Shown here: in pieces, positions 1-64,000 of the stretch
How positions within the stretch are numbered: position 1 is the stretch's first letter
How the letters are laid out: every line of letters begins with the position of its first letter
DNA from: Candidatus Enterousia sp.
Lineage (GTDB): Bacteria; Pseudomonadota; Alphaproteobacteria; Rs-D84
Length of the DNA: 64,000 bases
Direction: 5' to 3'
Assembly: GCA_045546075.1 (NCBI GenBank)
Contig: JAZQCF010000001.1
Span: 79,683-143,682, forward strand
Notes under the pieces: model-generated
What the model was told of the DNA's origin: nothing
Seen by the model: the letters and a program-made list of their open reading frames with translations, nothing else
The model's database searches: none
Made by a program: the position numbers and the translations under genes

Positions 1-28
1 CTTCTATTTTCACATCCATTTTTGCCAC

Positions 29-706
29 CTATAACTTTATCAAACCAATTTGTAATGATTTCCATAACACAACATCAATATATCCGCGTGGAAGCCCGGT
101 CGCCGCAACCATATGCGCAAACATATCATCGCACGCCCGTTTTATTTCCGGTGTCAATTTACCATTTTCGTCTATACGGCGGATTCCGGCGTATTGCGCG
201 CCCAAACGGCGAATCCAAACATCATATTTAACGATATTCACACCCAAATTTCGCGCAAGATGATTGGCGGTAATCTTTCCAATATGTGGCAATGTTGCAA
301 GGTACGCCACCCGGTCATCATCGTTTTCACATTTATAGAACCCATCGCACAACGCGCACCGTTCGTTCCATATTTTACAAATTGCGTTTATTTTATTTTT
401 ATTATGAAACATTTGAAAAATCGCATCAAAATCCGCACCATTTTTATAAATATAATCCATAATATTTTTGTGAATACGCTTTGCGGTTTTTTGTGAAAAC
501 CCACCAGCCAAGATTACATAGGCGCACATTTCTGCGAACGCGTCCGGCACAAGTCTGCGCGGATGTGCCAACATTTCGCGAATTTCATCAAAAGATTGGG
601 CGTCACTGTCCGCGCCCATATCTTTTATTTTTTTCTCTAAATCAAAGAACCATTTTGCAGAAAACATATTATTTTTTACCGGAATTTCTTTGCTTAAATT
701 TTGCAA
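29..706 (-). CDS. HhH-GPD-like DNA glycosylase family protein (225 aa; the true start may be Met14 at 667)
   Basis: From the ORF track. LPHIGKITANHLARNLGVNIVKYDVWIRRLG aligns by eye with the endonuclease III helix-hairpin-helix plus catalytic Asp region (LPGVGRKTANVV...VDTHIFRV). It is the last gene in the gyrB-led minus-strand string. Confidence 0.45.
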   Translation of the reverse strand: MQNLSKEIPVKNNMFSAKWFFDLEKKIKDMGADSDAQSFDEIREMLAHPRRLVPDAFAEMCAYVILAGGFSQKTAKRIHKNIMDYIYKNGADFDAIFQMFHNKNKINAICKIWNERCALCDGFYKCENDDDRVAYLATLPHIGKITANHLARNLGVNIVKYDVWIRRLGAQYAGIRRIDENGKLTPEIKRACDDMFAHMVAATGLPRGYIDVVLWKSLQIGLIKL

Positions 707-989
707 TCAAATCTGGCGAAATACCACCCAAAGAATTTCCCTTGGCAAACGCAGACGGATTAAAATCACTTTTAACAAAATCATATCCGCTTTGTTCTAT
801 CTCTGCGCGTCTTTCCTGTTTTTGTTTGTATTCTTCTGGCGAAAAACGTTCCGGATGTGACAAATCATACACCAATTTATTGTATTCTTCATATAACAAA
901 TCTTCTGTTGATTTTCTAAATACAGTTATATTATCGGTATCACGGTGGATAACACCATCTTCATCAATCTGGTATTTACTGTTTGTCAT
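669..989 (-). CDS. Hypothetical protein (106 aa from MTNSKYQ)
   Basis: From the ORF track (669-1007). An SD-like AAGGGGG lies 5 nt before the ATG at 989. The ORF is tightly packed behind the gyrB stop. I recognise no motif. Confidence 0.4.
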   Translation of the reverse strand: MTNSKYQIDEDGVIHRDTDNITVFRKSTEDLLYEEYNKLVYDLSHPERFSPEEYKQKQERRAEIEQSGYDFVKSDFNPSAFAKGNSLGGISPDLIAKFKQRNSGKK

Positions 990-1003
990 AATACCCCCTT
1001 TTA

Positions 1004-3442
<2,439 letters not shown>

Positions 3443-3490
3443 TTATGATATAATTGTCAAAGAAAAAGGCAAAAAATAAAGGAATAAATT

Positions 3491-3751
3491 ATGGCAGATA
3501 AATATAATGCAAAAGACCTTATGACCGCAATCCAGTTCGCAAAAAAACATGGACTAAAACGCGAAGATGTTGAATTGGCAATGAAAAAATTGCGTGGTTT
3601 AATGATGGACCCACCAAAAGATTCACCGCGCCAGGTAAAAAAACCAGTTATCGTTGTAACCGGCAATAAAAACGGTCGTCCAAAAGTAAATTTTGGTGCC
3701 GATGAAATCGTTATCGCAAAAGTTTATGAAATTCAAAACAATGGAAAATAA
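3491..3751 (+). CDS. Hypothetical small protein (86 aa)
   Basis: From the ORF track. It ends 2 nt before the next ORF, so the two look like a coupled pair. I recognise no motif. Confidence 0.45.
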   Translation: MADKYNAKDLMTAIQFAKKHGLKREDVELAMKKLRGLMMDPPKDSPRQVKKPVIVVTGNKNGRPKVNFGADEIVIAKVYEIQNNGK

Positions 3752-3753
3752 AA

Positions 3754-4326
3754 ATGAAATTCAAATTGCTGTATTTTGGTGAAATTTTAATTAACCCCAA
3801 AAAGCGGGCCCAGCATATATCCGATATACGTATGCAATTTCACCCACAATTAAAGAAATTGGTTGAACATCAACCATGGGACAAATTAACACAATATATG
3901 GCACCGAACCCGGCAAAAAGTCCGGTCATTACACGCCACGTTGGCGGCATAGATTGGAATCCAATCATTACACCAAAACTGAAACTGATTGCAGAATTAG
4001 ATATTCAAATGTTGCACCCAGAAATTATCGGTGTTCCGCGTTCCGACATTGACAACCGAATCAAGACATTATTTGACGGTCTGCGTTGTCCACAAAATGA
4101 ACACGAAATCGGTCAAAACGTTCCACGTGATATTGGCCCAATTTATACCCTGTTGGATGATGACCATTTGATTACCAAGATATCTGTTAACACCAGCCAT
4201 TTGCTGTCATCGCATATGTTTCATCCTGATTTGGTGACCACCAGTCCCGATTGTGTATTTATGATGATTGATGTAAACCTGCGTGTCGCCGAAGGTACGT
4301 TGGAAAACCTGCCGTTTATGGTATAG
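3754..4326 (+). CDS. Hypothetical protein with a RusA-like D-x-D-N-x-x-K ... DDD motif (190 aa)
   Basis: PRSDIDNRIKTLFDGL ... LLDDDHLI has the same spacing as E. coli RusA RRDLDNLQKAAFDAL ... LDDAQV (D70, D72, K76, D91), except for a ~16-aa insertion before the last acidic residue. This is a by-eye match only. The TAG stop abuts a repeat element. Confidence 0.4.
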   Translation: MKFKLLYFGEILINPKKRAQHISDIRMQFHPQLKKLVEHQPWDKLTQYMAPNPAKSPVITRHVGGIDWNPIITPKLKLIAELDIQMLHPEIIGVPRSDIDNRIKTLFDGLRCPQNEHEIGQNVPRDIGPIYTLLDDDHLITKISVNTSHLLSSHMFHPDLVTTSPDCVFMMIDVNLRVAEGTLENLPFMV

Positions 4327-4327
4327 A

Positions 4328-4396
4328 GTGGTTAGTGTAAGTGGATAGTGGTTAGTGATTGATGGCCTCTGGAATATTCCAGAAACTGCTAACCAC
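4328..4396 (+). repeat. GTGGTTAGTG-family palindromic element, short form (copy A-left)
   Basis: GTGGTTAGTG at 4328 and 4348, a perfect 16-bp palindrome TCTGGAATATTCCAGA at 4368-4383, and CTAACCAC at 4389-4396. It aligns with the copies at 4810-4892 and with the reverse complement of 20437-20516. Confidence 0.85.
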
Positions 4397-4402
4397 TCCC
4401 CA

Positions 4403-4570
4403 CTAAATATCACTCATCGCCTGCTGTGTTATTGCACAGATTAAACCGACAAACTCTTTTTGGGTCATTCTGTATCCGCGGTGTTTTTTATAAAAATCAA
4501 GAATAGCCGCAATTAATAATTCTTCATGTTCCGCTGCTGGTTTTACTTTCTTTGTTTTTGCATTGTTCAT
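4403..4570 (-). CDS. Small HTH-like protein (55 aa, below the ORF-track cutoff)
   Basis: Hand translation gives MNNAKTKKVKPAAEHEELLIAAILDFYKKHRGYRMTQKEFVGLICAITQQAMSDI*. SD AAGAGGA lies 7 nt upstream of the ATG at 4570. The C-terminus resembles XRE-type helix 2-3 (MTQKEF..L..ITQQAMS). The stop sits at the element edge. Confidence 0.4.
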   Translation of the reverse strand: MNNAKTKKVKPAAEHEELLIAAILDFYKKHRGYRMTQKEFVGLICAITQQAMSDI

Positions 4571-4587
4571 TTTTTAATCCTCTTATT

Positions 4588-4703
4588 AAAAACAAAAACC
4601 GTTAGAAAAAATTCAAACGGTTGGATGTTCACAGCTATTGATATCGGTAAATAGTGGGTTTATTCATATATATCACCCCATCCAACCGATGGTTGGATTT
4701 TTT
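4588..4703. ncRNA. Conserved structured non-coding module, copy A (leader, attenuator or sRNA; strand unresolved)
   Basis: Hairpin 4597-4603/4616-4622. GGTTGGATG (4619-4627) is complementary to CATCCAACC (4679-4687). Conserved block GTTTATTCATATATAT at 4658-4673. Hairpin ATCCAACC-GAT-GGTTGGAT followed by TTTTT at 4680-4703. The same element order occurs at 53427-53550. Confidence 0.35.
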
Positions 4704-4809
4704 ACATCATCGCTGATGCCAATATCATACATGGGCTGTGACACCCACCGATAGAATCCCTATCAACAATTGAAACATACAATAAATTCAATCGAAAATC
4801 AATTAGAAA

Positions 4810-4892
4810 GTGGTTAGTGGATAGTGGTTAGTGACTGGTGGTTTCTGGAATAATTTCATAATTACAAACTAATTCCAGAAACTACTAACCAC
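4810..4892 (+). repeat. GTGGTTAGTG-family palindromic element, long form (copy A-right)
   Basis: GTGGTTAGTG at 4810 and 4824, inverted repeat TTTCTGGAAT (4842-4851) / ATTCCAGAAA (4872-4881), and CTAACCAC at 4885-4892. It contains the TAG stop of the pilR-like gene. Confidence 0.85.
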
Positions 4893-5962
4893 TAACTTAA
4901 AAACGCCGTTATCTGGTCTTGCATTTGGAATGTGCCAAGGACAATCCACGCAATCACCGCGGATATAAGTAATATTCCAACCGTATTCAATGTTTCCGCA
5001 ACCGATTCAATTTTCTTGACCGAATTTTCCAAATAGTCATTTGAAATCTGGGTCAGGTTTTCATCAAAATCGTTCATATCGGCATAAATTGTCAAATCAC
5101 CAATCAATTCCTGATTTGGAAAATCCATACCTGTATTTTGCAACGCATTCCCAAGGTTATCACCATTTGCAATATAATGCAGCGTTTCATCTAAAATCCT
5201 GCGCAGATATCGGTTGGAATTATCGGCCAACATACGCATTGCATCCGGAATCGTAACACCCGCCGCAACCATCGCAGAAAGCGACATCATCCAACCAACC
5301 GACAGACGAATTTTATAAATATTCCACGGGGGCAAACCATCAAATATTGCACGCAAACGACCCGAAAAACGTGGCAAAGACCACCAAACAAAAATACCAA
5401 ACACAACCAATACTATTGAAAACGCCTTCCAATATTTACCGGCAATATTTGACAACCATATCAATGATGCCGCCCCACCCGACCAAACCATATCTTCGCC
5501 GGCAACCGCGGAAAGTGGTGGCACCAAATATAAACCGACCATAATTATAATCGCAAAAACCAAAACCAATAACAACGTTGGATATGCTATTGCACTGAAT
5601 ACCGCACTACCTATTCTTTTATTTGCAACAATAATGCGACCGACATTTTCCAATGCGACAATTAAACTGGACATATTTCCAGATGTTAACAGTAATGTTT
5701 CTTCGGCGGGAACCCAACCACGTGTGGCCTCAGAAAAACTCATTCCGCGTTCCAGGTTTTTTTCCCATTCGCGCATACATATTGCAAACGGTTCATTTGG
5801 TTTTGCGCCACCACGTGATTCAATCATTTGCAATCTGTTCAACGCATTTACCAATGTAAAATCATTTTTCAACAACGATACCAATTTACGCCATATAGAA
5901 ATACGTTTATCATTACTGAAACGACAAACCATTTTGGCATAAAATATTTCCAACCTGTTCAT
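4892..5962 (-). CDS. Type IV pilus/T2SS platform protein (GspF/PilC family; R64 PilR / BfpE position)
   Basis: Polytopic membrane protein of ~356 aa with GspF-like organisation, immediately downstream of the secretion ATPase. I placed the start at MNRLEIF (5962), which has a GGGGG SD, rather than at 6013. Confidence 0.75.
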   Translation of the reverse strand: MNRLEIFYAKMVCRFSNDKRISIWRKLVSLLKNDFTLVNALNRLQMIESRGGAKPNEPFAICMREWEKNLERGMSFSEATRGWVPAEETLLLTSGNMSSLIVALENVGRIIVANKRIGSAVFSAIAYPTLLLVLVFAIIIMVGLYLVPPLSAVAGEDMVWSGGAASLIWLSNIAGKYWKAFSIVLVVFGIFVWWSLPRFSGRLRAIFDGLPPWNIYKIRLSVGWMMSLSAMVAAGVTIPDAMRMLADNSNRYLRRILDETLHYIANGDNLGNALQNTGMDFPNQELIGDLTIYADMNDFDENLTQISNDYLENSVKKIESVAETLNTVGILLISAVIAWIVLGTFQMQDQITAFLS

Positions 5963-5963
5963 A

Positions 5964-7601
5964 TTAATAAACCCCCGGTCTGTCCAACAACCCAACCCAG
6001 CGTTCCAATTCATCTACACCGATTATACCCTGTAACATCAATGAACACGCAGATTCTTTTAATGTGCGACCGTCCATTTCTTCCAACCAGTATTTAACGG
6101 CGGCATCGGTATTCCCGGCCAATGCCAATCGCAAAAATTCACTGTTTGTAATAATAATTTCACCGGCCTTGATACGTCCCAACGTTCCGGTTCCATTACA
6201 CGCATCGCAACCCGGGCCACGAACATAAACCTGGTCCAATCCTAATTCACCGAACGTATCCATAACACGTGCATATTCCGGGTATTCGGGATGATTTTTT
6301 AATTTTTCACGACAATGTGGACACAGCCTTTTGAACAAACGCATTGAAACCAAACCGCGCATCATTGTTTCTTCTTTTAACTTAAATGCTTCGACCCCCA
6401 TATCCAGCAATCGCACCAACGCGGCCATCGCAGAATTTGCGTGCAAAGTTGTCCAAACATTATGTCCGGACAATGCGCCCTTGACTGTTAATTGTGCGGC
6501 GGCCAATGTTCGAATTTCACCAACCATCAATGTGTCGGGGTCACTGCGCAATGCGGCGGCCAAAGCTTCGGTATATTCGTTTTCACGTTGTTCTTCATTT
6601 GCGGTATTTATAACCGGAATTTGATGTGCACCAAATATTTTTTGTTCGACCGGATCTTCCACGGTAATAAGGTTAATTTCATAATTATGTTCTTTTAACA
6701 TCAACACCATATTACGAACCAGTGTTGTAGATTTACCGGAACTGGTTGGACCGGCAACAACGACCAACCCGGTTGGATATGAACGCAAACGTCGCAACAG
6801 TGTTTGTTCATATTTTCCAAATTCTTGTTCGGTTGTTATACTTTCCGACGGGTTATCATACAGCAATCGCATAACAACATATCGCGAACCGAACGCAATC
6901 GGGTTAAATTGCATACGAATACTTAAAACCCCTTGGGGCAGGTATAAATCTTTGGTTCCGCGCAATGGTGTGTGACCGTCTTTTTGTGCAGATTGATATT
7001 CATTTTGTGCATAGTTCGCATTTGAAATATCGGCGGACGCAAACGCGGCACGAACAAACGATTCACCCCAACCCGAATTAAATTCTAAAACGGGTTGCAT
7101 ACTGCCATCTATACGGAAATATATTGTTGTTTGGTCTGCAACCTCGATATGAATATCCGAAACTTTTTGTGCGGCGGCCTTGGCAACAATATCGACAAAA
7201 TCCTTTTGCATTTGGTTGTTAAAATCAACACGCGAACGATTGCCTTCACCCAAAGTATTTTCATAGTATTTATATATCGCCGAAACCAAACCCAAATCCG
7301 AATAGAACGGTATGCGCATTGGACGATTTTTCTTGCGCAACAAATCCATAAATGCCAACACACGACCATCATACCGATGTGTCCGCGAAATAATCAGGCA
7401 CCCACCCGAAAAGTATGCCAACAAACCTTGGGTTTCTTTTGGCAATTCAAATTCCGCACCCATCGCCGTCAACAGATGATTATTTTCTGCAAATAAATAT
7501 TCTATTATTTCTTTATTATCTGCATGCTCTAACCCCGCCGGCACAGACGGTTTTTTTGAATCAGGCACTTTATCTAAAATATCTTTTTCATCGGTTTTCA
7601 T
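5964..7601 (-). CDS. GspE/PilB-family secretion ATPase (R64 PilQ / BfpD position)
   Basis: Walker A GPTSSGKST, His box TTLHANSA, and the tetracysteine CPHC...CDACNGTG. Length 545 aa. Confidence 0.9.
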   Translation of the reverse strand: MKTDEKDILDKVPDSKKPSVPAGLEHADNKEIIEYLFAENNHLLTAMGAEFELPKETQGLLAYFSGGCLIISRTHRYDGRVLAFMDLLRKKNRPMRIPFYSDLGLVSAIYKYYENTLGEGNRSRVDFNNQMQKDFVDIVAKAAAQKVSDIHIEVADQTTIYFRIDGSMQPVLEFNSGWGESFVRAAFASADISNANYAQNEYQSAQKDGHTPLRGTKDLYLPQGVLSIRMQFNPIAFGSRYVVMRLLYDNPSESITTEQEFGKYEQTLLRRLRSYPTGLVVVAGPTSSGKSTTLVRNMVLMLKEHNYEINLITVEDPVEQKIFGAHQIPVINTANEEQRENEYTEALAAALRSDPDTLMVGEIRTLAAAQLTVKGALSGHNVWTTLHANSAMAALVRLLDMGVEAFKLKEETMMRGLVSMRLFKRLCPHCREKLKNHPEYPEYARVMDTFGELGLDQVYVRGPGCDACNGTGTLGRIKAGEIIITNSEFLRLALAGNTDAAVKYWLEEMDGRTLKESACSLMLQGIIGVDELERWVGLLDRPGVY

Positions 7602-7615
7602 CGGTTATGCCAAAT

Positions 7616-8308
7616 CTAATTTTTATTACCAACATTTAATGTTTGAATTTCACCATCTTTGATAAACACAACACCTTCGTCCAATGATATAGATTTAACG
7701 GTATAACCATCTAACTGTTTTCCAACGCTTATACGTTTATTTTGTCCATTTATCAAATCCTGGACAGTTGCCTGTAATTGTGCACCGGCACCAAAGACAT
7801 TTAATAATTTATAATTCTTTTCAATATCAACATCTTTTGGCTTTTCTGCAACAAAAGACTGTTGCTTTACAGGCTGATTTTTTATTTCTTCTTGTTTATT
7901 AATCATAGATTCTTTTTCTAATTCTAAACGCTTTGCTTCGGCCTCTAATCGTGCGCGTTCGGTTTCAAATTCTTGCTGTTGTTGCTCTGCACGACCCGAT
8001 AAGGTATCAATTTCCATATGCAGTTTTATTTTTTCGGCGGCCAATCTGTCCAAATCCAGGTTTAATTGTGCACGTTCTTTTTCCAACTGCATTAAAACCT
8101 TTTCTTGTTCCAAATCTGTGATTTGTTGAAACAGTGAACCATCAACCTGGTAATCTTCGATTGCGTCTGCGGAAAATTCTTCATTTGCCGCATTAACATC
8201 TTCAATAACATCAACAACGTTTTCAAAAACTGTGTCATCACAGTATCCAGATGTAACACCGAATATGACACACAAAGACAAAAATAACATCTTGATTTTA
8301 TTTTGCAT
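7616..8308 (-). CDS. Secreted coiled-coil protein with a PilP-like C-terminus
   Basis: Signal-like N-terminus (LFLSLCVIFGVTSG), a long Q/E/L-rich coiled coil, and a C-terminal ISVGKQLDGYTVKSISLDEGVVFIKDGEIQTL that resembles PilP/GspC-type beta domains. The position matches R64 PilP / BfpU. Confidence 0.45.
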   Translation of the reverse strand: MQNKIKMLFLSLCVIFGVTSGYCDDTVFENVVDVIEDVNAANEEFSADAIEDYQVDGSLFQQITDLEQEKVLMQLEKERAQLNLDLDRLAAEKIKLHMEIDTLSGRAEQQQQEFETERARLEAEAKRLELEKESMINKQEEIKNQPVKQQSFVAEKPKDVDIEKNYKLLNVFGAGAQLQATVQDLINGQNKRISVGKQLDGYTVKSISLDEGVVFIKDGEIQTLNVGNKN

Positions 8309-9560
8309 AGATTATCACCTCATAGTTCCATATTTTTCGGGCCACGTTCCACGCCGCCTTGGTCATATATACGCCGCCAAAATCATCAAATATCATCATA
8401 AATTGTGATGGAATCAATTTAGATTCTGTCGCAATTTCGACCACGTATAATTCCGCCGATTGGGTTTCATTTGAAACCGCATCAACAACAACTGTTATAT
8501 TCGCATCCAGGTTTATTGCCTGAAAACGACTTGTTAAATCACGAACAACCGAATCCGCGTCACGCGCATCCTGGGACGGAATTGCGATGCGTTCAGGTAA
8601 TTTTGCACGTACCAATATTTCATTATCATTTATTTCTTGAACAAACACACCCGGCATAACGTTCGCCGCAACAGAATAAAAATCATCCAACGTTCCAAAC
8701 GACCGACGGAAGGTTGCGAACGCGTGCGTTTCACCACATTCAGCCGACGTTTGATTCCAACCGGTCACAGGCTGCATCAAAAAACCAATCGCGCGATAAC
8801 ATAAATCTGCACGCTCTGCCGGGTCCGGCAATAATTCATATGGCATAACCAATGGTTCAATCGGTGCCGGTTGCCGCATGTTAAATTCTTTATCTAATTC
8901 TTTATTTTTTTCTTCTATTTGCCGATGATATTCCGCGGCCAATTCTGGATTTTGCTTTGCAATCTGGGGTTTCGAAGCAAACATTTCATTTATCGGTTCA
9001 CGGAAAAAATATAATAACAAAAACACAAATAATATAAATAATATCACCGACATCACACCGGCACCAAAATGACTTATCGGGCGTAAAACCCCGTGCGATG
9101 CCCCTGAAATCAAATCTGTTATATCGCGTTCGACCGCACGCGGCATTCCCCAAGACGCGGGTGCAAACAATGCGTTCCAATCAGGAATTTCGATTAATTC
9201 AGCATATTTTTCACGCGCCGCCGTGTCATTATCAAAAATTAAATCATAAATAATCACGCCATTTCTTACGGCAATTAAAATAAATTTATTTTCAACCTGA
9301 AACGCACAGAGCATCGATGCATAACCCGGCAAAGAATCAACAACCTCAACCGCGATAGATGGCATACCTGAACGTTGCCCGTTCACGCGCGCACCCAAGC
9401 CAATCATACCATTATATGAAATATATTGATTTAACCTGTGGTCGATTCCGCGCGCCAATTTGTACGCATATGCACGCGGGGTAAACCCCGCAACCAACGG
9501 TTGCCACAGCAATCCCGCCGCGTATTTTTTTCTTTTAACATATATATATTGCCCTGACAA
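8298..9560 (-). CDS. Bitopic membrane protein, type IVb pilus assembly candidate (R64 PilO / BfpC position); TTG start
   Basis: 420 aa with a single central TM segment (VMSVILFILFVFLLLYFF). It is the first gene of the four-gene block. The call rests on position and topology only. Confidence 0.35.
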   Translation of the reverse strand: MSGQYIYVKRKKYAAGLLWQPLVAGFTPRAYAYKLARGIDHRLNQYISYNGMIGLGARVNGQRSGMPSIAVEVVDSLPGYASMLCAFQVENKFILIAVRNGVIIYDLIFDNDTAAREKYAELIEIPDWNALFAPASWGMPRAVERDITDLISGASHGVLRPISHFGAGVMSVILFILFVFLLLYFFREPINEMFASKPQIAKQNPELAAEYHRQIEEKNKELDKEFNMRQPAPIEPLVMPYELLPDPAERADLCYRAIGFLMQPVTGWNQTSAECGETHAFATFRRSFGTLDDFYSVAANVMPGVFVQEINDNEILVRAKLPERIAIPSQDARDADSVVRDLTSRFQAINLDANITVVVDAVSNETQSAELYVVEIATESKLIPSQFMMIFDDFGGVYMTKAAWNVARKIWNYEVIIYAK

Positions 9561-9622
9561 TTTCTCTCTCTATACCACTTGTGATAGATTATAACATAAA
9601 ACTGTTATTTAATTCCAGTGTA

Positions 9623-9648
9623 AAAAACCGTTATTTTCATAACGGTTT
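9623..9648 (-). terminator. Bidirectional intrinsic terminator
   Basis: AAAACCGTTA-TTTTCA-TAACGGTTTT: 10-bp stem with A/T runs on both sides, 26 nt downstream of the lipoprotein gene stop. Confidence 0.6.
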
Positions 9649-9673
9649 TAATTTTTTTATAATTTAATATTAT

Positions 9674-10105
9674 TTATTGGAAACATTTTCCATCATTAAC
9701 ACCATAGAACACACCACGACACGGTTTTATATCATATTCCGGCATTGGTGAATCCGAACGTGCGGTCCGGACGTTTCTAACATTTGGACAATCATAAACA
9801 TTTGCCACCAAAACAAATGCGCGTTCCGGTCCAAATATCACCCATTCATTTGGTCTTGTTCTTTCACTAACAATCCAATATGCATTACCCGGACGTGCCT
9901 GGTCTGCGATACGGTTTTCCAGATACCGCCGCGCATCGTCTTGGTCATAAACAGAAACCTCGGATTCCAGTTTATACAAAAACGTACATCCAATCGGTTC
10001 CCCGTCCAGTTGTTTTATATATTCACTGCCATTTTCATTTTTTATATAACCGCCGCATCCCCAAAGTACAACCGCAGATAAAATCATAAATAAATATTTT
10101 TTCAT
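9674..10105 (-). CDS. Lipoprotein (143 aa, possibly DUF4156-like)
   Basis: Lipobox VLWGC. The Cys...GNAY...VYDC pattern is reminiscent of DUF4156 lipoproteins; this is a weak call. Confidence 0.5.
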   Translation of the reverse strand: MKKYLFMILSAVVLWGCGGYIKNENGSEYIKQLDGEPIGCTFLYKLESEVSVYDQDDARRYLENRIADQARPGNAYWIVSERTRPNEWVIFGPERAFVLVANVYDCPNVRNVRTARSDSPMPEYDIKPCRGVFYGVNDGKCFQ

Positions 10106-10122
10106 ATGCCTTCCTTTTTCAT

Positions 10123-11058
10123 TTACGCGTCTATTATATCATAATTATCCGGATTACTGAACAATTTTTTAAGCACCATATTATTCATCGCGTGACTGCC
10201 CTTATATGATTCCAAATTTCCAACAATAAACCCGCCCGATGTGAACATATCACCAATCGCATCTATTATTTTATGTCGCACAAATTCATCAGGCCAGAAA
10301 GTTTTGTTTAACGTCCCATCGCCTGCATCATTTAACGCAATAACATTATGTTCGTTTGCGCCGTGTGCCATCCCGTGTTTTTTCAGGTATTCCCATTCCC
10401 CATATTTACCAAATGTCCGTGCACGTGCAACATTTTTAACAAATTCATTTATTGACTTTTTTGTACCGTCATATTTATAAGAAAAATTTTGATACCCAAT
10501 AATTTTTTCACGATAAACCAACGTTGCAGATATATTCAGTGAATTTTTATCTGCCGGTGTCAATTTAACAAAACCATCTAATTTGCGCCCTGACAATAAA
10601 TTCATAAACCAAATTTTTATACGTGATAATTTTGGCAAAGATTTGAATATTTCGTGCGCGCCGACATAAATTGGTTTTCGTACAATAATTTTTTTCATTT
10701 TACCATCTGTCACACCAACCTTGGATATCGCATCATAAAATTCAATCGCACTGCCGTCCAGAATTGGTGTTTCCGGACCATCAATTTCAACAATCGCGCT
10801 GTCCACACCCACCATAAACATCGCCGCCATAAAGTGTTCTATTGTTTTTACATGCGCCCCATCCAAATTACCAATGGTTGTATTACGCATTTTTGTATCG
10901 CCAACATTGTCAAATTTTGCCGGTATTAAATCTTGCCCTAAATCCGTCCGCCGAAAAAATATTCCACACTTTTTTGATGGCCTAACAACCATATGCACCG
11001 GTGCACCCGAATGAATACCAACCCCGGAAAATTTAACAGTCTTTTTTATTGTCGGCAT
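10123..11058 (-). CDS. lpxC: UDP-3-O-acyl-N-acetylglucosamine deacetylase
   Basis: MPTIKKTVKFSGVGIHSG N-terminus and the HKIIDAIGD zinc-site motif. Length 311 aa. Confidence 0.95.
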   Translation of the reverse strand: MPTIKKTVKFSGVGIHSGAPVHMVVRPSKKCGIFFRRTDLGQDLIPAKFDNVGDTKMRNTTIGNLDGAHVKTIEHFMAAMFMVGVDSAIVEIDGPETPILDGSAIEFYDAISKVGVTDGKMKKIIVRKPIYVGAHEIFKSLPKLSRIKIWFMNLLSGRKLDGFVKLTPADKNSLNISATLVYREKIIGYQNFSYKYDGTKKSINEFVKNVARARTFGKYGEWEYLKKHGMAHGANEHNVIALNDAGDGTLNKTFWPDEFVRHKIIDAIGDMFTSGGFIVGNLESYKGSHAMNNMVLKKLFSNPDNYDIIDA

Positions 11059-11956
11059 TTAATTTCTCCTTTAACCAATCAAAGAATTTTTCTTCTATAA
11101 TTGTTTCCAACTTGACACATTTTATTTTTTCACGCGCATTTTCTGGTAACCGCATCCAGTCTTTTTCTGTCGTAACCAGTTTCGCTTTTTTTCTTTCCGC
11201 CAATTTCAATAAATTATCTATATCACGGTCAGTATATTGATAATGGTCCCCAAATGCGCGCCGTGCAACAACGTTTGGTAATGACCGAAAGAATTTTTTT
11301 GGGTAACCAATTCCCGCAAACGCAACAATTCGGTCAAATCGTCCCGCCGGCATAATATTTCTGTTTTTTGCGTAAAATATCGGCACGTCATCTGGTAATT
11401 TTGGCTTTCTTTTAACATTATCACGCCGCACAACAATTATTGCATCCGCCCGATGCACGTGTTTTTTGGGTTCACGCAGCGGCCCCGCCGGTAACAAAAA
11501 ACCATTTCCAAAACCCAAACCTTCATCAATAACTATTATCGAAACATCTTTCTTAATAGACGGATTTTGTAAACCATCATCCATTAAAATTGGTTCATTT
11601 GATGCCTGGCGATTTAATAAAACAACATTGCTTTTTCTGTGTCCAACATGAACGGCGATTCCGTCATTCATTAACATCATTGCTTCATCCCCGATGTTAC
11701 CGGTTTTGGCACTGCGTTTATATCCACGCATAACAACGGGCACATCCAGCCTGTTCGCAATTACGCGCACAATCGGTGTTTTACCAACCCCACCGGCAAA
11801 GATTCCACCGACACATATAATTTTTCTGCGCGATTTATACGCGAATATTTTACGAAAACCGTAAACAATTCGCGAAAAAATATAATACACACCGGCAACC
11901 GGCAATAAAATAAATGCCAGCGGTGTTTTATGTAAAAACCACCAAGGTGTTTTCAT
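11033..11956 (-). CDS. lpxK: Tetraacyldisaccharide 4'-kinase
   Basis: P-loop GGIFAGGVGKTP, an N-terminal membrane helix, 307 aa, adjacent to lpxC. Confidence 0.9.
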   Translation of the reverse strand: MKTPWWFLHKTPLAFILLPVAGVYYIFSRIVYGFRKIFAYKSRRKIICVGGIFAGGVGKTPIVRVIANRLDVPVVMRGYKRSAKTGNIGDEAMMLMNDGIAVHVGHRKSNVVLLNRQASNEPILMDDGLQNPSIKKDVSIIVIDEGLGFGNGFLLPAGPLREPKKHVHRADAIIVVRRDNVKRKPKLPDDVPIFYAKNRNIMPAGRFDRIVAFAGIGYPKKFFRSLPNVVARRAFGDHYQYTDRDIDNLLKLAERKKAKLVTTEKDWMRLPENAREKIKCVKLETIIEEKFFDWLKEKLNADNKKDC

Positions 11957-11957
11957 T

Positions 11958-12737
11958 TTATCTGTACCTTTTGGTCATTTTTGGCGCGCGCCCTTCCCTT
12001 TTCAGGCGTTTGAATTCGGCCGTTTTCAAATCTTGTTCAACCACAAAATGGTTAAATTCTGCATCTAATTCGCGCAGTTGGTTAATCATAATATCTTCCA
12101 ACCGTTGGCGTTTTGCTTCAAATTCAACCGGTGATATTTTTGAATCTATATACATTGGTTCACCAACAACACATTTTATTTTTGTAAAAGGATAAACCAA
12201 CATATACCGGTCCCAGCGGTTTTGTAACCACACGTGGCGCGCCGAAAAACAAACCGGAATAATTGGTGCCCCGGTCATTTTTGCGAAATATAACGCACCA
12301 TCCTGAACGCGCAGCGACGGTCCACCCGGCCCATCGGGCGAAATACACAGTGAATGGTCCCCACGACGCAGAACCCGTACACCTTCGCGCAGAACGGATA
12401 TGCCGCCATTATGCGAACTGCCATAAATGGCGCGCAGACCGAATAAATGTTGTAATTTTGCCATCATTTTACCATCTTTGTGTCTTGACGCAATGGCATA
12501 GGATTTCATACCACCCAAACATACAATAGGCGACAACATCAAACTGCGCCCATGCCAAAATACAAAAATTGCAGGTTTATTATGAAACCGCTTAAAAGTC
12601 GCATAATTTACGATTTGTTTACGACTGGTAAAATATATAAACCAAATAATTGCGGCCATAATGCCGGCAATTAACCATTGGAACCCGGAAAAACCCAGTA
12701 TAGGTTCCCAAAATTTTTTCCATAACTTTCTAAACAT
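11958..12737 (-). CDS. DUF374 / lysophospholipid-acyltransferase-like protein (lipid A or Kdo locus associated)
   Basis: VFWHGRSLM ... ASRHKDGKMMA ... ISPDGPGGP pattern typical of DUF374. It is directly upstream of lpxK. Confidence 0.65.
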   Translation of the reverse strand: MFRKLWKKFWEPILGFSGFQWLIAGIMAAIIWFIYFTSRKQIVNYATFKRFHNKPAIFVFWHGRSLMLSPIVCLGGMKSYAIASRHKDGKMMAKLQHLFGLRAIYGSSHNGGISVLREGVRVLRRGDHSLCISPDGPGGPSLRVQDGALYFAKMTGAPIIPVCFSARHVWLQNRWDRYMLVYPFTKIKCVVGEPMYIDSKISPVEFEAKRQRLEDIMINQLRELDAEFNHFVVEQDLKTAEFKRLKREGRAPKMTKRYR

Positions 12738-12895
12738 AATGCTTAAATTCTAACAAGAAAATTCGCATATTTCAAGTCTGTATTGGGAATAAATCCCCAA
12801 AATAAAAACCGACAAAAACATAAAAAAATATTTAATATTATAAATTCTCTATACGGCGGAAATCGCGGTTTTATTGGCAAATATACAATTTTTAT

Positions 12896-12923
12896 TTGAC
12901 AAGTAATAAATATAGTATATAAT
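12896..12923 (+). promoter_or_regulatory. Sigma70-type promoter for tRNA-fMet
   Basis: TTGACA (12896-12901), 16-nt spacer, TATAAT (12918-12923), ending 12 nt before the mature tRNA 5' end. Confidence 0.65.
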
Positions 12924-12935
12924 ACCCCCTGTTAT

Positions 12936-13012
<77 letters not shown>

Positions 13013-13026
13013 AGATTTAACAAAAG

Positions 13027-13048
13027 ACATCCCTTGTGGATGTTTTTT
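13027..13048 (+). terminator. Intrinsic terminator after tRNA-fMet
   Basis: ACATCC-CTTGT-GGATGT followed by TTTTT. Confidence 0.7.
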
Positions 13049-13057
13049 GTTAAATAT

Positions 13058-13529
13058 GTGTGTTGTGTTGGATTTGAACCACCGAATAAAGGTGGTTCAG
13101 TGCAAGGATTAGGCGATTGGAAAGCGCCGGTTTGCGCGTCGCGCAAAAATCCGCAGCCAATGAAGCAAAGCGAAATAAATCCATCCCCCGCAACCAGTTT
13201 TAATAAAAAATGTGCCCCTGTGGCGCATTTTTTATTTAAAGTGTGTTGTGTTGGGTTTGAACCACCGAGGCAAGGTGGTTCACCACAAGCGAAAGCCGGA
13301 CGGAAGTACGGCGGTCAACCAATGGTTGATGAGCGCAGTTGGCGCGAAAATTTTATTTTCGCGAAATCCATCCAACCTAAATTTCGAATAACTACAAATT
13401 TGCGCGCAGCCGGCACATAATGTACCGCGCGAGCGACAACAAGTAGATTTTGGGAAGCGCAGCGCAGCAAAATCGCTATGGTTGCCCAGCAGACACCAAT
13501 GGTGTCGATGGAAATCCATCCCCCCGCCA
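13058..13529 (+). repeat. Tandem copies of the tRNA-fMet 3' end with associated hairpins (att-like scars)
   Basis: AAATCCATCCCCCGCAACCA (12993-13012) recurs perfectly at 13177-13196, in degenerate form at 13364-13377, and near-perfectly at 13512-13529. Homologous units GTGTGTTGTGTTGG(A/G)TTTGAACCACC-N7-GGTGGTTCA lie at 13058-13099 and 13241-13281. A second terminator lies at 13210-13233. Confidence 0.8.
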
Positions 13530-13622
13530 AAACAAAAAAAATCGAATATATTTATATATAAATATATTATTTACTTGCGTTGATTTTTTCTATTTTGCTA
13601 AGATTTTTTTAACCGAGGATAT

Positions 13623-14798
13623 ATGCAGGCAATTAAACGGATAATTTTTACCGTATTTTTACTTATTGTGGTACTTTTCCGCGCCCCGGCCTATGCAGAA
13701 GATGAAAATAATTTCGAAGCAAAATTTACATTTACCGTGAATGTGACAAGTACACGAAATAATACAACCTTATTCAAATTGGCATCAACTGGAACTTTCT
13801 ATATTGATTACGGTGATGGTTCAACCGGAACAATAAACTCAACATCAACAAATCAACAAACAATTTCACATCGTTATACAACAACCGGAACCAAAACAAT
13901 CAAACTTGGTGGACTTGCCACAGGTTATTCAACCGGCAGTGAAGAATCAGATTCATCTATACTTTTCGCAGATAATACTTATATAACCGGAATTTCCGGG
14001 TCATTGGGTCAAATATTCCCGACACTTGAAAACGGTTCACAACCATTGTTCAAGGCAACATTTGCCGAATGCACAAACCTGGCAGGGTCAATTCCAGCTG
14101 AATTGTTTGACGGTATAACCGGTCAACCACGCGCAGAAATGTTCCGCTCTTTGTTTTGGAACGACAAAAAATTAACCGGTTCTATTCCAGGTGAATTATT
14201 TTCCGGATTATCCGGCACCCCAACAAGTAATTTATTTTATGGTGTATTTTATTATTGCAGCGGTCTTACTGGTTCTATTCCCGGTGAATTGTTTGCTGGT
14301 ATTGTCGGAAACCAACAGGAACGATTATTCCAAAATACATTCAATTACTGTTCTAAACTTTCCGGTTTTATTCCACCAGAATTATTTGCCGGTATAAATA
14401 AAACCCCGGCTGTTACAGGGACAAACGGCGCATTTACAAATGTTTTTGCAAATACAACCAACATGTCTACAACATGCCCGACAAATTACAAAAAATACAC
14501 AACCGGTTTTGAAAATTATTTTAACAGTCGTGTTTCGTGCGAGCCAGATGTTTCGTGTTCAACGGGTTATGCGGCATATGGTGCAAGTTGTTATAAAACT
14601 TGTTCATTTGGTAAAAAATTTATGGTTTCAACCGGACTTAGTTTCGATGTATTTGGTGAACCCGAACCATCGGGAAATCCATCTATGCATATAAAACTGG
14701 GCGACACAGAATGTTATGTATTTTCAAAACCCGGCAGTGGCAGTTTCAATTTCAAATACACCGATGGAAAAACATATCATTTGGTTGGCGCAAATTAA
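13623..14798 (+). CDS. Secreted BspA-like leucine-rich-repeat protein with a Cys-rich C-terminus
   Basis: Signal peptide ending APAYA/ED. There are 4-5 repeats of ~29-30 aa of the form F..F..C..L(T/A/S)GSIP.ELF.G..G. The repeats are also similar at the DNA level (for example 14173-14215 versus 14263-14305). Confidence 0.6.
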   Translation: MQAIKRIIFTVFLLIVVLFRAPAYAEDENNFEAKFTFTVNVTSTRNNTTLFKLASTGTFYIDYGDGSTGTINSTSTNQQTISHRYTTTGTKTIKLGGLATGYSTGSEESDSSILFADNTYITGISGSLGQIFPTLENGSQPLFKATFAECTNLAGSIPAELFDGITGQPRAEMFRSLFWNDKKLTGSIPGELFSGLSGTPTSNLFYGVFYYCSGLTGSIPGELFAGIVGNQQERLFQNTFNYCSKLSGFIPPELFAGINKTPAVTGTNGAFTNVFANTTNMSTTCPTNYKKYTTGFENYFNSRVSCEPDVSCSTGYAAYGASCYKTCSFGKKFMVSTGLSFDVFGEPEPSGNPSMHIKLGDTECYVFSKPGSGSFNFKYTDGKTYHLVGAN

Positions 14799-15874
14799 TT
14801 ATTAAACAAGAAATGGCAAATATCACCTTCTTGCATAACATAGTCACGTCCAACCAGGCGCATTTTACCGGCCTCTTTTACCGCGACTTCGCCACCATAT
14901 TTTATATAATCATCTGGGGAAATAACCTCGGCCCGGATAAAACCCTTTTCAAAATCTGTATGGATTTTTCCGGCCGCCATTGGCGCGGTCATACCGCGTG
15001 TAATTGTCCACGCGTGCGCTTCTTTGGGACCAACGGTATAGAAAGTTTGCAGGCCCAATGTTTCATATCCGGTTTTTATCACTTGCTCTAACCCGGAATG
15101 AGATAAACCCAAATCATCCAAGAATATTTTGCGTTCCGCCGGATCAACAATCTGCGCAATTTCCATTTCGATTTTTCCAGAAATAATCAAAACAGGGTTT
15201 TTATCACCAAATTTTTCTTTAACCGTATTTGAGTATTTATTTCCGGTGGCGGCCGCGGCCTCGTCCACATTACATACATAAATAACCGGTTTTGCGGTTA
15301 ATAAGTTAAACGGTTTTGTATCAACCATTGAATTCCGCGCCGGAACAGATTTTTCCAAGTTTTCTTTGATTATATTTGCATCCGCCAGTAATTTTATTGC
15401 GGTTTTATCCAACCCGTGTGCTTTTTTTTCCAGGTTTTTAATCTGTTTCACCAGGCTTTCCAAATCCGCCAACATTAATTCTGTTTCAATCGTTTCAATA
15501 TCACTAATTGGATCTATACGGCCATCAACATGAACAATATCATTATTTTCAAAACAACGAACAACGTGAATAATCGCATCTGTTTCCAAAATATTGCCTA
15601 AAAATTTATTTCCCAATCCTTCTCCGTTTGATGCCCCCCGCACCAGGCCCGCAATATCAACAATTTCCAACTGGGTCGGTATAATTTTTGCAGAATTATC
15701 AACCGCCGCCAATTTATGCAATGTTTCATCCGGCACAACAACACGTCCGGTATTTGGCTCGATAGTACAAAACGGATAATTTTGCGCATCCGCCGCGGCA
15801 CTTTGCGTCAATGCATTAAACAGTGTGGATTTTCCCACATTTGGCAAACCAACAATTCCACAATTGAAACCCAT
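14795..15874 (-). CDS. ychF: Ribosome-binding ATPase YchF
   Basis: MGFNCGIVGLPNVGKSTLFNALT, 359 aa, with a C-terminal YchF/TGS-type region. Confidence 0.95.
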   Translation of the reverse strand: MGFNCGIVGLPNVGKSTLFNALTQSAAADAQNYPFCTIEPNTGRVVVPDETLHKLAAVDNSAKIIPTQLEIVDIAGLVRGASNGEGLGNKFLGNILETDAIIHVVRCFENNDIVHVDGRIDPISDIETIETELMLADLESLVKQIKNLEKKAHGLDKTAIKLLADANIIKENLEKSVPARNSMVDTKPFNLLTAKPVIYVCNVDEAAAATGNKYSNTVKEKFGDKNPVLIISGKIEMEIAQIVDPAERKIFLDDLGLSHSGLEQVIKTGYETLGLQTFYTVGPKEAHAWTITRGMTAPMAAGKIHTDFEKGFIRAEVISPDDYIKYGGEVAVKEAGKMRLVGRDYVMQEGDICHFLFNN

Positions 15875-15901
15875 AACAAAATCCTTTATAATATATATAA
15901 T

Positions 15902-16588
15902 ATGTCATACATGTGGGACGAATTCAATATAAAAACATTCCCCGCGGAAACACTTGTTTACCGCGATGGTGTTTTTCAACCGGAAATTTCAACTTTACCG
16001 GAATTAAAAAAAATATCTAAAAAATACGATTTACCAATACATATTATATATGTTGGAAAAATAACCGGGAAAAACACATTAAATATTGAATTAAATACAC
16101 CAAACCAACCGGTATTTTTAAGTATAAATGTAAAAAATAATTTGCCGGCTTTTTTGAACATTTTTATCAAAAATGCCGGGAAAAATTCTGTAATTCGTGG
16201 TCATATTATGGTAAAAAATTCATCCAAATTGGATGTAAATATATTGGCGGAACACCAAAAACCAAACACCGGTATTTTATTACAAACAAAAATAATTGGT
16301 GAAAAAGACAGTATTTCAAAAATTTCTGGTACCGCGGTAATAGGTAAAAATTGCGAAAACACACAATCTGATATTAAATTTGCGGGTTTTTCAACCGACA
16401 TCAGCGCAAAAATATCATTTACACCATCACAAAGAATATCATCTGTCCCTGAATTTGCCGAACACAGTGCATATATGTTTCATATAACCCCGCCCCAAGA
16501 AACATACCTGCGTGAATCGGGTCTGTCGGGTCCAGAAGTTAAAAAGATTATGAGTGACGCATTTATTAACGATTTTGATTTATTCTAG
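15902..16588 (+). CDS. Short stand-alone SufD/SufB-like beta-helix protein (228 aa)
   Basis: The C-terminal end ...YLRESGLSGPEVKKIMSDAFINDF resembles the SufB/SufD terminus (..FYL.sRGi..eA..ll..gF). I placed the start at MSYMWDEF, because the ORF-track start at 15716 would overlap ychF. Confidence 0.45.
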   Translation: MSYMWDEFNIKTFPAETLVYRDGVFQPEISTLPELKKISKKYDLPIHIIYVGKITGKNTLNIELNTPNQPVFLSINVKNNLPAFLNIFIKNAGKNSVIRGHIMVKNSSKLDVNILAEHQKPNTGILLQTKIIGEKDSISKISGTAVIGKNCENTQSDIKFAGFSTDISAKISFTPSQRISSVPEFAEHSAYMFHITPPQETYLRESGLSGPEVKKIMSDAFINDFDLF

Positions 16589-16655
16589 GGTTATATAAAA
16601 AATACGGCATTCAAATACAAGAATACCGCAAGTTAAAAATAGGAAAATACGGGGT

Positions 16656-16790
16656 TTATTTTCTCTTAAAACCCTGTTTAGCCTTAAACTTAGGATTATC
16701 AGGATCAATCAGGACAACCTGTTTACCACGACGAACCTGTTTGATATTCCCGCGTTTCTTCCATGCCTTTAACGAACTTAAAAATTTCAT
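16656..16790 (-). CDS. rpmJ: 50S ribosomal protein L36 (44 aa, not in the ORF track)
   Basis: Hand translation gives MKFLSSLKAWKKRGNIKQVRRGKQVVLIDPDNPKFKAKQGFKRK*. This matches the alphaproteobacterial/type-B L36 pattern MK..SLK..K.R.....VRRKG...VI....PRFKA.QG. Confidence 0.85.
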   Translation of the reverse strand: MKFLSSLKAWKKRGNIKQVRRGKQVVLIDPDNPKFKAKQGFKRK

Positions 16791-16876
16791 ATCAATATCC
16801 TTTTTGCCTTGGCATTATAAACACTTTTTAACAAAAATCAAATAATATATTAATATTTTATTGTTGTTGTTTATCC

Positions 16877-17061
16877 TGTTGAAATTGTTGAAAAATGGTT
16901 TTTAACAAAGTTTTCAACAAAAATATCCAATTTTTCCGGTATTTTTATCAAAATTGTTGAAAAATGCCGGCTGTTGAAAACCTGTTAAAAAAAACATAAG
17001 TTTTCAACAATTTCAACAATTTTACGTTTTTGTTTTTTATGCTTGTTGAAAATTGTTGAAA
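16877..17061. promoter_or_regulatory. Array of nine TGTTGAAA / TTTCAACA 8-mers (operator- or iteron-like)
   Basis: Forward copies start at 16877, 16886, 16955, 16972, 17044 and 17054. Reverse copies start at 16912, 17002 and 17011. Degenerate copies also occur. Three doublets have 9-10-bp spacing. The array lies in the rpmJ / virB3 divergent intergenic region. Confidence 0.6.
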
Positions 17062-17071
17062 TTGTTATAAT
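17043..17071 (+). promoter_or_regulatory. Candidate virB3-virB4 promoter
   Basis: TTGTTG (17043-17048), 17-nt spacer, extended -10 TGTTATAAT (17063-17071). AAGGAGG SD at 17085-17091. The -35 and spacer overlap two TGTTGAAA motifs. Confidence 0.45.
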
Positions 17072-17104
17072 AAATAAAGTCCATAAGGAGGGAAGTTTTA
17101 TAAA

Positions 17105-17410
17105 ATGAAACAACAGGTGCTGAAAGCTTTGGCGAATCCTTCGCATTTGTTTTATGTGCCATATACTTTGGCGGTGCTGAACTTTATGATTCAGTTCATT
17201 ATTTTTACTGTCCTGTTTATAATTGGAATATTTGTACTTGGCACCGATAAAGTGAATGATTACCTGAATCCGCTGTATTTTTTAATATCTGTTGTTATTG
17301 TTCATATGATTTTGGCAACATTTTCAAAGCGCGATGCACAACTGGGCCAGATTTTAATTGCGAAAATAAAAATGATTAAAGACAGAATTCCACGGAGATT
17401 ACCCGCATGA
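17105..17410 (+). CDS. virB3: Type IV secretion system protein VirB3
   Basis: 101 aa with two TM helices and a VirB3-like N-terminus (LANPSHLFYVPYTLAVLN). The stop overlaps the virB4 start as ATGA. Confidence 0.8.
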   Translation: MKQQVLKALANPSHLFYVPYTLAVLNFMIQFIIFTVLFIIGIFVLGTDKVNDYLNPLYFLISVVIVHMILATFSKRDAQLGQILIAKIKMIKDRIPRRLPA

Positions 17411-19824
17411 TGAACAATTTTTTTAGATTTTTTGCCGGCGGCGGGATTTCCAGCACTGTTACCTTGACGGTTATGGTGGTGGCGGTGATTTTGGCATTTA
17501 TTATATTAATGATGTTTATTCCAACAATAATTAAATATATGTTTCCAAAATTTGGATATAAACACTATGCGGAATATATACCTTTCCGGACGGTTTATAC
17601 CGATGATTCTATTGAATTAGATGACGGATGCCTGGTTCGGGTTTATTCTGTGGCGGGTGTCCAAACCAGTATGCAAACCGAAGAAAATCGTGAAAAATTC
17701 TTGGACCTGCGTGCCCAGTTATTTAATCAAATACACGACCCGAATGTTGTTATGCGATTTTTTACAATTCGTGATGCGGCGGGCGAAAACACAAACTATG
17801 AATTCGACCAACCTGTTTTACAAAAAATATATGATAAATGGCATTCCCAGGGATTAAAAATATTCCTTAATAATTATTATATAGTATTGTCTGTGCGTGG
17901 GTCCGGCGCGCGCGACAAATTAAATCAATATGGAAATTATATTGAATCTATATTGGCACCATATAAGCCAAAAATGTTAAAAAATAATTCGCGTGATAAT
18001 ATGGCGCGGTTTTTCGGTCGTATATTTTCCCCGATAACAAAGCCCACCCCGGTGGTTTGTGATGATAAAATCAAAGAATTATCAACCGTTGACGATGTTG
18101 AATTTTTACGTAATGGAACCGTTAAGTATATAAGTGGCGCGCGCGAATATTATGCGGCATTGGTTTCTTTCCGTGGTGCGCCGGATTATTTGGACGAAGA
18201 TTTCTTTGATTCTGTAAATACCATACAAACAGAAATGATTTGTATGAACGGTTTCAAAATTATGGATTCTGCATCTATTGATATGACATTGCGTCAACGG
18301 CGCAGCGTTGCAGATAAAGAAAATGATTCAACCGAACAACAAATTTCACGTGCGGAATCTGTGATGGATGAAAATGTTTCAGGTAATCAAACATTGGTAA
18401 ATTATTATCCTTTATTTATATTGTTTGGTAAAACACCTGATGAATTAAAAGAATATGTTGATGAATTCAAAAAAATATCTGCGTCGTTTGGTGTATCACC
18501 AATCCAGGAAAATTTTGCATCCAAGGTTTCTTGGTTTTCTGTTATCCCGGGTTTTGATACATTTCCGCGCACATTCAAAATGTTATCACGTGCGGCGGCA
18601 ATATCTGTTCCAATGTCAACAACACCGCGTGGTGTTGCAAATTCCGATTGGGGTCCGGGGCCATTGGTTGTATTCCCCACGGCCCAGGGAACACCATATC
18701 AATTTCAATTTCACGTTTCGGATAAGCCCGCCGCGGTTGGTCATACATTAACAATCGGTCCAACGGGTGGTGGTAAAACAACATTGTTCTCGTTCTTGAT
18801 TGCGCAATCACTGCGACATAAAAAATTAAAGGCGTTTTTCTTTGACCGCAACAAAGGGGCCGAGATATTTACACTTGCGACCGGCGGAAAGTATATAACT
18901 ATGCAGGGTAAAGAAAAGACCGAGGCATCATTTTTAACACACCTGAATCCATTAAAGATGCCGGATACGGTGGCGAACCGCGCATTTTTGCGGCGTTGGT
19001 TTGCGATGATATCTGAACAAAATGACGCGGCATCGGCGGATGAAATTGCACGCGCGGTTTCTGTGAACTTTGATTATTTGGCGGATAAAGACCGTATGCT
19101 TAAAAATTTGTATGAAAGTTGTTTTTCATCCACTGGTAAGATGCGTGCCGCATTAAAGAAATGGGTTGACCCATTGCAATATGGTGAAATATTTAACGAA
19201 GATACCGATACATTGGATTTACAATCACGCCTAACAACATTTGATTTTACCGATATTTTGGCGGACCCAACACTTGCGCCCGCGGTAATATCATATATTT
19301 TACATCGAATAAATAATACAACGGTGTCCGGTGGAAATCCGTCCCTGATTATGATTGACGAAACCGCGCCAATGTTGGAAAACAAGATGTTCCGTGATAA
19401 TTTTATAACCGGCCTGCAAGAAGGACGCAAAAATCGCCAGGCATATATGGTCGCGTTCCAACGTGCAAATGTTTTGGATAAACTGGGTATCGGTGATGTT
19501 GTTCGTGGCCAGGCGCAAACAATAATGTTCTTCCGTAACCCGGCGGCGGATGCGGCGGATTATGAACATTGGAATTTGAATCCACTTGAAATGGCGTTTA
19601 TCCAGGGCAAAGCCTATCCAAACCTGAAACGTGCGGTTTTGTTGTCGCGGCCGGTAAATAATGAATCGGTAATTTTGAATACAGAACTTGGTGGACTTGG
19701 GAATTTATTGCGGTTGTTTGAATCGGGTCGTTCATCGGTATTATTGGCCGAAGAATTATATAACCAATTCGGTTCGGCTTTTGTGGCGGAATACCTGAAA
19801 AAACAAGGCGCAGGCGATTTTTAA
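17407..19824 (+). CDS. virB4: Type IV secretion system ATPase VirB4
   Basis: 805 aa, Walker A GPTGGGKTT, a Walker B-like IMIDETAP, and typical virB3-virB4 coupling. Confidence 0.92.
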   Translation: MMNNFFRFFAGGGISSTVTLTVMVVAVILAFIILMMFIPTIIKYMFPKFGYKHYAEYIPFRTVYTDDSIELDDGCLVRVYSVAGVQTSMQTEENREKFLDLRAQLFNQIHDPNVVMRFFTIRDAAGENTNYEFDQPVLQKIYDKWHSQGLKIFLNNYYIVLSVRGSGARDKLNQYGNYIESILAPYKPKMLKNNSRDNMARFFGRIFSPITKPTPVVCDDKIKELSTVDDVEFLRNGTVKYISGAREYYAALVSFRGAPDYLDEDFFDSVNTIQTEMICMNGFKIMDSASIDMTLRQRRSVADKENDSTEQQISRAESVMDENVSGNQTLVNYYPLFILFGKTPDELKEYVDEFKKISASFGVSPIQENFASKVSWFSVIPGFDTFPRTFKMLSRAAAISVPMSTTPRGVANSDWGPGPLVVFPTAQGTPYQFQFHVSDKPAAVGHTLTIGPTGGGKTTLFSFLIAQSLRHKKLKAFFFDRNKGAEIFTLATGGKYITMQGKEKTEASFLTHLNPLKMPDTVANRAFLRRWFAMISEQNDAASADEIARAVSVNFDYLADKDRMLKNLYESCFSSTGKMRAALKKWVDPLQYGEIFNEDTDTLDLQSRLTTFDFTDILADPTLAPAVISYILHRINNTTVSGGNPSLIMIDETAPMLENKMFRDNFITGLQEGRKNRQAYMVAFQRANVLDKLGIGDVVRGQAQTIMFFRNPAADAADYEHWNLNPLEMAFIQGKAYPNLKRAVLLSRPVNNESVILNTELGGLGNLLRLFESGRSSVLLAEELYNQFGSAFVAEYLKKQGAGDF

Positions 19825-19825
19825 T

Positions 19826-20437
19826 ATGTTGAAAAAATTTCTAATTTTTGCAATTTGTTTTTCATCAATATCGTGTTTTGCGAACGATTGTATTAAATAT
19901 AAACAAACCCCGAAAGTTAATATTGCATCCCCGATATATCGAAAATCTGTTTCGCAATCAAATATTCAAATAAATAAAAATCATGGAAATGTAATTGCGA
20001 CATTGGTTGAAGATTATGATATTGCCGTTGATATATTTTCGGCCCCGGGTGGTTATTGTGTTGTATTAAAATCTGTTGATGCGTTAATTGGGTACGATGA
20101 TTTTTCTGTTAAAATTGATTATTCACATAAATATGGTTCGTGTTCATATAACGCGATTTTGAATCACGAAGATAAACACATCGATGCATATTTATCTGTT
20201 ATAAATGATTTAGAATTTGATATAGAAAGTTCGGTATTTAACGCGGCGGATTCAATGATGCCGATATTTGTATCATCGCGCGATGATATAGAATCCGCCA
20301 TAGAAGAAATAAACTATGAAATGCGTGGTCATCCAGAATTAATTTTGATAAAACAAAAAATCAATGCGGCAATGGAAATTCGCAATAAACGCATAGACCA
20401 AAATGAAGATAATCACGAATTAAAATCGTGCTTTTAG
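19826..20437 (+). CDS. Secreted protein with an HExxH motif (203 aa; possible Zn-metallopeptidase-like protein)
   Basis: Signal-like N-terminus MLKKFLIFAICFSSISCFA and LNHEDKHIDAY (HEDKH = HExxH). It starts 2 nt after the virB4 stop. Any family assignment (DUF922-like?) is not verifiable here. Confidence 0.35.
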   Translation: MLKKFLIFAICFSSISCFANDCIKYKQTPKVNIASPIYRKSVSQSNIQINKNHGNVIATLVEDYDIAVDIFSAPGGYCVVLKSVDALIGYDDFSVKIDYSHKYGSCSYNAILNHEDKHIDAYLSVINDLEFDIESSVFNAADSMMPIFVSSRDDIESAIEEINYEMRGHPELILIKQKINAAMEIRNKRIDQNEDNHELKSCF

Positions 20438-20516
20438 TGGTTAGTAGTTTCTGGAATTAATTCACGATTATGAAATTATTCTAGATACCACAAGTCACTA
20501 ACCACTTACACTAACA
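20437..20516 (-). repeat. GTGGTTAGTG-family palindromic element, solo copy C (inverted relative to the A copies)
   Basis: The reverse complement aligns with 4810-4892 at roughly 85 percent identity by eye. It spans from the TAG stop of ORF 19826-20437 into the last codons and stop of dnaG. Confidence 0.85.
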
Positions 20517-22119
20517 ATTCAAACTTTTCACGCATACGGGAAATTTCTTCGTCTATACGGCGGATTTCGGCACTTACATCACTTTCACCGGAAAGTCCGC
20601 GTATGGTTAAATCACGTTTTTGTTTTTCCAAACTTTCAATATATTTTTGTATTTTTAATGACACAATATATTTTTCCGCAGATTTCAAATCAAAATCAAA
20701 ATCCGGCCGCATATTAGAATCCAGGTCCAAGTTAAATTTACTGATAAAATCACCATAGCGTTCTGCGATCTCGGGGAATTTGTTTACAATATAAATAAGA
20801 GTGTTCTTCATAATGTTATCTATTTCCGGGACATCAATGTTTGACACTTCTTTTTGATTACTATAATTTCTCCATTCTTGGTATTTACGATTTTTGTAAT
20901 CACGTTCATATTCATATTTTAATAAATTATCTTGTATTTTATCTGTATGTTGTTTCAAGAATTTTTCTGCCTGAACCCGACCGGATGGGGTTTTTATTAA
21001 AAAATTCTTATTCGCAATATTCCACAGAAAATCAACCAAAGGTGTCGCAGAATCTATAATTTTTTTCATTTCATCTGCCCCGCCCTTTTTTAATACTTCA
21101 TCTGGGTCTTTGCCACCGGTTACAAACGCAAAACTAACGTTCGAATTATCACGCAAGAACGGTAATATAATACCGCACGCCCGCGCAGCGGCCTTTTGCC
21201 CTGCCGTATCCCCATCAAAACAGAAAATAATATTTCTGTTCGCCTTGCATAATATTGCGATATGGTCTTCGGTCAATGCGGTTCCCAACGGTGCAACCGT
21301 TTCGCCAAAACCATTACATTGCATTTGAATCGCATCGATTTGACCTTCTACAATAATTGCGCGGTTTGCCCGGTGAATTGATTCGCGTGCAAAGTTAAAC
21401 CCGAACAGTGTTTGTCGTTTATGAAACATTTCTGTATCGGTTGTGTTTATATACTTTGGTTCAGACCCGTCCAAAGAACGTCCCGAAAAAGCAACAATTT
21501 GGCCGTGCGCGTTAAAAATTGGAAACATTAATTTATCACGAAAGAAATCATACAAACCATAATCGCCGCGGCGAACAAGCCCTGTTGCAATTAATTTATC
21601 TTGTTTTGTATTTGCGAATTTGTTTGAAATAATATTGTTTTTTGGTGCATAACCGATGCCATATTTTTTTATCATTTCATCACTGAAACCACGCCGGCGT
21701 ATGTATTCCAATGCATACGCGCCATCGGGTGAAAATAATTTTTCGGCATAAATTTTTGCCGCCGCCGATGTGATTGTTATATATGTTTCTTCGGCTTCGA
21801 TTTGTTGTTGTGTTTTTGGTTTGTATGTTGGCAACTTTAATCCCGCCATATCGGCCAATTCGGCAATAGCGGTTTTGAAATCAACGTGTTCAGTTTCCAT
21901 TGTAAAAGAAATAATGTCGCCATGTTTTCCGCAACCAAAACAATGAAAAAATCCTTTTTCTTCACTGACCGAAAAAGACGGTGTTTTTTCGTTATGAAAT
22001 GGGCAACATCCCCAATAATTTTGACCTTTTTTAACCAACGGAACACGGCGGGATACAACGTCCACAATGGATAATCGTTCACGTAATTGGTCGGTAAAAT
22101 TATTATCAAATTTTGCCAT
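20506..22119 (-). CDS. dnaG: DNA primase
   Basis: Zinc ribbon CCPFHNEKTPSFSV...CFGCG, Toprim IIVEGQIDA, 537 aa. Confidence 0.95.
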   Translation of the reverse strand: MAKFDNNFTDQLRERLSIVDVVSRRVPLVKKGQNYWGCCPFHNEKTPSFSVSEEKGFFHCFGCGKHGDIISFTMETEHVDFKTAIAELADMAGLKLPTYKPKTQQQIEAEETYITITSAAAKIYAEKLFSPDGAYALEYIRRRGFSDEMIKKYGIGYAPKNNIISNKFANTKQDKLIATGLVRRGDYGLYDFFRDKLMFPIFNAHGQIVAFSGRSLDGSEPKYINTTDTEMFHKRQTLFGFNFARESIHRANRAIIVEGQIDAIQMQCNGFGETVAPLGTALTEDHIAILCKANRNIIFCFDGDTAGQKAAARACGIILPFLRDNSNVSFAFVTGGKDPDEVLKKGGADEMKKIIDSATPLVDFLWNIANKNFLIKTPSGRVQAEKFLKQHTDKIQDNLLKYEYERDYKNRKYQEWRNYSNQKEVSNIDVPEIDNIMKNTLIYIVNKFPEIAERYGDFISKFNLDLDSNMRPDFDFDLKSAEKYIVSLKIQKYIESLEKQKRDLTIRGLSGESDVSAEIRRIDEEISRMREKFELLV

Positions 22120-24353
22120 TATTTTTTAGAAAACCTTTTGGTTGGTTTTTTATTGTTTATCAAATCTATTGCGGTCTCTAAATCTGGTTGTGCATCCACA
22201 CTAACATTAACACGGTTGCTTGAAATATATGCACCATAACGCCCGGTTGGATAAAAATAAATCATTTTATCTGTTTTTGGATTTTTTCCAATTTCAATGG
22301 GTTCAACTTTCTTTTTTTCACCCGATAATAATTCACGCGCGATATCCAGTGTAATTGTATCGGCATTATATTTTTTTGCCGATGCGTTTTTTGTGCCGTC
22401 TGTTACATATGGACCAAATTTTCCAACACGGAAAACAATCCCATCACCCAATTCACGCGCATCATTTTTATTTTGCACCTGAACCTCTGTTTCCGCCGTA
22501 TTCAAGCGTTTCGTATAATCACATTTTGGATAATTTTCACAACCAATAAATGGTCCAAATTTTGAAAGTTTTATACCCAATGCACCACCACACTTTGGAC
22601 ATTTATTATCGCCAGACGGGAATAAATGTTTTTTCATAAATACATTTATGTTGTCAATAATATCACCGGTTTTAATATCACGCGCCCCGGCAATCATATT
22701 TTTTGTGTCACCCCAGAATTCATTAAGTGCGGAAATTTTTTCTGTTTTTCCATTTGAAACATCATCCAAAGTATTTTCAGTGTTCGCGGTAAAATTCACA
22801 TCAACCAAATCGGCAAAATATTTTGCCAAATATGCCGCAATAACCCATCCGCCGGGTGTTGGATGAAAACGGCGTTGTCGGTCTTGTTCAACATATTGAC
22901 GGTCAACGATTGTTGACATAATTGTTGCATACGTTGATGGCCGGCCGATTCCCAATTCTTCCAATTTTTTAACCAAAGATGCTTCGGTATAACGTGCAGG
23001 CGGTTGTGTAAAATGTTGTTCGGGTATAATTTCAACAACATTAATTTTATCACCAACATTCATTGCCGGTAATTTTGCATCTGTTTCCTCGTCGTTATCA
23101 TCGCGGTCTTCGATATAAACCTTCATAAACCCGTCAAATGTGCGGGTGCGACCGACCGCGTGAAAAGTTGCAATTTTATCATCGGTTAAAATATCTGCGG
23201 CAACCGAATCAAATTCTGCATTTGTCATTTGGCACGCAATGGTTCGTTTCCATATCAAATCATATAATTTTTTGTCATCCCCCGCCAATTCATTTGTGGC
23301 CGTATCAAAGTGTGTTGGACGAATTGCCTCGTGCGCTTCTTGTGCATTTTTAGACTTTGTAACATAAACGTTTGGCGTGGATGGTAAAAATTTTGAACCA
23401 TAATTTTTTTCAATAAACTTTCTTATATCGGCAACCGCCTCGGCGGACAGATTTGTTGCATCGGTTCGCATATATGTTATAAAACCGTTTTCATATAATT
23501 TTTGTGCAACCGACATAGTGCGTTTTGATGAAAAATGTAATTTACGCGCGGCCTCTTGTTGAAGTGTACTGGTTGTAAAAGGTGCATATGGTTTATTTGA
23601 TATTTTTTTTCGTTCTATACGGGACACATTGGCGCATAGAGGCGTTTTTAATTTTGATAAAATTTTATCGACATCATTATTATTTTTTAACGTCATCTTG
23701 TCGATTTTTTCACCATCAAAAATAATCAAATTTGAATCAAAAGATTTTTTATCAAAATCACATTTTGCACCCACAGACCAATATTCTGTTGGAATAAAAT
23801 CTTCGATTTCACGTTCGCGGTCAACAACCAATTTTACCGCAACCGATTGCACGCGTCCGGCGGATTTCCCAAGGTTGCGCCGCCACAACAACGGTGATAT
23901 TTCAAATCCAATTAAATAATCCAACGCGCGCCGAACCAAATATGCATCAACCAAATTTGAATCAATTTCACGTGGATGTGCGATTGCGTCCAAAATTGCA
24001 TTTTTTGTTATTTCGTGAAACGCAACACGATAGACCGGTGTTTTTCCAATCAGTTTTTTTGAATTCAATATATCCAAAATATGCCACGCAATGGCCTCAC
24101 CTTCGCGGTCCGGATCGGATGCAAGGTATATTGCATCGGCACGTTTAACATTATCGGTAATCAATTTTATTTGTTTTTCTTTGCCCGGCATAATTTGCCA
24201 ACGCATTTCAAAATTATGTTCTGTATCAACACTGCCATTTTCGGGAACCAAATCACGCACGTGACCAACAGACGCAATAACGTGCCACCCGGACCCCAGG
24301 TATTTTTCAATGGTCTTTGCCTTTGACGGAGATTCCACAATCAGTAAATTCAT
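22119..24353 (-). CDS. topA: DNA topoisomerase I
   Basis: Toprim N-terminus MNLLIVESPSKAKTIEKYLG, C-terminal zinc ribbons (CPKCGG..., CENYPKC), 744 aa. Confidence 0.96.
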   Translation of the reverse strand: MNLLIVESPSKAKTIEKYLGSGWHVIASVGHVRDLVPENGSVDTEHNFEMRWQIMPGKEKQIKLITDNVKRADAIYLASDPDREGEAIAWHILDILNSKKLIGKTPVYRVAFHEITKNAILDAIAHPREIDSNLVDAYLVRRALDYLIGFEISPLLWRRNLGKSAGRVQSVAVKLVVDREREIEDFIPTEYWSVGAKCDFDKKSFDSNLIIFDGEKIDKMTLKNNNDVDKILSKLKTPLCANVSRIERKKISNKPYAPFTTSTLQQEAARKLHFSSKRTMSVAQKLYENGFITYMRTDATNLSAEAVADIRKFIEKNYGSKFLPSTPNVYVTKSKNAQEAHEAIRPTHFDTATNELAGDDKKLYDLIWKRTIACQMTNAEFDSVAADILTDDKIATFHAVGRTRTFDGFMKVYIEDRDDNDEETDAKLPAMNVGDKINVVEIIPEQHFTQPPARYTEASLVKKLEELGIGRPSTYATIMSTIVDRQYVEQDRQRRFHPTPGGWVIAAYLAKYFADLVDVNFTANTENTLDDVSNGKTEKISALNEFWGDTKNMIAGARDIKTGDIIDNINVFMKKHLFPSGDNKCPKCGGALGIKLSKFGPFIGCENYPKCDYTKRLNTAETEVQVQNKNDARELGDGIVFRVGKFGPYVTDGTKNASAKKYNADTITLDIARELLSGEKKKVEPIEIGKNPKTDKMIYFYPTGRYGAYISSNRVNVSVDAQPDLETAIDLINNKKPTKRFSKK

Positions 24354-24355
24354 TT

Positions 24356-25501
24356 CTAACTTCCTTTGGCAGATAATTGTTGGTCTTTATGTATATGCGC
24401 ATTTTCACAAAGTCCAAAGCCGAACATCAATGATAAAAGACTGCTGCCGCCAAAGGACATAAGTGGTAATGGCACCCCCACGGTCGGGACCAGCCCCAGT
24501 ACCATAGATATATTTATAAAATAATAAATGAAAAAGTTCAACATAAAACCAAAACAAACCAGTTGTCCAAACCGATTGCGGCACGTTTTTGCGGTCCAAA
24601 ACAAAACAACAACAATTATACTGTAAAGAATTAATATTATAAATGCGCCGATAAAACCGAATTCTTCACCAAGCATAGTGAATATAAAATCGGTCTGTTT
24701 TTCGGGCAAGAAAGATTGTTGTGATTGTGAACCGTTCATATATCCTTTGCCAAATACGCCGCCACTGCCGAATGCTATTTTTGCCTGGTTTATCTGGTAT
24801 CCGGCACCGCGTGCATCGTGTTCCGGATTTACAAATGTTATAATTCTTTCACGTTGATACTGATGCAGTCCACCATACCAAACAACCGGTGCCGCCATAA
24901 CCGCAAGTATTGCGCCAATAATAAACCATTTCTTGTTTGCACCAACAATATAGAACATTCCAACCGTAATCATCGCGATTGATAATGCGGTCCCAAGGTC
25001 CGGTTGCATAACAATCAATATAAATGGAATTAACATCATAAGTGCCGGAACAATATAGTTTTTGAATTTATCTAAATCCACAGAATTCATCCACGCAAAA
25101 TATCGCGCCAATGCCAAAACCAGTGCCATTTTGAACATTTCAGACGGCTGGATATGTATAAACCCAAGGTTTAACCAACGTTGGGCACCCATACCGGTAT
25201 GACCAACAAATGTAACCAAAATAATCAATATAAGTGCAATTACGTAAATAACATTTGCAGATTTTATCCACAGTTTTATATTTGTAAACGCCGCAATAGA
25301 AAACACACCAAACCCAATAATAATTTTCATCAGTTGTGAAAGTGCAAATGGTTGCCACGACCCGCCACCCGCCGAATACAGCATAACCACAGATGTAATC
25401 AAAACCAAACACATCGGCACAAACAATACCCAAGAAAAACGTGAAAGTTTTTCAGGAAAACTCATCATATTTGCATTTGAAACGCGTGTTTGTCTGGTCA
25501 T
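24356..25501 (-). CDS. rodA: SEDS peptidoglycan polymerase RodA
   Basis: Polytopic protein of 381 aa with SEDS-family motifs (QPSE..K, GG.S), immediately downstream of mrdA. Confidence 0.9.
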   Translation of the reverse strand: MTRQTRVSNANMMSFPEKLSRFSWVLFVPMCLVLITSVVMLYSAGGGSWQPFALSQLMKIIIGFGVFSIAAFTNIKLWIKSANVIYVIALILIILVTFVGHTGMGAQRWLNLGFIHIQPSEMFKMALVLALARYFAWMNSVDLDKFKNYIVPALMMLIPFILIVMQPDLGTALSIAMITVGMFYIVGANKKWFIIGAILAVMAAPVVWYGGLHQYQRERIITFVNPEHDARGAGYQINQAKIAFGSGGVFGKGYMNGSQSQQSFLPEKQTDFIFTMLGEEFGFIGAFIILILYSIIVVVLFWTAKTCRNRFGQLVCFGFMLNFFIYYFINISMVLGLVPTVGVPLPLMSFGGSSLLSLMFGFGLCENAHIHKDQQLSAKGS

Positions 25502-25502
25502 A

Positions 25503-27278
25503 TTATTGTTCGTTTTCTAACAGTTTTTTTATTGTTGCGGCGGCGGTGCGTGCGGCACTGCCACTGGATCCGGAATGTTCTGTAATGACGCATACGGCGT
25601 ATTTAGGATTGTTCACCGGGGCATACCCAACAAACAATCCATGATTACGCATATTCCATTTTAATTGTTCGTTTGTCAATACCCCACTTAATCGTTCTGC
25701 GCGTGAAATACTGCGCACCTGGGACGTGCCGGTTTTACCACCCATTTTTGCGCCGTTAACATTTATTGCACTGCCGGATGCGGTTCCACCCTGCTTTAAC
25801 ACTTCTTCCAAACCGTTCAGGACGATTTTTATATTTTTTTCTTGTAATCCCATTGATTTGAAATTCACCTTTTTATCGTCTTGGATAATTCGTGGAACAA
25901 CGCGTTTGTTTGATGCAACGCGTGCCATCATAACCGCCAACTGCATACAATTAACCAAGATAAAACCTTGCCCAATACCAGAAATAATCGTGTCACCGTG
26001 AACCCATTTTGAACCAACATTGGATTCCTTCCATTTTCGGTCAGGTATAATACCGGTCATTTGCTTTGGAATAATGCTTTCAAGGTATTTTTCTGTCATT
26101 CCTAATCTAATTGCCATACGCTTTATTGCATCAATACCGATACGCAGTGCAAGTTGATAAAAATAAATATCGCACGAATGTTTTAACGCGCCAACTATAT
26201 TAACTTTGCCGTGACCTTTGGCCTCCCAACAATGGTATCGGCGGTCACCATAATCCCAATGTCCCGGACAAAACACAGTTTCATTTGGGGTGACCGCGCC
26301 GGCCTCAAGTGCCGCCAACGCAACAATAATCTTGAAAGTTGAACCCGGTGGATACAGGCCTTCAAAAACTTTATTCATAAATGGTTTTGCAAAATTTTGA
26401 CGCAGTCCATCCAAATATTCTTCGGCATCGTCACCGGAAAAGTTATTTGGGTCAAACCCCGGTGTTGATGCCATTGCCAAAATATCACCTGTTCTAATAT
26501 CCAACGCAACCCCGCATCCGGCCTTGTGCAATGTTAATGCATCATACAGTGTTCTTTGTGCATTGTCATCAATCGTGGTTTTTACATCTGTTCCTGTAAT
26601 TGGTGCCTTGAATTGAGTTTTATCTTCACCGGTAATGCGGCCAACGGCATTTGTTATCATAACGGTTTGACCCGGCACACCACATAGATTTTTGTTAAAA
26701 ACTTTTTCTAATCCGGTAATGCCCGTTGTATAGAAAGGTGCATTTGCGACCGGTTTATCGGGTGCACCAACGTATCCAAAAAATTGCGCACCGGCCGGTC
26801 CCAATTCATACACACGCCCGTATCCACTTTGCACATGTAATCCGGCAAGGTTTTTTGCCTGGACCCGGGCAAGTGTATTCCAATCGGTATTCTCGCTAAT
26901 CAACACAGGTTGAAATTTTTGTTGTTTTTTTATACGTGCCCATATTTTATCAACACGTTTTTTCGACAGTTTCAAATCTGTTGCAACCGTTTCAACCAAT
27001 TTTTCCAAATCTTCGGTTTCTTCGGGAACAATGTATATGCGGTAAATTGGGGCATCGTGCGATATTGCCGAACCACTGCGCGACAGGATTTTTCCACGTT
27101 CCGGCATATTTATTTGTATACGAAAAGAATTATTTTCGCTTTTCTTTTTATAACCACGATATCCAAAAATTTGCATTTGCAACATTCGCAACACCAATCC
27201 AGACGTAAGTATCGCACCGGTTGTTAGAAACAAAGCACTGCGGCGGTCAAATTGTTTTGATATTTCTGTATCAATCAT
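25503..27278 (-). CDS. mrdA: Penicillin-binding protein 2 (elongasome transpeptidase)
   Basis: PPGSTFK (SxxK) and GKTGTS (KTG) motifs, 591 aa, located between mreD and rodA. Confidence 0.92.
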   Translation of the reverse strand: MIDTEISKQFDRRSALFLTTGAILTSGLVLRMLQMQIFGYRGYKKKSENNSFRIQINMPERGKILSRSGSAISHDAPIYRIYIVPEETEDLEKLVETVATDLKLSKKRVDKIWARIKKQQKFQPVLISENTDWNTLARVQAKNLAGLHVQSGYGRVYELGPAGAQFFGYVGAPDKPVANAPFYTTGITGLEKVFNKNLCGVPGQTVMITNAVGRITGEDKTQFKAPITGTDVKTTIDDNAQRTLYDALTLHKAGCGVALDIRTGDILAMASTPGFDPNNFSGDDAEEYLDGLRQNFAKPFMNKVFEGLYPPGSTFKIIVALAALEAGAVTPNETVFCPGHWDYGDRRYHCWEAKGHGKVNIVGALKHSCDIYFYQLALRIGIDAIKRMAIRLGMTEKYLESIIPKQMTGIIPDRKWKESNVGSKWVHGDTIISGIGQGFILVNCMQLAVMMARVASNKRVVPRIIQDDKKVNFKSMGLQEKNIKIVLNGLEEVLKQGGTASGSAINVNGAKMGGKTGTSQVRSISRAERLSGVLTNEQLKWNMRNHGLFVGYAPVNNPKYAVCVITEHSGSSGSAARTAAATIKKLLENEQ

Positions 27279-27726
27279 TTTGCACCGCCTGGATTGTTGT
27301 GATTATTGGAATATACATTGCAACCAGAATTAAAAACATTAATGTTCCAGATGCAATATTCGAAAAACTTAAATGTGTTGCAATCAACATCAAAATAATT
27401 GTTCCAACAAATCCCATAAACGCATATATACCATTTATTTTTGTATGCGTTAAATCAATAAATGTTTGCAAATTTACCGCAACATAAAATATACAATAAA
27501 AAACCGTCCACATCAAAAGAGTATTAAATTTATAATCAATCATAAAGCACAACAATATCGCAAACGGCGTAAAATACGGTACAGGCCGTATAAACGAACA
27601 ATAAAATATTGGTATAATTGCCAATATTCCACCCGGATTTATCCACGGCACAGACAGCCGCCACAGTGCCACGGTAATTAAAAATGGAAACGAAACCTGA
27701 AAAAATTTTATAATATTTTGCTTCAT
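27271..27726 (-). CDS. mreD: Rod shape-determining protein MreD
   Basis: Multi-TM protein of 151 aa in the conserved mreC-mreD-mrdA position. The call is mainly positional. Confidence 0.6.
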   Translation of the reverse strand: MKQNIIKFFQVSFPFLITVALWRLSVPWINPGGILAIIPIFYCSFIRPVPYFTPFAILLCFMIDYKFNTLLMWTVFYCIFYVAVNLQTFIDLTHTKINGIYAFMGFVGTIILMLIATHLSFSNIASGTLMFLILVAMYIPIITTIQAVQND

Positions 27727-28547
27727 TTGTATATGTTTTTATCAGAGTTAAATTTTAATACCATAACACGTGATAATTCGTTTGGCGTTATAACATCTAC
27801 GTCTGTATCGTTTTTCATTTTTCCAACAAAAATATCGGGCGGTAAAACACCACTGATACCACTGGTAACCAATTTCACGCCGGCCGAAGGTTGAAATTTA
27901 TGGTCACTGAAAAAACCTATTGTCGGTGTATTTGAACCGTTTCCGGCCAAGAAACCATAAACCTCGGATCCGGCGATGCGCACCGCAATATTTGTGTTTG
28001 AATCAATCAAAGACCGGACGCGTGCGAAATTTGCACCGGCATCTATTACTATTCCGGCCAATGTATTATCAAAAGACACAACAACCATACCCGGCCCAAC
28101 CCCATCACGCGAACCGCGGTTTATCAAAAACGTTCCATGGTGCAGTGCCGAATTATCAAACACAACATCTGCAATAATACTGGCATACGGTTCATCACGA
28201 ACAATATCCAATTCACGTTGTAATTCCTGGTTTTCCAACAATGCAATATCGCATTTATTTTTATCGGTTAATGCCATATCTAGCCGTGCGCGTAATTCTT
28301 CGTTTTCCTGTTCCAGGTTTGATATTTTATGAACTTTTTTAATGATGTTTCCGCCCGCCCTTACCGGCCATGTTACCAAATCCCCAACCCCATTTGCAAT
28401 CGGCATCAGTATATGTGCAACCCCGTTCATAATGCGATAATCCGGCTTTGCGACCACAATATATATGAATATAAACGGCAAAATTGCCGCAACAATCGCG
28501 GATTTTATAATTGTGTGCAATCTGGAAGATACTTTTTTCGGGTTCAT
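27723..28547 (-). CDS. mreC: Rod shape-determining protein MreC
   Basis: N-terminal TM helix, coiled coil (NLEQENEELRARL), then beta-rich domains. 274 aa, in the expected position. Confidence 0.85.
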   Translation of the reverse strand: MNPKKVSSRLHTIIKSAIVAAILPFIFIYIVVAKPDYRIMNGVAHILMPIANGVGDLVTWPVRAGGNIIKKVHKISNLEQENEELRARLDMALTDKNKCDIALLENQELQRELDIVRDEPYASIIADVVFDNSALHHGTFLINRGSRDGVGPGMVVVSFDNTLAGIVIDAGANFARVRSLIDSNTNIAVRIAGSEVYGFLAGNGSNTPTIGFFSDHKFQPSAGVKLVTSGISGVLPPDIFVGKMKNDTDVDVITPNELSRVMVLKFNSDKNIYK

Positions 28548-28697
28548 TTGGAACTCAGTTTAACCAGAAAAAAACGATTATTCAATAAAATTCAATAAAA
28601 ACTTGATTTTTCATTTATTTGTGTCAAAATGGCGAACGTGAAACGCCTGAAATGGCAAAGGCATTGCCATCAAGGTATATAAAACAAGAGGTTAAAA

Positions 28698-28901
28698 ATG
28701 CCAAAATTAAAAACTAAGTCATACTTGAAAAAGCGTGCAAGAGTGACCGCGACCGGTAAAATCAACGTTCGCAGAAACGCCCACAAGAAACTGTTGCGTA
28801 AAAAATCCGCGCGTGCAAATAACGCCGGTTCAAAACCGCAATATTTGAATGAAAACATGGTTGGTCAGGCTAAAATCCTGGCACCGTATGGTTTGAAATA
28901 A
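28698..28901 (+). CDS. rpmI: 50S ribosomal protein L35
   Basis: [22 protein letters not shown]..., 67 aa, upstream of rplT. Confidence 0.95.
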
Positions 28902-28914
28902 AAGGGGGCGTATT

Positions 28915-29280
28915 ATGGCAAGGGTAAAACGTGGAACAACGGTTCGTCAAAAACACAATAAAATTCTGGAACGGGCCAAGGGTTATCTTGGTCGCCACAG
29001 CAGCACATATCGTGCCGCACGTGAAAAATCTGAAAAGGCGGGTCAGTATGCATATCGTGACCGCCGGACCAAAAAACGTGATTTTCGGTCTTTGTGGATT
29101 GTTCGTATCAATGCGGCGGTGCGCCCATCTGGGATTACATACAGCCAGTTTATGAACGGTCTGCGCAAGGCGGGCATCGAACTGGACCGCAAGGTTTTGG
29201 CGGAAATGGCATATGCGGGCGATAAAAACTTCGCCACGTTGATTGACACCGCAAAACGATTTATCAAGGGTGAAAAATAA
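28915..29280 (+). CDS. rplT: 50S ribosomal protein L20
   Basis: [18 protein letters not shown]...YAYRDRR..KRDFR.LWI.RINAA, 121 aa. Confidence 0.97.
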
Positions 29281-29359
29281 ACCCTTGGCGGCAAGTTGTT
29301 TTTTGTTTATGATTATGGGGCCGCGTATGCGACCCCATATTTATTAAAAAGGTAATGTT

Positions 29360-30310
29360 ATGTTAAAACAGCAAATTGAACAAACAAAATCGTTAAATGA
29401 ATTACAGGAACTGTATACATCCGTGTTCGGTAAAAATGGTACAATGACCGTGCGATTGAAAGAGATGAAAAACCTGGATAATAATGCACGTGCAGAATTA
29501 AATCGCGAAAATGCGGAACTGCGCGAATTATTCAAAAATCGCCAGGCCGAATTGGAAAACGCGGCATTAAATGCGGCATTGGAAAATGAAAAATTAGATA
29601 TGTCGTTAAATGCGGAACCCGAAAATCGCGGGACAATTCATCCATTGACACAAAGTCTGCACGAAATATCAAAAATATTGGAATCATTTGGTTACACGCG
29701 TCATACCGGTCCGGAAATAGAAGACGATTGGCATAACTTTACCGCACTGAATACCCCGGCCTATCATCCGGCGCGTGATATGCAGGATACTTTCTTTTTG
29801 CCAAATGGAAACGTTATGCGCACGCAAACATCGGCGGTCCAGATTCGTGCGATGGAATCCGGTGGCGTGCCGATTAAAATGTTTGCCGTTGGTTCAACAT
29901 ATCGCAAAGAAATGGATGCAACACACGGGCCTATGTTCGGGCAAATAGAAGGTTTGTATATAGATAAAAATGTAACACTGGCCGATTTGATTGGCGATAT
30001 ACGCGCGTTTTTTAAGCGGTTCTTTGAATTGGATAACGTTGAATTGCGTATTCGTCCATCGTACTTTCCATTCACCGACCCATCTATCGAGGTTGATATG
30101 AAATGGAACGGCGACAGATGGTTGGAAATGATGGGTGCGGGTATGGTCCATCCAAATGTTTTGCGTAATTGCGGTGTTGACCCAAATGAATATCAGGGCT
30201 TTGCATTTGGTTTTGGCTGGGACAGACTTGCAATGTTAAAATATAACCTGCCGGATTTGCGTGATTTATATGGCAATGATGTTCGGTGGTTAAAATCGTG
30301 TGGCTTTTAA
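29360..30310 (+). CDS. pheS: Phenylalanine--tRNA ligase alpha subunit
   Basis: Class II core motifs (HPARDMQDTFF, FPFTDPSIEVD, GFAFGFGWDRLAM), 316 aa. Confidence 0.95.
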   Translation: MLKQQIEQTKSLNELQELYTSVFGKNGTMTVRLKEMKNLDNNARAELNRENAELRELFKNRQAELENAALNAALENEKLDMSLNAEPENRGTIHPLTQSLHEISKILESFGYTRHTGPEIEDDWHNFTALNTPAYHPARDMQDTFFLPNGNVMRTQTSAVQIRAMESGGVPIKMFAVGSTYRKEMDATHGPMFGQIEGLYIDKNVTLADLIGDIRAFFKRFFELDNVELRIRPSYFPFTDPSIEVDMKWNGDRWLEMMGAGMVHPNVLRNCGVDPNEYQGFAFGFGWDRLAMLKYNLPDLRDLYGNDVRWLKSCGF

Positions 30311-30325
30311 TACGGGGGTGTTGAT

Positions 30326-32632
30326 ATGAAATGGACATTTGATTGGTTGCGTGATTATTTGAAAACGGATTTATCCGCAGAACAAATTGCAGATACGCTT
30401 ACGCGGACCGGGCTTGAGGTTGAAGAATTGACCGTGCCGGTGCCACCGATTGCGGCAAAAATTGTGGAATGTAAACCCCACGAAAACAGTGACCATTTGC
30501 ACGTACTGATGGTTGACGATGGGTCCAAAGATTTGCGCCAGGTTGTATGTGGTGCACCCAATGCGCGCGTGGGTTTAATATCTGCGTTGGCGGTGCCGGG
30601 TTGCGTTATCGAAGGACATAAAATTGAAAGTGGAAAACTGCGTGGTGTTATTTCTAACGGTATGATGTGCAGTGGACGCGAATTGGGGATAAACGATGAC
30701 CACAGTGGTATTATTGAATTACCGGAAAACACAAAAATTGGCGCGCCAGTTATTGATTGTCCCACCGTATTTGATGCGGGTATTACGCCAAACCGTCCGG
30801 ACTATTTGGCGGTGCGCGGTGTTGCGCGTGACCTGGCCGCGGCCGGTGCGGGTGAATTTATTGCGGTGGCGGATGAAAAATTTGCGGTTTCCGGCAATGC
30901 GCGCGGTGTGAAAATCAAGACCGATAAGTGCCGCGCATATAAATTGGCAGAAATTCACAATATTAATGTTGGTCCGTCAAATACAAAAATTGCAAATCGT
31001 TTGCGTGCGATTGGCATAAATCCCAAGAACGCACCAATCGATGCAACAAATTATATTTGCTTTGATATGGCACAGCCTATGCATTGCTTTGATGCCGATG
31101 AAATCAATGGTGATATAACGGTGCGTATGGCAACCGATGGCGAAGAATTTACCGACCTGTTTGGAAACAAACACGAATTGATATCAACCGATATGGTTAT
31201 TGCGGATGATAATGGAATTCTGGCATTGGCGGGTGTGATTGGTGGTGCACGTGGTATGACCGGCGACAAAACAAAAAACATTATTTTGGAAAGCGCATAT
31301 TTTGACCCGGTATGCGTTCGCAAAACATCCAAACGTCTTGGTATATCAACCGATGCATCTTATCGTTATGAACGTGGCATAGATCCAACAATAACCGGTC
31401 CGGCGTTAATGTGCGCGGTAAAAATTATAACCGACGCGTGCGGTGGAAAAATTATCGGCTTTTCGGCATCTGGTGATGATTCGCCGATAAACCCGGTAAT
31501 TAAATATTCACCGGACGCGTTTGCCAAGCGGACGGGCCTTGAAATGTCCACCGATGATATGCGCGATATTTTGACGCGTTTGGGTTACACCGGCAAATTT
31601 ACCGGTAAAGTGTGGGAAATAACCGCACCATCTGCGCGTGTTGATGTCGCGATACCGGAAACGGTTGTTGCAGATTTAATTCGTATATATGGATACGACA
31701 AAATCGCCCAAAACGATACGCATACAACGGGTGATGCGCGTTACAGTGATGAATTTGATTTGATAATCAAGAAATCTTTGGCGGCGCGTGGTCTTAACGA
31801 ATGTCGTTCCTATGGTTTTGGTAATTCACAGGTTGAAGAATTGTTATCAAACAAACCGATTGTTCGCGTGGCAAATCCAATTATTGCCGATTTTGATACG
31901 GCGCGGAATAGTTTGCTTGGAATATTGCTGAACGCGGTTGCAAATAATGAAAAACGCGGCTATCCGGATTTGAATCTGTTTGAGGTGGGAACCGTGTTTG
32001 ATGGCGATATGCCGAACGAGCAACATACATCAATTTGTATTGTTCGTACCGGCGCAACGGCCCCAAAACATTGGCAAAAACGCAATAGGCCCGTTGATGT
32101 ATATGACGTCAAGGCCGACATAGTTTCCCTGTTAAATGGGCAAAACTTTACAATAGATACGGAAAATCCGCCACTTTGGGCGCACCCATATCGTTATGGT
32201 AAAATTGTCCAGGGTAAAAAGGTTTTGGCGGAATTCGGCGAATTGCATCCATCGGTTGCGAAAAAATTAAAGATAAAAACAAATGTATGTGTTGGAATTA
32301 TTGAAGACATAGAAAACCTGCCGCACAGGGTTTTACCACACGGCCCGATTGTGATGAGTGAATTCCAACCAATAACACGTGACTTTGCGTTTGTTGTACC
32401 AAATGATTTTCCGGCGGAAAAATTAGTTGCGGCGGCGCGCTATGCCACAAACCCGATATCAAGCGCGGTTGTATTTGATTCGTTTGAAATGCCAGATGGA
32501 AATAAATCTGTCGCGTTTACTATTACTTTCACACCAACCGAAAAAATGACCGAACAAGACCTGGCAAAAATGCACGCCGATATAATCGCGGCGGTGGAGA
32601 AAAAGTGTCCCGCCCATGTGCGTGATAAATAA
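30326..32632 (+). CDS. pheT: Phenylalanine--tRNA ligase beta subunit
   Basis: N-terminal tRNA-binding domain, then B3/4, B5 and a C-terminal FDX-ACB-like region. 768 aa, directly after pheS. Confidence 0.95.
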   Translation: MKWTFDWLRDYLKTDLSAEQIADTLTRTGLEVEELTVPVPPIAAKIVECKPHENSDHLHVLMVDDGSKDLRQVVCGAPNARVGLISALAVPGCVIEGHKIESGKLRGVISNGMMCSGRELGINDDHSGIIELPENTKIGAPVIDCPTVFDAGITPNRPDYLAVRGVARDLAAAGAGEFIAVADEKFAVSGNARGVKIKTDKCRAYKLAEIHNINVGPSNTKIANRLRAIGINPKNAPIDATNYICFDMAQPMHCFDADEINGDITVRMATDGEEFTDLFGNKHELISTDMVIADDNGILALAGVIGGARGMTGDKTKNIILESAYFDPVCVRKTSKRLGISTDASYRYERGIDPTITGPALMCAVKIITDACGGKIIGFSASGDDSPINPVIKYSPDAFAKRTGLEMSTDDMRDILTRLGYTGKFTGKVWEITAPSARVDVAIPETVVADLIRIYGYDKIAQNDTHTTGDARYSDEFDLIIKKSLAARGLNECRSYGFGNSQVEELLSNKPIVRVANPIIADFDTARNSLLGILLNAVANNEKRGYPDLNLFEVGTVFDGDMPNEQHTSICIVRTGATAPKHWQKRNRPVDVYDVKADIVSLLNGQNFTIDTENPPLWAHPYRYGKIVQGKKVLAEFGELHPSVAKKLKIKTNVCVGIIEDIENLPHRVLPHGPIVMSEFQPITRDFAFVVPNDFPAEKLVAAARYATNPISSAVVFDSFEMPDGNKSVAFTITFTPTEKMTEQDLAKMHADIIAAVEKKCPAHVRDK

Positions 32633-32663
32633 TACCGGTGTTTTTGAACGGTTTTATCATTTC

Positions 32664-32685
32664 GGCCGGCATTGCCGGCCTTTTT
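32664..32685 (+). terminator. Intrinsic terminator after pheT
   Basis: GGCCGGC-ATT-GCCGGCC followed by TTTTT. Confidence 0.75.
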
Positions 32686-32801
32686 AATATTTTTTTACAA
32701 AAAAGCCGGGAAAAACATGTTTTATTTTTGTGAAATATTTTTTTGTTGAAATTGATATACAAAATGAAAAAATAAATGAAATTTAATAAAAGGATTACAA
32801 T

Positions 32802-34163
32802 ATGACCGATATTATAAATGTAAAACAAATTGCCGAAACAAATGTTGAACCAACAATTCTGGCATCGCATGCGGCGCGTACATGCTATGCGGCAAATGTT
32901 CCGGAATTGGGCGAAAAAATTGATGTTGAAAACCGTCTGTTTAAAACGGGGCATCACACAACATTGGAACATAATTATTTTACATTTAATATCGATGGTA
33001 TCCCGGTGTCCAGTATGGTATTTGGATTGCACCTGACCGCACCTTTTTATAATACCGACCAACGTTCGGGCCGTTTTTCAAAAATGTATGATAATCCAGA
33101 TATGGCGGAAATAAAAAATATGTTGGAAACATATTATCCAGATACTACACCAAACACTGTTAACAAAGTAAGTGATTTTATTGAACATGGTTTGGATATA
33201 TATGCAAAAAATAAAAATCGCGTAACGGAAATTGCGCGTGATGCGATAAAACGCGAACGTCCATATGCAAGCGATAAATATATTGAACAAAATGCACCAA
33301 AATTTGCCCAGGAACAATTACGTATGTTTGTGTCTATGATTGCACCAACGGCGTTGGATTATACTATCGATTTGCCAACACTGTGCGCATTGTACCGGAC
33401 GGCATGGACACCGTTTATGCGTGATGCGGTAAACAAAATGGTCAATATTGTAAAAACGAATCATCCGGATATTTCATATATGTTTGATTCAAACACATCG
33501 AATTCATATTGGGCACCAAAATTTGCAGATTACTATGCGGGAATAAAAACACGTCCAGAATTCAAATTGTTGGGCCATTATTACGATGATAAAAAATTTG
33601 AAATCGACAATTCGCAAGATACGGTCGATACAATGCAATTCCGTCCGGATTCAATGAATAATTCAATGATGTATGTGCACAGTAAAATTCATATTGATGC
33701 CGGTGCAACAATGGGCCAAGACCAACGTCACCGTACCATTAAACGTTCTGCACCACAATTTACCGGATATTTCTATTTGCCACCATTATTGGCGGCGGCG
33801 GGATTGGAACGCGATGCTGATAAATTTATGAAGCAATTTTATGGTATTAATATTTGTGATAATATGCGTATGTCGGTTGCACCATACGGTGCGATGGTTG
33901 AATATGAAAAACGTGCAGACCTGAACGCCATTGTTCATGAACAGGCAAAACGCACATGTTGGTGCGCACAAGAGGCGATATATCATATCTCTTGCGATTT
34001 GCGCCGTGATTTGGGGCAATACATTGGAATAAATGCGAAACTTATGAAATATTTGACCCCGCCGTGTTTATCGCACGGTAAGTGTCCGGAGGGTCCGCGC
34101 TATTGTGGTCGCGACATTATTAATGATAAATTCAACGGATATTTCAAACAAAGACAAATATAA
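32802..34163 (+). CDS. Long ThyX-like (flavin-dependent thymidylate synthase family) protein with two ThyX-like half-repeats
   Basis: HHTTLEHNYFTFNIDGIPVSSMVFGLHLTAPFYNTDQRSGRFSK aligns with T. maritima ThyX [41 protein letters not shown], but RHR is replaced by LHL (aa 76-78). A second segment, QDQRHRTIKRSAPQFTGYF ... CWCAQEAI (aa 307-393), carries an RHR. The protein is 453 aa versus ~220-300 aa for a usual ThyX. Confidence 0.5.
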   Translation: MTDIINVKQIAETNVEPTILASHAARTCYAANVPELGEKIDVENRLFKTGHHTTLEHNYFTFNIDGIPVSSMVFGLHLTAPFYNTDQRSGRFSKMYDNPDMAEIKNMLETYYPDTTPNTVNKVSDFIEHGLDIYAKNKNRVTEIARDAIKRERPYASDKYIEQNAPKFAQEQLRMFVSMIAPTALDYTIDLPTLCALYRTAWTPFMRDAVNKMVNIVKTNHPDISYMFDSNTSNSYWAPKFADYYAGIKTRPEFKLLGHYYDDKKFEIDNSQDTVDTMQFRPDSMNNSMMYVHSKIHIDAGATMGQDQRHRTIKRSAPQFTGYFYLPPLLAAAGLERDADKFMKQFYGINICDNMRMSVAPYGAMVEYEKRADLNAIVHEQAKRTCWCAQEAIYHISCDLRRDLGQYIGINAKLMKYLTPPCLSHGKCPEGPRYCGRDIINDKFNGYFKQRQI

Positions 34164-34576
34164 TGCCAGATTCCGCCACAGATTTTCATACAAATCGCCG
34201 GGCATTTATAATAATGCCGGATACGGGCCTTACCGTTGCGCCCGCCCATTTTTCCGGCGGTCATACAGAATTTCTAATGCGGTTGCATTATCCGCGTGTG
34301 CGTTATGCGATGGATAATTTTCCGCGTGGATACTATATGAACGGGGAAATATGTGTTTATACCGGACACGATATGACCCCGGGCGCGGTTTGGGAAATAA
34401 GGGCGGAACAAATGGCCAAGGTTGTAAAAACCGTGCCCGATTTTCGTCGTATGTTTGATGCCACCGACGACACCCCGGTATATCTTGGTGTGCGTGTTGG
34501 TAAAATTGGGGATGTGTGGGAAAAAATTCGTAAAACGAACATCAAAATGCTTGAAAAAGGAAATATTGTTATGTAA
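34163..34576 (+). CDS. Hypothetical protein (137 aa), translationally coupled to the ThyX-like gene
   Basis: From the ORF track. The TAATG stop/start overlap sits at 34161-34165. I recognise no motif. Confidence 0.45.
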   Translation: MPDSATDFHTNRRAFIIMPDTGLTVAPAHFSGGHTEFLMRLHYPRVRYAMDNFPRGYYMNGEICVYTGHDMTPGAVWEIRAEQMAKVVKTVPDFRRMFDATDDTPVYLGVRVGKIGDVWEKIRKTNIKMLEKGNIVM

Positions 34577-34591
34577 AGTGTGTTTCACGAT

Positions 34592-34667
34592 GCCGGTGTA
34601 GCTCAGTTGGTAGAGCATCTCATTCGTAATGAGGGGGTCGTAAGTTCGAGTCTTATCACCGGCACCA
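34592..34667 (+). tRNA. tRNA-Thr (anticodon CGT), CCA encoded
   Basis: GCCGGTGTAGCTCAGTTGGTAGAGC, anticodon loop TTCGTAA, T-arm GTAAGTTCGAGTCTTAT, then CACCGGCACCA. Length 76 nt. Confidence 0.92.
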
Positions 34668-34702
34668 CGAAAATTTGTATATGAGAACAAGTGTAAACGC
34701 AG

Positions 34703-34729
34703 TTCGAATAACTACAAATTTGCGCGCAG
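34703..34729 (+). repeat. 27-nt repeat shared with the tRNA-fMet locus
   Basis: TTCGAATAACTACAAATTTGCGCGCAG is identical at 13383-13409 and 34703-34729. Confidence 0.9.
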
Positions 34730-34755
34730 GTATTTATACCGAGCGAAATTTTGTT

Positions 34756-34779
34756 AGCCCACGCAAAAAAGCGTGGGCT
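34756..34779 (+). terminator. Terminator-like hairpin downstream of tRNA-Thr
   Basis: AGCCCACGC-AAAAAA-GCGTGGGCT, a 9-bp stem followed by TAAAATTTTT. Confidence 0.5.
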
Positions 34780-34877
34780 TAAAATTTTTCAGTGTCGCGC
34801 CGTAGCAACATTCATATCAAGAGAAAAAATTTCACACCTGTCAGCGCAGGCGGACAGTGTCGCGCCACGTGGCGATT

Positions 34878-35435
34878 TTATCGTACTTTCTGCATCGCCA
34901 TTTTTGCTAAATAATCGGACAGTTCTGGTGAAATTGTGGCAATAGGTCTGTTTGTGCCGTGGACATCAGTTATGCTGATGTACCCTTTTCCGCGCATTCC
35001 ACCACACCAAATCGTTCCATCGGATGCAAAGTTTATTGTATAATCGCCAACACGGCAAAACTGTGGCATACGACGTTGGTGTTCTGTTTCTTCAAAAAAC
35101 ACCACAGATATCCAATCGGCAGTTTTTATTTTTTCAACAACATCACCAAGTTTTTTCGCTTCAATTTCCGAAGTTGGATAATAATCCCTTTTTGTGATAT
35201 ATCGTACAAATGCCCGGCAAGACAGTCGGTCATTATTGTGTTTTTTTACATGTTCAATAAAGTGTTTTTTATATGTTTTGAATACGGGAACCCATTTATT
35301 CAGATTATCTAAATCTGTCATATCGTCACGAAGTTTGTGTCCCGCCACAAAAATACCCGTTGCAGCCGCGACTGCATAGTCACCAAACCATGCGGCGTGT
35401 CCCAAAAAAGAATCTAATTTTTTATTATTTTTCAT
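34878..35435 (-). CDS. Hypothetical protein (185 aa)
   Basis: From the ORF track. No recognisable motif. It lies between the tRNA-Thr-linked repeats and the ileS leader. Confidence 0.5.
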   Translation of the reverse strand: MKNNKKLDSFLGHAAWFGDYAVAAATGIFVAGHKLRDDMTDLDNLNKWVPVFKTYKKHFIEHVKKHNNDRLSCRAFVRYITKRDYYPTSEIEAKKLGDVVEKIKTADWISVVFFEETEHQRRMPQFCRVGDYTINFASDGTIWCGGMRGKGYISITDVHGTNRPIATISPELSDYLAKMAMQKVR

Positions 35436-35554
35436 ATTTTACCCGTCCTTTTTTGTTTAATTTTACTATTCCATAAAAAAGGTTAGTGTCAATAATTTTA
35501 TAAAATACAATAAAATACTGGAAATTTGAAATTTTATATATTAAAGTGGTTTAT

Positions 35555-35587
35555 ATGAACAAGAAAACAATAATTATTATTATATAA
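35555..35587 (+). CDS. Candidate ileS leader peptide MNKKTIIIII (10 codons plus stop)
   Basis: ATG AAC AAG AAA ACA ATA ATT ATT ATT ATA TAA: five consecutive Ile codons directly before the stop, 76 nt upstream of the ileS ATG. Confidence 0.55.
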   Translation: MNKKTIIIII

Positions 35588-35588
35588 A

Positions 35589-35636
35589 CCGGCGGCGCGC
35601 TTTGGCGTTGGCTGGGGCGCGCATGCGCCCGTTTTT
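35589..35636 (+). promoter_or_regulatory. Candidate transcription attenuator of ileS (antiterminator/terminator alternative)
   Basis: The terminator has a GC stem (35615-35620 with 35625-35630), loop GCAT, then GTTTTT (35631-35636). GCGCGC at 35595-35600, plus 3 G:U pairs, can pair with 35614-35622 and so sequester the terminator 5' arm. Confidence 0.55.
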
Positions 35637-35662
35637 AATGATAAAAATACGGAGTAAATAAT

Positions 35663-38600
35663 ATGGCATATCCAAAAACAGAACCCAAGGCAGATTTTGT
35701 ATCGTTGGAACACGGTATAATGGAATTCTGGCGCGCCGATGATACTTTTCATAAATCTTTGAATAAAACCAAACAGGGACACCCGTTTTCGTTTTATGAC
35801 GGACCGCCCTTTGCAAATGGGTTGCCACATTGGGGACACCTTGGGGTATCTGCGGTCAAAGATATGGTATCCCGCTATCAAACAATGAAGGGGCGTTATG
35901 TGGAACGTGCCCTTGGGTGGGATTGTCACGGTCTGCCGGCAGAGGCATCGGTTGAAAAGAAACAAAAACGCACCGCCAAAGATATTGTTGCAACCGATGG
36001 TATGGCGGCGTTCTGTGATATGTGCCGGGCGGATGTTATGACGTATTCCAATGAATGGTTAAAGTTTATTGAACGCGTTGGCCGTTGGGTTGATGGTGGC
36101 GATGAATATGGTTATCGCACAATGGATAAAAACTTTATGGAATCTGTGATTTGGGCAATCAAAGAAATGCACAATCGCGGTTTATTGTATAAAGATTTCA
36201 AGGTTAATCCGTTTGATTGGAAATTGGGAACAGTTCTGTCCAACAGCGAGGCATCCAGTGAATATCAAGACGTTGTTGACGATACGGTCACGGTTTGGTT
36301 TGAATTAGAAAATGGCGACCGCGCGATTGCGTGGACAACAACGCCGTGGACATTACCGGCAAATTCTGCATTGGCGGTAAATCCAAATATGAAATATGTT
36401 CGTATGCAACACGATGATGGCCATGTATATGTTTTGGCGGAATCACGCCTGGGGGCATACGAAAAAATATTTGCAAATTCAACAAATCTTGGCACGGTTA
36501 TGGGGGCCGAATTGGTTGGAATGCGCTATACGCCGATTTTCCCGTATTACACAAATTTGGCAAATGATGGGCATGGGCTGTATACGGTGATTTCTGCCGA
36601 TTACGTGTCTGATGGCGATGGTACCGGTATCGTTCATATCGCGCCGGCATATGGTGAAGACGATTATATCGCGGCCAAGGCAATCGACCCAATGTTCCCG
36701 GTAATATTAAATGTTGATGATTATGGTAATTTTGATTCAACCGTTGCCGATTGGGCGGGCGAAAATATATTTGTTGCGAACCCAAAGATAATCGATTGGT
36801 TGCGTGCCAATGGCCGCCTTGTTAAAAAAGACCAGCACAAACACAGTTATCCGTTCGGCCCGCGCAGTAAAGAAAAATTGATATATCGTGCGACGGACGC
36901 GTGGTATATCGATGTTCCAAAAATTCGCGAACGCCTTGTTGAAATAACCAAGAACGAAACAACATGGACATCGGCGGGTAACCGATTCCTGTCCTGGATT
37001 GAAAACGCGCGCCCGTGGGGTATATCGCGCAATCGTTTCTGGGGTGTGCCATTACCGATTTGGGAACGGAACGGCGAATATAAAATCTTTGGTTCTATCA
37101 AAGAATTGGAAGAATTCTTTGGCACCAAGGTTGACGATTTGCATCGCCCAACATTGGACGCGTTGACGCGTGACGGTTGGAAACGTATCCCCGATGTTTT
37201 GGATTGTTGGTTTGAATCGGGTTCTATGCCGTTTGCGTCCCTGCACTATCCGTTCGAAAACAAAGATTTATTCGAAAAAACTTTCCCGGCCGATTATATT
37301 ATCGAAGGCCAAGACCAAACACGTGGATGGTTTTATTCACTGATGGTTGTGGCGGCGATATTGTTTGATAAACCGGCATTTCGTGTTGTGTCTGCGAACG
37401 GAATGATTGTTGATGAAAATAAACGCAAGTTTTCAAAATCGTTGGGCAATTTCGAAAATCCGGAACAACAGTTGGATACATACGGTGCGGATGCGGTTCG
37501 TTTGTTTATTTTGGGCAGTAATTTCTTAAAGGCCGAACCGGTCCCCGTTGATAAAGCGGGCAAAGTCTTTGCGGAATCTATCAAAACAATATTGACACCG
37601 CTTTGGAACGCGTATCATTTCTTTACATTGTATGCGAATGCCGGGAACATCACCGCGCGCGATGTGTGGGGTGCACCCGCCCGCAACAATTTGGATGAAT
37701 ATATATTGGCGGAAACAAATATGTTGATAAAAACGGTGGATGCCGCGTTGGCGGAATACAAACCGGATGTGGCCGTCAAAGAATTTGTTCGATTCTTGGA
37801 TGTATTGAATAATTGGTATGTGCGTCGTTCGCGTGCACGTTTCTGGGACGAAGACACCGATGCGTTTAATACGCTGTATACGGTGCTGGTTATGGTGTGT
37901 CGCGTCCTTGCACCATTTGCACCGTTCGTGGCTGAATACATCTATAAAAACCTGACTGGGGCGGAATCTGTGCATTTGACGGATTGGCCAACCACGTTTG
38001 ATGCGGATGAAAAAATCGTCACCGATATGCGCCGTGTCCAAGAAATAGTATCTGTTGGAAAACAGTTGCGCGAACAGTATAAATTGCGCAATCGTTTGCC
38101 ACTGTCTAAATTGACGGTGGCGGGTGGTGCGCCAATGGACGCATATACGAATATCATCCGTGATGAATTAAATGTGAAATCGGTTGAATGGGTTGATAGC
38201 GCATCCAAGGTCGCCGACAGTTTCATATACCTGGTGACACCAAAGATAGGTAGCCGCCTGGGGTCCGCGTTGCGTGAAATCATCCCAATGGTAAAACGCG
38301 GTGATTATGAATTGGACGGCGATAAATTGGTCGTTGGTGAATACACATTAAATGCCGATGAATTTGAAAAACGCCTTACTATACGTGACGGGGTAACGGG
38401 TATGGCATTGCCAGATAACACCGCGGTTGTCATTTTGGATACAGAATTAAATTCCGAATTGATTGCCGAAGGTTTGGCAAATGATGCATTGCGCTTTATC
38501 CAAGACACGCGTAAGGCATTGGGACTGGATGTGTCGGACCGTATAAAATTGACCTATACGGCGGATTTGGCCCTCTCTGGCGCGATTGAACAACACCGTA

Positions 38601-38713
38601 AACGTATAATGGCGGATGCGTTGATTCGTGAAATGTCGGCGGGTCCCGCAGAACACTTTACGGATGTCGAAGGTTATAACTTTGGCATTTCAATCGAACG
38701 GGTGAAACAGTAA
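35663..38713 (+). CDS. ileS: Isoleucine--tRNA ligase, type 2 (eukaryote-like)
   Basis: HIGH-type PHWGHLGV, KMSKS-type KFSKSLGN, 1016 aa, N-terminus MAYPKTEPKADFVSLEHGIMEFW. Confidence 0.96.
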   Translation: MAYPKTEPKADFVSLEHGIMEFWRADDTFHKSLNKTKQGHPFSFYDGPPFANGLPHWGHLGVSAVKDMVSRYQTMKGRYVERALGWDCHGLPAEASVEKKQKRTAKDIVATDGMAAFCDMCRADVMTYSNEWLKFIERVGRWVDGGDEYGYRTMDKNFMESVIWAIKEMHNRGLLYKDFKVNPFDWKLGTVLSNSEASSEYQDVVDDTVTVWFELENGDRAIAWTTTPWTLPANSALAVNPNMKYVRMQHDDGHVYVLAESRLGAYEKIFANSTNLGTVMGAELVGMRYTPIFPYYTNLANDGHGLYTVISADYVSDGDGTGIVHIAPAYGEDDYIAAKAIDPMFPVILNVDDYGNFDSTVADWAGENIFVANPKIIDWLRANGRLVKKDQHKHSYPFGPRSKEKLIYRATDAWYIDVPKIRERLVEITKNETTWTSAGNRFLSWIENARPWGISRNRFWGVPLPIWERNGEYKIFGSIKELEEFFGTKVDDLHRPTLDALTRDGWKRIPDVLDCWFESGSMPFASLHYPFENKDLFEKTFPADYIIEGQDQTRGWFYSLMVVAAILFDKPAFRVVSANGMIVDENKRKFSKSLGNFENPEQQLDTYGADAVRLFILGSNFLKAEPVPVDKAGKVFAESIKTILTPLWNAYHFFTLYANAGNITARDVWGAPARNNLDEYILAETNMLIKTVDAALAEYKPDVAVKEFVRFLDVLNNWYVRRSRARFWDEDTDAFNTLYTVLVMVCRVLAPFAPFVAEYIYKNLTGAESVHLTDWPTTFDADEKIVTDMRRVQEIVSVGKQLREQYKLRNRLPLSKLTVAGGAPMDAYTNIIRDELNVKSVEWVDSASKVADSFIYLVTPKIGSRLGSALREIIPMVKRGDYELDGDKLVVGEYTLNADEFEKRLTIRDGVTGMALPDNTAVVILDTELNSELIAEGLANDALRFIQDTRKALGLDVSDRIKLTYTADLALSGAIEQHRKRIMADALIREMSAGPAEHFTDVEGYNFGISIERVKQ

Positions 38714-39364
38714 ATGATAACGCCACGGCAATTTTTCGAAATCGTGCCAAATAACCTTAATATGGATATTCGGTCGGAACTGTATTCCACAAACGATTTT
38801 ACATTTGCCGTGGCGGTAATTTTATCGGCCCAGGCCACCGACAAGAAAGTCAACGAAGTGACCCCCGCCCTGTTCCGCGTGGCCGGAACGCCACAAAAAA
38901 TGTTGGAATTGGGTCTTGACGGGTTAAAGCAATATATACGCGTAATATCTTTCTTTAATAACAAGGCCAAGAATATAATCGCACTGTCCGGGCATTTGGC
39001 AAAATATGATAACACCGGTGCCGATTGGACATTTCCCAAAAAATATCATAATCGCGCCGAACTTATGAAATTGCCGGGCGTTGGGCAAAAGACCGCAAAT
39101 GTTATAACAAATGTTTTATGGGGTGCGCCGAATATTGGGGTCGATACGCATGTATTCCGCCTGGCCCATCGGTATGGTTGGGTTGACGCATCCGCAAACA
39201 CCCCCGAAAAAGTCGAAGCCGAATTGTTAAAAAAGATTCCAAAAAAATATCATGACATAGTAAATCACGTTATGGTCCTGTTTGGGCGATATACGTGTAC
39301 GGCGCTGCGCCCAAAGTGTGCAAATTGCCCATTGCGGAAATTGTGTGAATACAATAACCACTAA
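38714..39364 (+). CDS. nth: Endonuclease III
   Basis: HhH LPGVGQKTANVITN, VDTHVFR, and the 4Fe-4S cluster CTALRPKCANCPLRKLC. 216 aa. Confidence 0.93.
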   Translation: MITPRQFFEIVPNNLNMDIRSELYSTNDFTFAVAVILSAQATDKKVNEVTPALFRVAGTPQKMLELGLDGLKQYIRVISFFNNKAKNIIALSGHLAKYDNTGADWTFPKKYHNRAELMKLPGVGQKTANVITNVLWGAPNIGVDTHVFRLAHRYGWVDASANTPEKVEAELLKKIPKKYHDIVNHVMVLFGRYTCTALRPKCANCPLRKLCEYNNH

Positions 39365-39368
39365 ATAC

Positions 39369-39396
39369 TTGCAAATCTAAATTTCTCTGTTATAAT
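39369..39396 (+). promoter_or_regulatory. Candidate promoter of the tRNA-Val locus
   Basis: TTGCAA (39369-39374), 16-nt spacer, TATAAT (39391-39396). Confidence 0.5.
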
Positions 39397-39408
39397 GCCC
39401 GTTGCCTT

Positions 39409-39475
39409 GGGTGGTTAGTTCGGTTGGGAAGCCGCGTACGTTGACATCGTAAAGGTCGTTGGTTCCCGGCCCGAG
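39409..39475 (+). pseudogene. Degenerate partial copy of tRNA-Val
   Basis: It shares GGGTGGTTAG and a 29-nt block TACGTTGACATCGTAAAGGTCGTTGGTTC (39437-39465) with the adjacent tRNA-Val. The D-arm, the T-stem 3' half and the acceptor 3' strand do not pair. Confidence 0.55.
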
Positions 39476-39491
39476 AACACTTGAAGAATAT

Positions 39492-39568
39492 GGGTGGTTA
39501 GCTCAGTTGGTTAGAGCGTTACGTTGACATCGTAAAGGTCGTTGGTTCGAGTCCAATACCACCCACCA
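39492..39568 (+). tRNA. tRNA-Val (anticodon GAC), CCA encoded
   Basis: GGGTGGTTAGCTCAGTTGGTTAGAGC, anticodon loop TTGACAT, T-arm GTTGGTTCGAGTCCAAT, then ACCACCCACCA. Length 77 nt. Confidence 0.95.
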
Positions 39569-39596
39569 AATTTTCAAGCGAGCTTTGCGAGCGTTG

Positions 39597-39728
39597 AAAA
39601 TTTGAGTGTCGCGGCGTAGCAATCGTAAGATTGCGTAGACGGACAGAAAGTTCGTTTATGCGCACGATTAAAAAAATTTGAGTGTCACGCCGTGGCAATC
39701 GCAAGATTGCAAAGGCGGACGAAGTTCC
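39597..39728 (+). repeat. Two tandem ~76-bp repeats with GNRA-type hairpins
   Basis: Each unit starts AAATTTGAGTGTC(G/A)CG(G/C)CGT(A/G)GCAATCG(T/C)AAGATTGC...GGCGGAC. The hairpins are GCAATC-GTAA-GATTGC (39619-39634) and GCAATC-GCAA-GATTGC (39695-39710). Related AGTGTCGCGCCGTAGCAA motifs occur at 34791 and 34856. Confidence 0.8.
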
Positions 39729-39790
39729 AGAGAATAAAAAATGAAACGAATGCAAATATAATCTTTATAAAATATTAAACGGGATTCCAT

Positions 39791-39817
39791 GGGACGCCCC
39801 GTTTGCGTCCCATTTTT
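39791..39817 (+). terminator. Intrinsic terminator upstream of metG
   Basis: GGGACGC-CCCGTTT-GCGTCCC followed by ATTTTT, 28 nt before the metG ATG. Confidence 0.6.
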
Positions 39818-39844
39818 ACAGAAAAAAATCAAAGGGGCGCATAA

Positions 39845-41467
39845 ATGAGTGAAAAATATCTTATAACTTCGGCATTACCATATGTGAACAATCAACTGCA
39901 TATCGGGCATTTGATTGGTTGCCTGTTGCCAAGTGATGTTTATGCGCGTTTCTGTCGTGCGCGTGGCCGAGATGTTTTGTATATTGGTGGTTCGGACGAA
40001 CACGGCACCACCAGCGAGATTGGCGCGGCACGCGAAAATATGCCCGTTGAAGAATATGTTGAAAAATATCGTGCGAAACACCTTGATGTGGTGCGCGATT
40101 TCAAATTGTCTTTTGACCATTATGGCCGCACACATACCCCGCAACAGGAAAAATTAATTCACGAATTGTTTAATCGCCTTGAATCCCAGGGTATGATAGA
40201 AGAAAAATCATCTATGCAGCCCTATTCTGTTGCCGAAAATAAATTTTTGGCGGACCGTTATGTTATTGGCACTTGTCCACGTTGTGGATATGACCGCGCG
40301 TATGGTAATGAATGTGAAAAGTGTGGTGCATCATTGGATCCGGCGGATTTGATAAACCCGCACAGTGCGATTGACCCATCGTCCCCGGTTGAAATGCGCG
40401 AAACGAAACACCTGTATTTCAAATTAAGTTCTGTAACGGATAAATTGCGCGCGTGGGTTAATTCACGCACAGGTTGGCCAAAAACGGCAACGGCGATTGC
40501 GAATAAATGGTTGGACGAAGGTTTGCACGATACACCAATTACACGTGATTTGAAATGGGGAATTCCGGTAAATAAACCGGGTTACGAAGATAAAGTTTTC
40601 TATGTTTGGTTTGATGCGCCGTGGGGATATGTTTCCATTTCGCAAATTGCAAATCCAGATTGGGCATCGTGGTGGAAAAACCCGGATTGCCATTATACAC
40701 AATTTATGGGCAAAGACAATGTATCTTTCCACGCGGTGTTTTTCCCGGCCCAGGAAATTGCGGTGAACGATAATTGGAAAACGGTTGATGTGTTAAAGGC
40801 ATTGAACTTTATGAACTTTAATGGTGCAAAAATTTCAAAATCAACCGGCAACGGAATATTCTTGGATGCGGCGTTGGAAATCGCGCCAAGTGATTGTTGG
40901 CGGTATGCCCTGCTCGCTTCGGCCCCGGAAACGGATGATACAGATTTTACAATGACGCGATTTGCAGAAATTGTGAACAAAGATTTGAATGGTTTGCTTG
41001 GCAACTTTGTGTCGCGCGCGTGTAAACTGTCGAACAAAAACTTTGGTGATACTGTGCCGGCCGGCGCCGCGATGGATGAAGATTTGGCGCACCGCATAAA
41101 TGAAAAATTGGCGGAATTGACCGGTTGCCTGGACGCGTGCGAATTCCGGAAATCGATTGTTGCACTGCGTGATATTTATGGAATTGCAAATGAATATATG
41201 ACCGCACGCGAACCGTGGGCATTGGTTAAAAACGGCGATACGGCGGGCGCGGCGGCGGTGCTGAACGAATGTTTCCAACTGATTGATTTGTTTGCACGCG
41301 TGTCTGCACCGATTATTCCGGATGCGGCGGAAAAAATTCAAAACATATTTGCCGGTGCGCATGATTTATCTTGGCCAACAATGTACGAACACAGAATCGA
41401 ATCAGGCGAAAAATTCACTGTTCCGGAAAACCTGTTCACACGGATTGAATTAAATGATGCAGAATAA
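39845..41467 (+). CDS. metG: Methionine--tRNA ligase
   Basis: HIGH region YVNNQLHIGHLIG, zinc knuckles CPRCGYD...CEKCG, KMSKS-type GAKISKSTGN, 540 aa. Confidence 0.96.
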   Translation: MSEKYLITSALPYVNNQLHIGHLIGCLLPSDVYARFCRARGRDVLYIGGSDEHGTTSEIGAARENMPVEEYVEKYRAKHLDVVRDFKLSFDHYGRTHTPQQEKLIHELFNRLESQGMIEEKSSMQPYSVAENKFLADRYVIGTCPRCGYDRAYGNECEKCGASLDPADLINPHSAIDPSSPVEMRETKHLYFKLSSVTDKLRAWVNSRTGWPKTATAIANKWLDEGLHDTPITRDLKWGIPVNKPGYEDKVFYVWFDAPWGYVSISQIANPDWASWWKNPDCHYTQFMGKDNVSFHAVFFPAQEIAVNDNWKTVDVLKALNFMNFNGAKISKSTGNGIFLDAALEIAPSDCWRYALLASAPETDDTDFTMTRFAEIVNKDLNGLLGNFVSRACKLSNKNFGDTVPAGAAMDEDLAHRINEKLAELTGCLDACEFRKSIVALRDIYGIANEYMTAREPWALVKNGDTAGAAAVLNECFQLIDLFARVSAPIIPDAAEKIQNIFAGAHDLSWPTMYEHRIESGEKFTVPENLFTRIELNDAE

Positions 41468-41999
41468 TATAAAACTTGTTTTGGTATCTTGTTGTGCGCC
41501 GTGCAGCGCGGGCGCGATAAAACAATTGGCGGACGGGAAAATTCCCGGTGTTGATGATTTTATTGTTCTGTTTTTTAATCCAAATATTTATCCCGCCGAT
41601 GAATATATGCGCCGTATGCAAGAACAAGTAAAATATTGCGAAAAATTGGGTGTGAAATATAAAATCGGCGAATACGATCACAACGCGTGGCGTGCGGCGG
41701 TACGCGGGCTAGAGGCCGAGCCAGAACGCGGCGCGCGGTGCAGTGTTTGCTTTGCATATCGGTTTGAATACGCAAAAAAATTTGCGCGTGAAAACGGCTA
41801 TAACGCGGTGGCATCTGTCTTGGGTGTGTCGCGCCACAAAGACCAGGCCCAGGTTGACGCGTCCGGCCAATCTGCGCCCGGCGATACAGAATATTTGCCC
41901 ATAAAATGGGACGAGGCATTGCGCCAAAAAATCAATCGTGAAAGTGATTTTTACCGCCAAAATTATTGCGGTTGCGAATTCAGTATTCGTAAAGTATAA
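41454..41999 (+). CDS. queH: Epoxyqueuosine reductase QueH (DUF208)
   Basis: Cys motifs SCCAPCS, CSVCFAYR and YCGCEFS. 181 aa. Overlaps the metG end by 14 nt. Confidence 0.8.
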   Translation: MMQNNIKLVLVSCCAPCSAGAIKQLADGKIPGVDDFIVLFFNPNIYPADEYMRRMQEQVKYCEKLGVKYKIGEYDHNAWRAAVRGLEAEPERGARCSVCFAYRFEYAKKFARENGYNAVASVLGVSRHKDQAQVDASGQSAPGDTEYLPIKWDEALRQKINRESDFYRQNYCGCEFSIRKV

Positions 42000-42029
42000 T
42001 CCACATATAACATAACCAAAGGTGTGATT

Positions 42030-42905
42030 ATGTCATCGATACTTGTATTCCCCGGCCAGGGTTCCCAAAGCGTTGGTATGGGGCGCGATTTGTATGAAAA
42101 TAATGCGGCCGCACGCGCGGTCTTTGACGAAGTGGACGATGCGTTGAACCAGAAATTGTCCAATATCATTTTTAACGGTCCAATGGAAGATTTAACATTG
42201 ACGACAAATGTGCAACCGGCAATTATGGCAACGTCTATTGCGATGTTGCGTGCATCCGGTGTGCCATTGACGGAATATGTTGCGGGGCATTCATTGGGTG
42301 AATATACGGCGCTGTGTGCGGCGGGTGCAATATCGTTGGCGGATACGGCGCGCCTTTTGCGCCTGCGTGGTGATGCGATGCAACGCGCGGTGCCAGTGGG
42401 TGCGGGCCTGACGGCCGTCATTTTGGGGCTTGATATAGACACGGTTCGTGAAATATGCGCGAAAAACGATTGTGATGTTGCAAACGATAATTCCCCGGGC
42501 CAGGTTGTAATTTCCGGCGCACGCGAAATTGTTGAAAAAACATTGGAAGACGCAAAATCTGCGGGTGCGCGGCGCGCGATGCCACTTGCGCTGTCGGTGC
42601 CGGTTCATTGCCGTATCCAGGCCCCCGCGGCGATTGAGATGCGTGAAGCCTTATCAAAAATAGAAATCAAAAAGCCGGCGGCAAAATTAATTTCAAACAA
42701 AACCTGCACGCCGATAGATGACCCCGATGAAATCCGTGACGCATTGGTCTATCAAATAACCCACGGTGTGCGTTGGCGCGAAAGTGTTTTGGCAATGCAC
42801 GATTTGGGCATTCATGAAACGATAGAGGTTGGACCGGGGGCAGTACTTACGGGTTTAACGAAACGTATTTGTGCCGATATGGACGGCAAGAAATTAGAGG
42901 TGTAA
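42030..42905 (+). CDS. fabD: Malonyl CoA-ACP transacylase
   Basis: FPGQGSQSVGM and GHSLGEYTAL. I placed the start at the ATG (42030), behind an AAAGGTG SD, rather than at the ORF-track GTG at 42024. Confidence 0.93.
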   Translation: MSSILVFPGQGSQSVGMGRDLYENNAAARAVFDEVDDALNQKLSNIIFNGPMEDLTLTTNVQPAIMATSIAMLRASGVPLTEYVAGHSLGEYTALCAAGAISLADTARLLRLRGDAMQRAVPVGAGLTAVILGLDIDTVREICAKNDCDVANDNSPGQVVISGAREIVEKTLEDAKSAGARRAMPLALSVPVHCRIQAPAAIEMREALSKIEIKKPAAKLISNKTCTPIDDPDEIRDALVYQITHGVRWRESVLAMHDLGIHETIEVGPGAVLTGLTKRICADMDGKKLEV

Positions 42906-42907
42906 AA

Positions 42908-43180
42908 ATGGCTACTGAAAATACTGTTATTAAATTTGATAGGGGGACAGATATAAAGATTGCTATTCAATCTGTTATAGAAGTGGCAAAATCGACACAA
43001 AAGAATTATGAAATGGTTTATAATAACTGGTTCAAAATGACTGTGACGCCAACAACAACAGTAGAATATGGTGTGAATTTATTCTTTTCAAAGTCTATGT
43101 CGCAAGCAAATTTGGGAATGCGTCCAATGAAAGCAAACCAAAGTATATATCGTAACAAAATGTTGGGGTGGAACAAATAA
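42908..43180 (+). CDS. Orphan hypothetical protein (90 aa from MATENTV) inserted between fabD and fabG
   Basis: A GAGGTG SD lies inside the fabD end. The ORF is more AT-rich and uses more ATA/AGA/AGG-type codons than its neighbours (by eye). I recognise no motif. Confidence 0.4.
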   Translation: MATENTVIKFDRGTDIKIAIQSVIEVAKSTQKNYEMVYNNWFKMTVTPTTTVEYGVNLFFSKSMSQANLGMRPMKANQSIYRNKMLGWNK

Positions 43181-43195
43181 AATATGGGGGCAAAA

Positions 43196-43924
43196 ATGTT
43201 CGATTTGAAAGATAAAGTTGTTTTAATTACCGGGGCAACCGGCGGAATCGGTGGTGCAATCGCACACAAGATGAAAGATGCCGGTGCAACGGTTGTTGTG
43301 TCGGGCCGCAATATTGCGAAAATGAACGCGGAATTTGACGATTCTTACATTAAAATTCCGGCGGATTTATCGGTCGAAGGTGCAGCCGTAGAATTGGTTA
43401 TGGACACCATTGAAAAATGTGGCCGATTGGATGTTTTAATAAACAACGCGGGAATTACGGCGGACACATTACTTATGCGGATGACAGACGAACAATTTGA
43501 TAATGTTATAAATACGAACCTGCGGTCTTGTTTCAAGATGTGCCGTGCGGCCATTATGCCAATGATGAAACAGCGTTTCGGTCGCATTATAAATATGGCG
43601 TCTATTATCGGTGTTATCGGTGGCCCGGGCCAGGCGAACTATGCCGCAAGCAAGGGCGGAATGATTGCGATGACAAAATCTATCGCGGCCGAGGTTGCAT
43701 CCCGCGGCATTACCGCAAACGCAATCGCGCCGGGATTTATCAAAACACCGATGACCGATGTTTTGCCGGATGAATTAAAGAAAAATTATTTGTCGCAAAT
43801 ACCGGCCGGCCGATTTGGCGAACCCGAAGACATTGCGAACGCATGTGTATTCTTGGCAAGTGACGAGGCATCATATATCAACGGTCAAACATTACACATC
43901 AATGGCGGATTGGGACGTTTTTAA
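43196..43924 (+). CDS. fabG: 3-oxoacyl-ACP reductase
   Basis: TGATGGIGGAIA, NYAASKGG, ~242 aa. I placed the start at MFDLKDK, which follows a GGGGG SD. Confidence 0.93.
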   Translation: MFDLKDKVVLITGATGGIGGAIAHKMKDAGATVVVSGRNIAKMNAEFDDSYIKIPADLSVEGAAVELVMDTIEKCGRLDVLINNAGITADTLLMRMTDEQFDNVINTNLRSCFKMCRAAIMPMMKQRFGRIINMASIIGVIGGPGQANYAASKGGMIAMTKSIAAEVASRGITANAIAPGFIKTPMTDVLPDELKKNYLSQIPAGRFGEPEDIANACVFLASDEASYINGQTLHINGGLGRF

Positions 43925-45561
43925 TGAAAAACTTTGATGTCATTGTTATTGGTGGTGGGCATGCCGGGGTCGAGGCCGCCGCGGCCGCGGCACGACGGGG
44001 TGCAAAAACGCTGCTTTTGACAATGCGTGAAACTGATTTAGGCGCAATGTCGTGCAATCCGTCCATTGGTGGTCCGGGCAAATCGCAAATGGTGGCGGAA
44101 ATGGACGCTTTTGCCGGTGTGATGCCACGTGCGGCGGATTGTGCAGGCATACATTTTCGAACATTGAACGCGTCGCATGGTCCGGCAACGCGCGCATTGC
44201 GGGCGCAAATTGATCGTGAACTTTACCATAATGCCACGGTAAAAATTTTGCGTGAATATGAAAATTTAACAATTATTTTTGAAACGGTTGAATCGATTGA
44301 TTTAGAAAATAAAGTTATAAACGGCGTATATACGGCGAAATCCATTGTGTTCACAACGGGGACATTTTTACGCGGACTGGTCACGATGGGAAATGAAAAA
44401 ACACCGTCTGGGCGAATTATGGACGATGGCGAATACCAATCGCCGGACGCCTTTATTTCCGATGTATTGCGCGGTGCGGGGTTTGATATAATGCGCCTTA
44501 AAACCGGAACGCCGGCACGCATATATCGTGATTCGATTGACTTTTCGGTGTGCGAAGAACAATTACCTGACAACCCGCACGATTGGTTTTCGGCCGGTTG
44601 CGATACCGACAATAATGTTGCGCTTTGCTTTATAACGCACACAACGGAACAGACGCATAAAATTATTCGTGAAAATATATCGGGTGCGCCAATGTATAAC
44701 GGCGACATTGTTGGCACCGGTCCGCGATATTGCCCGTCATTGGAAGATAAAGTTATGCGTTTTCCCGAACATACTTCGCACCATGTTTTTTTAGAACCCG
44801 AAGGTTTACACAGTGATTTAATTTACCCCAACGGCATTTCAACCAGTTTTGGTATTGATATTCAAGATAAATGGATACGCACGATTCCGGGATTGGAAGA
44901 TGCGCGTATTGCGCGATATGGATATGCGATTGAATACGATGCAATAGACGCACGTGCATTAAATTCGTGTTTGATGGCACGTGGGCACCCGGGGCTGTTC
45001 TTTGCGGGGCAAATAAATGGCACATCTGGTTATGAAGAGGCCGCCGCCCAGGGATTGGTTGCGGGTGCAAATGCCGCGGCGTTCGCGCTGGGTGCCCCGA
45101 CACTGAATTTGGACCGAACAAATTCTATGATTGGGGTTATGATAGACGATATTACGACGATGGGTGTTGACGAGCCATATCGTATGTTCACATCACGCGC
45201 AGAATACCGATTAAACCTGCGTGCGGATAATGCGATTGCGCGCCTTGGGCAAACGGCGGTTGATTTGGGGTTATTGTCCGCGCCGGCTTTTTTGAAAAAA
45301 ATGCAAGAAAAGGCCGGGGAAATTGAAAAAAATGATAAATTTTACGCGGGATATATTGCGCGAAATAACCGGGAAATAGAATCATACAATCGCGACAAAA
45401 CAATAAAAATTCCCACAGATTTTGATTATGATGCTTTGTCGGGGCTGACCAACGAATTGCGTGAAAAAATGAAACGTGTGCGTCCGGCAACACTGGCTGA
45501 TTTACAAAAAATACCGGGGATGACCCCGGCAGGAATAATGGTTGTTTTGCGTGCAATTTGA
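43924..45561 (+). CDS. mnmG: tRNA uridine 5-carboxymethylaminomethyl modification enzyme MnmG
   Basis: DVIVIGGGHAGVEAA, GPRYCPSLEDKV, and a C-terminal ALSGLTNELREKM...IPGMTPAGI. It is 545 aa, shorter than E. coli's 629 aa because of a shorter C-terminal helical region. Confidence 0.9.
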   Translation: MKNFDVIVIGGGHAGVEAAAAAARRGAKTLLLTMRETDLGAMSCNPSIGGPGKSQMVAEMDAFAGVMPRAADCAGIHFRTLNASHGPATRALRAQIDRELYHNATVKILREYENLTIIFETVESIDLENKVINGVYTAKSIVFTTGTFLRGLVTMGNEKTPSGRIMDDGEYQSPDAFISDVLRGAGFDIMRLKTGTPARIYRDSIDFSVCEEQLPDNPHDWFSAGCDTDNNVALCFITHTTEQTHKIIRENISGAPMYNGDIVGTGPRYCPSLEDKVMRFPEHTSHHVFLEPEGLHSDLIYPNGISTSFGIDIQDKWIRTIPGLEDARIARYGYAIEYDAIDARALNSCLMARGHPGLFFAGQINGTSGYEEAAAQGLVAGANAAAFALGAPTLNLDRTNSMIGVMIDDITTMGVDEPYRMFTSRAEYRLNLRADNAIARLGQTAVDLGLLSAPAFLKKMQEKAGEIEKNDKFYAGYIARNNREIESYNRDKTIKIPTDFDYDALSGLTNELREKMKRVRPATLADLQKIPGMTPAGIMVVLRAI

Positions 45562-45583
45562 AATTGCCAACCAACAGTAATTT

Positions 45584-46180
45584 TTATAACAGGCATGATA
45601 ACGCCGCACCGGTGTTCTTTAATAAAAACCAACCTATGTGATAATTTGTTAAATATACCGTTATCATAAATATTGCAAATATGCCGATTATTACAATAAC
45701 CGCCGCGCGTCGTCCGTGCATACAATACAGTGCAATATTATAAAACAAGAATAATACATACAAATCACCAATAATGCTGATTATCCACATAGATGTACAA
45801 TTAAAGGCCAACGCATTTAATACCAATATTACCGGATAGATAAAAAATATGGATGCCAATCCTTTGATTGCAATTTCCCAATCACGTTCGCCACCCGTTA
45901 TTTCCGAAACCAACATCATAAGGCCACCACCCACAAACAGCAATCCAACCGCAATCACCGGCACAATCACTATCGCGGTAAAAACAGAATTTATCGTTAT
46001 TGTTGCACCACCAATCAACCGCAGCGCCAAAACCAAAATCCCCCCAATCAGGCCATATATAAACGCCTTTAACATAGATTCTTCGATATCGCCGTCTGCG
46101 ACAATTTTGGAAAAATACCTGCGTGGATTTATAACAACGTCTTTGATAGATTTATACCATTTTTTAATTTTTTTCATCAT
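45584..46180 (-). CDS. Yip1-domain-like membrane protein
   Basis: 198 aa with five predicted TM helices and an N-terminal ...PRRYFSKI... pattern seen in Yip1/DUF1282-type proteins. This is a weak call. Confidence 0.45.
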   Translation of the reverse strand: MMKKIKKWYKSIKDVVINPRRYFSKIVADGDIEESMLKAFIYGLIGGILVLALRLIGGATITINSVFTAIVIVPVIAVGLLFVGGGLMMLVSEITGGERDWEIAIKGLASIFFIYPVILVLNALAFNCTSMWIISIIGDLYVLFLFYNIALYCMHGRRAAVIVIIGIFAIFMITVYLTNYHIGWFLLKNTGAALSCLL

Positions 46181-46235
46181 GGCGTGTCCCTTTATTTGAT
46201 TATTTATATTTTTGCTTTATAATTAAAAAAAATCA

Positions 46236-47573
46236 ATGGAAAAACACATGGCAAAGATAACTATCGCCGGACGACCAAATACTGGCAAATCGACTTTATT
46301 TAATGCATTGACGGGAACGCGGGATGCATTGGTTCATGACCGCCCGGGTGTTACGCGTGATACGATACGCGCCGTTTTGGTAAATCGCCCCGATTGCGAG
46401 ATATGTGATACCGCCGGACTTGAACGTGATAAAAACGGTATCGCGGCCGATTCAACCAATATGGCAATGGATGCTGTTGCAACGGCAGATGCGCTTTTGT
46501 TCGTGGTGGATGGACGTGTTGGATTGTTACCCGAAGATATGGATTGGGCGCGTATGGTTCGACGCAAAACACGGGCACCGATTTTACTGGTGGTGAACAA
46601 GGCCGAATCGAACAAGCGGTTGGCCGATATAAATGAATTCTATAAATTGGGTTTTGGTGCGCCGGTGTTGATTTCGGCCGAACATAAAAATGGTTTTGAC
46701 AAGATTTATGAATTCTTGGAAAAAAATGTTCCGGTTAAACAAACCGAATCTGCGCCTGATAACCGCATAAAAATCGCGGTTCTGGGTCAACCAAATGTTG
46801 GTAAATCAACATTGGTAAACCGGGTGTTGGGCGAAAACCGACAAATTGTCAAAGACGAACCCGGTGTTACACGTGACACGGTCAAGATTCCGGTAAAATT
46901 TTATGGGCGCGATATATTGTTGATGGATACGGCGGGATTACGCCGAAAATCAAATGTGCGTGATGATGTTGAAACTTTGTCGGCGTTGAAATCATTGGAT
47001 GCGATTGGCAAGGCCGATGCGGTAATATTGGTGGTGGATGCCACGCGCGATATTGAAAACCAGGCATTGGGTATTGCCGCACGTGTTTATGACGCAGGCA
47101 AGATTTTATGTGTCGCCTTGAATAAGTGGGACTTGGTTGAACCCGAATTGCGGGATGAAAAATTGTTAAAATTAAAACATCATTTCACAAATTCTTTTCA
47201 TCAAATTATAAAGCCTATGATTTTGGTGATTTCGGCGGAAACCGGAACCGGTGTACAAAATATGTTCAAACGCATATATGAACAGTGGGATATTTCAAAT
47301 GCGACCGCCCCAACCAGTTTGATAAACAAAATCATTGGTGAATTGGTTGCATCACGTCAACCGCCTATGTCGCGCCTTAAACGCCCGATGAAGATAAAAT
47401 TTGCGGCCCAGACCGGTCGCCACCCAATGCGTATAACAATAAACGTTGGCGGCGCATCTGACATTCCGGAATCATATACTCGGTACCTGCGGCGCGGTTT
47501 GGCGAACGCGTTAAAATGGGAACATTTACCGATAAGTATAGAATATAAAAAGGCCGACAACCCATTTGATTGA
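46236..47573 (+). CDS. der: Ribosome-associated GTPase Der (EngA); the start may be MAKITIAG at 46248
   Basis: Two G domains (GRPNTGKST, GQPNVGKST) plus a KH-like C-terminus. Confidence 0.95.
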   Translation: MEKHMAKITIAGRPNTGKSTLFNALTGTRDALVHDRPGVTRDTIRAVLVNRPDCEICDTAGLERDKNGIAADSTNMAMDAVATADALLFVVDGRVGLLPEDMDWARMVRRKTRAPILLVVNKAESNKRLADINEFYKLGFGAPVLISAEHKNGFDKIYEFLEKNVPVKQTESAPDNRIKIAVLGQPNVGKSTLVNRVLGENRQIVKDEPGVTRDTVKIPVKFYGRDILLMDTAGLRRKSNVRDDVETLSALKSLDAIGKADAVILVVDATRDIENQALGIAARVYDAGKILCVALNKWDLVEPELRDEKLLKLKHHFTNSFHQIIKPMILVISAETGTGVQNMFKRIYEQWDISNATAPTSLINKIIGELVASRQPPMSRLKRPMKIKFAAQTGRHPMRITINVGGASDIPESYTRYLRRGLANALKWEHLPISIEYKKADNPFD

Positions 47574-47578
47574 TAATC

Positions 47579-47598
47579 AACCGTCCGTTTGGGCGGTT
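47579..47598 (+). terminator. Terminator-like hairpin after der
   Basis: AACCGTCC-GTTT-GGGCGGTT (8 bp including one G:U), followed by TATTATTT. Confidence 0.5.
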
Positions 47599-47616
47599 TA
47601 TTATTTATATAACTTG

Positions 47617-47644
47617 TTGACATTTTGTCTTTTTGTATTATATT
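47617..47644 (+). promoter_or_regulatory. Candidate sigma70 promoter
   Basis: TTGACA (47617-47622), 16-nt spacer, TATATT (47639-47644). Confidence 0.5.
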
Positions 47645-47678
47645 ACGTTTGTACAAGCAAAACCAAAAGGACAAAACG

Positions 47679-48020
47679 ATGAATGAATTCCATTGGGTTT
47701 TGTTTGATTCTTTGCGAACAATCATACCCCAAGATAATATTGTAATAACGTATGCCGAACCAAATAAATACATGGCCAGTTATACAATTAAAACCGTTCG
47801 CGGACAATTTGTTTGTTTGATTCGGCGTGAATCACAAATTGGTCGTATTATTTTTGATATCAAGGTTCACGAAAATTGGATTCCATATTTCCCGCGTGAA
47901 TATGCCCAAGAATTATTCGAACGCACAGAAGATGAATATACGCGCCGTCAAGAAATCGCGGCGTGGGACAAGATTGAAATAAATACGGTAAAATTTTTGA
48001 ACAAAATAAGACAAAAATAA
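47679..48020 (+). CDS. Hypothetical protein (113 aa from MNEFHWV)
   Basis: From the ORF track (47625-48020). The upstream ATG lies inside the predicted promoter, so I prefer the start at 47679, which has an AAAGGA SD. Confidence 0.4.
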   Translation: MNEFHWVLFDSLRTIIPQDNIVITYAEPNKYMASYTIKTVRGQFVCLIRRESQIGRIIFDIKVHENWIPYFPREYAQELFERTEDEYTRRQEIAAWDKIEINTVKFLNKIRQK

Positions 48021-48043
48021 ACGGCGCAAAAACGCGCCGTTTT
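48021..48043. terminator. Bidirectional terminator between convergent genes
   Basis: ACGGCGC-AAAAAC-GCGCCGT followed by TTT, and preceded by an A-run. Confidence 0.6.
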
Positions 48044-48061
48044 AATTATATCAACCGATGG

Positions 48062-48736
48062 TTAAAAACCCTTTGGTGTTTCCATTTTTACCGTGGAAAC
48101 TTTCTTGTTCAATGAATTGATAACATCGTTTGTGATATCCAGGTTTTCAACATTTGCGCCCGTACGTGCGAAACGTCCATCCATTACCAAAGACAAATTC
48201 TTTTTTGTGATAATTGCTTCGATAATTGGGTCCAAGTGTTTTTCCTGAATCGTTGCCAATGCGCGTTGGAACGAAGATTCAATCGATTGTGCGCGTTCGG
48301 TCAAATCACGTTGCAGTTTTGTAACCTTGCCCTGGTATTCAACGACACGGCGTTGCAATGCTTCACGCGACAGAACATCTTGGGATTTTTCAATTTCGGC
48401 CTTTTCTTTTTCCAATGCCTTTTGCTGTTTGTCTAATTCACTGCGCAGTTTGTTTTCATAGTTTTCTTTTTGTTTGCGCAAATCTTGTAATGCGTTGGCA
48501 TCATTTTGAATTGCATCCATACGAACAACCGCGATACGTAAATCTGCACCATTTGCGGCATCGGTGGAAACTTCACTGATTGCGGCATCGGCGCTGACCG
48601 TTTTTTCGCTGCATCCGCGCAAAGCGAACACACCGACCAAGGCAACCGCAATCACGATTGCGGCGATGACACCGTATTTAACATAATTTTTTGTTGTGGA
48701 ATTGTTTGTTTTTTTTGTATCTGTCATATTTTCCAT
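48062..48736 (-). CDS. skp: OmpH/Skp-like periplasmic chaperone
   Basis: N-terminal hydrophobic anchor or signal, then a long K/E/Q-rich coiled coil (LRKQKENYENKLRSELDKQQKALEKEKAEIEK) and an Skp-like C-terminus. Confidence 0.65.
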   Translation of the reverse strand: MENMTDTKKTNNSTTKNYVKYGVIAAIVIAVALVGVFALRGCSEKTVSADAAISEVSTDAANGADLRIAVVRMDAIQNDANALQDLRKQKENYENKLRSELDKQQKALEKEKAEIEKSQDVLSREALQRRVVEYQGKVTKLQRDLTERAQSIESSFQRALATIQEKHLDPIIEAIITKKNLSLVMDGRFARTGANVENLDITNDVINSLNKKVSTVKMETPKGF

Positions 48737-48807
48737 CCTTTTGTTTTTGTTGACGTGGTCAGTATAGCAATAAAATTTATAAAATAAAAGAGAAAGTTAT
48801 CGGTTTT

Positions 48808-49482
48808 CTAACGCACCGGTGAAATGCGCAATTCAACACGCCGATTGGTCAGGCGACCCCATTCATCCTGGGCGGCAATGGGGCGCGCAGAACCGCGGCC
48901 AACAATAAACATACGCGTCGGTTTAATTCCTGCGCGTGCAAAATATACCGCCGTGCGTTCCGCCATATCGGTGGACAATGCCCGTGCCGCGTTTTGGTCC
49001 CGCATAGAATCTGTGTAACCTGAAACCTCGATAAACGTGGCATCGTATTTATTTAATATCCGTGCGATGGTTTTCAAATTTTCGTCACCGATGGGTGATA
49101 TTTCCGGCGCGTTTAATTCCATAATCGCATCACGCACCAAAATTACCACTACATCGGTTCCGGCACGTTGGACCGACATACCCGGGCGACGCAAAGCATC
49201 ATATAATTTATTTTCTAATTCCGCCATATATCCCAAATACATTGCCGATTCATTTAATGCTTTATCACCATATTCCATTTCGGGTTCTGGTATAATCGCA
49301 TCCATAACGGTGCGCCCCCCTGCCCCAAGGTAGATTGGTTTTTTCGCACTGCGCGAAACATCGTTCATATCGGCAAATGTTGCGCCATACAGGTAATTCT
49401 TCCACGTGGTGCGTTCCGGGCTTTGATATGGGCTGCACCCAACAAGAATCGCGACAAAAAATCCAATCAGTATTTTCTTCAT
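48808..49482 (-). CDS. OmpA-domain lipoprotein (peptidoglycan-binding)
   Basis: Lipobox ILVGC and a C-terminal OmpA-like domain GYTDS....N..LS..RA..V...L...G........GRG...P......W....NRRVEL. Confidence 0.8.
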   Translation of the reverse strand: MKKILIGFFVAILVGCSPYQSPERTTWKNYLYGATFADMNDVSRSAKKPIYLGAGGRTVMDAIIPEPEMEYGDKALNESAMYLGYMAELENKLYDALRRPGMSVQRAGTDVVVILVRDAIMELNAPEISPIGDENLKTIARILNKYDATFIEVSGYTDSMRDQNAARALSTDMAERTAVYFARAGIKPTRMFIVGRGSARPIAAQDEWGRLTNRRVELRISPVR

Positions 49483-49483
49483 A

Positions 49484-49939
49484 TTATCTTACTATGAAAG
49501 ATATATTATTATCGGCACCACCAAAGCACGCGGCCGAATTGTCCAATCGATAGCCGTTCACAAACATATCATACGCCCAATTCGGCAACGCCGTCGCAAA
49601 GAATTCGCATTCACCACGTGACAGCCCAACCAGGTCTATTGAAAAACTGGTAACATCGGTGCCAACATTTATTGACCAAGATTTTCCAACGGGTGCTTTG
49701 TCGGTTTTTAATGCACCGGCCTTGACCAAATAATCAACCGAAACACCGGTGTAATCACCCCGCATTTCCATAAGCAGTTTTGTATTCTTGGCAACCTCGC
49801 GCAATTCGGCGGATGCGATGGTGTTTTTTTGATTATGGCGAATTGAATTATAAATGCCAACGGCGGATGCCGTCATAACGGCGGTTATCGCCAACACGCC
49901 AATAATTTCAATCAATGAACGTCCTGATTCTGCTCTCAT
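49484..49939 (-). CDS. Type IV pilin / pseudopilin-like protein
   Basis: MRAESG|RSLIEIIGVLAITAVM: a short leader ending in Gly, Glu at +5, then a hydrophobic helix. A GGGGG SD precedes the ATG at 49939 (the ORF-track start is 49951). C-terminal Cys pair. Confidence 0.6.
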   Translation of the reverse strand: MRAESGRSLIEIIGVLAITAVMTASAVGIYNSIRHNQKNTIASAELREVAKNTKLLMEMRGDYTGVSVDYLVKAGALKTDKAPVGKSWSINVGTDVTSFSIDLVGLSRGECEFFATALPNWAYDMFVNGYRLDNSAACFGGADNNISFIVR

Positions 49940-49953
49940 ATTTACCCCCATTT

Positions 49954-51489
49954 TTATTGTTTTGAAATTCCTACAATTTCTGCGCCTTCGAACAAAGACA
50001 TCGCATCGGCAACCATTGGGTCGGCCACGGCATCATTTTGTATTTGTTCGCGCACAGTTGTATTTTGATGTGATTCTTCGATTTTATTCAGTTCCCATTT
50101 TGCGCCGGTTTTTGTATTCAGCCATACAATTAATTTCTTTTGGAAATCTGCATCATCGCCCCGGTCAAAATATGTTATTTTATTATCCGCCAGATTTGTA
50201 ACCTCAATATTCTTTGTAAAGTATGAATAAAGCATCATTTCACGGGCCGTCGATAACGCATCCGCCAAATCCGCCGCAGAATTTATTTTGATTGTTTTAA
50301 CCTCTGGTTTTGGGGTGGGTGCACTTTGTGTCGGTGTGGGCACATTACCATTTTGTTTCAAAATATCTGGGATCGATGGCATATCGGCGATATGCATCAA
50401 TCGAATTACCAACATATCAAAGCATTGTTTTTGATTACCCGCCGCCGCCATTTCAGGCACAGACGCAACCATAACCTGCCACAGACGGGACAGCGTATTC
50501 AAAGACACGTGTTTGTTAATTTCGTTTATACGTTCACGTTGGTCTGCGGTATATGGAATACTGTCACCGACACCGGCGCGTAAAACCGGATGCATACGCG
50601 TTGCCCAATGTGTCCATTCCATCATATCGGTAAGCAACATTGATAAATCTGCGCCATTGGTATAAATCTCGTCTGCGCGGGCCAATGCCGCCGAAACATT
50701 ACCCGACAAAATTGTCTGCATAAAATCGACAACCACACCGCGGTCGGCACGCTTTAACATATCCATAACGGCGGATTCATCAACGTGGCCGCCGGTTTGG
50801 GCAATCGCCTGGTCCAACAGGGACAATCCATCACGAACCGAACCATCCGCCGCCCGTGCCAACAATTCATTTGCCGCATCGGTTAATTCAATTTTTTCTT
50901 GTTCTGCAATCCACGCGAAATGTTTTTTCAATGTTTCAACCGGCACGCGCACCAAATCAAATCGTTGGCAACGCGACAGAATCGTAACCGGAACCTTGCG
51001 TATTTCGGTGGTTGCCAAAATGAATATCACGTGTGCGGGTGGTTCTTCCAATGTTTTCAACAGCGCGTTAAACGCACTGGACGACAGCATATGAACTTCG
51101 TCAATAATATATACCTTGTATCGACCATTTGTTGGACGATATTGGGCCGCATCCAGAATTTCGCGCATATTATCAACGCCGGTATGGGACGCAGCGTCGA
51201 TTTCCAATACGTCAATATGTTGGCCGGCCGCAATCGCACGGCAATTATCACATTTCCCGCACGGTGTGGCGGTTGGCCCATCGGCCGAAAGGCAATTTAA
51301 TGCCTTGGCCAAAATACGCGCCGTACTGGTCTTTCCGGTTCCGCGAATTCCGGTAAAAATATATGCGTGCGCGATGCGCCCAGTCTTGATTGCAGTGGTC
51401 AGGGTTTTAACCAAAACATCCTGGCCAATAAGTGATTGAAAATCCTGACTGCGATATTTGCGCGCCAAAACCGTGTAATTGGTATCCAT
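49954..51489 (-). CDS. dnaX: DNA polymerase III subunit gamma/tau
   Basis: [10 protein letters not shown], Walker [10 protein letters not shown], zinc module CGKCDNC, DEVHML. I placed the start at MDTNYTV. Confidence 0.93.
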
Positions 51490-51589
51490 ATTATCTTCCT
51501 TTGGAAAAAAGAATAGCAGACCAATATCAAAATTCAAGGCAAATATAATTTACACTTTTCTTTTATTTTTTTTCTATTATAATGCCGGT

Positions 51590-52636
51590 ATGTTAAAAAG
51601 TATTAAATCTTGGTTTGGGCCACGCGGTGTCAAAATGACTGCCGGTGAATTGGCCGAAAAGTTTGGTTTGGAATTGCGCGGGAATCCGGACACAGTGATA
51701 TGTGGCATCGCGCCAATCGCCGATGCACGGCCGGGCGATGTTGCGTTCTATTCCACCGAACAAAACAGTAATGCGTTCAAAATATTGCCAATCACGGTGT
51801 TGGAAAACACTCGCGCATCGGTGATATTGGTTCAACCCGAAATGGCATCGCATGCACCAAACGGTGCAACACTGTTGGTATGCAACAGTCCGCGTGGCGA
51901 AATCGTCAAAGTCTTGGGCGAAATATATCGCGAACCACCACGCCGTGGCGTGTCAAGTGACGCATATATCGAACGCGGCGTGTTCTTTCGTAATCGACGC
52001 AGTGTATATATTGGACAATTTGCAACAATTGAACGCGGTGCGGTGATTGAGGCAGATGTGAAAATATATCCAAACGCCTATATCGGGCGTAATGTCACAA
52101 TCGGGCGTGGAACGGTTGTTCATTCGGGCGCACATATTGAAAACGCCACAATCGGCGCAGAATGTGTGATTCACAACGGCGCGTCTATTGGTAAAGACGG
52201 TTTTGGTTATACACGTCAAGACGGTCATAATGTATTTATTCCGCACGTTGGGCGCGTTGTTTTGGGGGACCGCGTTTCGGTGGGTGCAAATTCCTGTATC
52301 GACCGGGGTGCATTAACCGATACAATGATTGGTGACGGGACCAAGATTGACAATCTGTGCCAGATTGCGCACGGCGTGGTTATTGGGCGCGAATGTTTCT
52401 TGGCGGGTGGTGTTGGTATTGCCGGTGGGGTCAAGATTGGTGACCGTGCATTATTGGCCGGACACGTGGGTATTGCAAACGGTGTTAAAATTGGAAATGA
52501 TGCCGAGGTTGGTGCAAACAGTGGTGTTTTCCGCGATGTGCCGGATGGCGCAAAACATATGGGTTACCCGGCGGGCCCCGGAACGGAATTCCTGCGCCAT
52601 TATGCGTGGATTAAAAAACATATAAATAATGATTGA
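51590..52636 (+). CDS. lpxD: UDP-3-O-acylglucosamine N-acyltransferase
   Basis: N-terminal [11 protein letters not shown], then an extended hexapeptide-repeat left-handed beta-helix. I placed the start at MLKSIKS; an alternative is MTAGEL at 51635. Confidence 0.9.
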
Positions 52637-52651
52637 TAATCAGGGGGAAAA

Positions 52652-53092
52652 ATGGTTGATACCAAAGGTATAGAGGCGGTAATTCCGCATCGTGGCGATA
52701 TGCGCCTGGTTGATGAAATTCGCGAATTTACGGACAAAACCGCGGTGGGGATTAAACACATCACAAATAACGAATTCTGGTGCAAGGGTCATTTCCCGGC
52801 CAAGCCGATTATGCCGGGTGTCTTGATTGTCGAGGCATTGGCCCAAACCGCGTGTTTTACAATCCTGAACGCGATTGGTAATAATGGCGGGCGCGCATTG
52901 GGATACTTTGTGACGATTGAAAATGCCAAGTTCACACATATGGTTGTTCCGGGCGATACATTGGAATTACATATCGAAGAAATCGGTTCTAAAATGAAAC
53001 TGCATAAATTTAACGGCACGGCATTCGTAAATGGCAAACGTGTCGCGGTTGCAACATTTTCTGCAATGTTGGACAACGACCCGGTGATTTAG
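52652..53092 (+). CDS. fabZ: 3-hydroxyacyl-ACP dehydratase FabZ
   Basis: PHRGDMRLVD, HFPAKPIMPGV, 146 aa, directly after lpxD. Confidence 0.95.
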   Translation: MVDTKGIEAVIPHRGDMRLVDEIREFTDKTAVGIKHITNNEFWCKGHFPAKPIMPGVLIVEALAQTACFTILNAIGNNGGRALGYFVTIENAKFTHMVVPGDTLELHIEEIGSKMKLHKFNGTAFVNGKRVAVATFSAMLDNDPVI

Positions 53093-53149
53093 TGGTTAGT
53101 CCGTCACGACCGCGGCGCGGCGTGCCGCGACGGGTGTTAGTGGTTAGTG
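53092..53149 (+). repeat. GTGGTTAGTG-family motifs flanking a GC-rich hairpin (copy B-left)
   Basis: GTGGTTAGT at 53092 overlaps the fabZ TAG stop, and GTGGTTAGTG lies at 53140. GC-rich imperfect palindromic sequence sits between them. Confidence 0.7.
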
Positions 53150-53172
53150 CGGGCGCAATTGCGCCCGTTTTT
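53150..53172 (+). terminator. Intrinsic terminator after fabZ
   Basis: CGGGCGC-AATT-GCGCCCG followed by TTTTT. Confidence 0.75.
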
Positions 53173-53398
53173 ATTTGTGTTTTGGGGGCACGCGCCGGCA
53201 CCGCAACAGGCAAAACCCGTGATAAAATACAGATTGTAAAATATTGTCCGGAATTATCTCTTTACCCTGTTCATATTTATGTAATTGCCGTGCAGATATT
53301 GAAAACATCCTTGCAACGTCATCTGCGCCCAGGCAATTATGCCGCCGCGCATTACGCAACGCGCGCCCAAAATATTTTGAATCAACCAATGTAACCAT
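53171..53398 (-). CDS. XRE-family helix-turn-helix protein (75 aa)
   Basis: GRALRNARRHNCLGADDVARMFSISARQLHKYEQGKEIIP is a canonical XRE HTH. A GGAGG SD lies 6 nt upstream of the ATG. Confidence 0.65.
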   Translation of the reverse strand: MVTLVDSKYFGRALRNARRHNCLGADDVARMFSISARQLHKYEQGKEIIPDNILQSVFYHGFCLLRCRRVPPKHK

Positions 53399-53426
53399 TT
53401 TATACCTCCATTTTGGTTATAAAAAT

Positions 53427-53550
53427 ACCGTCAAGACATTTGACGGTTGGAGGTTAGAAACCTGTAAGATACAACAGTGTCGTTTATTCAATATATTCGC
53501 GACCCTCCAACCAAATGGAGTTTTCGTATCTTAAGAGGGTTTCTAATCCT
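53427..53550. ncRNA. Conserved structured non-coding module, copy B
   Basis: Hairpin 53427-53433/53441-53447. GGTTGGAGG (53445-53453) is complementary to CCTCCAACC (53504-53512). Conserved block GTTTATTCAATATATT at 53482-53497. Local hairpin followed by TTTTC at 53505-53525. A long imperfect stem pairs 53451-53472 with 53526-53550. Confidence 0.35.
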
Positions 53551-53587
53551 CGCACTGGTTGTCAACCAATGCAGAAATATTATAATT

Positions 53588-53615
53588 GAAAACGGTTGCG
53601 CTTGCAACCGTTTTC
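53588..53615. terminator. Strong bidirectional terminator hairpin
   Basis: GAAAACGGTTGC-GCTT-GCAACCGTTTTC, a 12-bp stem. Confidence 0.7.
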
Positions 53616-53616
53616 G

Positions 53617-53655
53617 CACTAACCACTAATCACTAACACTAACCACTAACACTCG
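53617..53655 (-). repeat. GTGGTTAGTG-family motifs, inverted orientation (copy B-right)
   Basis: CACTAACCAC at 53617 and 53637, with related CACTAAC units between them. It ends 4 nt before the stop of the VIT-family gene. Confidence 0.75.
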
Positions 53656-53658
53656 CCA

Positions 53659-54165
53659 CTATATCGCTATCCCGAAAAATATTTTTGCGCATTCGCCAAT
53701 CGCAAACGCAACAAACGTCACAATCGCACAGATTATCAACATCTCGATAAACGATGGCCAAAGGCGCACCCCCATTAACACAGAACGCAAATAATTAAAC
53801 ATAAATATTATTGACGCGCCGATAACAAAGGTCATTGTAATCGCAATAAAGGAATTTTCGATAAATATAAATGGCACCAATAACATAAGCGCACTGAACA
53901 TATAGGCAATGCCCGTCATTATGCCGCGCCATAATGCGACCCGCGTGTTACCGCCCGCCTTTTGCGACAGGTATTGCGATGCCGTCATTGACAATCCCGC
54001 CGATGCCGCGGCAATAAGACCCGTTAAAACGATTACATATTGTGTCGCATCGGCAAACACCAACCCGGTAATCAAACCCAGTGTTGATACCAATGCGTCG
54101 TGCATTCCCAAAACCAGTGAGGCCCAAACAGGTTCTTGTTCTTTCATTTTCGTCATACTTTTCAT
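53659..54165 (-). CDS. VIT1/CCC1-family membrane protein (iron/manganese transporter-like, no ferritin-like domain)
   Basis: LGMHDALVSTLGLITG motif and five TM helices. 168 aa. Confidence 0.65.
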   Translation of the reverse strand: MKSMTKMKEQEPVWASLVLGMHDALVSTLGLITGLVFADATQYVIVLTGLIAAASAGLSMTASQYLSQKAGGNTRVALWRGIMTGIAYMFSALMLLVPFIFIENSFIAITMTFVIGASIIFMFNYLRSVLMGVRLWPSFIEMLIICAIVTFVAFAIGECAKIFFGIAI

Positions 54166-54220
54166 TTCTGTTAAAACATACCCCCAAATCGGGGGTATAA
54201 CAACCGGTTAAAATTCCGCC

Positions 54221-54838
54221 CTACCACGTTGGGGCATGGTCACCTTCTTTGACGATTGGTTGTTCGTCTTCCCACAGGGCAAGGCCCGTTTTAACATCGC
54301 TTAATGTTAATTGCAGGTAGTATTCTACGCGTGTGTCCACGGACGAAAACCAACCAGAGCGCAATTTCAAATTACGTTGCAACATTTTTCCCGACAAAGA
54401 CATATTTGGCGCAATCAATGTGCCCTTGCCCACAATCGTGGACGCGTCGTATTCATCGTTTCCGCGTGTATTGCGAACATTGTATGTGGTTGCATCTTCG
54501 GCGGCGCGACCATTTTCAAACCCGGTTGTAACCTGGGCACGACCGGAATTGATAAGTGTTGTGCGAATCTTTTTGGTTAAAATATCTGTATCAAAACGTT
54601 GCATAGTATCGTTCTTGATGTTGCCCATCGCAATAACCGGATTTTTTACGCGCGCAAATGCGCCACTGGCCAACATAGATTTGGTCATTTTTTCGGCGGT
54701 CGATGTCCAATCGCGATATTCTAATTCCATAACGTTTTGCATGGCGGCAACTTCGTCCGCGTTATTCAAATCAACCACCGTTGTTTCACCACACCCGGCA
54801 AGCACCGCGCACAGCGCAATCGGTAAAAGTTTTTTCAT
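54221..54838 (-). CDS. LpoB-like (COG3417-type) lipoprotein
   Basis: Lipobox VLAGC, then ...YRDW...M..SML.SGAF......VIAMGNIKNDT....D...LT.KIRT.L, which resembles the LpoB family. Confidence 0.5.
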   Translation of the reverse strand: MKKLLPIALCAVLAGCGETTVVDLNNADEVAAMQNVMELEYRDWTSTAEKMTKSMLASGAFARVKNPVIAMGNIKNDTMQRFDTDILTKKIRTTLINSGRAQVTTGFENGRAAEDATTYNVRNTRGNDEYDASTIVGKGTLIAPNMSLSGKMLQRNLKLRSGWFSSVDTRVEYYLQLTLSDVKTGLALWEDEQPIVKEGDHAPTW

Positions 54839-54862
54839 ATTTTCCCCCTTTGTTTTTTTGTT

Positions 54863-56110
54863 TTATTTTTTTAATGTTATAACCTTGATATCCGTATCGT
54901 TCGGTCCAACGCGCACATATACCAAATGATTACCCGATGTCGGCACCGAAACCCTTTCCACCAGGTTACCATGCGCACGTAAATCAATCAAGCCACTTTT
55001 ATTATTTTGAATACGCATCACAGATATCGTTTTCGGTAATGTTGCCCAGGTACGAACATCGGCCCCGGTTGTAATTTCTGCATACAGCGTGGACATCAAA
55101 CCCATCCATGGGGCGTTTTTAGAATTTGAATTATACATCGCCGATTGTAATGCTGTGCGTGATGCAGTTGCCGCCACCGCCCGCAATGATTCATTTATTT
55201 TATATTCACCATATTCCGTCATAAACATCGCATCAACATCCGCCAGTTTTTGCGCCCCATCTATGGTTGTGAAATTCGCCAAGAATTTTGGTTCGGTTGT
55301 CGCGATTGTCATCGGCACCATACCGCCGTCAACAAAAAACGGCAGTGTCACGCGTTTTTCGATAAGTTTCGGCGCAAAGCCGTCTTCGATAAATACCCAG
55401 ACCGTATTTTGCGGGCGTGTCTTTGATTCCGCCAATTTCAAATCTTTTTTAATAAACGAATTATTTGGCATCATACCATTTGCACGCCGCAGGTATGTTT
55501 CGGCATCACCAAATTCACCCGCGTTCAGGAAATATATGCCCGACAAATACATCAATGCCGGATTCATAATATCACGATATGCCGTCCAGTTAGGGTTTTC
55601 ATTTCGCAATTCGGTTGCCAGGCTGGAATTTTCCGCCAATGATTTCTGGTTTGATTCTATCAATTTTTCATATTCGCGGGACATATCGGTTTGGCGCGCA
55701 TAGGATTGATTGATAATCACGCGCGCATCATTATTGCGTCCGGTCGCCAATGCCGCCCATAATTGATAATACGACACGAACAGTGAATCCATCATATAGG
55801 GTCGATAATCATTTGTGTTTGCGCCAAATGCCAGTGTGGAAATTTCCCGCAATGTGTCGCCACGGGTTTGAATACCGGGATTTTTGCGATTGAATATTTC
55901 ATATGCCGCATCCGCACCGGCATAGTCGTCATAGTGAAACAATGTGTCTGCCGTAATCAGTAAATCCAGGTTATTTTTGTCTTCTAAATCAGTTGCGGTC
56001 GTGGGCGCGGTCATATAACCCGCCCGCACCGAATCAAGGCGTGATTCAACCGCCGCGCTGCATCCGGCAAGCAAAACACACACAATTAAAAATCGTATTG
56101 GTTTTAACAT
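54863..56110 (-). CDS. Conserved lipoprotein (415 aa; usual partner of LpoB-like lipoproteins, helical-repeat N-terminal half)
   Basis: Lipobox LLAGC. It starts 6 nt after the virD4 stop and lies 24 nt upstream of the LpoB-like gene. The family assignment (COG3014-like) is from memory only. Confidence 0.4.
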   Translation of the reverse strand: MLKPIRFLIVCVLLAGCSAAVESRLDSVRAGYMTAPTTATDLEDKNNLDLLITADTLFHYDDYAGADAAYEIFNRKNPGIQTRGDTLREISTLAFGANTNDYRPYMMDSLFVSYYQLWAALATGRNNDARVIINQSYARQTDMSREYEKLIESNQKSLAENSSLATELRNENPNWTAYRDIMNPALMYLSGIYFLNAGEFGDAETYLRRANGMMPNNSFIKKDLKLAESKTRPQNTVWVFIEDGFAPKLIEKRVTLPFFVDGGMVPMTIATTEPKFLANFTTIDGAQKLADVDAMFMTEYGEYKINESLRAVAATASRTALQSAMYNSNSKNAPWMGLMSTLYAEITTGADVRTWATLPKTISVMRIQNNKSGLIDLRAHGNLVERVSVPTSGNHLVYVRVGPNDTDIKVITLKK

Positions 56111-56116
56111 TTGACC

Positions 56117-58363
56117 CTATTTTACCACAGGTGCCAATTCAATCAATTCATTTGTTTGCGGATTATAATACCGCGGGTTGCCGCTGTATTCCAAAATCGC
56201 GTGGTGCATTGGTATAAGGAATTCCGGCAACGGCGATGACCGCCCCATTTTTTGATAAGTGGACATTACCGGATCACTGAACGACATACGCAATTCCGCC
56301 TTAATCGGGCGATGATACCAACCTTCATAAATAACAAGTGCTTCGCCAGGTTTGCCATTTACGGTTGTTTTTAATTTCATAATATCAAATTCACTGAATA
56401 ATGGTTCGGTCTTGGGAACCTCGGTTTCTTTTCCGTCCGGCCCTTTTTCTTTTTTCATTGTGATTTTTGTTCCCATCATTTCAGAAAAACGTTTTGCGGT
56501 GTCCGGGTCATTTTGACGCAAAACAACCTTGGCCGCGGTGGTTGATATAATTGTCGCGGCGGCATCCGGGCCATACTTTTCTTGAATCTGGTGTAAATCC
56601 TGGCCAATAAACAGGTATGAAATCTGCTGACCACGACCAACATCGGGCCCCTGAATAATGGCCTGCATTTTTTGCATTTTCGGCATTTCATCCAGTAAGA
56701 ACAACACCGGATATGGTCCCATCTTTTCGCCACTGCGTCCCACGTGTTCTGGCGGGTTCGCCAACAAGAAATTCGACATCGTTTCAATAAACATCGCGGT
56801 AATTGGATTTAATGCCTTGGCATCAACCATATTGATGGACAGGTAAACCGTTACCGGCTTCATTTTACCATCACGTGGGTCAATCATTCCGCGCATATCG
56901 GCAAAGTGAAAATCCGAATGGCTGGTTCGGTTGCGGACCGCCGCGTTCCGGAATATCGCAAGGCCTGTTAAAATAGTTGAAATAATTGACCCACGTTCGG
57001 TTGACGGGGTGTTTGCCAATTTGGTTAATTCCGCCACCGCACGGTTTGAATACGCGAACATACGGCATTCATTGACCGCCGATTCCAACCAATCTTTCAT
57101 TGGGTCCGCCATCATAACACTTTGGTCGCCCTGACGCTGACGTTCCGCCAAATCGTTGGCAACGGCAATTTGCGCCTCGGTAATCCAATCCAACATCATT
57201 GAAAAAGATGCCTCTTTACCCAACCACATTTGTGGAATATTCGCCCATGTCCCAATATGCACATAGTTCATCGCATTTAATTCGCCATTTTTAATCAGGG
57301 CCTGTGCCGCAAATGCGTTTGGGTCATTTACCATTGAAAAATAGTAATCGGCCAAAACCGCGGCATCTTCGGCATCAAATTCGCCGGATTGCAGGCGCGC
57401 ATAGAAATAATCGTCCGCCTTGGCCCGTTCAATTTTCGAAACAATAAATTGTATAAACCCGGCCAATCCCGCACGCCCAGATTGGGTCCAGTGTGGGTCG
57501 GCACTGCTGCCTTTGGCATCGGGGACCAAAACGTCACAGATATAATCCACATATAATTCGCGTTGTTCAATACTGAACGGAATATGACCCGGCGATAGTG
57601 GATTCCACGATGGATAATAAATACCCTTGTCTGGTTCGTCTTGACCGCCCCAATCCATAATAAACACCGGACCAACCTTGGCGGCACGATATGCACTGGA
57701 TATGCCATCCAATTCAGGTTTTGGGTCGTTGATAATCATTGAAACATTTGTACATTCAAAAATGGTCGGCAACACGATACCATATGTTTTACCGGTTCCC
57801 GGGGGTGCCAAACATAAAACAGATAATGTTTTTGGTAATTTTAACGGTTTCTTTTTGAAGTATCCCAAAACCATCATAAACCCGTCAAACAGCCCCATCG
57901 CCTTGACATCCGCCTCGTTTGCCTCACGCGAAGATTTTTTATCAAATTTATCTTTGCCGTGGGGGTTAAATTCGCCCTTTAATGTATCATCGGTCAACAA
58001 GAAATATGCGATAAATGGTATAATCGGCACAATGCACGGGAAATCCGGATGCATAATGCAACGAATAATCCAACTTGGAATTTCTGCAATAACCGACAGG
58101 CCTGCACTGGACACCATATTTGCCAGGTATAATTTTATCCAATCGGCCGTGGCTGGCGACCATCCATACCGCCAAATGTGTTCAATAATAAACGATGCAC
58201 AAAACGCCGCCGCACATATCAGCCACACACCAACCGACCATCGCAGTGCCCAAAAAACCTGGGCCATGGGGGTTTGTTCGTGTTCTTTATATGCGCTGGA
58301 TTTGAATATATTCAAACCCTTGCTGTCGCGGCCCGCAGATAAAATCTTGAACTTTTCAACCAT
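56117..58363 (-). CDS. virD4: Type IV secretion coupling protein VirD4/TraG
   Basis: N-terminal TM helices, Walker A LAPPGTGKTYG, and TraG/VirD4-type length and pattern (748 aa). Confidence 0.88.
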   Translation of the reverse strand: MVEKFKILSAGRDSKGLNIFKSSAYKEHEQTPMAQVFWALRWSVGVWLICAAAFCASFIIEHIWRYGWSPATADWIKLYLANMVSSAGLSVIAEIPSWIIRCIMHPDFPCIVPIIPFIAYFLLTDDTLKGEFNPHGKDKFDKKSSREANEADVKAMGLFDGFMMVLGYFKKKPLKLPKTLSVLCLAPPGTGKTYGIVLPTIFECTNVSMIINDPKPELDGISSAYRAAKVGPVFIMDWGGQDEPDKGIYYPSWNPLSPGHIPFSIEQRELYVDYICDVLVPDAKGSSADPHWTQSGRAGLAGFIQFIVSKIERAKADDYFYARLQSGEFDAEDAAVLADYYFSMVNDPNAFAAQALIKNGELNAMNYVHIGTWANIPQMWLGKEASFSMMLDWITEAQIAVANDLAERQRQGDQSVMMADPMKDWLESAVNECRMFAYSNRAVAELTKLANTPSTERGSIISTILTGLAIFRNAAVRNRTSHSDFHFADMRGMIDPRDGKMKPVTVYLSINMVDAKALNPITAMFIETMSNFLLANPPEHVGRSGEKMGPYPVLFLLDEMPKMQKMQAIIQGPDVGRGQQISYLFIGQDLHQIQEKYGPDAAATIISTTAAKVVLRQNDPDTAKRFSEMMGTKITMKKEKGPDGKETEVPKTEPLFSEFDIMKLKTTVNGKPGEALVIYEGWYHRPIKAELRMSFSDPVMSTYQKMGRSSPLPEFLIPMHHAILEYSGNPRYYNPQTNELIELAPVVK

Positions 58364-58419
58364 CGTGCTATGATTATACCAGAAAAAAAGATAATTATAA
58401 ATATGGAAATTTAGTTTTT

Positions 58420-59079
58420 ATGAAAAATATTCCAAGAATCTTTGTCGGCAACGATATCGCGTGCGGTAATATTATACCGGTGGATAAATCGGTGGCGCAC
58501 TATTTAACACACGTTATGCGGACGCACGAATTTTTGGCATTTGGGGGCGGAAATGAATTCCACGCGACCATATCGGCGGACGGAAAAAGTATTGTTATCG
58601 GTGATAAAACGGCGCACGCCGACCCGTCAAACAACATAACACTTTACTTTGCGCCAATTAAACACAGCGACGATTTGATAAATATGGCAACGCAAATGGG
58701 GGTGGCGCGATTTGTGCCTGTTGTCACAGACCATACAACCGCGCATCACGTAAATTGGGAACGTATGAAAAAAATCGCGACTGAATCCGCCGAACAATCA
58801 AACCGCAACAGTGTTCCGGAAATATTAAGCCCGATACAATTTTCTAAATTGGATTTGAAAAATCTGTGCTTTGCCGATGAACGTTTCGCATACGATGAAA
58901 ATCGCCCGGACAAAATACCGCAAAACATTGATTCCATACTGATTGGACCCGAAGGCGGTTTTTCAAATGCAGAATTCAATGCGCTGGATGCGGCGGGCGC
59001 GACACCGATATCGTTGGGGAAAACAATCCTGCGCGCCGAATTGGCCGCCGCAATCGCCATTGGAAAGGTATTAAAATGA
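58420..59079 (+). CDS. rsmE: 16S rRNA (uracil1498-N3)-methyltransferase
   Basis: PRIFV N-terminus and LIGPEGGFSNAEF SPOUT motif. 219 aa. Confidence 0.85.
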   Translation: MKNIPRIFVGNDIACGNIIPVDKSVAHYLTHVMRTHEFLAFGGGNEFHATISADGKSIVIGDKTAHADPSNNITLYFAPIKHSDDLINMATQMGVARFVPVVTDHTTAHHVNWERMKKIATESAEQSNRNSVPEILSPIQFSKLDLKNLCFADERFAYDENRPDKIPQNIDSILIGPEGGFSNAEFNALDAAGATPISLGKTILRAELAAAIAIGKVLK

Positions 59080-59777
59080 AAATACGTATCGCAAAATTTA
59101 TCGCAGATTCAGGTATAACATCACGGCGCGGCGCAGAACAGTTGATTGCGGATGGTGCGGTTTCTGTTAACGGTGAAATAATTAAAACACCGGTGCATTT
59201 TGTTGATGATAACGATACAATTACAATCAATGGTAAAAAAATTGAAAAACGTCGCGATACACGTGTCTATGCATTTCATAAACCGATTGGAACGGTTACA
59301 ACAACACGTGACCCACGTGGGCGCAACACTATATATGATATACTGCCGCCGGAATACAGGAACCTTAGGTACGTTGGACGGTTGGATTTTAATACGACCG
59401 GTTTATTATTGATGACGAACGATGGATTGTTGGCGCGAAAATTGACTATGCCGGATTCAAACATACCGCGTGTGTATCTGGCGGATGTGGCGGGCAACAA
59501 TATGTCAAAATTGGACCGTGCGCGGCGTGGTGTAACAATCGATGGAATAAAATATCGGCCTATGGATATTGTGATTATGCCCGATGGTCGTTTGCGTGTT
59601 ACGGTTACCGAAGGCAAAAAGAATGAAATCCGCATTGTGTTGCGCCACTGTGGTTTACCGGTGCGCAAATTGCACCGCATTATGTATGGCCCGGTCAGTA
59701 TAAAAAATATTCCATCTGGAAAAATTATCGAATTGGATGAAAAAACAATTGACGCGTTGATAAAAACTTCTCTATAA
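59076..59777 (+). CDS. RsuA/RluB-family pseudouridine synthase
   Basis: S4 domain (IAKFIADSGITSRRGAEQLI..G.V.VNG) and the catalytic GRLDFNTTGLLLMTNDG. 233 aa. Confidence 0.85.
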   Translation: MKIRIAKFIADSGITSRRGAEQLIADGAVSVNGEIIKTPVHFVDDNDTITINGKKIEKRRDTRVYAFHKPIGTVTTTRDPRGRNTIYDILPPEYRNLRYVGRLDFNTTGLLLMTNDGLLARKLTMPDSNIPRVYLADVAGNNMSKLDRARRGVTIDGIKYRPMDIVIMPDGRLRVTVTEGKKNEIRIVLRHCGLPVRKLHRIMYGPVSIKNIPSGKIIELDEKTIDALIKTSL

Positions 59778-59804
59778 TCCAATCATAGGAAAGGGAGTTT
59801 TTAG

Positions 59805-60818
59805 ATGAAGAAGCAAACCACAAAGAAAGCACAAGTCAAAACAGCCGCGGTACGTGGGGTGAAAATTAAATCTGCCACACGGGCGCGCACCACATCGTCT
59901 TGGTCGATGTCAATTTATGTTTATTGGTTTATTATTTTGTTTTTCATTGCGGCAACTTTCTATATCTTGGGGCGTTCGCACCTGGTAAATAAAGATGCCC
60001 AAAAATTGTTGGACGGCAATGCCGAACGTATAGAGGTTATCGATTCGCAAAACGGTGAAGAACAATTAATGAGCGCCACCGATTATTATACCCACGGAAA
60101 AAGTGAAATATTGGCCGGAAATGTTGATGGCGCAATCGCAGATTTGAACGCCGCGATTCAGGCCGATTCCACAATGGCTGATGCATACATTCTGCGTGGC
60201 GAAGTTTATATGCAAACCGGAAATTACAATGCCGCGATGAATGATTTTAATACGGTGTTGGCAATGGATGCGGCAAATTCTATTGCGTATTACGACCGTG
60301 CATTGTTGAATATGCGTTTGGAAGATTTTAATTCTGCGATGAACGACATCAACAACGCGTTGGCAACATACGCATCAAATCCAAATGAAATTTTACAGTT
60401 GCGTGATTTGTATGCAAAACGCGGTCAATTAAATCTGTGGATGAAGAATTGGGAAGGTGCGATTGCGGACTATACCAATTCGTTGGCGCGCCCCGAAGGG
60501 ATTGTTAATCCATCCGTATATGCCGAACGTGCCGAAGCATATACCGCAACCGGTGAATACGCCATGGCAATTAATGATTACACATCGGCGATTCGTGTGA
60601 TTTCTGAACAAATCCAGGGCACAACAACAATGGAACAAAAAGAAGACCTGTCAATGCGTGCAATGAATTATTTTGAAAAATCTGCGGCGTTGAATTTGAA
60701 CATTGGAAACATCGCATCCGCGAAATCAGACTTGGAATCTGCGTACGCGATTGCGGCATCATTAAATGATGCGGACACAACAGAACGTTTGCAAAAATTG
60801 ATTGAGGCATTACAGTAA
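59805..60818 (+). CDS. Membrane-anchored TPR-repeat protein
   Basis: N-terminal basic region plus a TM helix, then repeated A..D...A......A.AY..RG TPR-like units. Confidence 0.6.
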   Translation: MKKQTTKKAQVKTAAVRGVKIKSATRARTTSSWSMSIYVYWFIILFFIAATFYILGRSHLVNKDAQKLLDGNAERIEVIDSQNGEEQLMSATDYYTHGKSEILAGNVDGAIADLNAAIQADSTMADAYILRGEVYMQTGNYNAAMNDFNTVLAMDAANSIAYYDRALLNMRLEDFNSAMNDINNALATYASNPNEILQLRDLYAKRGQLNLWMKNWEGAIADYTNSLARPEGIVNPSVYAERAEAYTATGEYAMAINDYTSAIRVISEQIQGTTTMEQKEDLSMRAMNYFEKSAALNLNIGNIASAKSDLESAYAIAASLNDADTTERLQKLIEALQ

Positions 60819-60836
60819 AAATATTAAATCATAATA

Positions 60837-60858
60837 AAACCGCCAAATGGCGGTTTTT
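60837..60858. terminator. Bidirectional terminator between convergent genes
   Basis: AAACCGCC-AAAT-GGCGGTTT followed by TT. Confidence 0.7.
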
Positions 60859-60865
60859 ATTTTTA

Positions 60866-61894
60866 TTAAAATGTTGCGCGAACACCGGCCGCCAAAAATG
60901 GTTCGCCACGCGACATTCCAACCGATGTCCAACCATCAACATACTTGCTGTATTTATAACGAAATGATGCAACAACCGTGTGGTCATCATAGTCTTTAAT
61001 ATCATTATCCCATATACCCGTATCAGAAAACATATATGATAACGACATTGTATAGTTCAATAAATCATAACTGACCCCGGTGCCAAGAACGATTCCATCA
61101 GCCGCCGGACCCGTTGCGTCCCGGTCATAAATCGCGCGTCCCGTCAGGCCGACAATCCAACTGTTATACTGAATATTTAATCCGGCATATGCCTGGGCGC
61201 GCCAATCGGCGGTGACACCGGGTGTAAATGTGTCGGTTGAAAAATCATCGGGATGATTTATAAAAGATGCCCCCAACGATAACGCATATTTTGTCTTGGA
61301 TGATGAATGTTTGATTTTTATGCCCGCATCAACATTAAAATCATATTCTTTATCAAATCCCGCCACAGATACACCATATTGCACCCGCGGATTTGTTGCC
61401 ATAACCAAATTAACACGCGGCGCAGATGATCCGTTCGTAATTGCTGGATTTGCAATCACCGCCCCACCCGTTCCCATTTTACGATAAATCAAGGAATCGT
61501 TATTAATTCGCATACCGCCGACATCGGGCAAACCCAATCCTAATTTATGTGACACAGAATCGGTAAGGCCGACCTCTAAACGCCCCACCCCGCGCCATTG
61601 CCAAAAACCAAATGCTTCGTGATACCAATCATCTTCATACAGTGCGATTTCATCCATCATATACACCGCACCAAACGTATGTTCATCAAACCGATTATAT
61701 GTGGCCTGGGCACGAACACGGAAATCCCCGATAAAATCAGGTTTTTCAAAATTCGGTTCTATAATTCCGGCCGTGCCATATCCCGTTAGTGAAAAATTAA
61801 AATCGCCGGCCCTGTGCGCCAATGCCGATGCATTTGTTGCACCAAACGCAGATAAAATCGCGCAAATTGATATTGTATTAAATTTATTCATCAT
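60866..61894 (-). CDS. Outer-membrane beta-barrel porin-like protein
   Basis: Signal peptide ending NASA/LA, alternating amphipathic strands rich in Y/G/D, and a C-terminal ...GVRATF with terminal Phe. Confidence 0.6.
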   Translation of the reverse strand: MMNKFNTISICAILSAFGATNASALAHRAGDFNFSLTGYGTAGIIEPNFEKPDFIGDFRVRAQATYNRFDEHTFGAVYMMDEIALYEDDWYHEAFGFWQWRGVGRLEVGLTDSVSHKLGLGLPDVGGMRINNDSLIYRKMGTGGAVIANPAITNGSSAPRVNLVMATNPRVQYGVSVAGFDKEYDFNVDAGIKIKHSSSKTKYALSLGASFINHPDDFSTDTFTPGVTADWRAQAYAGLNIQYNSWIVGLTGRAIYDRDATGPAADGIVLGTGVSYDLLNYTMSLSYMFSDTGIWDNDIKDYDDHTVVASFRYKYSKYVDGWTSVGMSRGEPFLAAGVRATF

Positions 61895-62807
61895 TGTTGT
61901 TGCCTGTGGTATCGTTCAAAATTGCATCACGCAGTTTATTGTATGCGCGTTCTTCAATTTGGCGCACGCGTTCGCGTGAGATGTTGTATTTTTTTGCCAA
62001 AACTTCCAATGTTGCCGCGGGTTCGGTTAAACGTCGTGCGCGCAGTATCTCGCGGTCGCGTTCCGGCAATGCCGCCAAATGTTTTTTAAGCAACGCACCG
62101 CCGCGCACCATCATTTCGTGCCGTTCAACATTATCAACAATGCTGTCGCCGGAATCCGCCATATTGGACAGCATATCGGCACCGTCCTGTTCGGTACTGC
62201 GCGCCGGCGCGTTTAATGATAAATCACGTGCAACAATACGCGTGGACATACGTTTTACGTCTTCGGCCGGAACACTAAGGTATTCTGCGATTTTATCCGC
62301 CTGGGCATCAGTAAGGTTTCCATCCATAATTCCCAACGCCCTTTTGGCCCGCGCCAGGTTAAAAAACACGCGTTTTTGATTTGCCGATGTTCCAATTTTC
62401 ACAATGGACCAATTATTCAGTATTGTTTCATAAATTTCGGCCCGAATCCAAAACATTGCATAGGTTGAAAACCTGAATCCGCGTTCGGGGTCAAATTTTT
62501 GTAACGCCTGCATAAGGCCCATATTACCACTGGCCACCAATTCACCAACGGGTATGCCATAGTTACGAAAATCGTATGCCACCGACACCACCAGGCGCAA
62601 ATGGCTTTCCAACAATTTTTCGGCCGCATTTTGGTCGTGTTCGCGCACCCATTTTGATGCATATTCGTATTCTTGTTCCGGGGAAAGTATTGGGAATTTT
62701 GAAATTGTTCGAATATATCCCCCCAACGACGAATCTTCGCCATATGTTGGGACGACCATCCCCGTCCCAGATTTTGTTACCAAAGCGTTCTTGATTTGTT
62801 TTGTCAT
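61884..62807 (-). CDS. rpoH: RNA polymerase sigma-32 factor
   Basis: Region 2 (FRFSTYAMFWIRAEI), an RpoH-box-like QKRVFFNLARAKR, and a region 4 HTH. 307 aa. Confidence 0.93.
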   Translation of the reverse strand: MTKQIKNALVTKSGTGMVVPTYGEDSSLGGYIRTISKFPILSPEQEYEYASKWVREHDQNAAEKLLESHLRLVVSVAYDFRNYGIPVGELVASGNMGLMQALQKFDPERGFRFSTYAMFWIRAEIYETILNNWSIVKIGTSANQKRVFFNLARAKRALGIMDGNLTDAQADKIAEYLSVPAEDVKRMSTRIVARDLSLNAPARSTEQDGADMLSNMADSGDSIVDNVERHEMMVRGGALLKKHLAALPERDREILRARRLTEPAATLEVLAKKYNISRERVRQIEERAYNKLRDAILNDTTGNNNDE

Positions 62808-62816
62808 TATGTTTAT

Positions 62817-62844
62817 AGTATAGCAATAAATTAGAAATTATCAA
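62817..62844 (-). promoter_or_regulatory. Candidate rpoH promoter giving a near-leaderless mRNA
   Basis: On the minus strand: TTGATA (62844-62839), 16-nt spacer, TATACT (62822-62817), then only 9 nt (ATAAACA plus AT) to the G of the ATG. There is no SD. Confidence 0.35.
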
Positions 62845-62874
62845 GGTACCAAAAACATAACCAGGAGAATTATT

Positions 62875-63525
62875 ATGGCAAATATGTTGGAAAGAAACAA
62901 AAAAATTAAAACCCCGCAAAAAACATACCAGGAACACGCCCAAGATGCCCTGTATCGCGAAGTTTGGGAAGATGTGAACAATGAAAAAACACAAGAATTC
63001 TTGAAAAAATATGGTAAATATATTATTGCCGTGGTGTTGGTAATTATGATTATTGTAACCGCAATTCAAATCGGCGTGCGTGCACACCGCGCGGCGAAAA
63101 TGTCAACCGCCGAAAATTATGAGGTTGCAATCGAAAACACCGATGTAAATGCATTGGTTGGAATCGCACATAACGCCGGTGGCGCAACCGCAGATTTGGC
63201 GATGTTCAACGCATATTTGTTAAGTAAAGATGTTTCAAAACTGGACGAATTGGTTAAGAACGGCAATACCCGTGAATTCCGCGATTTGGCACGTATGCAC
63301 ATTATTGGCATTCGTGGCGATGAAATGGATGCAGACGCGGTTGCTAAATTCTTGGCACCAATGGACACGAAAAGTTCACCGTTCTATTACACGGCGTGCC
63401 TGACCATTGCCCAGAAATACATCGCCGACGGCAATCGTGCGGCGGCAAACAAATGGTTGGATAAAATATTAAACGATAACGATGCGCCGGCGGTTATTCG
63501 CGCCGATGCAGAAATGTTAAGGTAA
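62875..63525 (+). CDS. YfgM-like membrane-anchored TPR-like protein
   Basis: Single TM helix after ~45 aa, then a helical periplasmic part. It occupies the conserved position directly upstream of bamB. Confidence 0.45.
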   Translation: MANMLERNKKIKTPQKTYQEHAQDALYREVWEDVNNEKTQEFLKKYGKYIIAVVLVIMIIVTAIQIGVRAHRAAKMSTAENYEVAIENTDVNALVGIAHNAGGATADLAMFNAYLLSKDVSKLDELVKNGNTREFRDLARMHIIGIRGDEMDADAVAKFLAPMDTKSSPFYYTACLTIAQKYIADGNRAAANKWLDKILNDNDAPAVIRADAEMLR

Positions 63526-63530
63526 ATATT

Positions 63531-64000
63531 ATGCGTAAAACCACTCTATTCATCTTGTGTGCGTTGGCATTGGTGGCGTGCGATAAACACGACCCTATTT
63601 TGCCGGGTGTGCGGGATGATATATTCAGTACAAAAACATTGAATATTTTGAATACGCCTGTGCCGAATGCACCGGAAAATATCGTACAAACTGAATCTGT
63701 CGATTGTCCATATACGCAAAATGCCGACAATACAGTTTGGGACGGTACGCGAAAAATATTTTCCGGATTCGCAACGGGCAATTCTGTGGCGGGTACGCGC
63801 AATCCTGTGTGTAATGGAAAATATGTGTATGCGGGGCTGTCAACCGGGGAATTGGTTAAAATAAATCCGCGTACACGTGAAATGGTTTGGGTTGCAGATA
63901 TATATCGTCGCAGCAATATGACCGGTGGCGCATCGGTTTTGGATATTATTGCGCCAATTCAAATTCACGGAAAATACGTTTATGCAGGCGGTTTGGGCGA
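63531..64000 (+). CDS. bamB: Outer membrane protein assembly factor BamB (partial, cut by the window end)
   Basis: Hand translation gives MRKTTLFILCALALVACDK (lipobox LVAC), followed by beta-propeller-like GKYVYAG..GELV..N repeats. The frame stays open to 64000. Confidence 0.6.
   Translation, partial: MRKTTLFILCALALVACDKHDPILPGVRDDIFSTKTLNILNTPVPNAPENIVQTESVDCPYTQNADNTVWDGTRKIFSGFATGNSVAGTRNPVCNGKYVYAGLSTGELVKINPRTREMVWVADIYRRSNMTGGASVLDIIAPIQIHGKYVYAGGLG

Follow-up and report, generated by a model that had tools for sequence, protein, structure and literature searches.

The question raised by this locus is what stands directly 3' of fabZ in Candidatus Enterousia, where the initial annotation had expected lpxA and described instead a small helix-turn-helix (HTH) gene with a structured leader between inverted repeats, called cassette B. 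Candidatus Enterousia and the order Rs-D84 are uncultured, widespread gut bacteria, and to our knowledge almost nothing is known about gene regulation in them. Their genomes are reduced, with less than 1 Mb (PMC12306168). The window analyzed here is a 64-kb stretch of DNA, to which all positions refer. With a probability of about 70%, the best overall explanation is a self-contained unit of about 470 bp, made of a two-state attenuator leader and an HTH gene, which is flipped or moved via inverted heptamer arrays.

Organization of the fabZ junction

All elements listed in the initial annotation were found in the window sequence where it had placed them. Cassette B occupies about 470 bp just 3' of fabZ, including a promoter, a leader RNA and a small HTH gene. 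Its features, followed by the related elements found elsewhere in the window, are:

52652-53092, plus strand: fabZ open reading frame, whose TAG stop opens TAGTGGTTAGT
53090-53100, plus strand: first heptamer unit TAGTGGTTAGT; the TAG in the unit is the fabZ stop codon
53101-53136, no strand: GC-rich palindrome CCGTCACGACCGCGGCGCGGCGTGCCGCGACGGGTG, a separate small repeated element
53138-53149, plus strand: left inverted repeat TAGTGGTTAGTG, left edge of the flippable segment
53150-53173, plus strand: hairpin CGGGCGCAATTGCGCCCG with a T-run (T2), a predicted outward-facing terminator (terminator scan)
53171-53398, minus strand: gene for the 75-aa XRE/Cro-C1 helix-turn-helix protein
53405-53409, minus strand: Shine-Dalgarno GGAGG of the 75-aa gene; pairing with CCUCC of region 3 possible
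53417-53447, minus strand: predicted attenuator terminator, hairpin ACCGUCAA/UUGACGGU (53447-53427) and then a U-run, with the 5' arm starting within region 3 (terminator scan)
53445-53453, minus strand: region 3, RNA CCUCCAACC; predicted partners are the 5' GAGG (helix H1), region 2 (antiterminator) or the terminator
53454-53472, minus strand: 3' strands of the long helix (H2, H3), from covariation
53479-53503, minus strand: hairpin P2, with a variable stem and a conserved 15-nt loop GAAUAUAUUGAAUAA, from covariation
53504-53512, minus strand: region 2, RNA GGUUGGAGG, the predicted switching strand, from covariation
53516-53520, minus strand: region 1, RNA CUCCA, shortened in the B-type leader (family consensus CUCCAACC)
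53526-53551, minus strand: 5' strands of helices H1-H3, partner of the "extra long stem" of the initial annotation
53552-53572, minus strand: 5' hairpin Pa, also a DNA palindrome GCAUUGGUUGACAACCAGUGC; candidate operator
53579-53607, minus strand: sigma-70-type promoter from which leader and HTH gene would be transcribed, with TTGCAA (53607-53602), a 17-nt spacer and TATAAT (53584-53579) (promoter scan)
53559-53586, plus strand: overlapping outward promoter-like site TTGTCA-16-TATAAT, which shares the palindromic ATTATAAT (promoter scan)
53589-53614, no strand: hairpin T1 AAAACGGTTGCGCTTGCAACCGTTTT, a predicted outward-facing insulator or terminator that holds the -35 box
53617-53661, minus strand: right inverted array, with CACTAAC units on the plus strand; right edge of the segment, its final CTA being the VIT stop codon
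4619-4747, minus strand: second leader copy (cassette A); the unrelated 55-aa gene downstream of it is at 4403-4570 on the minus strand
4326-4405, no strand: heptamer-array palindromic element flanking cassette A
4810-4896 and 20434-20520: further heptamer-array palindromic elements, the latter standing alone

The description of cassette B as a discrete unit bounded by inverted heptamer arrays is supported by these features, including the fabZ stop as the start of TAGTGGTTAGT, the GC palindrome, TAGTGGTTAGTG, the terminator, the minus-strand 75-aa gene with its GGAGG and the CACTAAC motifs reaching the stop of the VIT gene. Two elements are present but had been read differently. The long stem that pairs 53451-53472 with 53526-53550 is not an extra of cassette B, but a family-wide helix that cassette A has as well, and the hairpin that had been taken for a 12-bp bidirectional terminator (53588-53615) contains the -35 box of the promoter of the leader. 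At the other end, the T2 hairpin, with which the cassette ends on its 3' side in every locus compared, is predicted to halt transcription coming from fabZ. The -35 box of the outward promoter-like site is partly conserved in other cassette copies.

As the initial annotation had reported, lpxA and lpxB were not found within the 64-kb window, and lpxA adjoins fabZ in none of the recovered fabZ loci of relatives. Four relatives have VIT as the 3' neighbor of fabZ, L010 has another gene there and L073 yet another, so that the part of the proposed synteny breakpoint that stands is a variable junction at the fabZ 3' flank. The other part, a recent insertion that displaced lpxA, does not, since the fabZ-cassette-VIT order is common to relatives down to 90% FabZ identity (L006, L028).

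A clade-wide leader RNA family

The leader, of about 175 nt, is a member of an uncatalogued RNA family, with at least 145 copies in about 1 Mb (~985 kb) of sampled DNA, and is confined to Candidatus Enterousia and Rs-D84 Alphaproteobacteria. A covariance model trained on 56 copies from other genomes gave 146 full-length matches including both window copies, one of the 146 being a weak antisense of another match. In the alignment 95.7% of the cells are paired and compensatory changes occur in 28 of 35 pairs, and the covariation score of 0.528 compares with about 0.06 for slid controls and was reached by 0 of 500 shuffles. Wobble pairs are strand-specific, pair 2/234 being G-U in 86 sequences and pair 109/136 U-G in 23, and because these would be mismatches on the opposite strand, the structured RNA is to be placed on the strand of the gene.

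The same evidence bears on whether the conserved stems work as DNA, either as a cruciform or as a single-strand recombination or replication site, for which the symmetry of inverted repeats on both strands and the association with a movable cassette could be cited. Such a role is extremely improbable given the strand-specific G-U pairs, the one weak antisense match among 146, the fixed placement with respect to promoter, terminator and start codon, and the location of most copies at ordinary genes that lack repeats. Candidates on the plus strand were also discarded: small open reading frames in the leader, seen as short ATG-initiated peptides after CCAACC in A and B, and an antisense small RNA from a plus-strand promoter, were rejected because the leader RNA is on the other strand.

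The leader core common to A and B occurs exactly twice in the window, against 0 expected, and the similarity that the initial annotation saw between the two leaders is real and reflects structure, both copies matching the model from other genomes (76.5 and 81.1 bits). Its claim that the two HTH proteins are not obviously homologous also holds, as no homology between the A and B proteins was detectable (hhalign probability of 0.04). In contrast, the proposal that RNA and repeats form one conserved core has to be given up: leader copies precede small XRE regulators as well as genes of secreted or surface proteins throughout the clade, in total more than 100 unrelated genes and mostly without any repeat, while the heptamer arrays are restricted to a sub-lineage, 23 of 128 sequences having them, and there also stand alone. 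Around the leader-HTH units of other species, no inverted repeats of at least 12 nt were found outside the GTTAGTG lineage. The start codon lies 40-59 nt downstream of the leader in 88 of 112 copies. The Rfam search of both window copies gave no family at threshold, the literature searches by sequence string turned up nothing relevant, and the viral contigs searched contained three real leader copies and one chance match, with no notable phage context.

The leader as a predicted attenuator

Region 2 of the leader, GGUUGGAGG, has two mutually exclusive pairings, with the upstream region 1 (CUCCAACC) or with the downstream region 3 (CCUCCAACC). The region 2:region 3 helix, which lies outside the covariance model, is 99.5% paired with compensatory changes in 5 of 9 pairs (0 of 500 shuffles as high), in a set of only 11 variant cells since regions 1 to 3 are nearly invariant. 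Triple covariation of the three regions is seen in window copy A, L028 and L037. In 126 of 132 leader copies a hairpin with a U-run is found, and region 3 is where its 5' arm begins. The predicted energies favor the terminator state, with -60.1 versus -52.1 kcal/mol in B and -65.4 versus -47.3 kcal/mol in A, and the 1:2 hairpin is weak in the B-type leader because region 1 is shortened to CUCCA. With a hairpin and U-run between the leader and the ribosome-binding site, and a conserved alternative pairing that overlaps this terminator, the leader is, as read from its sequence, a terminator/antiterminator attenuator. An aptamer would fit its multi-branched fold and its invariant loop.

Here it is proposed that the TTGCAA-17-TATAAT promoter would drive transcription of the leader and then of the 75-aa XRE-type protein, with the start, termination and read-through all as predicted. 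In the default state, region 2 would pair with the upstream region 1 and the long helix would close the multi-branched fold, while the terminator hairpin would take the AACC of region 3, ending transcription just before the Shine-Dalgarno. In the alternative state, the freed region 2 would pair with region 3, weakening the terminator and allowing the gene to be read. The trigger of the switch is probably a shared protein, RNA or small ligand to which the invariant strands and the conserved 15-nt loop would bind.

A default fold that ends in a terminator would also be expected to yield a stable RNA of about 150 nt, and the leader could be mainly a small RNA gene of its own that acts in trans, which is how sRNA-Xcc1 is annotated, with an incidental position upstream of genes; sRNA-Xcc1 has been detected as an 88-nt RNA (PMC2996969). 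This is very unlikely for the present family, given the location on the same strand with the spacing to the start codon described above, the only consensus promoter being upstream of the leader, the overlap of the alternative pairing with the terminator and the capacity of CCUCC to pair with the Shine-Dalgarno, although cis and trans roles are not mutually exclusive.

The 75-aa HTH protein

The protein encoded in cassette B is an XRE/Cro-C1 protein of the Pfam HTH_19 family (PF12844), with 30.9 bits (E 2.5e-7) against a gathering cut-off of 30.2 and a predicted HTH fold of four helices (pLDDT 76.6), the nearest structures being ClgR, C.AhdI, HipB and HigA2. The Xer-activating HTH (VC1465 family) was discarded as its identity, with an E of 0.02, far short of the cut-off. 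Exact-protein look-ups of the HTH and VIT proteins of the window returned nothing. The Pa sequence is restricted to leaders of this HTH family, which makes the Pa palindrome, located just downstream of the -10 box, a candidate operator at which the HTH protein may regulate its own gene.

Heptamer arrays

The motif GTGGTTAGTG, allowing up to one mismatch, has 20 copies in the window compared with 2.2 expected (0 of 100 shuffles), clustered at five places. The arrays are tandem and variable in copy number, and they also frame palindromes without gene content. Flanking genes terminate within the first repeat unit, so the arrays supply their stop codons, and GTTAGTG arrays put stop codons in all six frames. 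Being short, over-represented, intergenic and palindrome-forming at many loci, the GTTAGTG arrays are lineage-specific, REP-like intergenic repeats. The sequence TAGTGGTTAGT followed by the same GC palindrome CCGTCACGACCGCGGCGCGGCGTGCCGCGACGGGTG is also present in L005, L028, L115 and L130.

Some of these traits would be expected from a non-autonomous, MITE- or REPIN-like transposon that has the heptamers as terminal inverted repeats and would be moved by a transposase or RAYT from another part of the genome. Several copies of the cassette exist, with the same boundaries at no fewer than five further sites; there are also small palindromic modules that share these ends, and the 11-bp TAGTGGTTAGT is found on both sides of the GC palindrome, which is missing from the allelic site in L002. 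That duplication, however, flanks the GC palindrome only, and target-site duplications are not found consistently around the HTH cassette; the tandem arrays differ in length instead of forming defined ends, the window showed no transposase, and the genomes are of the small and reduced type already mentioned. Transposition of this kind is considered unlikely. Integron attC sites, IS200/IS605-type ends, retrons and CRISPR were likewise discarded, as the enzyme genes and site architecture they require are absent from the window.

Orientation and mobility of the cassette

The cassette occurs in both orientations at the same site. The L002 flanks are 99.2% and 98.3% identical to those of the window, and the segment between GTGGTTAGTG and CACTAACCAC is reverse-complemented at 94% identity. 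In the window, L010 and L028 the cassette and fabZ converge, and in L002, L001, L003 and L006 they point the same way. Both orientations are also found at the 3' end of rluD (L011 versus L007 and L128). Each orientation variant comes from a different assembly, so the comparison is between strains. Other cassette sites include parC|rpmG, rpmA and efp|fba, with at least five other chromosomal sites in all and two cassettes in one MAG, and the similarity between cassette copies stops at the heptamers. The window leader is 98.6% identical to the L006 leader, while the fabZ genes are 90.5% identical. The JGI metagenome scan for the fabZ junction gave no match, and the protein-guided scan for more alleles gave three loci only.

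The opposite orientation in near-identical strains, together with the other sites, indicates a movable and flippable cassette, and recombination between the arrays is the most likely means of its movement. Since one array is the reverse complement of the other, recombination between the two could invert the cassette, replace it or carry it to a new site; gene conversion from a further copy flanked by arrays would be an alternative route. Either process would result in both orientations at one site and in copies at several sites. A simple in-place flip is not the whole story, since the inner segment of the window and L002 is only 94% identical while the flanks are 98-99% identical. Each cassette end carries a predicted outward-facing terminator hairpin, which may insulate the neighboring genes.

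Perfect 12-bp inverted repeats at the exact breakpoints and both orientations at two loci, seen between strains only, are also what a phase-variation switch (inverton) would leave, in which the GTGGTTAGTG/CACTAACCAC inverted repeats would be the substrate of a site-specific invertase and the orientation would control expression of a neighboring gene; the outward promoter-like TTGTCA-16-TATAAT near one end, with 11 of 12 consensus positions, could serve such a switch. No recombinase, transposase or invertase gene was found among the open reading frames scanned in the 64-kb window, and the predicted terminators facing outward at both ends would leave the neighbors insulated either way. In either orientation the outward promoter would be antisense into a convergent gene, the inner sequence has diverged more than the flanks, and the copy number of the arrays varies, gene-free palindromes being flanked by them as well. 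An inverton is thus distinctly unlikely, and movement of the cassette through array recombination is preferred.

Comparison with known systems

In trp-type leaders, T-boxes and many riboswitches, one strand has two partners and one of the outcomes forms an intrinsic terminator before the ribosome-binding site. The leader described here has the same two-partner strand, but no leader peptide, tRNA-binding features or known aptamer, and the genes under it are those of surface proteins and XRE regulators, not of a metabolic pathway.

REP/BIME, REPINs and MITEs such as Correia elements are short, abundant, intergenic palindromic repeats found right after stop codons that can mediate rearrangements, and the STRR repeats of cyanobacteria are tandem heptamers. 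The GTTAGTG arrays differ from these in that their tandem heptamers are set in inverted order around variable cargo (hairpins, the GC palindrome or a whole gene cassette) and supply the stop codons of their neighbors, with neither RAYT nor transposase found in the window. The fim switch, Hin and Bacteroides invertons have a segment between short inverted repeats that occurs in both orientations. Unlike them, the cassette is a complete gene with predicted insulation and not a promoter driving a neighbor, there is no nearby invertase, and the variation is between strains. It also resembles integron cassettes, which are small and promoter-containing, with unrelated open reading frames and related repeat sites, and GTTAGTG corresponds to the GTTRRRY core at 5 of 7 positions. 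However, the heptamers have opposite polarity and are tandem, lacking the attC architecture (RYYYAAC...GTTRRRY in a single imperfect hairpin), and neither attI nor a cassette array was present, nor IntI among the window open reading frames.

The best Rfam match was sRNA-Xcc1 (RF02221), for the L024 copy alone and in a short search only, with 32.5 bits against a gathering score of 53. No such match was obtained for window copies A and B (E up to 10), for L045 or in the 62-kb search. The likeness consists of a 9-bp G-rich closing helix (GGnnGGnGG/CCnCCnnCC) around two hairpins, with UUGA as the joiner and ACC following the helix; in the leader, the corresponding 2:3 helix is paired as given above and P2 covaries. 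A further likeness is that sRNA-Xcc1 is located directly upstream of small genes on mobile DNA, for example upstream of symE in a Xanthomonas integron cassette (bioRxiv 10.1101/2025.06.18.660453) and of an ORF6N gene in the APSE phage (bioRxiv 10.1101/2020.03.17.996009), and a Xylella island has it five times at intervals of about 385 bp (PMC12189769). In contrast, the leader is twice as long, with an extra 5' domain containing the competing region 1 and a separate 3' terminator, and while sRNA-Xcc1 has been described as a trans-acting small RNA, the position of the Enterousia leader relative to start codons argues for cis action.

As a wider and more tentative proposal, held at somewhat less than even odds, the leader could represent a class of riboswitch-like attenuators that is new, has a complex two-state fold and may be a distant relative of sRNA-Xcc1, by which one signal co-ordinates dozens of genes for secreted or surface proteins and small XRE regulators per genome in these gut symbionts, with the heptamer arrays as portable homology arms that need no dedicated recombinase. 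One covarying leader before a large share of the secreted-protein and small regulator genes points to one master signal for the surface repertoire, and for RNA biologists the family is a well-defined orphan switch of over 140 sequences that comes with a structure and two predicted states. Simple heptamer arrays used as recombination handles could invert and redistribute small genes where the enzymes of mobile elements are few. If the proposal is true, the sRNA-Xcc1-type RNAs of integrons, phages and genomic islands may also be cis-acting attenuators of mobile genes, and the possible link would re-interpret a family now annotated as trans-acting small RNAs.

Organization of cassette B

The initial annotation described the elements between fabZ and a VIT-family gene (53092-53655), and this anatomy is confirmed, although the interpretation attached to it is right only in part. 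The elements are as follows (window positions).

52652-53092: fabZ (FabA domain), whose TAG stop is the start of TAGTGGTTAGT
53101-53136: GC palindrome, after TAGTGGTTAGT
53138-53149: second heptamer unit, TAGTGGTTAGTG
53150-53173: hairpin and T-run
53171-53398, minus: 75-aa ORF with a GGAGG Shine-Dalgarno (HTH_19 match, E 2.5e-7)
to ~53575: non-coding stretch upstream of the 75-aa ORF
53559-53586, plus: near-consensus promoter-like site TTGTCA-16-TATAAT, pointing outward to the VIT gene
53607-53579, minus: predicted leader promoter TTGCAA-17-TATAAT (scan)
53589-53614: hairpin AAAACGGTTGCGCTTGCAACCGTTTT
53617-53661: CACTAAC array, its last triplet being the stop codon of the VIT-family gene

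The outward site and the leader promoter have the palindromic ATTATAAT in common, and the -35 box of the former is conserved only in part among other cassette copies. The predicted structure of the 75-aa protein (pLDDT 76.6) contains a standard four-helix XRE domain and a basic tail that is disordered; among solved structures, ClgR, the restriction-modification controller C.AhdI, HipB and HigA2 are the nearest. As had been proposed, it is unrelated to the protein of cassette A (the second leader copy, upstream of a gene at 4403-4570, minus), which has 55 aa and an ending, ...MSDI, conserved in two loci from other assemblies (L105 and L115; L numbers denote such sequences).

The leader RNA family

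The core common to the two leaders of the window occurs exactly 2 times, with 0 expected, and the pattern made from it matched at least 116 stretches in the genome collection; almost all of the matches listed come from MAGs that bear the name Candidatus Enterousia or are labelled uncultured gut Alphaproteobacteria/Rickettsiales. These MAGs belong to Rs-D84, an order of uncultured bacteria of the animal gut whose genomes are mostly <1 Mb (PMC12306168).

Single-sequence folds of diverse copies agree on a common predicted fold. It comprises a 5' hairpin (Pa), a long tripartite closing helix (H1-H3) and, downstream, a terminator hairpin. The closing helix encloses a three-way junction made up of hairpin Pc (which B-type leaders lack), a hairpin in which region 1 (CUCCAACC) pairs with region 2 (GGUUGGAGG), and hairpin P2, whose 15-nt loop GAAUAUAUUGAAUAA is conserved. 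The "extra long stem" previously regarded as special to cassette B is H1-H3, and is common to the whole family. A covariance model built from 56 copies (130 positions, 35 pairs) gave 115 plus 31 full-length matches in ~985 kb and a single antisense match, which was weak; it matched the window leaders at 53445-53551 (76.5 bits) and 4619-4747 (81.1 bits). Pairing holds in 95.7% of the cells of the alignment, with compensatory changes in 28 of the 35 pairs. The covariation score was 0.528 against ~0.06 for slid partners, and none of 500 shuffles reached it; as the alignment was fitted to the model, it is fairer to compare with the slid controls, against which the margin is large.

G-U pairs are frequent and would be mismatches on the opposite strand, therefore the RNA lies on the strand of the gene. 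The motif is on the coding strand in every locus recovered, with the start codon 40-59 nt downstream in 88 of 112 cases and a -10-like box upstream of 33 of the 41 other copies with enough sequence. The downstream genes are mutually unrelated: about half encode small proteins (≤125 aa), mostly XRE-type regulators of several subfamilies, and about half are larger, with a hydrophobic N-terminus in 41/51 and many of them Cys-rich or outer-membrane-protein-like. Hairpin Pa is present in ~75% of copies versus 13% of shuffles, and since GCAYYGG...CCRRTG is found in 27/56 small-gene leaders versus only 1/56 large-gene leaders, Pa may double as an operator for the HTH protein.

Two or three copies lie within a few hundred bases at L080:2806-3115, L116:2362-2998 and L083:755-1147, which suggests tandem leader-gene units. 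True copies are also present on three IMG/VR "viral" contigs (L132:12104-12172, L133:8519-8587 and L134:852-920), neighbouring a DNA methyltransferase-like gene and genes for secreted proteins; these contigs could represent mobile elements of Enterousia or pieces of chromosome wrongly classed as viral. A third cassette type (L073:2291-2774), located upstream of lpxD and bounded by GGTTAGTG and CACTAACC, joins the same leader to an unrelated 73-86-aa protein with no family match.

A predicted two-state attenuator

The leader is followed by a hairpin and U-run in 126/132 copies (53447-53427 in the window, by scan), the 5' arm of which starts in the AACC of region 3, CCUCCAACC. The alternative helix of regions 2 and 3, which is outside the covariance model, is 99.5% paired, with 5/9 pairs compensatory and 0/500 shuffles as high. 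Five copies are informative in combining GGUUGGAGU with ACUCCAACC, and in L028 and L037 regions 1, 2 and 3 have changed together (GGCAGGAGG / CCUCCUGCC / CUUCUGCC; in cassette A of the window, GGUUGGAUG / CAUCCAACC / AUCCAACC). The predicted minimum-energy state is the terminator state for both cassettes, at -60.1 kcal/mol versus -52.1 with 2:3 forced in B and -65.4 versus -47.3 in A. Termination would thus be the default, and read-through would need some factor. The CCUCC of region 3 could also pair with the Shine-Dalgarno. The leader is a new, well-supported attenuator RNA family that is not in Rfam.

Heptamer arrays

Allowing at most one mismatch, GTGGTTAGTG has 20 copies in the window versus 2.2 expected, clustered at five places, four of them framing cassettes A and B. 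Arrays are present in only 23 of the 128 sequences examined, and in other species the leader-HTH units have no inverted repeats around them. Arrays likewise frame the GC palindrome and short hairpins, one of which is the solo element at 20434-20520. Tandem GTTAGTG provides TAG in all three frames of one strand and TAA on the other, and nearly all genes flanking arrays terminate in or at the first unit (fabZ, VIT, the 190-aa gene, pilC, the 203-aa gene, dnaG, parC, rluD and the cassette A gene). The arrays are lineage-specific and REP-like. The 36-nt palindrome is identical at four other, unrelated loci (L005:7697, L028:4744, L115:1621 and L130:860), the recurring copies coming after TAGTGGTTAGT, and the L002 allele lacks it. 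This palindrome is a small repeated element whose presence is polymorphic.

Sites, orientation and replacement of the cassette

A large protein collection contains only nine clusters of homologues of the 75-aa protein, and the cassette carrying its gene occupies the following sites.

fabZ|VIT: window, L002, L001, L003, L006, L028
fabZ with a different neighbour: L010
parC|rpmG: L005 (from the same MAG as L006)
adjoining rpmA: L004
adjoining rluD: L007, L011, L128
efp|fba: L008
other sites: L009, L129

The order is constant across copies (heptamers, hairpin T1, promoter, leader, HTH gene, hairpin T2, heptamers), and the heptamers are the limit of similarity between them. L002 carries the segment from GTGGTTAGTG to CACTAACCAC in reverse complement, between flanks that are 99.2% and 98.3% identical to those in the window. 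The cassette is convergent with fabZ in the window, L010 and L028 and co-directional in L002, L001, L003 and L006; together with FabZ identities of 100, 97.9, 96.6 and 90.4%, this pattern indicates at least two orientation changes at fabZ. Both orientations also occur at rluD (L011 versus L007 and L128). The inner segment of L002 is only 94% identical to that of the window (leader 96%, HTH gene 92%), and between the window and L006 identity is 98.6% in the leader and only 90.5% in fabZ; therefore, copies have also been exchanged or replaced, not merely flipped.

The flanking arrays are reverse complements of each other, and either orientation would result if copies flanked by arrays underwent homologous recombination or gene conversion with one another; this proposed pathway best fits the observations. 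Predicted outward-facing terminators at both ends would insulate the neighbours in either orientation; a neutral polymorphism is therefore favoured over a regulatory switch. L001:1380-1726 and L003:470-626 are decaying alleles in which a deletion between CGAAAAC direct repeats took out T1, the promoter and the 5' half of the leader, the HTH gene of L001 being also frameshifted; the cassette is therefore dispensable. Overall, an insulated XRE cassette flipped and redistributed by recombination between heptamer arrays fits best.

The fabZ flank and gene content of the window

The initial annotation took the cassette to mark a synteny breakpoint at the place where lpxA is expected. In none of the fabZ loci recovered does lpxA adjoin fabZ; on the 3' side these loci carry VIT, a different gene or, beyond a stretch of degenerate repeats, a 139-aa ORF, and the flank is thus a variable, repeat-filled junction. 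The cassette has not displaced lpxA in recent time. The window ORFs scanned include no recombinase, lpxA or lpxB. Housekeeping genes include gyrB, lpxC, lpxK, dnaG, topA, mrdA, rodA, dnaX and aminoacyl-tRNA synthetases, with scattered type IV secretion and pilus genes.

A skp-ompA-155aa-dnaX block (48062-51537) is on the minus strand, divergent from lpxD, and in L006 the order on one strand is dnaX > ompA > skp > lpxD > fabZ; a ~3.5-kb block has therefore been inverted in this genome, with no GTGGTTAGTG at its borders. A partial tRNA-Val copy (84% identical) lies just upstream of the real gene (39408-39465, 39491-39568), and a second copy of the tRNA-Met 3' end lies 184 nt downstream (12936-13012, 13177-13232); both may be scars of integrated elements. 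A 391-aa ORF with no Pfam match (13623-14798) contains four tandem 93-nt (31-aa) repeats at 14082-14392.

Possible relation to sRNA-Xcc1

The Rfam search of the leader gave no family at threshold. The core of one copy only, L024, matched sRNA-Xcc1 (RF02221) at 32.5 bits, below the threshold of 53 (E 2e-4 in a 161-nt search), and shared with it a closing helix, two hairpins and joiners in the alignment. sRNA-Xcc1 has been reported upstream of symE in an integron cassette (bioRxiv 10.1101/2025.06.18.660453), upstream of an ORF6N gene in an APSE phage (bioRxiv 10.1101/2020.03.17.996009), and as five copies ~385 bp apart in a Xylella island (PMC12189769). The resemblance is suggestive without establishing kinship, and the leader family is perhaps a distant relative of sRNA-Xcc1.
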